The notes under the pieces were generated by a model. It was not told the origin of the DNA. It searched no databases and saw only the letters and a list, made by a program, of their open reading frames with translations. Below, one piece after another: positions 1 through 36,777 of a stretch of DNA of 36,777 nucleotides (within the stretch, counting starts at the first letter, position 1; every line of letters starts with the position of its first letter). This stretch comes from a virus. The DNA lies in IMG/VR virus record IMGVR_UViG_3300028546_000001. One strand, given 5' to 3'. Both the position numbers and the translations under genes were made by a program.

Positions 1-33
1 ACTTCGACTATACGCAGGTGTTGAGAACCGACG

Positions 34-175
34 ATGAGTACAGTCACCGACCCCTCGAAGCCTGGGCGTATGTCCTGGAGACCCGCAGCGGCTGCGGGCG
101 GGTCTATCACCGCGATAACGCCCCGACTGCGACTGCGACGGACGCTATCGGGCTGAGGAGCACGATGTATCATGA
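34..175 (+). CDS. small CPxC-type zinc-finger-like protein (frameshifted)
   Basis: ATG at 34; rebuilt C-terminus ...CPDCDCDGRYRAEEHDVS*; TGA overlaps the next ATG (ATGA 172-175). Confidence 0.35.
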
Positions 176-477
176 GCACCAAACACAACCGGCCGTGGTA
201 ACTGCCGCGACGGCGTGGTCGACGATTACAAAGACACGCTTCAGACCGACGGCCAGAGGCTTCCCGATGCTTAAAACGCTCAAGATCATCCGCGCGATCA
301 TCGTCAACGTCGGCGTGATCGCGATCGGCATCTACGCCATCCAGTCAGGGCGCGGAGCCGACCCTCTTGGGAACGTTGGCGCTGGCCGTTCTCGGCGGCT
401 ACAACGGGCTCGAACTGAGCGACTACACGGCGTTGCTGCAGGCTTACGACGAAGTCCAGAACCGAACGGGGAAATAG
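172..477 (+). CDS. small two-TM membrane protein upstream of terminase (putative holin-like)
   Basis: Rebuilt ...DDYKDTLQTDGQRLPMLKTLKIIRAIIVNVGVIAIGIYAIQSG..TLALAVLGGYNGLELSDYTALLQAYDEVQNRTGK*; two hydrophobic segments. The holin role is inferred from size and position only. Confidence 0.55.
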
Positions 478-479
478 GA

Positions 480-1038
480 ATGAGTGAAACTGACCTCACC
501 ACGATCCCGAACATCGGGCCGACAAGGCCGCGGCGCTGAAAGCCGCTGGCTTCGAGACCACCGACGAGGTCGAGGCCGCCGACGTCGACGAGCTGTGTGA
601 GGCCGACGGGATCGGCCGCCGGACTGCCGAGGACATCCTCGGGATCTCGTCGCTCGACCGCGGTGGCAAAGGAAGCCAAGTTCGAAGACGTCCGCGAGGA
701 CCTCCTGGACGTCGCCACCCGAGCCGGTGACCGACGGGATCGTCGCGAACGCCGCGGGGATCTCTCGGTCGACGTTGCACAACTACCTCGATCGACACCC
801 TGAGTTCGAGCGCGAGTACCGACAGGCTCGGGCCCCAGAACGCCCGCGATATCACGGGCCTCATGCTCGACGACGAGTGGGACGGCGAGGATCGTAACCT
901 GCGGTTCATCGCCGAGCGCGCCCACGGCTTCGTCAAGACCGAAAGCGCGAGGTCGAGGGCAGCATGGAACACACCGGCGAAGGAGGCGGCCCGATGGAGG
1001 TGACTGTCCGCCGTGAGCGTTACGACCCAGACGAGTGA
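480..1038 (+). CDS. terS: terminase small subunit with N-terminal helix-hairpin-helix domain
   Basis: MSETDLTTIPNIGPT(K)AAALKAAGFETTDEVEAADVDELCEADGIGRRTAEDIL (two HhH motifs), then HTH-like ANAAGISRSTLHNYLDRHPEFEREY and a C-terminus ending EHTGEGGGPMEVTVRRERYDPDE*; directly upstream of TerL. Confidence 0.7.
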
Positions 1039-2371
1039 GGGCGCTGTCGAGGTCGGTGGTCACTATTGGGACGCCCAACTGCGGACCTTCGACGCCCTCG
1101 AATCCGGCGACTACGACGTCGTCGTCTTCCGAACCGGCTACGGTGGCGGCAAGACCGTCCTTGGGTCGGACTGGATCTCACCGAGGCCGTCCAGACCCCA
1201 GACGGCCACTACCTCGTGCTCGCGCCCGACCGTCAGAAAGGCGGCCCGGCCACCTACAAAGGCTTTTTCGAGCGCCTCCCGGGCGAGAACACAGTCCCGA
1301 ACGACTCCGCCGGCGACCCTGAGAACTCGCCGATCGTCGCTGGGTATCACGGCACCAAACACCGCCTGACGCTCATCAACGGCGCGGTCGTCCAGCTCGG
1401 CGGGGCCGACGTCTGGTCGCGCTTCGCCGGCTCGGAGTTCAACGCGATCTGGATGGATGAGGTCGCCCACTACGGGACGACAGACCTCTACGATCTCCAC
1501 GAGATGCTCGTCACCCGTCAGCGGACAGAGGCGGGCCCGAACGTCACGCTGTGGACCTCGACCGGCAACGGGTTCAACCAGTTTTACGACATCACCGAGC
1601 GGCAAGTCGACGAAGATGACGAAGCCCTACGGTGGAGCGACCGCTTGAAGATCGTCGTCGGGTCGTCGCTCAACAACCCGTTTTAGAAAGAGAAGATGCG
1701 GGCCCAGTTCGGGGCTCCGAACGCGAGGCCCAAGCGCTGCATGGCGGCTTTAGTGCGGCGACGGGGCTCGTCTACGCCGACTTTTCACGGAACCTACACG
1801 TCACCCCGACCGACGGACTCGCCGATCGCCTCGTCGAGGGACTGGGCGATTTACGGCTACGACGCGGGGTGGGACGACCGCGCGTGCTGCTCGATATTCG
1901 AAAGACCCACACCGACCAGTTCGTTGTCTGGGACTCGTTTTACGAATCCGAGTCGCGGCTCGCCGAAGTGGTCGATCCCGACGGCATCCTCGACGGTCGG
2001 GAGGCGTGGATCAAAAGGGGCGGCCAAAGGGGATCGTCTACGCGGAACACGAACCCGCGCGCACATCCGACAGTTCAAGGCTGCGGGCTGGCCTGCCGTC
2101 AAGGCCGAAAAAGAGCCTCGACGGCGGCATCGACCACGTCCGCGACCGTCTTGCCGTTGATGAAGACGGCCGCCCTGGCGTGCTCATCGCCGATCGGTGC
2201 AGCGATCTCATCCAAGAGTTCGCCTCGTACAAGGAGGACCAAGTCGGGAAGTCGGCGGCAACCGACCACGCCCTTGACTCGCTTCGGTACGCGCTCTTTA
2301 CGCATTACCAACGCTACTCGGGCGACCGGCAGAGTGGTTCGAGCGGTGGCGGTTCGGAGCTCATCAACTAA
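1013..2371 (+). CDS. terL: terminase large subunit
   Basis: Walker A RTGYGGGKT, Walker B AIWMDE, nuclease-domain motifs GYDAGW and DHALDSLRYA; spans several frames. Confidence 0.95.
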
Positions 2372-2373
2372 CC

Positions 2374-2454
2374 ATGACACGAGACAAGACAGCGATCGTC
2401 GAAGACGAAGAGACGGTCGACAAGATCGCCGAGGAGGACAAAGACGATGAGTGA
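2374..2454 (+). CDS. 26-aa acidic ORF between terL and portal
   Basis: MTRDKTAIVEDEETVDKIAEEDKDDE*; uninterrupted, starts 2 nt after the terL stop, stop overlaps the portal start. Confidence 0.45.
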   Translation: MTRDKTAIVEDEETVDKIAEEDKDDE

Positions 2455-3989
2455 CGACGACACCAGCACGGTCAAGTCATCGCTGGTCGGGATGCAGAAG
2501 GCCGCCGGGTCGGCGCGTCATCCGACCAACTCGACGAGCGCTCGATCGGCATCACTGTCGGGCAGGGCATCGCAACGCCCTACCCGACCCACCAACCGCC
2601 GGGCTCCAGGAACTCAACGGCACGCACGCGGTGTGTGTTGAGAAAAAGTCGAAGCGTGAGGTCGGCTACGGCTTCGAGATCGTGCCGCACGAAAACGTCG
2701 ATCCGGAAGACGCCAGCGAAGACGAACGGATTGCTGGAGAACTTCTGGCGGTCGCGGAGACGCTCTGGAAACTCCGGGCCGAAGGGGACGGCTCGCGGCA
2801 CGCCGACCGAGATGCACGAGAAGGCCCGCCAAGACTACCACGGTATCGGGTGGGCGGCCCTCGAAATCATCTACGCCGAGTTCGATGACGAACCTGCGGG
2901 GATGAGCTACCTCCTGCCAAGACCGTCCGCGTCAAAAGCAACCCGGGATGGCGATGGGTTCATCGACGAACAGATCGCGGGCCACGGATACGTTCAAAAG
3001 CGCAACGGGCAGACGCGCTTTTCGCCGAGGCGGGCGATCGGCAGAACACGGACCTCAACGATAACCCCGACCCGCGGTATGTCGACCGGGAGACGGGCGA
3101 GGTCTACCAATCCCATCGAGACGATGCGAAACGAGGGTGCGAAGCCAGCCAACGAGCTGCTGTTCATCCCGAACCCGCACCCGAACACGCTGTACTACGG
3201 CCCGCCGACATGGATCAGCGAGATTCAGACGATGGTCGCCGACCAGGAGGCGCGGCGGTTCAACCGCGAGCGTCTCGAAAACAACCTCATCCTGACTACC
3301 TCATCATCGTCGAGGGCGGCGAACTCTCCGAGGAGTCCCGCAAAGAGGTTCGGGAGCATATCGAGGGGCTCCGCGACGGCGATGGTCCGGGGGCGTTGAT
3401 CCTGGAGGCCGACGACCCGTCGACAAAGGGATCGGCGTCGAAGACCAGAACGTCAAGATCCGCGTCGAGCCGGCGGCTCACTACGGCGACGAAGACATGA
3501 GCTTCGCCAACTACCGGGAGATGAACGAGAAGGACATCGCCAAGGTCCACCACGTCCCCTGCAGATCCTCGGGAACCACGACGCGACGAACGCCAACACC
3601 GAGGAGGCGATCCGAGAGTTCACTGAAGAGACAATCGCACCGGAGCAAGAGCGCTACGCCGAGCGCCTCTATCGCGTCATCCACCAGCAGATCCTGGACG
3701 TCCACGACTGGACGGTCGACTTCGTCACCAAGGGCGCGCGCAACGAACGCGAGCGGGCCGAGATCGGGAAGATGACCGCCGACTCGGTCAAAGAGGTGCT
3801 GACGGTCAACCAAGCGCTCGAACTGTTCGGCCTCGAACCCCCGCGATGACAGATCGGCGAGCGACTCGTCTCCGAGGTATCAACGCAACAGACGCCGGGG
3901 GCGTACCGACGAGGCAGTCACCCAAGTCGCACAGTCGGCGCGCGAAGAGAAGGCCGACGAGCGGATCAAACGCGGGCGTCGGGGACTGA
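2447..3989 (+). CDS. portal protein (HK97/PBSX-like)
   Basis: Position after terL; segments LAGLQELNGTHAVCVEKKSKREVGYGFEI, LLFIPNPHPNTLYYGPPTWISEIQTMVADQEARRFN, SFANYREMNEKDIAKVHHVP, TVNQALELFGLEP; the end is approximate. Confidence 0.88.
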
Positions 3990-3991
3990 CC

Positions 3992-4848
3992 ATGTGCGAG
4001 GCGTGCGGCGGTCGGCAAGTTCCACAAAAACGCCGAGTGCTCTCGAAAGTCGAGTTCTCGCCGGAGGAGGAGAGCGTGTTTTTCAGACGTTCCTCGACGA
4101 CTACATCGACGCCGTCCAGCCGGTCGAGAACGACATCGAAGCGTTCCTCGACGAGGCCAGTGAGGAAGACCTCCGAATCGCTCGAATCGCTCGCGGCGAG
4201 ATCCAACAGCGAGCGGGCGACTACACCAACGACTTCGAAGTGGTGTTCCGGGAAACGGTGAGGACGGTATCCTCGCCGGGCGTGAGCTGGCCGTCCGCCA
4301 GGAGGAGATCGACGTGGCGTTCGACGTTGTCCCCGACCGGACGCTCGACATCCTCGACGAGTGGGTTGACGTCGCCGCCGGGAGTACCCTGGAGACGATC
4401 ACCGAAGACTCGGCGCGGTGGCTCCGCGGGGCGCACAAAGACGGGCTGTCGATCCCCGACATCGCCGACAAGCTCAACGATGAGCTATACGACGGCCGCC
4501 TCGAAGGCTACGTCGCCGAGCGCGCGGCCCGCACGGGGACGATCTCAACGTCGAACGCTGGCGCACACTCGGCGCACGAAGACGCCGACAGCGTCGTCGG
4601 CGAACAGTGGCTGACGTCGATCGATGGGCGGGAGCGCGACTCGCACGCGCAAGCCCACCAACAGGTCGTCGCCGTGGGAACGTCCTTCGAAGTCGGCGGC
4701 GTCTACCTCGATCACCCTGGTGACCCACGCGCCGGTCAGCGAGATCGCCAACTGTCGCTGTGCGACGGCGGCGGTGTTCGCCGATCAACTCACCGAGAGC
4801 CAACTCGAAACGATCCAGAACGGCGGTCGCGTGACGGCCGCGATCTGA
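3992..4848 (+). CDS. head morphogenesis protein (SPP1 gp7 / Mu gpF-like)
   Basis: AERAARTGT, QWLTSIDGRERDSH, HPGDP..P.SEIANCRC motif series typical of MuF; follows the portal. Confidence 0.88.
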
Positions 4849-4919
4849 CACAACCACCGATGACGGCATCCCGCCGGGGGGCTGCCAGAGGTCCATATCC
4901 CGGCGTTCTCAACGGGACA

Positions 4920-5584
4920 ATGACACAGACAGAGCCGCGGCGCTCCAGAAAACCGTCGCCATCAAAGCGACCGACGAGGACGAGCGGACCGCGACGGGCG
5001 CGGCTCTCGTCCCCAACGAGGTCGACGGCGACAGCGCGACTTTCTCAAGCCCGCTGGCATCGAGGCGATGTATGCACCGATCCCGACGACGGGGTCATGC
5101 ACTACCGCTTCGCCGATGATGACGCGGAACTGGTCCGCAACGAGATCATCGACGAGCCCGAGACCATTGGCGGCAAGGAGTACGCCGCCGGCTCGTGGAT
5201 CATCACGCGAAAGTACCACGATGATGAGCTGTGGGCGCTCGTCGATGACGGCGTGCTCACTGGCTTCTCGATCGGCGGCGAAGTCAGCGAGGAAGTCGAA
5301 CGGTCGGCCGATGAACTCGGCGATGGGGTGAACTTCCCGGCCGAGGTCCGAATCCGGGCTTCGGAGATCCTCAACGGCTACACGGCCGAGATCTCCGACG
5401 TCGACATCCCGGCGGTCCCGAACGCCGACCACGCGGAGAAGTCTCTCACAAAGAACCTCGTCGAGCGGGCCGGTGACGAGGAGTCGTTTGTCGAGATGAT
5501 GGAACCGGGGGGCACTCCGAGGAGGATGCCCGACGGCTGTGGGGGCACCTGCAGTCGCCGACCGACAAGGCACAACAACCATGA
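4920..5584 (+). CDS. prohead protease (XkdF-like serine protease)
   Basis: TATGAALVPNEVD, GVMH, GSWIIT, DGVLTGFSIGG, EISDVDIPAVPNA; TGA overlaps the scaffold ATG. Confidence 0.8.
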
Positions 5585-6526
5585 CCAACGACACTGACGA
5601 CCCCGACGCCCCGCCTCTTGACGACGTCGATGACGCCACGCTCGGCAAGCGGCTCAAGGGCCTACTTTTCGGAGGTGACGACGGCGACGGCGACGGCGAC
5701 GACACCGACAGCATCGAGCTGGTCGACGCCGACCCGACCACGACCGCAAAGGCACTGACGCTCGCCAAAGAGGGCCGCACGCTCTCGGAAGCAAACCGAG
5801 AGACGCTGATGGTGGCCCACGACGCCGTCGAGGCGGCGCTCGCGTCGGATATGGACTTCGAGACGAACCGGTTCACAGACAGCGACGAGTACGCCTTCGA
5901 CGTTGCCCAGTATGGCGACTCCGAGGAGAAGGCGCTCGAAAAGCTCACCGAAGAGCAGGGCCAGCTCGTCGCCAACGCCGTCCAACGCTTCGTCGACGCG
6001 CAGGGTGACGCCACATTCGGGGAGTTCGAGAATGGCTGTGGCAGACTGATGCGCTTCGACGACGACACGGCCTTCGCTTCCGACGAGGCGGCGTGGGAGT
6101 TCGTGGAGTGGACGCGCGAGCAGCGAGAGAACGCGGCCGTCAGCGAGGAGTTCATCCCGTACGTGATGGCCGAGAGCGACACCGACACAGAGATCACGAT
6201 GAGCAAAACCGACGACACCGACACCAGCGGAGACGCTGACACCGACAAGTTCGCCAACGCCCCGAATGGGCGGAGGCGCTCAAAGGAACAGGCAGACAAG
6301 AACGCCGATCGCCTCGCCGACCTCGACAAGACCGACGACGGCGACGCACTCGAAGACGCCCCTGAGTGGGCAAAGGCCCTACACGAGCAGTCCGAGAAGA
6401 ACGCCGAACGGATCGACAAGGTCGCCAAAGGCCAGCGCCGAGAGCGACCAGGTCGACGGCGCGGAGAAAACCAGCGAGGAAGATGACGAAGCGAGCGCGT
6501 TCAAGGCCGCGCTCGGAGGGGACTGA
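5581..6526 (+). CDS. putative capsid scaffolding protein (very acidic, coiled-coil)
   Basis: Lies between protease and MCP; contains GRTLSEANRETL; duplicated APEWA.AL.EQ..KNA.R motif near the C-terminus; ends AFKAALGGD*. Confidence 0.7.
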
Positions 6527-6528
6527 GC

Positions 6529-7548
6529 ATGTCGACCAAGCACGCACCGCGAAACCCAGAGCCTGCAGAAGAGCCCGATCAACACGACCGACCTCAGCGG
6601 CGCGCAACTCCCCGAGACCTCTTCGAGGAGTTCATCGAGCGGACCCAAGAGGAGAGCGAACTCCTCGACATGGTCCGCGTCGAGCTGCTGGCGCGAAAAA
6701 GAGATGGCGAAGCCGAAGATCGGCGTCCCCGAACTCTCGGGTGGCACCCGTGCTGAAGACGGCAGCCGCCCCGAGACGTCCAGCGCCACCAGTGGTGCTG
6801 TCGAGTTCAACGTCACCGGTCAGTACTACTACATCAGTACGACCTCAAAGAGGACGCCGTCGAGAACACGATGTCGGATGAGCAGGTCGCCAATCTCATC
6901 CTTTCGCACTTCGAGCGCGCGTGGGCCAACGACGTCCAGAACCTCGCGATCAACGCCGGCGCACCGGTTCCAGCCCCGGCCTCACTCAACGACAAGTTCG
7001 ACGGCTGGATCGCGATCGCCGAGGGCAACGACACCGCCTCGGACCGCATCGGGATCGACGCCGACGGCGAGACCGTCGACACGATGCCGACGTACATCCA
7101 CACCGACACCGGGGACGCAGCGGGGACCGCCCAGCCGGTCAACACCGATCTGTTCAACTCGATGATCCAGACGGTCCCCGAGCGGTTCCGCGACGAGGAC
7201 GAGCAGGTCATCATGCTGAGCAAGTCCCAGCTCCAGGCGTACCACTCCGGGCTGACCGAGCGGAACGACGGGCTCGGCGTCGTGGTCCTGCAGGGAGACT
7301 CGGATGTTACCCCGTTCGGCTACGACATCGTCGGCGTCAGCTACTGGCCCGACGACATCGCGATGCTCATCAACCCCGACCAGCTCGCCTTCGGGCCGTA
7401 CGAGGCCATGGAGATCACGCAGACCACCGACTCCGACAAGACGATGGACGAGGCGCTCCACTCGCGGACGTTGCTCGAAGGACAGTTCGACTTCCAGATC
7501 GAGGAACTGCAGAGTGGCGCACTCGCCACCAACATCCAGGCACCCTGA
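6529..7548 (+). CDS. major capsid protein (HK97 fold)
   Basis: GAQLPRDLFEEFIERTQEESELLDMVRVE..., YDLKEDAVENT, FERAWANDVQNLAING-like segment, TPFGYDIVGVSYWPDD, FDFQIEE; about 340 aa in the canonical MCP slot. Confidence 0.9.
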
Positions 7549-7554
7549 TAACGG

Positions 7555-7875
7555 ATGACTGAACGAGTCCGTCATGTTAGTGGCCCCGGCCGTCTCAACC
7601 ACGGCGCTCTGTCGGGCGTGTCCACTCACGGTGACGAACACGAACTCGACGCCGACACAGCCGCGTACTTCTGTGACGAACTCGGCTACTTCGAGCGCAC
7701 CGGCGAGGTCACGCTCGGCGAGGACGAGTACAGCGTCAAGTCTACCGACGTCGAAGAGGACCTCGAAGACCTGACCTACGACGAACTGCGGGATCTCGCC
7801 ACCGAGGCCGAGATCGACGGGCGTGGGTCGATGAACAAAGACGAACTCATCGCCGCGCTGCGAGACCAGGAGTAA
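7555..7875 (+). CDS. head-associated protein with C-terminal Rho-N/HeH-like domain
   Basis: Intact 106-aa ORF ending LEDLTYDELRDLATEAEIDGRGSMNKDELIAALRDQE. Confidence 0.75.
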   Translation: MTERVRHVSGPGRLNHGALSGVSTHGDEHELDADTAAYFCDELGYFERTGEVTLGEDEYSVKSTDVEEDLEDLTYDELRDLATEAEIDGRGSMNKDELIAALRDQE

Positions 7876-7880
7876 ACTGA

Positions 7881-8506
7881 ATGGCCGACCCAGAGCGATA
7901 CCTGACGGTCGAGGAGCTACAGCGCGAGCTGCCGTTCCATTGACCGACATCAATCCCGACCTGACCGAAGCGGAGTACGACCAACTACTTCAGGACGCAC
8001 TCCGCAGCGAGTCGGCTCGGATCGAGCGCTGGGTCGACGCGTCGAGTTTTCGCTCACCCCAACAACCGAGCAACTCTCGCGCCCCGAGAGCGTCCCCGAG
8101 CGCGAACTCCCACTCCCCGAACGGCCGATCGAATCGGTCCAGTCGGTGACCGTTGAGACAACGTCGGTCACGGATCTCACCGAAGGCGAGGACTACGCCG
8201 TCGAGGGGAGACACACCTCGTCTTACTCAAGGACGCCGCAGTCAACGAGTGGCCGACTGAGTACCGCAGCATCTCGGTCGAGGGACCCACGGCCACGACG
8301 GCGTCCCGGCCGATGTCGAAGAGGCGCTCGTCCGGCTGTGTCGCGCACGGCTCAAGCGCACCCAATCCGACGGTCTCGAATCCGAGAGCACTGGCGACGG
8401 CTCGTCGGTGAGCTACGAACCCGACGAGGTGATGCTCAGTGGCGTCTACGCGACGGTCGACGACTACGACGCGCCATCCTACTACGGAGGCTCGTCGGTC
8501 GTATGA
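7881..8506 (+). CDS. head-tail adaptor (gp6/gp15-like)
   Basis: MADPERYLTVEELQREL..., LPLPERPIESVQSV, EGEDYAV, GHDGVPADVEEALVRLCRARL, DGLESESTGDGSSVSY; position after MCP. Confidence 0.75.
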
Positions 8507-8868
8507 TCCCGAACCGTTGGACGCATCGCCTGACAGCCGAGCGCGGGAGACTGACAGCGCAGGCACCGACGAGTACGGTGCAGCCGCTTCCCGGCGGCAG
8601 CGAGACCGTCATCGGAGACGAGCCCGTCCGTTACCGCCCAGAGTCGACGACGTACGTCCGCACCGAGACGGGCGAACGCGTCAGCGTGCGGCGACGGTCG
8701 TCACACGCGGCCATCTCTTCGGCGAACTTCAGGAGGGCGACACGCTCGAACTTACGCCACTCGGCGGCGGGACAACCATCTCCGGCGTGGAGGTGGTCGG
8801 TGTCGAACCGCAGTACGGCCGCCACAAACGACCGACGTCGCTGGTTATCGAGGTGGACGGGGTCCAAC
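8503..8868 (+). CDS. head closure/stopper protein (putative)
   Basis: ATGA-coupled start; beta-rich ~120-aa protein in the stopper slot; the end is approximate. Confidence 0.55.
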
Positions 8869-9235
8869 ATGGACATCGACTTCCAGATCCAGAACGCGAA
8901 GGATATGCGTTCGATGGCCGAGCGCCTGCAAGAACTTCAGCAGGACGTCCAAAACGGGATCGACGCCGTCGCCGAGGAGATCGGTCTGCGGATCGTCGGC
9001 GACGCACGGCGTGGGGTCAACGTCGACACGGGGCGACTCCGAGCCTCGATCGACTTCGAGACCGAACGCGAAGGTGAGTTCAAGGCCACCGTCGCAGTCG
9101 GTTCGAACGTTGAGTACGCGATCTCCAAGAGTTCGATAACCCCTACGTCCGCCCGGCGATTGAGGAGAACCGCGAGACGATCACCAGCCTCCTGAAGAGG
9201 CCGTCGCCGAGGCGGCCGAGGAGAATAGCGCATGA
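8869..9235 (+). CDS. HK97 gp10-like tail completion protein
   Basis: ARRGVNVDTGRLRASI, VGSNVEYA..QEF..PYVRPAIEEN signature. Confidence 0.85.
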
Positions 9236-9736
9236 CACCCGACACATCCGACCGCGCCGATGGGCGAGTCCGTGAGCTGCGCGGGCTGACGCTCCAGCGG
9301 CTGCGGTCTCACGACGAGCTGGTCGCGCTCCTGGAGGGCGTCGTCGACGACGCGACGGCAGTCATCCTCCGTCGTTCTCGATGAGCCGCTACCGAAACGA
9401 CGACACCGCACCCGATCCGCCGGAGACGGCGCTCGCGGTGTCGGTCGTCACGGGCTCGTCAAGCCGACGCAACCTCAAGGAGGACGTCAACCTGACCGTC
9501 CAGGTCGAACACGAGTTCCGCGCGCGAACGTCCGCCCGTCGCCCGGCGGCGTGTCGTTGGGCGTGCTGCCGTGGCACGACCGCATCGCCGACGGATCTCG
9601 GCCGTCATGACCACCCAAGTCGCTGGGTGGGAGGCCGAGGGCGAAACGGGCGGGACGCCCGGAGCCGCTGTGGGACGACGACCGCAACCGGTACCGATCC
9701 GTCAAACGATTCGATATCGGCGGCTACGGCCGCTGA
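9232..9736 (+). CDS. tail terminator protein (putative)
   Basis: ATGA-coupled; about 165 aa between gp10-like and tail tube genes; ends EPLWDDDRNRYRSVKRFDIGGYGR*. Confidence 0.55.
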
Positions 9737-9767
9737 TAGCAGTTAGCAGTTTCAGCAACATACACAC

Positions 9768-10316
9768 ATGTCAACAGTTAACCGAACCAACAACACCGAA
9801 GTCGAGAACAGCCAAGTCGCCATCATCCTCGCCGACGAGACGGGCGCCGACCCGACGCGCGGACGGTGCTCGCGCTGGCGAGCAAAGACGACCTTCGACG
9901 GCGTTCGACGAGTCCACCGAGGACTTCACGCCCAGCGCAGAACGCCAGACGCGGCAGTACCGCACGAGCCAGACGTTCACTGTCGAGGTCTCGTCGGCGC
10001 TCGCGGCCGACCTCGAAGCGATGACCGAGATCGGGCTGGCGAGCGACAGCGGAACCGACGGTATCGAGTTCTCGACGTCCACCGACGACCGCCGGATCGG
10101 CTTCGGCGAAGAGAAGTACGTCGAGATCGCCTACCCGCCGACGAGCTCCCGAGCCGATCTCTCATCGTTCGACGTCGTCGCCGACACCGAACTGCTCCAC
10201 CGCTTTGGCGACTGCAAGCTCATGAACCCGAGATCGACCCCTCCTCAACGCCGCCGATGGCGTCTGGGAGTGGGCCGTCGAGGGAGAAGTACATCGACTA
10301 CGACCCGGCAGCATAA
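9768..10316 (+). CDS. major tail (tube) protein
   Basis: About 180 aa, acidic, in the slot before the chaperone and TMP; no sheath gene is present. Confidence 0.7.
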   Translation: MSTVNRTNNTEVENSQVAIILADETGADPTRGRCSRWRAKTTFDGVRRVHRGLHAQRRTPDAAVPHEPDVHCRGLVGARGRPRSDDRDRAGERQRNRRYRVLDVHRRPPDRLRRREVRRDRLPADELPSRSLIVRRRRRHRTAPPLWRLQAHEPEIDPSSTPPMASGSGPSREKYIDYDPAA

Positions 10317-10322
10317 TCTCCC

Positions 10323-10888
10323 ATGAGCACTAAAATCGCCAACCCCGACGCGCTCGGGGACACCCCGCGATGCGCTCGAAGAAAAGCGTCAGTCGCGAAA
10401 AAGACGAACGTCTCGAACTGCAGGGCACGGCCCGCGACCTGTTCGTCGCCCGCAACGAGGACACCTTCGAGATCGAGGTCCACGGCAACGACATCGAGTT
10501 CTACCGGCCCATGTCGGCCCGGGACGTCGAACTCACGGGCGTCGACGAGGAGACCCGCGAGCGGATCGAACACGGCGCGGCACTCCTCGACGAGTTCGAG
10601 GCTCGGCAGCATCGACTCATGCAGGCGACGCAGTCTGACGACATGTCGCTTCAACGACCTCATCGACGAGTCGAAAGGTGGTGTCGAGCTAATGGCTGAA
10701 GTGCTGCTGGCCGCCCACGCCGTCGACGAATCGCTGCAGGACGCCCGAGCGTGGCGGTCGATCTACCGCAACGACAACAAGCTGGGGACCTGTTCGAGGA
10801 TTTTACCGCGGAGGGCGACGGCCAGTCCCAACAGGAGAAGCTCAACGCCTTGGAGAATCTGACCTCGGACAACACCTCTACGAGCTGA
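10323..10888 (+). CDS. tail assembly chaperone (gpG-like)
   Basis: Between tail tube and TMP; contains FEIEVHGNDIEFYRPM; rebuilt end EKLNALENLTSDNTSTS*. Confidence 0.7.
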
Positions 10889-11013
10889 AGAAAGAGGTGG
10901 GGATCGACCCCCAAGAGTGGTACGCGATGGATCAAGCGGAGCAAATGTTTTGGACGAGCGCACACAATCAGCACGTCGAACATGTCACACCCGACAACCA
11001 ACAGCGACACTGA
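10798..11013 (+). CDS. gpT-like -1 frame extension of the tail chaperone
   Basis: Stop-free -1 frame ...GQHLYELKKEVGIDPQEWYAMDQAEQMFWTSAHNQH...; candidate slippery heptamer G_GAT_TTT at 10798-10804. Confidence 0.55.
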   Translation, partial: GFYRGGRRPVPTGEAQRLGESDLGQHLYELKKEVGIDPQEWYAMDQAEQMFWTSAHNQHVEHVTPDNQQRH

Positions 11014-11190
11014 CACTGACGAGCGGAGCCAAGCAGCGAACAACCGGCTGTTTGGTGGGATCCTCGTGCTCGTTGGCGCTGTCGCGGCGACTGTCGGGCT
11101 GCTGTTCTGGCCAGCGCTGGTGGTCGCCCTCCTCATATGGGGCTGGCCGCCGTGGCCGTCGTGCTGTCGTTCGTCTCCGATGACGAGTAA
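10982..11190 (+). CDS. small two-TM membrane protein between chaperone and TMP
   Basis: RLFGGILVLVGAVAATVGLLFWPALVVALLIWG(L)AAVAVVLSFVSDDE*. Confidence 0.6.
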
Positions 11191-11197
11191 CTAACAC

Positions 11198-13232
11198 ATG
11201 CCTTTTGAGTCACTGACAGCAGTCCTCGACCTCGATAGCTCCGGCTTTTGAGTCGGGTATCCAGGACGCCGAGGGGAGCATGGGGTCGCTCAAGACCGAG
11301 CGGCAAGCACCGGCAAGTCCATGCAACGAGCTGGCGGCGCGATGACTGCCGGGTCACGGCCCGCTGGCGGCCATGGGTGCGATGTCGGTCAGACTCGCCG
11401 GCAACTTCGACCAGGCCATGCAGCGCTCGATTGCGGTGATGGGCGACGTCGACGGTGCGATGAAAGGGCGGCTCGAAGCGACCGCTCGCGAGGTTGCCAA
11501 CACGACGACCCACTCAGCCCAGCAAGCCGCCGACTCGTACTACTTCCTCGCCAGCGCCGGCCTCGACGCCGCCGAGGCGATGGAAGCCATGCCGCAGGTC
11601 GCAGGCGTTCGCGGAGGCCGGCCAATTGAAAATGGCCGAGGCGACCGACGTCGCGACCAACGTGATGAGCGGCCTACGGGCGCGAGGCCGACGAAATGGC
11701 CTCGGTCACCGATACACTGACCGCGACTGTCGCGAACCACAACCAGACCATGCCGGGGATGGCCTCGGCGATGAGCACGGTCGCGCCGATCGCGTCGTCG
11801 CTCGGTATCAGCCTCGAAGAGACGTCGGCGGCCATCGGTCAGATGGGAGACGTCGGTATCAAGGCGAGCGGGCAGGGACGGCGCTACGGAACGTCTTCTC
11901 GCAGCTCTCAGACGAGTTCGACAGTAGCCACCGAACTCGAAGGGATGGGCGTGGCGACGCGAAACTCCTCGGGCGAGGTCGTCTCGATGACCCAACTCCT
12001 GTCAAACATGGAGTCGGCGGGCGTCGAGGCCGGCGACGCGGCGAAAATCTTCGGGACAGAAGCCGGCCCCGCCATGGCCGCGCTCATGCAGGAAGGTTCG
12101 GACGCTCTCGCTCAGAAACCCAACGAATCAGCGAAGCCGAGGGTGCGACGAAACAGATGGCGCAGACTCAGCGCGACACACTCAACGCCGAGATGCAGAT
12201 CGCCAAGAGCAACATCCAAGACGTCGGGATCGCCATCGGTGGCGACCTCATCCCGATGGTGTCGACGCTAACTGGCTACATCTCGACAGGGGCCGACCGG
12301 TTTCAGGACCTCAATGGCGACCAGCGCCGGGCGATCATCCTCCCTCGGCGGTGTCGCCGCAATCGGCCCTGTCCTGCTCGCCGGCGGGACACTGCTGACG
12401 ATGCTCCCGGCGATAGCGACTGGGTGGGGATGGCAACCGGTGCGGCGAGTGGCTTTGCAGCCTCGCTCACTGGGGAGTTGTCCCCGCGGCACTGGCGGCC
12501 AACGTGGCTCTCGGACCGATTACCGTCCCCGTGTGGGCGATCATCGCGGCCATCGGGGCAGCCATCGCCATCGGCTACGGGCTCTACCGCGCGTGGACGA
12601 GCAACTTCTACGGAGTCCGAGACACGGTCACCGACGCACTGGGGACGGTCAAAGGCTGGCTCGATGCTGCACCGGGTGGATGCTACTCCTTCTCGGGCCG
12701 CTCGGTCAGCTGTACTACGCCTGGCGGAGAACCTCTTCGGGATCCAAGACATCGTCGGGTCGGTGTTCGATTGGATCGGCGACAAGATCGGCTGGCTGAT
12801 AGACAAAATCGAGTCGATCCCTGGGATTGGTGAGAAAATCGACGGCGAGGCGAACGTCGACAGCAACATGCCCGATGCGCCAGAAGAGCCCAGTCGCTCG
12901 CCAGTAACCGCCCGAGGCAATGCCGCCGCCGAATCAGACCTCCTCCCCGCCCTCGACATCGTCGCTCCGACCCCCGAAGAGGCAGCGTCTACAGCGATGT
13001 CGTCGACGTCGTGGGCGCCGTCGGCCGACCTCGTCGCCGGCGCGAGTACCTCTGCGAGCCCCAGCGCTGGCAGTGCCGGGATGAGCACCCAGGAGTTCAA
13101 GACCGCGCTTCGGGAGGTCCTTGAAGGGCTTCGGTTGGAGACGCGACTCGAAACCGACCAGCGGGGCTCGAACAGTGGATCGAAGACATCGCCGACGCCC
13201 AGATCGCTGAGGCAGGAGGTGCGCGGCCGTGA
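11198..13232 (+). CDS. tail tape measure protein (TP901-like core)
   Basis: MPFESLTAVLDLDSSGFESGI..., NFDQAMQRSIAVMG, AADSYYFLASAGLDA, GIKASGQGTALRN, IGGDLIP, later hydrophobic/Trp-periodic segments; ends IAEAGGARP*. Confidence 0.93.
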
Positions 13233-13234
13233 CC

Positions 13235-14432
13235 ATGCACATCTACGCCATTGACTTGCCAGACCGAACCGTCGAGATCGCCCCGCGCTCGGGTGGTCAC
13301 GAGACAGCGACCGCGGCCGTCCTCGATGAGGGGAACCTACGTCGAGTCCACCGGGGTGAGCGCGCAGTCGGTCGACGTCGACGTCCAGTTTGACGGCGAC
13401 CGGCGCGCCACGTGGCAGGCGGACGCGCTCGAGACGCTCGGGAACAACCCGCGATCGGCGTGCTCCCGCTCGGCGGCAGCACCCACGCCGGCGTCGACGG
13501 CTACTACGTCGCCAGTTCGACACGCCGCGACCCACGACTCGCCGAGCCTTCTGGAGCAGACCTTACAGCGAGTGACGCCATCGAATCGGTGACGCTCACC
13601 CTCGAACGAGCCGGGACGCGCAAGCGGCGTACGTCCTCGCCGTGGAGACTTCTCCGAGCCAGCCCGACCCCGGCCACCCGTTCGGCAACGACACCGACGC
13701 GATCGTCGGCATCCCCGCCGACGCTCGGCGCGTCCGGATCGTCGACTCGACGAGCTCGCCCACACAGCGCGAGCGTCCTGTGTCTGTGGAGACTGTCGAG
13801 GCCGAACACGGCGCCATCGATCTGTTCGACGCGACAGCCGAGGGCGATCGACGACCCGGTCTACCTGTACGACCTCGATTACTCGCTCCAGGGCGACGTT
13901 GACCCTCGGCGTGTGGGGGACGTACGGGCAGGCCGACCCGGTCGACGGGACGGCGTCGTCGCGTGGGGCGCGTGTTCGACACGGCACACGACTTCACCGG
14001 AAGCGTTGTAGTCGAAGACGGCTTGATGCGGATGATTGTGGACGAGCCGACCAACGCCGACGAGACGGCCACCCTCGACGTCGAGGCGTACGACGCCGGC
14101 GCCGACGCCTGGACCACGGTCGATCTCCCGGCGTACCCCGGCACGCTCGATACGGACTGGCAGCCGGTCGACGTCGATCTCGTGCACATCGGACAGGCAT
14201 CCGTGCGAGCGCAGGTGGAGTTCAAGCGGTGGCCGGTGTCGAGGAGGGCGACGTCTACGCGCTCGACGTCGAGCTGGAGCGCAGGCGTCAGAGTTGGGGT
14301 GTGGATCCCCGATCGGTGTGAGGGATGCGATCCCGGCGGACCTGCAGGCGCTCCTGGAGCCGATCGCCTCGACGAGCGTCGTGGACAGTGGCGTAGAGCA
14401 GCGGCTTGTGGGCGCGGAGGGTGAGGTTGTAA
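13235..14432 (+). CDS. tail-tip protein downstream of TMP (distal tail/Dit-like, putative)
   Basis: About 400-aa acidic beta-rich ORF across frames; function assigned from position only. Confidence 0.55.
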
Positions 14433-14434
14433 CT

Positions 14435-15711
14435 ATGGTACTCAACATCGACATCGGCGACGGAGCAGACGCGCTGGCACAGAATCAGTACATCGAGGCG
14501 CTCGAGGGACCTACTGGATAGACGGCTGGGACGCGACGCTCGGGGCGGGCGACCTTGAGGTGGACATCGCCGCCGGAAGTGGGACAATCAACGGCGGTAA
14601 TGTGTCTACAGGCGCGACACAGACTGTGGACTTCACAAGCGACGTGGATGGCACGGAGCCGCGTAAAGGCCGTGATCAGCGTGGACGAGACGGGCATGGT
14701 GCAGAAGACGATCGGCGAGACGACCCCGCCGAAGCCGGTGGGTGAGTTGCGGGCTTTCGGACCTACGATCCCGCGCCGCCGCCGGCCGCGCCAGGCGTCG
14801 TGGTCGCGGAGGTGTGGCTCGACGCGGGTGTGGCGAGTTTGGAGAGCAGCGACGTGCGAGACCGGCGAGTGACGAATCAGGCTGCACAATCAGCAACGTC
14901 TATCCCATTTACAAAAACAGTCCGCGCAGAGACGTTCGAGGAGCCGGACCTGACTCTCACGCATACAGATACCGAGGTAGCTAGCGAAAGCGTGCAGATA
15001 AAAGTAGGACTATTTAACGGCTCTACTGCGGACCCGACAGATCCGGACGAATATACCGGCAGTAAGACCTCCCCAGCGGTCTGGTTATAACCCCCAACCG
15101 AACGCTATCGGGTGTAGAGACACAGGTAAACGCAATGGTCTCAGGAGTAACCACTCTTCGCCTAGTGTCTGACTCGGATGGATCGCTCATCGCGTCAAAG
15201 TCAATCAGCGGTAGTGGAACATACTCAATCACAGCTGACACGCCGCTCGAACCCGGTGCTCGGTACAGGGTGCTAGTGGACGCTGATGGAGCCACATATA
15301 CTGACGCACTCGGTAACTTTGATACTGCATCGGCATCATCGAGCGATGTAGACATTGTTAGTGGGTTTAGATCTCGATTCGGTGACTTCTCGGACAGTCT
15401 GTCTAAACTACGTCACCGCATTGTATCCATTCCCGTCGGGAACGGCATACATTGAACGCCCTACCCGCCGGGCGTGCATAGTTGGGATGCGGCCACATTC
15501 CAAGCCACTCCTGACGGCGAGACAGTCGAGGTCTTCGTCGAAGAGTCGACCGACGGCGGAACGACGTGGGATGAGATCAGGTCCAATCAGCCGGGGTGAC
15601 CAGATAGACGCTCCTCCGAGTGCAGCCGTTCGATTCCGCGTCGAACTCAGCCGCGAGGATACCTCCAATAACCCGACACTTGACAGAATTTATCTCCGTT
15701 ATGAGGTCTAA
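14435..15711 (+). CDS. minor tail / fibre-like protein with a variable low-GC C-terminal part
   Basis: MVLNIDIGDGADALAQNQ..., conserved-looking N-terminus (DLEVDIAAGSGTING); Ser/Thr-rich middle; ends VRFRVELSREDTSNNPTLDRIYLRYEV*. It may be two genes split near 15090-15135. Confidence 0.55.
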
Positions 15712-15717
15712 CTGAGG

Positions 15718-18700
15718 ATGCCTGGATTCGCATACGGTGGCGAACACGGTGCAACCTATGGCGGAGACAACGGCAGTGTCTACTCCACGCCGCTCCCGCG
15801 CCAGGTTAAAACCTCGTCGTCGCCGCGACCCGCGCGAGCGAAGCCGATCTCACATGGAGCGCAGCCGGGGCGCGACCGAGTACGTCGTCTATCAGGCCGA
15901 ATCGTCCGGTACGACCACAGAAGACTACACCGAAGTCGCAACCACGACCAACACAAACGCGACAGTCACTGGGCTTGAAAATGGCGAGCAGTACTACTTC
16001 CGCGTCGCTGGTCGAAACAACGTGGGCGAGGGCCCGCTCTCCACCGAGGTAGACGCGACGGCGGACCTTCCGCCGACTGAGATAACGGCCATGGGCGGCA
16101 CGACGGTCCGCGAGCTCACGCTCACGCTGGACCCGCAGGACAACTCCACGGACGGCGGATCGACATCTATCGGTCGACAGATGGCACACTCGGCACCACG
16201 GTCGCCACGGGGCTCGCGCCAGGCACCACGTCGTACACGGACACGGGCTTAGACGACGGACGGGAATACTTCTACACCGTCCGCCGCGTCACGGACCACG
16301 CGCAAACAGACGGCACGCGAGTCGCAGCGACGACGATTCTCCCGACGAAGACGCACCGGTACTCGGCAACGGCGTCGAAGACGAGGTCGCCGTCGATCGC
16401 GAGAGCGCCCCCACCAACTACGGCTCGGTTCGAATCCAGATCCGCGAGACCGGACAGAGCTCGTGGGACGCCTCGGCCACGGGCTTCGGCGAGTTCGTTG
16501 GTGCATTCGACACGCTGTCGATGGAGTTCGTGGGCGGAAGCGATGGCGAGGAGTACGAGGCCCGCGCCCGCACGGAAACCCGAACACCACCGGCGCGTGG
16601 ACCGACCCCGTCGCGATCACGACGAAGTTCCCCGGGGTAACCGACGTGACCGTAACCGCAATCTCGAGACTGAAGTCGAGCTCGCATGGACGACAACGCC
16701 GACAACGAGGACGGCCAGTACATCGTTCGCGAGCGCCGTGGCCCGGACGGCAGCTGGTGGTTCGAGCAAATCGTCGGTGATGCCGGCCCGAACACCGAGG
16801 CCTACACCGACGACACGCCGGCACCAGACACCGAGTTCCGCTACCGAGTTCGACCGTACACCGAGCACACGAGCGCGGACTCGAACACAGACCAAGCAAC
16901 GACCGACGATCTCGGCTACCCCGCATCCGCGTGCCCGTTTCAGGCCCGTTCGTCCAGATCGACCACCCGGACGGTGACACCCTCTCTCCGACCGTCACCG
17001 ACTACGACTGGTCACCGAACGTCAACGAACGGCCGTCGGTCGAGATCACGGTGCCCGAGTCCGACCGCTGGGACGAGCTGACGGGCCAACCGATGCGCGT
17101 GTGGATCGACGGGACGCAACTCCCGATCGACACGCTGGCGGGCACGCGCACGACCACGGGCGACCGCGGCTCACAGACCGTCCTCGAAGGCTCGGGCGGT
17201 ACACAACTCGACGACTATATCGACGACATCCAGTTCGGCGAGCGGGAGAACCACCTCGCTGCCGAGGACCTCATCACCGAGAGAACACTGACTACGCCGC
17301 GAACGTCGACGACCCGCCACGGACACGCGCTCGGACGTGCTCCTGCTCGGCGTCAGGTGCGTCGCTCGAAGACGACTTACTCGACCCGCTGGAAGCCACC
17401 GACCCGCTCCAGATCGAGCAGGTCGACGGCATCTCACGACTCAAACAGGCTGGTTCTTCGAGGCCGAAAGCGCTGACGAGAGCAACGTCGCGACGTACTT
17501 CGCCGACAACGAGGGCAACGGCGGCGCGTGGTCGGGCAACCGCGCCGTCCGACTCGACAGCCCTGGCGACTACATCGAATTCGACTTTCGTAATAATGAC
17601 CCACCATCCCGCAGGGCGAAGCGGAGTTCGAGATGCTCCGAGCAGCGATCGGCGGCAACAACCCGGCGTTCGACGTCTCGTTCAACGGCGACGTCGTCGA
17701 GTCGATCCGGCGGACGCCCTCGCGAACGCGACCGACGAGTTCGACCTCTCGTGGGGCGTCGGATTCACACTCAACCCCGACGCCGATCTCGAACCAGGGT
17801 TCCACTCGGTGCGGTGGAGGTGACGCAGTCGGGTTCGGACTACATGACTGTCGATGCGGCCCACGCACGGGATAATCGTGACAGCTTCACGTTCGACGAT
17901 GAGCCCGTCGACGGCGTTATCAGGGGCCCGAAGAGTACCCCGGCACCGTCGACATCGTGCTCGACGACATCACGAGCGTCGAGCAGGTAATCGCCGGCGA
18001 GCTCTCGGTCGCGATGTCCAACACCGAGGGCGGACAGGCGGTCGCCATCTCGAACGACCAGGGCGAGACGTGGATCGAAGCGACGAATAGCGAGACCGTG
18101 TCGGGCGCATTCGCGAGTGCGACCCAGCAGATCCGTGCGCGTGTGTCGCTGTCAGGCTACAGTGCGGACCCGACGACATCGCCGGCGCAGGGCGACGCCG
18201 GCCAGTCCGTCGACGGATCGGATTGCGGGCCGACCTCGAAGACACACCCGTCCTCCTGGACAAGCAGTACCGCGACCGGCTCTCGAACGTCCTCTCAAAG
18301 ATCGCGGACAACGGCCGGATGGGTGGGAGCTCCGCCGCGATCCCGACGCCGACCCGCTCGACGAGACTGGGATGATCGTCGAGTGGACACAGATCGGCCA
18401 GCGGACACGCGAGTCGGCGGCGCCGGCAACGAACCTCGAGACGCGAACGACGATCGAGGACGCCTACGAGCGCGTGGTCGTCTTCGGGCGGAGCAAGGGG
18501 TTGAAGGTGAGACGTTCTCACATTCTGCCGGGAGTTTGCTCACGTCGATCGGCGACGAGTGGGTGGTGCCTGACTCCGAGCGCATCTACGACCCGGACAC
18601 TGAGGAGGTGTTCGCTCGCGGCACGGACTACCGGATGGGTGGGATGTCGGCGGTCTCGACATCCTCGACGGGGCGACATGTCGACAGGGACGACGTACGC

Positions 18701-19074
18701 CGCCGACTACGAGTTCAAGCACCGCGGCGAGGCGACGACACCCACCGTCGATCCCGCGGAAGCACGGACGGTCGAGCGCACGATCGCGGGAGCGACCTCT
18801 GACCGCGAGTGCAACCAGCTGGCGCTGAGCATTCTCAAGGACGTCCAAGACGCGCAAGTTGAGGCGACGATCACGCTCGTCGAGCCCGCGCCGGACGTGC
18901 CGCTCGTCGAGGCGATCTCGCATCCGCGGCTTCCGGAGGGTGCCCAAAGAGATCCGCGGCGTGGAGCGGTCGTCGACGAGCGAGCGCGAGTATCGACTGG
19001 CGAATCGACCCTCTGCCGATGAGACGATCGACGCCATCCGTGAGGACATACAGTCGCTCTCGGACGTAGTGTAG
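15718..19074 (+). CDS. large tail-tip protein: N-terminal fibronectin type III repeats fused to a hub/central-fibre-like region
   Basis: FN3 signatures LTWSA..GATEYVVY...VTGLENGEQYYFRVAGRNNVGEGPLS, YTDTGLDDGREYFYTV, ELAWTDNADNEDG...YTDDTPAPDTEFRYRVRPY; coding continues to 19074. It could be two genes. Confidence 0.7.
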
Positions 19075-19190
19075 GCGTCGCGAAGCGTCTCTAAACAAGT
19101 ACTGCGAACAGCAGGTGGCAGACCGCGATGATCGTCTGGGAATGGCCGCCCAGGCGAGCGACAACGGGCCATCCGATGGAGGTTTTACTT

Positions 19191-19729
19191 ATGGCGAAAA
19201 TCGAGAGAAAAAAGGAGACACGATCACGGTCGGTGAGACATTCGAGCGCCCCGGCGGTCGGTCGCAGGCGCTTGATCTCTCAGACGCACAGTCAGTAAAA
19301 TATACGTCGACCACCCAAGCAGCGGCGATCCGTGGTCAACGACACGGCCGAGATCACGGACGCCGCAAACGGGATGGTTGAGTACACGCTGGGCGGCACG
19401 CAAACCGCGCGCCAAGGAAAACATCGCCTTGAGTTCGTCGCGGAGTTCGCCGGGCGGGGAGACCTTCAGCTACCCCCCCAGACAGGCTTTATCTCGCTGA
19501 AGGTGACCGACCCTGCGCCCCGCGAGTTGCCGATCGAGGAGTTGGCCGATGGCGACGCCAGCGTGACGGGGTTGGCCGCCGACGCGATCCGAGTTTCAAC
19601 ACCGCCTCGGCGGTGGATGTCATGGACGCGCTCGATCTCAACAACAACCCGATCACCAGCCTGCCGGTTCCTCCAACCCCGCCGACGCCGCGCGAAAAGA
19701 CGGTCTCGACACAGTTGCGTCTGATCTAT
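19191..19729 (+). CDS. BppU-N-like tail fibre/baseplate protein, 5' part (interrupted by IS)
   Basis: GGAGG RBS; MAKIERKKGDT...LDLSDAQSVKI...AEITDAANGMVEYTL..QTARQGKHRLEFVAEF..GETFSYP..GFISLKV; fibre motif NPADAARK. Confidence 0.75.
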
Positions 19730-21175
19730 CTTTTCACACAGGAGAGAATCCCGCCGTTTACGGCGGGCGTGAATCCGACACTTGCTGACCAGTCCACCGA
19801 TGACACTCTGGCCGGATATTCCACGGTAATCGACATTATTAAGTAACTGGTTCTACATAGGCTATGTATGGCGAATCTCACCGTCACGCGCACCTACGTT
19901 GGTTCTATCCAGAACCATCGGCAGGTGTCTGATGGTCTGGATTCGCTCGGGGATTCCGCCTCGAAAATCTGGAACGTCGCACGTTGGACAGCCGGCCGAA
20001 TCTGGGATGTAACCGGAGAAATCCCCTGACGAGGGCGTTCTGAAATCGTGTATGAAGAACCGGTCGTGCTGGAAAGACTTGAACGCGCAATCCAGTCAGA
20101 AAGTCATCGAAGAACTTTCTGACGCTTTCCAGTCGTGGTTCGACCTGCGACACAAGTTTGACAGGCGAATCCACCCGGCTACCGCAAACACGGCGACACC
20201 CGACCCGCGTTCCACGGTGACATTCAAAGACGGGTTCAAACACGACCCCGAGAACAACCGCGTCCGGCTCTCTCGAAAGGCTCGAACCTGAAAGAATACT
20301 GGTCGGACTTCCTGCTCTGAGTACCAGACGCCCTGACATTGACCTCTCTGAAGTCAACCGAGTGCAGAACGTTCGCGCCGTCTGGAACGGCGACGAGGTG
20401 GGAACTTCACTTCGTCTGCAAAGTCGAACTCGAAACGAACGACTCCGCAGGCGACGAAGTGGCGGGGATTGACCTTGGCATCAAGAACATCGCCACGGTC
20501 GCGTTCCCGACGAATACGTTCTCTACCCGGTAACTCGCTCAAAGAAGACAAGCACTACTTCAAACGAGCCGAGTACGACACCGAAGGTGAACGGCCCCTC
20601 GGAGAAGTCGATGTGGGCACGTCGGAAACTCGCAGACCGTGAGACGCACTTCTACCACGTCCTCACGGACACCATAATTACGGGTGTGTCGAACGCGGTG
20701 TTGGAACGCTCGCAGTGAGTTGGCCTGAAAGAGGTGCGAGAGTCCGACTGGGGCAAGACCGGCAACAAGAAGTTACACTCGTGGGCGTTCGACCGCATCT
20801 ACCAGTACCTCGCGTACAAAGGCGAGATTCGTGGTGTCGAGGTACTGAAGGAGAACGAGTGGAACACCTCGAAGACGTGTTCAGCGTGTGGTGACACCAC
20901 GAAGTCGAACCGTGTCGAACGTGGTCTGTACGTTTGTTCGTCGTGTGGGTTGGTCGGGAACGCGGATTGCAACGGGGCGGAGAATATGCGTCGAAGATAA
21001 CTCCGAGTCCTCACGGCGAGGATAGGAGTAACGGCTGTGTGGCACAGCCATCGACATACTTGTTCGACCGCGAGAGCGGGACGTTTCACACGAGAGAACA
21101 AGCCGTGTCGTAGACCAGCAAATATCCCACCTGCGGTACGGGAAGCCCCGGCGTTCACGCCGGGGAGGATGTCAC
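19730..21175 (+). mobile_element. IS200/IS605-family element, IS1341-type (tnpB only, no tnpA)
   Basis: Left-end hairpin CCCGCCG-TTTA-CGGCGGG (19750-19767) with guide AGAA (19745-48) matching target CTAT (19726-29); right-end hairpin CCCCGGCG-TTCA-CGCCGGGG (21146-65) with guide GAAG and terminal TCAC (21172-75). Confidence 0.92.
19868..21113 (+). CDS. tnpB: TnpB (RNA-guided endonuclease family)
   Basis: N-terminal WNVAR/AQSSQKVIEELSDAFQSWF, RuvC-I AGIDLGIKN, zinc finger TSKTCSACG...YVCSSCG, RuvC-III NADCNGAENMR. Confidence 0.95.
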
Positions 21176-22315
21176 CGTCGGTCGAATCTGACCTAACATC
21201 ACAAGTAACCCGCTTCGACGAACTGGCGATTGATCGCGGCCCGATCTCGGCGCGGCCGACCAGCGGGGACTACGACGACCAGATGTTCCTCGCGGTGGAT
21301 CAACGCATCCTGTGGCGGTGGGATGGGATCATCCGACTGGAACGCCGCGGGCGGCCTCGGTGTGTCGTCGCAGCGCCTACCGGCAACGTCCTACCTCGAC
21401 GCCGTCGACGTCAGCACGCTGGCGGCGGGGACGTCAACCTGTCCGGCACGCTCCTCCTCGGGGATGCAGCCGACGTCGCCGGCAACCCACTACAGAACGT
21501 CGATACGGTCACCGCCTCGGGGACCGCGATCTCGGTCGACTCACCTGTCGCCGGCCAGAGCCCCAGACTGAGACGCACCTCACGACCAAGGGGTATGTCG
21601 ACAGCGTCGCCTGGGGGGCCGACTGGCAGGAGAGCGTCCTCGAACGACGCAACGACCCACCGGCCGCCAAGCGACGGAGATCGTTATCTCGTTGACGACG
21701 CGCCGACTGGCGACTGGTCGGCCAACGCGCGGATGAGATCGCGGAGTGGGATGCCGACGCCGCAGCGTGGGTGTTCTATGACCCTAACGAGGGTTGGGCG
21801 GTGTTCATTGAGAGCCTCAACGTCCTGGAGACGTTCGTCGACGGTGCTTGGGTCGACTTTGGCTCCGCCATCGATCACGGCGCACTCACCGGGACGGGAG
21901 ACGACGACCACCTGCAGTACCTCCACGTCGACGGGCCGGCGGTCGCCTGACAGGATCCTCGATGCCGACGACAACGATCCGAAAACGTTGGGGCTGTCTC
22001 GAGACCGAGAACGTGGTCGCCGACGCGGGAGCATCGTACGATATCGATCTCTCGAATGGCGGCGTGCACAAGATCACACTGACGCAAGACTGCGACATCA
22101 CACTCTCAGGAATCGACGCAGCGGCCTCGAACTCGGCGACGCTGATCGTTGAGCAGGACAGGACGGGCGGCACTCGCTGACGTGGTCGACGGCCGTGCTG
22201 TGGCCTGGTGGCAACCGCCGAGTGTCTCCGACGGAGCTGGGGAGATCGACCGTCTCGCGTTCACGTACATTGATGGCGACTGGCTCGGGAGTGGGGCAGG
22301 GCAGGGTTCGCCTAA
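21176..22315 (+). CDS. tail fibre protein, 3' part (DUF2793-like domain plus C-terminal beta domain)
   Basis: TTKGYVDS, WQESVLERRNDPPAAPSDGDRYLVDDAPTGDWS...IAEW....W.FYDPNEGWAVF (DUF2793-like), IDHGALTG.GDDDH.QY, DIDLSNGGVHKITLTQD...TLIVEQD.TGG. Confidence 0.75.
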
Positions 22316-22972
22316 TGGTACTGAATGCGACACACAACGCGCAGTGCTGTCGTCAGGAATTGCTATACCCGTCCTTGGACTCTTGCATCAGTACGACTGG
22401 TCCGACGCCTCTACGACAACCTCAACTGTCCCCGACTTAGCAGGTGACGACGACCTTACTGGAGGGTTTACGGATCTCAATGCCACGATAAATGGCGTCC
22501 AAGCGGGGAATTTCGATGGGACCGCCGACTCTGTTTCAGGCGCGTTTTCGTCGTCGGTGGCCCAACCTGTCGAAATATTCTCGGTGGCGGAAACGTCCAA
22601 TAACGGTGATACGCAAATTATCACGACGGGGACGAACAACAACAGTATCACGGCGAAACGGTTTATAACGACTGATGTTGGCTACCAGCTTCACGCAGGC
22701 AACAATCTTAAAGGCGGGAGCCCCGCGTCGAACGACCCCGAACTGTTGACGACAAGGTTCGACGGGGAGTTCGCTTCGCGCGTTAACGGGTCTGAAGAGT
22801 TGTCTGGACCCGCGGGCACGAACGGTATGGACGGGTTGGTCGTTTCGTGACGACCTGCCCTGTTGATGGCGCAGTCGCCGAAGTGTTGGTCTACGACCCA
22901 ACTGTTTCGGACTATTCGCGGAGCGATGTTGAGCAGTATCTCGCAGATAAGTGGGGCATCACGCTCGCATAA
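22315..22972 (+). CDS. putative receptor-binding protein, LamG/concanavalin-like
   Basis: TAATG coupling; GNFDGTADSV, LLTTRFDG, RVNG, DGAVAEVLVYD...DVEQYLADKWGI is a typical LamG-like tail module; visibly lower GC. Confidence 0.65.
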
Positions 22973-23023
22973 CTTGGTGTGGCAGTCTATCAGATGACGC
23001 TTCAGAAACGGTATTACTGAAAT

Positions 23024-23690
23024 ATGATACAAGTGGTATTAGCGACAGCTATCGGCAGAGTTGCACAGACCGGCACGGCGCTCGACGTCGTCGACCCGAA
23101 CGATCCGATCACGATCCTCGCGCCACTGGTGGCCGTGCTGGCGGCCGTGGCCGTGGCGTACATGCCGCGGCGCATCGGACAGGACACACGGCTCTGGCGG
23201 ACCATCCGCGGCCTCCTGCCTTACGTGGACGCGGGCTGCACGCGACCGTGGGTTCTACACGACGAGATCGACCCCGCCGAGGAGACCGTCGGCGTCTGGC
23301 ACGGCTCGCTTGAGTCCCCTTGAATCCGCACTCGAAGCGGAGGGTACAGGTTGGGGCCCACTGGCCGCCCACAAGTCGCTCCCCGATGGTCGCCAGGAGC
23401 TCGGCAGTTGGGTCGATCTCGGCGACCGTATCTCGCCGAGGTGGCTCGAAGCCCTGCGGCTGATGGTCACGCCGTGGCAGACGCACATCACCCTGTTCGA
23501 GGCCGACGACACCGACGACCAGTATCTCGTCACGGCCCATCACGAACGGTCGGCGTACTCACCACTGACCGCGTACTGGCATCTCCGCGCGACGGACTAC
23601 TCGCCGGCCCGCGGTGTCGAGATCGTCAGCGAGCACCTCGCCGATCGCGAGCGGTTCGAGGTCTTAACCAACACACCCGACCAGTTGTGA
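23024..23690 (+). CDS. membrane-anchored hypothetical protein closing the late operon
   Basis: TM segment ITILAPLVAVLAAVAVAYM, then a soluble domain with GRQELGSW, QTHITLF, AHHERSAYSP..YWHLR. Confidence 0.6.
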
Positions 23691-23709
23691 TCGGTTGTTG
23701 GTTAAGACG

Positions 23710-24083
23710 TCACCTGTTTTTCGAGCGGATCTCGCGGTTCGCTTGCTTGGAGTTCGAGGCGATCTCCGCGATCCGATTGATACGGCGGTTGACCGTCGAC
23801 TTGCTCTTTTCCCAGCTGCTGTAGCGGTCGGAGAACTCCTCAGAGTGAGTTCAACACGGACGTCGAAGTCGAACGGCACTTCCCGGGCCGACTTCGGCGT
23901 TTTCGGCTTCCATCTTCTCCCCGACCGCTTCCTCATACGTGATGTTCACTTGGTTGCGTAGTTGCAACGCTGTTTCGTGGATGTCGTCCTCACCGAGGTC
24001 GCGCAGTGCCTCCTGGTCGAACTCTCGCGAATATCTTCCATCTTGAAGTTGGTCTCGCTAACTCGAAGGCCCATCTCACCCAT
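23710..24083 (-). pseudogene. truncated tyrosine-recombinase (halovirus integrase-like) derivative
   Basis: MGEMGLRVSE (box I-like), WKPKTPKSAREVPFDFDVRVEL, SKSTVNRRINRIAE; stops before any HxxR or catalytic Tyr motif. Confidence 0.55.
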
Positions 24084-24219
24084 CGTCGGCCTCTTCGTCG
24101 TCTTCGCCGACATCGTCCTCGTCGGCGTCGACGTCCATGTCCTCGGGCAGCGTGCCGTTCTCCTCGGCGAGCCGCAGCTGCGCGACGGCGTTCGCGTGGT
24201 TGTTGTCGTGGTCAGTCAT
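24076..24219 (-). CDS. 47-aa highly acidic protein
   Basis: Intact MTDHDNNHANAVAQLRLAEENGTLPEDMDVDADEDDVGEDDEEADDG*. Confidence 0.6.
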   Translation of the reverse strand: MTDHDNNHANAVAQLRLAEENGTLPEDMDVDADEDDVGEDDEEADDG

Positions 24220-24532
24220 CGGCCGCCTCTGTGTCGCCTACTGGTCGAGCGCTTGATGCATCCGCTTGAAGGGTCCATCGATTGCCACTCGTGAGCGTCT
24301 CGACCGTGCTCACCATCTCGGCGCCGAAGTCGGGCGTCCGCGGGTGGCTATTCCCGGTCGTCACCGTGAGCTCGACGTAATCCTCCTCGACGCGGTCGAC
24401 CACCGCAGTGAAGCGGACGCGCCGGCCACAGCGGTACGTCGGGCGCGGCACGTCGTCGGGGTCGGCGCGGGACTCGTCACACCGCCACGTCTGGCCGGCC
24501 GTGACGACGTCTGCGCGTGTGACCACACTCAC
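24212..24532 (-). CDS. hypothetical protein
   Basis: Intact 106-aa ORF, overlap-coupled to both neighbours; beta-rich (RVRFTAVVDRVEEDYVELTVTTG). Confidence 0.55.
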   Translation of the reverse strand: MSVVTRADVVTAGQTWRCDESRADPDDVPRPTYRCGRRVRFTAVVDRVEEDYVELTVTTGNSHPRTPDFGAEMVSTVETLTSGNRWTLQADASSARPVGDTEAADD

Positions 24533-24630
24533 GGCTCGAGCACCTCCGTCCGCCCGTCCGCGGTGGCGATACGCGAGTCCGCGGAGAGGTGCTGTCCGAG
24601 GCCGTCGTCGATCGCGCCCTGCTCACTCAT
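24529..24630 (-). CDS. 33-aa hypothetical protein
   Basis: MSEQGAIDDGLGQHLSADSRIATADGRTEVLEP*; 4-nt overlaps at both ends. Confidence 0.4.
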   Translation of the reverse strand: MSEQGAIDDGLGQHLSADSRIATADGRTEVLEP

Positions 24631-25002
24631 CGGGCGTCACCTCCTCGACGCGGGACGACGTCGACGCGCTCGCCGCGCGAGTAGTCGTCTCGGGAGACGG
24701 CCGTCGCCGGGTGTGCCGTCAGCTTCGGCTGCTCTGCGAGTTCGACCGAGAGGCCGTCGTTGCCCAGCTGTTTGATGACGTGCGAGGACGTACGCGTTCG
24801 CGCCTCCCAGTCGCCCTCGACACGGACGATCGGCGTCGCAATCTCGTCGTCGCCGGTGCCGTGGACGCGCTCGCCGAGGTCCGCCACCGTGAGCGGCTGC
24901 GTGCGGTCGCCGAACGACGCGGTCGCCGCGTCGGAGGTCGAAGGTCAGTGATCGTGTCGGTGCTCTCAGTACCGTTTTGGGGGTCGGATCTGTGGTTGAC
25001 AT
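24627..25002 (-). CDS. hypothetical protein, first gene of the leftward operon
   Basis: MSTTDPTPKTVL..LTFDLRRGDRVV..LTVADLGERVHGTGDDEIATPIVRVEGDW...; frameshifted. Confidence 0.5.
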
Positions 25003-25181
25003 GCTGTCGTTAGTGGGCAGCACCGGTCGGTAAAAAGCCAGCACCCGGCCCTTTTCTGAAGTGACCATCCGGCGCGACCTATTCTACAGTATACACCATG
25101 GGCTTGTAAAGATTACGTTGTAAGTCCATAATGTAGGCTTTCGCAGTAAGGCTTACAACACCGGCGTTCATCGGTAAGTTT
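25003..25181. promoter_or_regulatory. divergent promoter/operator region (immunity switch)
   Basis: AT-rich; palindromes GTAA-AGA-TTAC (25106-16) and GTAA-GGC-TTAC (25146-56); inverted repeat GTTGTAAG/CTTACAAC (25117-24/25152-59). Confidence 0.6.
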
Positions 25182-25550
25182 GTGAGCACAGCAACCAACA
25201 CGCCGGACATGCGCAGCTTCAGGCGACCTTCGGGACGTCGACGAGGCTCGACTACCTTCGCGAGGGACGGTGACGCCGGCTCACGCCCGTGAGCGCGTCG
25301 CGTCCGACGATGGTGAGGAGTACAGTCGTGGCTACGTACAGCAGCGCCTTTCGCGCTTAGAAGAGCACGGCCACGCGACAAACCTTGGCGGCGGTCTCTA
25401 CGAACTCGTCGACCCGCGCGACGACGTCGGACAAGAAGACGCCGTCGCCGAGCTGAAAGAACACGTCTGCGCGCCGCTGGCGAAGCGATCGACGACCAAG
25501 ACACCGACGCGCTCCGGCGTCACGTCCGTGCCGCCTGTGAGGTACTTTGA
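25182..25550 (+). CDS. winged-helix repressor (phiH1 repressor-like)
   Basis: D..LDYLREG.VTPAHARER....EYSRGYVQQRLSRLEEHGHATNLGGGLYELV is a wHTH recognition helix plus wing; faces a divergent operon. Confidence 0.75.
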
Positions 25551-25634
25551 CGATGAACGCGACTGAACAACGCGCGCCCGAGCTGCAGTGGCGAGGGATA
25601 CCTGCGCACGGCGCCGGCCGAGCGCGAGTCCTAC

Positions 25635-25780
25635 CTAATTCAGCGAGAGAGTCCCGCCGTTTATGGCGTTGACGACGCGAAGCGTCTCGTTCGCATCAGA
25701 ACGCTTCTGCGTTCTGAGGACGGGAGTGAATCGCGTCACCAACGACGCGAACCACCGATTACCAACTACGAAGTCCACTA
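25635..25780 (+). mobile_element. solo left end of an IS200/IS605 element
   Basis: CTAC target (25631-34), guide AGAG, hairpin arm TCCCGCCGTTTATGGCG...GGGAGTGAAT resembling the tnpB element's left end; no tnpB or right end follows. The 3' limit is approximate. Confidence 0.65.
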
Positions 25781-25840
25781 ATATCCCCGGAAGAACAGAC
25801 TCAGTAACGATGAATATCGCTGTTTCGCTGAGGGCTGCCT

Positions 25841-26046
25841 GATGAACGAAGATCTACCAGACGTAGATGAACATCTCGCTCACGCGCAAGGAGTCGTTCG
25901 AGTCGATCGTCGACGCCACGTGCCGCACCCGCGTTCCGCGGACCACGTCTCACCGCGGTAGTGCGCGAGCTGGGCCGCGCCGAGTTGGCGATCCGCGAGG
26001 TCACCCCGCGCGGCGGGATGGTCCGCGTCGTCGCCGTCGCTGAGTA
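25841..26046 (+). CDS. small hypothetical protein
   Basis: MNEDLPDVDEHLAHA..ESFESIVDATCRT..VVRELGRAELAIREVTPRGGMVRVVAVAE*; followed by a T-rich tract near 26065. Confidence 0.45.
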
Positions 26047-26374
26047 ACCGCTGCGGGGCGAGTTCTTTTTCGAGGTGGTGTGTAAACTACCCGCAGAGGC
26101 AATTGTCTCTGCGGGCGATATAACTAAGGTGGAGCCGTACAGACATATCACGTGGCTCGGATTGTTCGACGACGACGAGCGACGCGTCTCTCCACCGGGG
26201 AGCGCGCAGGAACAGTTCTACTTTCGGGAATGCGGAGCCCACACACCAGCGCCTAATCCCCGACAGCGATTGGTCATTGACGATGAAAGACCAGTTCCAC
26301 TTTCACCACGGCCGCGGGCCACCTTTTCGTGCCGGCGTACCTGTCGGTATGCGCGCAATGGACTACCAGAAAAT

Positions 26375-26569
26375 CTACAGGAGGGCAGCGGGCTGGTTAA
26401 TCAGCGCAGACGCCAGCGGGGTCTCATTTCCCGACTCGGTCTCTTTATCGAGGCGCTGGCGGATGGCCTCGCGGATCCACTCTGAGCGGCTGTCTCCGTA
26501 GGCGAGTTGGGCTTCAACGCGATTTTTGAGCGGTTCGTCCATCGGAACGGTGATGTCCTTGCGGGCCAT
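26375..26569 (-). CDS. ribbon-helix-helix (CopG-like) regulator A
   Basis: MARKDITVPMDEPLKNRVEAQLAYGDSRSEWIREAIRQRLDKE: alternating beta ribbon followed by two helices. Confidence 0.85.
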   Translation of the reverse strand: MARKDITVPMDEPLKNRVEAQLAYGDSRSEWIREAIRQRLDKETESGNETPLASALINQPAALL

Positions 26570-26705
26570 ACTGGTACCGTGTGGCCGAGACAACATAAGT
26601 GTGTGTGTTATTACAGCCGGTGGTGCTGTGGTGTCGTGTCGCCATGTGTACCTAACAGAGTACCACAATGGCTAAGTGGGGACAGTGTGTACGGGAGTAT
26701 GGCCC

Positions 26706-26838
26706 ATGAGTGAGTCCCAGAGTCCAAGTATCCGGGATTCCAGAAGACCTCCTCGATGAGGTCGACGGGCAGCTGGGATACGGCGACAGCCGCTCGGCGT
26801 GGATTCGAGAGGCGATTCGCCAACGACTCGATAATTAA
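26706..26838 (+). CDS. ribbon-helix-helix (CopG-like) regulator B
   Basis: ...IPEDLLDEVDGQLGYGDSRSAWIREAIRQRLDN*; the N-terminus is frameshifted and may start at ATG 26699. Confidence 0.8.
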
Positions 26839-27022
26839 CGTATCGCACAATCAGATTAGCCACGCGACGCGCGACCCGCTTTGGTAGGTGATCGGTCGCG
26901 CGTCTGTGGTCCCGCAGCTATCACACGACAATGCAAATCACTACGGACGGCCGCGCGAACGCGGCCATAGGCGGCAGTTGTACTGGTGACGTGATTAGCT
27001 TTAGTTTCAGTGAGGTGCAGCG

Positions 27023-27777
27023 ATGAGCTTCTCGGCGATCGTGCCCGTCGAGACGCTCCAGGACGCGATCGAACCCGTTTCGGCGCTCGTCGATGAGTGC
27101 AAGATCCGACTCAACGACGACGGCGGCCTGTCGATTCGAGCCGTCGATCCCGCGAACGTCGGCATGGTAGACATGTCGCTCGCCAAATCGGCCTTCGAGT
27201 CCTACGAGGCCGACGGCGGCGTCATCGGCGTCAACCTCGACCGGTTCGAAGACGTGCTGTCGATGGGCGACTCGGGCGATCTTGTCTCGCTCGACCTCAA
27301 CGAACAGACCCGCAAGCTCGACATCCACATCAGCGGCCTGTCGTACACGCTGGCGTTGATCGGTCCCGATTCGATCCGCCAAGGCCCGACATCCCTGAGT
27401 TGGAGCTGCCCGCGCGGCTGGTGCTGACCGGCGACGACATCGACTACGGGATTACGGCCGCCGATCTCGTCAGCGATCACATCTCGCTGCGCGCCGACGA
27501 GACCGCCGAGGAGTTCCACATCGAAGCCCAGGGCGACACCGACGACGTCGACCTGACCTTCACCAACGACGATCTCCTGGCGGGCAGCGTCGACGAGGCC
27601 GCCGAGTCGCTGTTCTCGCTGGACTACCTCCAAAGACATGAGCCGCGCGATGGACACCGACGCCGCGGTGTCGCTGCTGCTCGGCTCCGAGATGCCAGTC
27701 AAACTGCGCTACTCTCGACACAACGGCTTCTGGTCAAGGTCGTGTATATGCTCGCCCCGCGGATCCAATCGGAGTGA
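27023..27777 (+). CDS. pcn: DNA polymerase sliding clamp (PCNA)
   Basis: [68 protein letters not shown]. Confidence 0.97.
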
Positions 27778-27860
27778 TCGCTCATGCAAGCCGAACAAGT
27801 CCTAACAGCGGACTACGAGATGAGCGACGAGCCGTTAGTTATCGACGACATCGACGGCCG

Positions 27861-28120
27861 ATGACCGAACCTGAACCCGGCGAACTGGAGCGATTCGCGT
27901 TCGATCAGGCCCCTTAGTCGCGGCCTACCGTACGGAGATGTTCAACCCGTTCGATCCGGACCACGGGTTCAGCGACTACTTCGAGGCGGCCGCGACGCGG
28001 AACATCACGCTGTTGCGCGGCTTCGAGGAACTCGCCGAGGGCGTCGACAGCCCGTGGAGTGCTACCACGGACAGACGGCCCGCAGTCGCGCCTCGCGACG
28101 GGTAAGTCCGGCGATGACTG
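27861..28120 (+). CDS. hypothetical protein
   Basis: MTEPEPGELERFAFDQA..AYRTEMFNPFDPDHGFSDYFEAAATRNITLLRGFEELAEGVDSPW; the end is uncertain. Confidence 0.4.
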
Positions 28121-28193
28121 ACCACGCCGACTATATGACGCCGACACTCCCGATCGCGCTGCACGCTCGAACAGTTGGCCACGGAGGGCGACG

Positions 28194-29122
28194 ATGAGTG
28201 AGTCTATGCGTGCGTCGCATCGCGACGCACAGACCCGCACCGACACACAGACGTGTGAGGAGTGCGGCCAGCCCCTCGACGACGGTACCGAGACCGTCTG
28301 CGATGACTGCGGCCTGGTCGCCGACGAGGACGCCATCGACCGCAGGGCCGAGTGGCGCTGCGACGACACCGGCGAGCGGGCGCGTGCCGGGACAGCCGTC
28401 GACCGGACTCGACACGATAACGGGTTTTCGACGCGGATCGGCTTTGAGCGCTCATCGGCCAGCAGCGAGAAACATCGCCGACTCCTCCCGTGCGAAGCGA
28501 TTAAGCAAACATGGGTCGACTCGGAAGCCGCGGGATCAGGCGAAGTGTCTCTCCGATATCGGCCGTCGCCGACCGGCTCGAACTCCCGCAGTCGGTCAGC
28601 GACAACGCCTGCGTGTTGTTCCAGGAGTTCCACAACGAGACGAGCCATCACGGTCACTCGCTGGATGCTGCGGTCGCCGCGTGCGTCTACGCGAGCGAGC
28701 GCCCGCATCGAACACGTCGGGATCGCCGTCCGAGACCGTCGCCGAGCAGTTGAGCATCACCGAACGGCGGTTGTTCCTGACGCTCGACCGGCTCCGCGAG
28801 GAGATCGACGTCGCCATCCCGATCGCCAGTCCGCGAATGTACGTCGCGCGATATGTAGACGAACTCGGCGGCGAGGCCCGGACGGCGACGCTCGCCCGAG
28901 AGGTGGCCGCCGAGGCCGACGAGGCGGGGTTGACCGCCAACGGGGCCGCACCGTCGGCAGTCGCTGCGGGTGTGTCTACGAGGCGTTCGTCGCCGCGCAG
29001 TGGGGAGGCCAAACACCCCACCCGAGGTCGGTGAGGTTGCTGGTGTGAGCGACAAAACCGTGCGTCGGCACTGGCAGCGGCTCCAAGAGGCCGGGATCGA
29101 CGGAGGGCAAGTCGATGTCTGA
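28194..29122 (+). CDS. tfb: transcription initiation factor IIB (TFB) homolog
   Basis: Zn ribbon CEECG...VCDDCGLV, IDRRAEWR linker, RHDNGFSTRIG, two cyclin-fold repeats (ADRLELP.SV.DNA..LF; SPRMYVARYVDELG; APSAVAAGCVY), C-terminal HTH. Confidence 0.9.
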
Positions 29123-29351
29123 TGATGACGAGACTGTCATCGTGATGACGAAGGGGCGCGTTTACCACACCGACGAGACCCGGCAAGCGGATTACCGACC
29201 GGGCCAGAGAGTGGACCTCGACGAGGCGCTGAACGACGGGCGATACGAGTGCGGACACTGTCAGGCAGACGAAAATCTCGGTAGTAAGCATCACGGCGAG
29301 CACCTGGCGACCGCTTTATCGAAAGCCGACCCGACGAGGGTCGCCGACTGA
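29115..29351 (+). CDS. small CxxC (Zn-binding) protein
   Basis: Intact 78 aa: VMTKGRVYHTDE...YECGHCQ. Confidence 0.6.
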   Translation: MSDDDETVIVMTKGRVYHTDETRQADYRPGQRVDLDEALNDGRYECGHCQADENLGSKHHGEHLATALSKADPTRVAD

Positions 29352-29464
29352 GTTCGACCGCGAGCGCGCCAGTGTCTCGCTGGCGTGGTTCGTCGCCGTT
29401 TGGCTCGCCATCATGGCTGCGAGCACGTTCACGGGCGTCATGCTCTACTTCGCGGGGTGTTGCT

Positions 29465-29829
29465 ATGAGCGCCGATCGAGGGAGCGACCCGTCGTTCGTC
29501 GAGATGCTCATCTCCGACCCTGACCTGCGGCTCAACCCCACAGTCGAGTGGTCGCCGCACGCAAAGGACCGGTGGGGCGAGCGGGCCGGCGCTGTCGGCT
29601 ATCCCGCGCGTGGGCCCAAAGCGAGGAAGTCGATTACCCCTCGGCCCACTCGTCGACGCGCGGCCGGTACCACGGACCCACCGACACAGTCCTGATAGTC
29701 AAGCGACTGCGGCGCAACGGCGGCGCGGTCGGCTGGGAGTTCGTCGATCTCGTCGTCAGCGTCATCGAGCTCGGCGATCGCCCCGACGACGAGCAGCGCC
29801 ACGTCCGCCAGCAGGTGCGAGACGCATGA
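29465..29829 (+). CDS. hypothetical protein (HA..RW.ER motif)
   Basis: VEWSPHAKDRWGER...ARAWAQSEEV...RGRYHGPTDTVLIVK...VVSVI; one frameshift. Confidence 0.5.
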
Positions 29830-30076
29830 GCCGACAAGTACCTATAAAACAATCGCGCGACAAGAGAGAGTCACGACTGAATGAAGTTGAAAACCGCAAC
29901 CAGAAAGCGTCGGTTTTGCCATCACCGACAGGTTGCGGTTTTAGTCGCCAGTGCATGAGCACACACACAACCCAGCGTAAAGAGATTTCGGTAGTACAGA
30001 CCCTGAACCGCGTCTTTGTGGTAACATGGTGACGTGGCGTCCGATGCTAACCACGTCTACAGGAGGGGTGTTCGCG

Positions 30077-30228
30077 TGATCGAACACCTGGATGTACTGC
30101 CCCGAGTGCGACGTCGAGCACGCCGAGTGGGCAGACGAGGGGACCACGGTGAACTCCGACGGCCGCACGACACTCGACCTGTGGGAGTGCGACCGCTGCG
30201 GGTTCGTTCTTGAGGGGTGCGGCTGTGA
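30077..30228 (+). CDS. small CPxCG-type zinc finger protein
   Basis: YCPECDVEHAEW...WECDRCGFVLEG; GTGA overlap with the next gene. Confidence 0.65.
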
Positions 30229-33200
30229 GCGATCCGAGGAGATCGTCGAGCGTATCCGCGAACAGTTCCGCATCGACCCGACCAGCGGCCACTTGCCGTC
30301 GTCGCAGGGCAAGGCGTCGATCCCGACCGCTGGCTTCCCGTCGCTGAGGCGATTGCGAACGGTGAGGACCCCGACTTGCCGAATGAGGATCTTAACCAAC
30401 AGACTGGTGACGATGACAGCGATGTGTTGGTTAACGACGAAAGCTGATCCTGAGCCAGCGCCGGTCGAGACGCCCGACGGCCCAGTCGACAGTTGGTTCG
30501 ACGCTGGGTGGCGATGGCCTCGACCAGTGTCTGGTCGCCGGAGCACCTCAACCGCGAGCAGTGGATGGGCCACAGCGACAAGAAGCCGTTCGCTCCGTGG
30601 GCTGACAAAGATGCCCCAGCGCCCTGCAGTGAAACGGGACACACTGACGCCAGTGAGTGTGACTGCGACGCCCGGTTCAAGTGGGGTTACGAGCCGCAGT
30701 ACGTCGACGGCGAGACGGTCGCGGTGGGGAGGACGACCCCGGCTCGATGGGCGCGTGTTCCTGCAGACTGATGAGGATCCGTACGCCTTCGTCGACGGTG
30801 ATGACGTCCGCGATCCCGAGACCGGCGAGGTACACCCGGCGTTCGTCGAGATCCTCGAACAGTTGGGTATATCATATGCCGATATATCAACGAGTGGTGC
30901 GGGCGTACACGTTTACTACCGCGGGGAGCTCCCCGAACGACATCCCACAGGCCAGTTGGCCCATCGATGACGAGCCTTGGGGGTCCAACGACGAGGAGCC
31001 CGCCATCGAGATCTACGCGAACAAACACGTCTGTGGCGACCGGCGACCACGTGCCCGGCAGTGGGACCGAAGTCAACGAGTGGGACGCCGAGGCCCTCGA
31101 AGCCATCCTCAACGAGAACGACCAACTGCGACAGACGGTCACCGACCGGTCGGACATCGATCTCAGCGGCTACGAGCCTGATGCAACTGGCGGCGAAGAG
31201 ACAACGACGGAGATCCGCGATCAGTTCTATGCGATCAACCGCCTCGATTCGCGGAAGGTGGCCGAGGAGACTATCGTCCAACAGTGGAATGACGATGCCT
31301 CAACGAGTTCGGGCGCGCGTGCGTTCTATCCGACATGGGGATCCTCGTCGGACTCAGGGACGGCCAACTACGTTGACGAGGACATTTGGAACGACACTGG
31401 GCATAACGGCGGCTACGGTGGTGCGCTGGTCATGGCACTCATCGATGCTGGCGAGATCTCGAACGTCGGGGCGGCTCCCCAAGACGCCAGCGGATCGGGC
31501 CTACTTCACCGCTGTTGAGCACCTGCGGGATCTGGGCTTCGATATCCCAAAATTAGAGGGTGACGACGACCGGCCGGCGTTGGACATCCCTGAACGACGA
31601 GATCGATGCAGATCGCGATGCAACGGCCGAAGCTGAGGCGGCTGCAGTAGCAGGTCCTGATGAGACTCCGCCCCCACAGAGACGAGTGAAACTGACGGTG
31701 GGGCCACTGCAGCCGAGTCGGGGAGTTCATCAACGCCGATCACGACTGACCAGCAGTTCCAAGAGGACGTCCACTCGGCTATTGCAGAAGCCAACGACGA
31801 GGTGATCCAACACAAGACGGCGCGGCATCGGATCGCGTTCGCCCTCACCGATCACTACGACTTCGTCTACCCCGAGGATGAGGTCCGCGGATGGCGGTCG
31901 ACGCTCTACGTCTACAACTCAGACGAGGGTGTGTACGAGCCTTCGCGGTGAGCAGTTCATCGACAAGAAGCTCGAACGCGTTGCTGGCGACTACGTCACG
32001 AACACCGTCGTCAACGAGATCACGGGAAGGTCGAGCGAATGACGATCGAGCGGGGGCGATGCGTTCGAGCCGATCCCCGAACGACTCGTCGTTGCCAACG
32101 GGATCCTCAACCTACACACTGGCGAACTGGACAACTGGACGCCGCTTGAGTACCACCGCCAGAAGATCGATATTCGATGGAACCCCGACACCGATGGCGG
32201 CGGCGAGATCGAGGAGTTCTTCAACGACATCGTCGAGGGTCGAGACGTCGACACCCTACCGCGTTATCGCGCACGCGTTGTACAAGGAGTATGTCTCGGA
32301 GAAAGCCATCATGCTGGTTGGCGGCGGGCAGAACGGTAAGTCTGTGTTCTTGAGCCTCGTCGAGCAGTTCCTCGGCCAGTGGAACGTCAGCCACCGGGCC
32401 CTGCAGGACTTTGACGACAACGACTTCGCCGCCAACGCGCTGAAGGGAAGCTGGCCAACATCCACCCCGACATGGGCGATCAGGGCGGTCACCGACATGT
32501 CCATGTTCAAGAAGCTGACCGGCCGGGATACGATGATGGCGAACGTCAAGTTCGAGACCCCGATCACCTTCGAGAACTTCGCGACGTTGATGTTCGCGGC
32601 CAACGAGATGCCACAGTTCTCCGAGGACAACCACGCTGTGTGGCGTCGCTGGGTGTACATCAACTTCCCTACACCTTTGACGACACCGACACCGACCCGA
32701 AGCCAGGACTCAGTCCCCAAGCGGGTGCTGATGCGCCGGCTGACTGACGACGCCGAGCTCGAAGCGCTGCTCGTCCGCTGTCAGCAGGAGATCCAACAGT
32801 GGTACGAGGGTCGCGACTGGTATCCCCGACACCATGGGGCCGAGGAGGTCCGAAAGCAGATGAAGAAGGCCGCCGAGCCTGTCTTCGACTTTGCGACCAC
32901 TTGCCTCCAGGAGGCCGACGACGACGAGTTCCTCTACAAGGGAGGACGTCCGCAAGGTCTACCGGGCCTACGCAACTGAGCAGGGGCTGCCGAAGATCGG
33001 TGCGGATCGCTTCGGCGAGCAGCTCGTCAACTTCCCCGACTACTGATTGACTCTGCCCGACGGCGAGTAGACGGCGGAAGGCAGCGCGTCTACACCGGCG
33101 TTCAGTGGTCATCGCGAGGGCGGCAGGTGGCTGGCCTCGACGATCCCGACGACGAGCAACAGTCGCAGGTCGGTGATGACGATATGGCGGTGCGGCAGAT

Positions 33201-33379
33201 GCTCGACAAGGTCCGCGACCTCGTCGACGACAATGGTGGCGACCCCGTCACGAAGGACATGATCATCGGTGCCTGCATGAGCACCCTTGGCGTGGCTACG
33301 GCGAAGAACGCGTTCGAACACCTGAAGACGAAAGGAGAGATCATGGAAGGCGACGACGGTTGGCTCCCCGACGTCGTAG
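30225..33379 (+). CDS. primase-polymerase fused to D5-like SF3 helicase (replication protein)
   Basis: FVDGDDVRD, DISTSGAGVHVY, IEIY (AEP/PrimPol motifs); D5-N LVVANGILNLHTGEL; Walker A GGGQNGKS; LANIHPDM, FKKLTGRD, MFAANEMP, AVWRRWVYINFP; C-terminal wHTH-like segments. Confidence 0.93.
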
Positions 33380-33489
33380 GCCATCCCCATTTTCGTGCGT
33401 GATTCTTGAGGTGTGTTATTTCCTATAGCTTCGGGCTTGTTACTGAGCATGTCTGCTTTTCGACTCGTCTTATTTCCAGACGATATCGC

Positions 33490-33800
33490 CGTGAACTGTC
33501 CCTGACCTGTCCCGGGTGCGTTAAGAATCAGTAAGGACAGCTAACCGGGTCGCTCAGGCTTCAAAACTGCCGCTGGATGGGTTTAGTAAAACCGTCCTGA
33601 CTGTCCTGACTGTTTGAGTTATCTACGCGCGTAACAGGCGATTTTCGGTGTTTTAGAAGGGTGTAAGATATATGAGCGAAGTAGCGATACAGTCAGGACA
33701 CCCGGGACGCAAAATTTTTCTGTACTCTCACACACCCAACGGTAACGATAACGGCATCTCGGCTGTCCCGGGTACTATGGTACCACCGGGACAGGCAAAC
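33490..33800. repeat. iteron-like TGTCC(C/T)G repeats, putative replication origin
   Basis: At least six copies in both orientations, e.g. GTCCTGACTGTCCTGACTGT (33594-613) and its inverse ACAGTCAGGAC (33689-99), in an AT-richer gap directly after the helicase gene. Confidence 0.55.
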
Positions 33801-33869
33801 GTCTCGGGAACGCTGACACAAACGATCAACAACATAGCCGCTGACCCCGCATTGCCGCTCCAAAATGTG

Positions 33870-34038
33870 GACAGACTCAACGCGCGCGAGGGCGACCTCG
33901 TCGGCGAGCCGCTCGCGCCGGCGATCGTCCACTACGTCCGCGAGGAGTGCCGCGGTGGCGACGACGTCCCGCACGAGGACCTCGTCGAGCATCTCGCCGA
34001 ACCGCCGAGAAATTAGACAGACTCAACGCGCGCGAGGG
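33870..34038 (+). repeat. 23-bp perfect direct repeat
   Basis: GACAGACTCAACGCGCGCGAGGG at 33870-33892 and 34016-34038. Confidence 0.85.
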
Positions 34039-34266
34039 TCGGCCGTCGACGGCCACTCACCCCCGAGCCTCAACCACCGGAAACCGCGGTTAACGACGCT
34101 CCCACGGGCTGAGGGTAACGTTTTTACCGATGGCAACATAACACATAACCAAGACACCACGGTGGTGATTGCCCGCGAGGGTGGTCGTGGCGCGCAAAAC
34201 CACGACCAAGGCGACAGCCCGGAAAGACGGAAGCTGACGCCTTTTTTGCAGAGATTTACAGAACCC

Positions 34267-34752
34267 ATGAACGACGCATACGAGGAACACCTGTTCGACG
34301 CGAGTGACGTGTGCCGCAACTGCCTGCGTCGGATCCGCGTCGAGCGCGTGGACCCGGTGCGGTCGGGGATGGGCGTCGAGTACGAGAGCCACATGACCCG
34401 CCACGACCGGCACACCGAGGTTGATCACGGCCCGGCCGAGAGCGTGACCGACCAGCAGGGGACGTTTTGCACCCACTGCGGGACCGAGTCGGCCTTCGAC
34501 CGGATCTGGGACGACGTCGACTTCGCCGATCCCGTCCTGCCCTCGGCGAAGAGCGGTTCCGCGATCTCGCCAAGAACGCCATGTGGGCGCTCGAAGCGAA
34601 AGGCGTCTCGATCGACCGCCACGCCTTCGCGACGGCGGCACTCTCGAACTGGGACGACCACCGCCCGGTCGATGAGTACCCTCGGCGCGGCCACCGAGCA
34701 CGCGATCGTCGTCGCGGCGATGGGCAGCGGCGAGCAGGCGGTGACCCTCTGA
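34267..34752 (+). CDS. Zn-binding hypothetical protein
   Basis: MNDAYEEHLFDASDVCRNCLRRIR...FCTHCGTESAF; two CxxC pairs. Confidence 0.6.
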   Translation: MNDAYEEHLFDASDVCRNCLRRIRVERVDPVRSGMGVEYESHMTRHDRHTEVDHGPAESVTDQQGTFCTHCGTESAFDRIWDDVDFADPVLPSAKSGSAISPRTPCGRSKRKASRSTATPSRRRHSRTGTTTARSMSTLGAATEHAIVVAAMGSGEQAVTL

Positions 34753-34894
34753 TGGTTTGCGGCTGTCGGAGGGTCTACTCCGATCACGACGCGCCGTTCT
34801 TCGATCACAGGCGGACGCGCGTGGCTCGTCATGTCGACCTTTTCGTCCCGATCCCGTTCACCGATCACCAACTCTGGCTGTTTTGGAGCTCAGA

Positions 34895-35088
34895 ATGACT
34901 ACAATCACACTCAGCGACGAAGCGGGCGAAGTCTTCCAGGGAGGCGAAGGACCTCATCGACTCGGAGGCCGAAGCCGTCGGCGCCGATCGGGCGACACGT
35001 GGTCGCTCGGCTGGCGAGCTCCAAGAACGACGAGGTCGTCCGCGTGCTGGCGCTCGCCTATCTCGGGAGGCTCGGCTATGATGAGTGA
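34895..35088 (+). CDS. small hypothetical protein
   Basis: MTTITLSDEAGEVFQEAKDLI...NDEVVRVLALAYLGRLGYDE*. Confidence 0.45.
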
Positions 35089-35314
35089 CCCGAGCCACCG
35101 ATTCGCCGACGTCGAGTCGCTTGACGGCCTGGAGATCGACGCCGACGACATCGAGGCCGCCCGCGAGCAGGCGCTCGAACGCCTCGAAGACATGGAGCAC
35201 GACGACGACCACGAAGCCTACTCGGCGGGATGGATCGACGGCGTCGTGATGATGGACCGGGTGCTGACCGATCCCGAGTACTTCGGCCTTCGCGAGGACA
35301 GTGGTGACGAGTAA
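35081..35314 (+). CDS. acidic hypothetical protein
   Basis: MSDPSHRFADVESLDGLEID...YSAGWIDGVVMMDRVLTDPEYFGLREDSGDE*. Confidence 0.55.
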   Translation: MSDPSHRFADVESLDGLEIDADDIEAAREQALERLEDMEHDDDHEAYSAGWIDGVVMMDRVLTDPEYFGLREDSGDE

Positions 35315-35440
35315 ACAAGCCGCTGCGTTCATCCGTGGCAACGGTTTCGGTGTAGTTCTGGCCGTTGTCGGCGGTCTCGGCTTCGTCGATGCTGCTATGG
35401 TTGCACTCGCGCGTTTTTCACAATCGCGTATCTGTTTGAA
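35301..35440 (+). CDS. small membrane protein
   Basis: FIRGNGFGVVLAVVGGLGFVDAAMVALARF hydrophobic stretch; the end is uncertain. Confidence 0.35.
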
Positions 35441-35453
35441 TGGGAGGCCGACG

Positions 35454-36777
35454 GTGAGTGACCTGACCGAGCGACAGCGCGAGTATCTCGACGCGCTCCC
35501 CAGCCGTCCTACCAAGCGTGGGCCGACGCGGTCGGGGCCTCGGAGTCGAGCGCCGAGGAGATGCGCCGACGGCTCACCGACGAGAACGACGACATCGAGA
35601 TCGAGAAGGTCGACGGCGAGTGGCGCAACACGCTCCAGGAGACTGACGGCGACGAAGACGAACCGCTGGCTGATCGGCTCGCACTTGATGACGTCGAGCG
35701 CCTCGCCGAAGACCCACCCGACGAATCGGACCTGACCAAACGCGAGCGCTACATCGCCGCCGAACCGAAACCGGCGCAACGGTCGATGGGCTGGTAGACG
35801 ATCTCGACGAGCGGGAGTCGGTCGTCACCCAGCACCTCCGGGACCCTACACCTCGGGTGGGACGTCTACATCGACGACTCGGCGGGCCTGGTCACGCTCG
35901 AAGGAGACCACGCGCTCCCGCAGCTCGGAGCACAAGGGCACGCGCACGCGGAAAGCAAACAAGTGGTGGGAGAAACGCCACAGTGCGCTCGTCCGCGACT
36001 TCAACGCGCTGCCGACGCCGTCGGTGGACATCACCAAACACCGCGGGCAAGAAGACTGGGTCCACCACTTTCGGATATCCACGCGGGCGACAAGGTGCTG
36101 ACCCCCGACCGGACGAACGTCTACAACGCCGACCTGGTCCCCGAGATCGTCCGCTACGACACCGCAAGTCGCTCGAACTCTACGACTACCACGGCGTCGA
36201 CTGCGACGTTGCCCACCTGTTGTGGGGCGGCGACTTCGTGACCAACGAGGGGATCTACCAGGGACAGTTCGAGGACCTCGATGCGTGGCTCGATGAGCAG
36301 CACGATATGCTCATGGAGCCGCTCCTGGAGCAGGTCAAAGCCTACCCGAGCGCTTCGAGGCAGTCAACGTCGTCTGTCAGGGTCGGCAACCACGGCGAGA
36401 ACCGCGCGTCGGGGACGTCGAAACAGGCGAACGCCGACCTCGTCCTCTACAAGTCGATCCGCAACGCGATCGCGGCAGTCATTAAGTTCGGCGAGGGCGA
36501 CGCCTTCGAGAACGTCAACTTCCGCATCGGGCAAGCGCGCCCGTATACGAACTTCCTGCCCGCGGCGGCAAGCTCCGCGGGCACCTCCGACACGGGCAAG
36601 ACCGCAAGCCCCAGGCGACGACGCGTGCGGGCTCCGACGACTGGAAGACGACACTGATGAACCACGACTTCGACGTGTCGTTCCTCGGGCATCACCACTC
36701 AAGCGGCCGCATTTGTGGGACGGCCCGCCGGTGATCGCCAGCGGCACGCCGAAGCCACCGTCGGACTTCGTCGACCG
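35454..36777 (+). CDS. calcineurin-like metallophosphoesterase with N-terminal HTH-like domains (runs off the window)
   Basis: SDIHAGD, GGDFVTNE, GNHGE, HLRHG, LGHHH motifs; N-terminal LTERQREYL and LTKRERYI helical repeats. Confidence 0.85.

Follow-up and report, generated by a model that had tools for sequence, protein, structure and literature searches.

Among the closest described systems are IS608 and ISDra2, which carry subterminal hairpins, insert 3′ of a tetranucleotide without duplicating it and place their guides 5′ of the hairpins. In the established model, TnpB takes its RNA guide from the right flank of the element and uses the target site as its TAM (Karvelis 2021, PMC8612924; Meers 2023, 10.1101/2023.03.14.532601), and omega-RNA-guided TnpB homing has been described for systems of the IS608/ISDra2 type (PMC8612924, 10.1101/2023.03.14.532601, PMC10690162). 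In haloarchaea, the host IS200/IS605-family element ISH1.8/ISH12 was copied into the tailed Halobacterium virus PhiH1, creating variants, and the ISH1.8 tnpB, once deemed split, proved intact after accurate sequencing (PMC6210493). The Halorubrum tailed virus HRTV-DL1 carries a PATE, a 489-bp non-coding derivative between ORF2 and ORF3 that is strongly transcribed at its right-end side (bioRxiv 10.1101/2022.10.18.512658), and the Halobacterium IS1341-type sot RNAs (RF02656, sot0042) were reported from a cellular genome as sense-overlapping sRNAs. Among phages, homing endonucleases and localized marker exclusion, as with T4 SegF, act by cutting the element-free genome, which is converted or excluded, and "non-restorative homing" into co-infected phages has been proposed in general form (PMC13565253).

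Here we describe a locus comparable with these systems. The window, a stretch of 36,777 nucleotides from a virus record of IMG/VR, holds an IS200/IS605-family element of the IS1341 (tnpB-only) type, 1446 nt long, which follows a CTAT on its 3′ side within the gene homologous to HRTV-DL1 ORF25. The carrier is an Antarctic Halorubrum tailed virus and the element is host-derived.

19730–21175, plus strand: IS1341-type (tnpB-only) insertion sequence, missing at the ORF25 site of HRTV-DL1 and 93% identical to host copies
19726–19729, plus strand: target tetranucleotide CTAT, left cleavage site and presumed TAM, kept in the HRTV-DL1 empty site

As in PhiH1, a host IS200/IS605 element has been copied into a haloarchaeal tailed virus; unlike ISH1.8, which has both tnpA and tnpB and adjoins the L region, this one is tnpB-only and lies in a tail-fibre-like gene. 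The HRTV-DL1 PATE comes from the same virus group and host and has a related left-end hairpin and related right-end sequences, whereas the window carries a full-length tnpB element elsewhere and lacks the PATE between ORF2 and ORF3.

The exact ends of the element follow from comparison with IS-free relatives. By blastn, window positions 19121–19730 correspond to 5309–5921 of the HRTV-DL1 sequence L001 and positions 21176–22367 to 5921–7127, and in the alignment the HRTV-DL1 empty site runs through CTAT and continues directly with the right flank from 21176. A C shared by 19730 and 21176 leaves the boundary ambiguous by 1 nt, which is settled in favour of an end at 21175 because the right end of the host copies stops at the same TCAC. 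The two alleles, filled and empty, thus differ solely by the element: the target site is not duplicated, and flank is neither gained nor lost. The first-pass annotation had proposed a tnpB-only element in a tail-fibre gene and had suggested checking where IS-free homologues join and searching for the empty junction. Both checks bear the proposal out: the joint between 19729 and 21176 is exact in HRTV-DL1, in five metagenome virus contigs with uninterrupted CTAT plus flank (L020, L023, L033, L034 and L037) and in contigs of four sequencing runs, where its depth equals that of the flanks. The same tetranucleotide stands before the left end of three host copies, and 9 of 13 genomic relatives likewise have CTAT there. 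The scarless empty site, the insertion 3′ of a specific tetranucleotide without duplication, and the subterminal hairpins at both ends without terminal inverted repeats place the element in the IS200/IS605 family.

Filled junctions were found in the window only, neither of them recurring in an independent contig or run. No contig of the four runs bridges virus flank and element, although contigs drop rare variants, so that absence is not implied; no filled site occurs among the exact right-flank matches of the metagenome scan; and scans of IMG/VR with the right flank and both filled junctions returned 0 matches, a result without weight for absence, as the record of the window itself may be hidden. 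These samples also contain the element as a high-copy repeat, and together the two observations raise the question of an assembly chimera, with a host copy wrongly spliced into viral sequence. We reject that explanation as very improbable: both junctions fall at exact element ends, at CTAT and at one and the same nucleotide of ORF25 with the flank intact, a transposition signature that misassembly at a repeat would not mimic.

The subterminal architecture at the two ends is as follows.

19745–19748, plus strand: left guide AGAA, read from the sequence, whose fourth base covaries with the fourth base of the target
19750–19767, plus strand: left-end subterminal hairpin with a 7-bp stem and TTTA loop, conserved in host copies and in a solo left end of HRTV-DL1
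21142–21145, plus strand: right guide GAAG, read from the sequence, covarying with the final base of the element
21146–21165, plus strand: right-end subterminal hairpin with an 8-bp stem and TTCA loop, identical in host copies
21172–21175, plus strand: right cleavage site TCAC, the final bases of the element, at which host copies also stop before unrelated flanks

At the left end, the position-4 pair of target and guide is T:A in nine elements, C:G in four and T:G in one; at the right end, ten elements combine TCAC with GAAG and three combine TCAT with GAAA or GATA, with one exception. Position 4 thus covaries at both ends, while positions 1–3 are mostly invariant or non-canonical. Of the pairings suggested at first pass, that of GAAG with TCAC holds at 21142–21145; that of AGAA with CTAT stands as an IS608-like scheme backed by covariation, but at an offset of +15 to +18 rather than +16 to +19, owing to an extra C at window position 19739. 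The hairpins, guides and insertion mode are those of IS608 and ISDra2, from which the element differs in lacking tnpA, in its CTAT target and in a left guide set apart from the hairpin foot by 1 nt.

As to its origin, the element shares 93% identity with copies carried by the Halorubrum lacusprofundi replicons pHLAC01 and pR1SE2, its left end matches a host MITE at 99% identity, and the family as a whole is conserved and multicopy. HRTV-DL1 and the window both contain solo left ends. Among cluster representatives, the best match to the exact TnpB variant is only 89% identical, and no donor replicon can be named beyond the H. lacusprofundi-like copies. Taken together, these observations make it likely, in our judgement, that a tnpB-only IS200/IS605 element of the H. 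lacusprofundi mobilome transposed into ORF25 of the virus.

The single gene of the element is interrupted as it stands in the window.

19868–21113, plus strand: tnpB, broken by about 14 indels, assigned from Pfam and from a reading normalised to the host copy

Pfam OrfB_IS605 (PF01385) and Cas12f1-like_TNB (PF07282) match the host copy, and PF07282 matches window 20734–21000; the RuvC and zinc-ribbon domains of TnpB are thus present, and Cas12f and TnpB entries of the PDB match as well. Once its indel states are normalised against the host copy, tnpB reads through 417 codons with no internal stop and 94% amino-acid identity to host TnpB. The frameshifting indels might suggest a dead relic, a truly decayed tnpB in an inert scar of a degenerating provirus. 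Their density, however, is that of the window at large (16 per 1465 in the element), which carries about 1% indel errors: the terminase, portal, capsid and primase genes are frameshifted at equal density, and every essential gene is spread over two to six frames relative to HRTV-DL1 proteins. Over 12.4 kb, the window shows 125 gap openings against an IMG/VR sibling that itself shows 35 against HRTV-DL1. Moreover, Illumina contigs with 0 substitutions relative to the window differ from it at 12 indel positions, with gaps where the tnpB breaks fall, and the normalised frame contains no nonsense substitutions. These error-rate arguments lead us to reject a true pseudogene, and with it the improbable idea of a relic; the breaks are almost certainly sequencing artefacts of an indel-rich assembly, and the real tnpB is probably intact. 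The same error rate makes frame-based inferences in the window unsafe.

Whether the predicted protein would cut DNA depends on its active site. D203 and D369 of RuvC are conserved, while the residue at the canonical RuvC-II Glu position is Ser in this protein, and 97 of 99 relatives have Gly or Ser there, so that nuclease activity would rest on the "rearranged" RuvC-II site predicted for this clade (PMC10691335). In this respect too the protein departs from those of IS608 and ISDra2, being of the NADxN type with a predicted rearranged RuvC-II site.

The interrupted gene lies on both sides of the element.

19332–19729, plus strand: 5′ part of the ORF25 homologue (HRTV-DL1 codons 1–131), with window-specific frameshift errors, from tblastn
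21176–22318 (end approximate), plus strand: 3′ part of the ORF25 homologue (HRTV-DL1 codons 132–516), from blastn to L001 5921–7127 and tblastn

In tblastn, residues 1–132 of HRTV-DL1 ORF25 are spread over three frames of the window. The ORF25 protein matches Pfam DUF2793 and PHROG tail-fibre families, and mass spectrometry has found it in virions (PMC10544981); these matches, synteny and the published proteomics are the basis of the tail-fibre label. ORF25 is accordingly a virion protein with predicted tail-fibre-like domains, for which a receptor-binding role is only putative. The insertion would cut it short after residue 131, and because of this truncation the IS-bearing genome is probably defective or helper-dependent, a minority variant of a mixed virus population.

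Precise removal of the element would restore ORF25, since the in-frame DLSSVESDL predicted at first pass across the joint equals HRTV-DL1 ORF25 residues 129–137. Scarless excision, typical of the family, could then underlie a switch between a fibre-off state with the element and a fibre-on state without it, gated by host TnpA in trans. A candidate enzyme exists: pHLAC01, present in strain ACAM34_DSMZ and missing from ACAM34_UNSW, encodes the TnpA of ISHla21, an IS200/IS605 element whose ends have the same TTTA and TTCA loops and similar hairpin-to-end spacing, although the TnpB proteins of the two elements share only 26% identity. The evidence from populations does not bear the switch out. The filled state is known from one sequence, the independent data are exclusively empty at flank depth, with no sign of interconverting states in one population or of selection for the off state, and never-inserted genomes explain the empty alleles more simply than revertants do. 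Excision is also rare and unregulated in known systems, and the two functions first proposed for the locus conflict, in that an active TnpB would cut revertants again. We therefore regard such a switch as highly unlikely.

The second proposed function concerns the RNA that the right end may encode.

20995–21175, plus strand: omega-RNA (sot RNA) scaffold, which overlaps the 3′ end of tnpB as well as the element's right end, from Rfam, with a fold z-score of −3.7
21176–21195, plus strand: predicted omega-RNA guide segment, placed by the established TnpB model; CTAT plus this segment is the target in IS-free alleles

Rfam model RF02656 (sot0042) matches 20995–21166 over its full length at 95.5 bits, above its gathering score of 88 (E = 6e-25), pointing to a structured scaffold of the kind described from Halobacterium, here in a virus rather than a cellular genome. 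As in IS608 and ISDra2, the predicted omega-RNA covers the 3′ end of tnpB together with the element's right end, takes its guide from the right flank and has a TAM equal to the target. The suggestion that the guide targets the IS-free allele is upheld, CTAT and the flank from 21176 being uninterrupted in the siblings; under the established model, however, such a match is a property of every TnpB element by construction and does not set this one apart.

In cells harbouring the IS-bearing genome, TnpB and its omega-RNA could then cut IS-free siblings at CTAT plus the 21176 flank, and the break would either convert them through recombination or exclude them. Such homing or anti-competitor action by the predicted nuclease is plausible, its concept already published (PMC13565253), and we would put it forward as a tentative, rather unlikely possibility. 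Scaffold, guide position, TAM and target all agree with the model; natural samples are dominated by IS-free siblings, so that targets are available; the element family is multicopy and conserved; RNA contigs from runs resembling infected cultures reach very high depth over the right-end region, with all copies pooled; and high expression of a PATE is reported in the HRTV-DL1 preprint. On the other hand, the RuvC-II site is non-canonical, the intact tnpB comes from normalisation rather than from a direct reading, and a drive of this kind would spread the knock-out of a virion gene and be self-limiting without complementation. The likeness to T4 SegF would lie in cutting of the element-free genome; recognition would be RNA-guided instead of protein-based, and no intron or intein protects the interrupted gene.

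Host immunity also bears on this site. Natural CRISPR arrays of H. lacusprofundi type (metagenome arrays L019, L021 and L031) hold a spacer that reaches across the insertion point; it is 35–36 nt long and occurs in two different arrays, and their repeat and the one in the array of pHLAC01 are identical.

21176–21207, minus strand: PAM-proximal 29 nt of the protospacer (21176–21204) and PAM (21205–21207), from spacer matches, with the PAM side inferred from eight protospacers

The other 6–7 nt of the protospacer lie at 19723–19729, so that the insertion splits it, and one might suppose that the insertion persists because it evades CRISPR. The recurrence of the spacer across the insertion point in two arrays and the repeat shared with pHLAC01 would fit. 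Yet the PAM and the 29 PAM-proximal nt are untouched, further spacers still match the window, one of them just 46 bp away, and the arrays were found via this very site, so that no fair probability can be put on the coincidence. Known protospacers make up 1.3% of HRTV-DL1, and 2 of its 69 CTAT sites lie inside one. With these 29 nt intact and the spanning spacer absent from the array of ACAM34, full escape is unlikely, and we give evasion as the reason for persistence very little credence. The composite picture, in which a defective but persisting IS-bearing genome would cut IS-free siblings at an ORF25 site also targeted by host CRISPR arrays, seems to us somewhat less probable still than homing taken by itself.

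Transposition from the host mobilome thus remains our preferred account. An IS1341-type element would have left the H. lacusprofundi mobilome and entered a replicating virus genome, inserting by single-strand "peel-and-paste" 3′ of CTAT in ORF25. Its omega-RNA would carry the first ~16–20 nt of the right flank and, with CTAT as TAM, would direct TnpB to the ORF25 allele that lacks the element. Predicted cutting, if real, would favour keeping and spreading the insertion in co-infection, not reversion.

As an event, the insertion is a tidy example of an already known kind. The interaction is a recurring one, with at least four hits of the IS/PATE family on this virus lineage, and the locus provides a matched natural pair of IS-bearing and IS-free alleles of one virion gene in the cultivable system of HRTV-DL1 and Halorubrum lacusprofundi. 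It could serve to test TnpB homing between co-infecting viruses, so far proposed only in general terms; if true, the homing reading would mean that RNA-guided "non-restorative homing" or exclusion takes place in nature between viruses of archaea.

Judged from its sequence, the window comes from a Halorubrum tailed virus, whose genome it covers almost completely and in circularly permuted form; the relative HRTV-DL1 (DL1; OP630574; Deep Lake, Antarctica) is ~95% identical to it across the shared parts. By blastn, window 19121-19730 matches positions 5309-5921 of the DL1 stretch L001, and window 21176-22367 matches positions 5921-7127; in the alignment, DL1 ORF25 follows the window's left flank up to CTAT (19726-19729) and continues directly with the flank at 21176. 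Between them lies a tnpB-only IS200/IS605 (IS1341-type) insertion, with its guides 5′ of the hairpins where the first-pass annotation had placed them:

19730-21175, inserted element, 1446 nt, left end at its start and TCAC at its finish
19745-19748, left guide AGAA, 5′ of the left hairpin
21142-21145, right guide GAAG, 5′ of the right hairpin

The in-frame join read from the window, DLSSVESDL, is indeed residues 129-137 of DL1 ORF25. Contigs from four sequencing runs (two DNA metagenomes of salt lakes, a metatranscriptome and the RNA-seq of a single organism) contain the empty joint (19729 to 21176), at a depth in the DNA runs close to that of the virus flanks (353 in run X1 versus 350-434), and the empty site recurs in five JGI metagenome contigs (L020, L023, L033, L034 and L037). 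Checked for joins at other coordinates, the IS-free homologues gave this same join. The filled state was seen in the window alone and nowhere in the independent data.

The element is 93% identical to copies on the Halorubrum lacusprofundi replicons pHLAC01 and pR1SE2, both of which encode an intact 417-aa TnpB; host copies of the element end in the same TCAC, with unrelated flanks. Pfam assigns OrfB_IS605 and a Cas12f1-like TNB zinc ribbon, and the sequence relatives with solved structures are Cas12f and TnpB. Directly downstream of the pHLAC01 copy lies a MITE derivative whose left end matches that of the window at 99% identity. The favoured explanation is that a host element probably entered the virus genome by ordinary transposition. 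On the pHLAC01 stretch L004, the full element occupies 1504-2958 and the MITE 2971-3296, 12 bp past the right end; the MITE joins ~140 bp of left end to ~190 bp of right end, has its own insertion at another CTAT, and falls within the would-be guide segment of the upstream element. A MITE form of the element also occurs in metagenome contigs (joint in runs X1 and X2; window 19865-20993), with 1127 nt of tnpB missing and eight other bases at the joint.

The IS608-like pairing proposed for the ends is supported by covariation at position 4, but the remaining positions are invariant or non-canonical. Among left ends (13 related genomic ends, the DL1 solo end and a diverged window solo left end from 25631 onward), target and guide position 4 form T:A in nine elements, C:G in four and T:G in one; at the right ends, TCAC accompanies GAAG in ten elements and TCAT accompanies GAAA or GATA in three, with one exception.

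This IS/PATE family has struck the virus lineage repeatedly, leaving a 489-bp PATE at ORF2/3 of DL1, a DL1 solo left end and the solo left-end relic in the window. The relic (25631-25740) has target CTAC, guide AGAG and an insert interrupting the hairpin. At the DL1 PATE site (after CTAC; L016 606-1089), the window has instead 177 bp (34903-35079, ending CTAT) that continue a small ORF begun at ATG 34895, so that the PATE replaced a stretch rather than simply splitting it. The DL1 solo left end (L001 8457-8602; DL1 25238-25383; 95% identical, CTGT in front) directly precedes ORF28 and the host-identical methyltransferase ORF29, which suggests capture of host DNA beside an IS end; window 23721-24113 differs from DL1 at this place.

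In the window, tnpB is broken by ~14 indels. These breaks are very likely artefacts and the real gene is probably intact, because the indels are at background level, Illumina contigs disagree with them, the normalised frame lacks stops, and there is a precedent. At 16 per 1465 nt, indels are as dense in the element as in the window at large, where the large terminase, portal, capsid, tape-measure and primase genes each fall into 2-6 reading frames against DL1 proteins. Relative to G001, an independent IMG/VR sibling virus used as reference, the window has 125 gap openings in 12.4 kb (example range 827-13148), versus 35 between G001 and DL1; with window-specific indels at ~1%, frame-based inference anywhere in the window is therefore unsafe. 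Illumina contigs from four runs show no substitutions against the element but disagree with it at 12 listed indel positions, the very ones where the host copy differs too. Once the host copy is followed at each indel and bases not known are written as N, tnpB reads through 417 codons without a stop, at 94% amino-acid identity. The broken tnpB of ISH1.8 in virus PhiH1 was historically the same mistake, an apparent break from sequence errors (PMC6210493).

The canonical RuvC-II Glu is absent from this TnpB family: the residue is Ser here, and 97 of the 99 relatives have Gly or Ser. Conserved residues are D203, D369, D296, E374 and the four cysteines, together with an NADxN motif; the RuvC-II region is window 20700-20760 (host-copy TnpB residues 281-297). 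The family matches published ‘rearranged RuvC-II’ clades, for which activity is predicted (PMC10691335).

The interrupted gene product is a virion protein in DL1 by mass spectrometry, its role called enigmatic. ORF25 lies downstream of the tape-measure, ORF22-23 and FN3/sialidase ORF24 genes and matches DUF2793 and several PHROG tail-fibre families (E-values 1e-9 to 1e-5), so that ‘tail-fibre-like’ is a fair label; a receptor-binding role is putative. Insertion cuts it short after residue 131 of 516, and the filled-site variant is probably defective or helper-dependent within a mixed population, this virus population being a known mixture of variants. Contig L037 (5626-7401, minus strand) is 100% identical to DL1 ORF25, but its open frame extends another 75 codons upstream, with an ATG 49 codons ahead of the annotated GTG; ORF25 may have been given the wrong start codon in the annotation.

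The right-flank metagenome scan also gave three CRISPR arrays (L019, L021 and L031) that share their exact 31-nt repeat with the pHLAC01 array of H. lacusprofundi. They hold a 35-36-nt spacer matching DL1 22695/6-22730 (in the window, 19723-19729 and 21176-21204), with a protospacer spanning the insertion point:

L019 178-213, spanning spacer
L021 542-576, spanning spacer
L021 608-642, spanning spacer
L031 986-1020, spanning spacer

Two of the arrays hold it beside different neighbours, which suggests that it was acquired independently. The PAM side is at 21205-21207 (GTA on the plus strand in six of eight protospacers), so that the element displaces only 6-7 PAM-distal bases; the window keeps the PAM and 29 PAM-proximal nt, and other spacers still match it, one 46 bp away. 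That spacer, from the ACAM34 pHLAC01 array, matches window 21251-21284 in ORF25, downstream of the split protospacer. In all, 179 distinct spacers gave 16 protospacers on the window; 1.3% of DL1 lies in known protospacers, as do 2 of its 69 CTAT sites, figures that yield no fair probability for the overlap, as the arrays were found via the insertion site itself. We regard the overlap as coincidence and claim no mechanism.

Window 20995-21166 matches the full length of Rfam sot0042 (95.5 bits; gathering score 88), a family of sense-overlapping RNAs from IS1341-type elements of haloarchaea; such an RNA would now be called the omega-RNA scaffold. Its predicted fold is more stable than those of shuffled sequences (z = -3.7); the hairpin of the right end comes last, and most of the flank is unpaired. 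The predicted guide does match the IS-free allele, but in the established TnpB model it does so by construction (PMC8612924; 10.1101/2023.03.14.532601; PMC10690162) and the match is hence not special. Of the two readings offered for this locus, a transposase-gated fibre switch finds no support: the filled state occurs in the window alone, and the empty alleles are simply uninserted genomes. A search for a host tnpA did find that of ISHla21 on pHLAC01, whose ends share the element's hairpin loop sequences and place the hairpins at a similar distance from the end, but the TnpB that accompanies it has just 26% identity. An active TnpB would, moreover, cut revertants, which sets the switch in conflict with the other reading, homing or anti-competitor action by TnpB. 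The latter is plausible but unproven, and we consider it improbable here; homing into co-infecting phages has been proposed earlier in general form (PMC13565253). TnpB homing from virus to virus could be studied at this locus, which offers a ready natural system for such a test.
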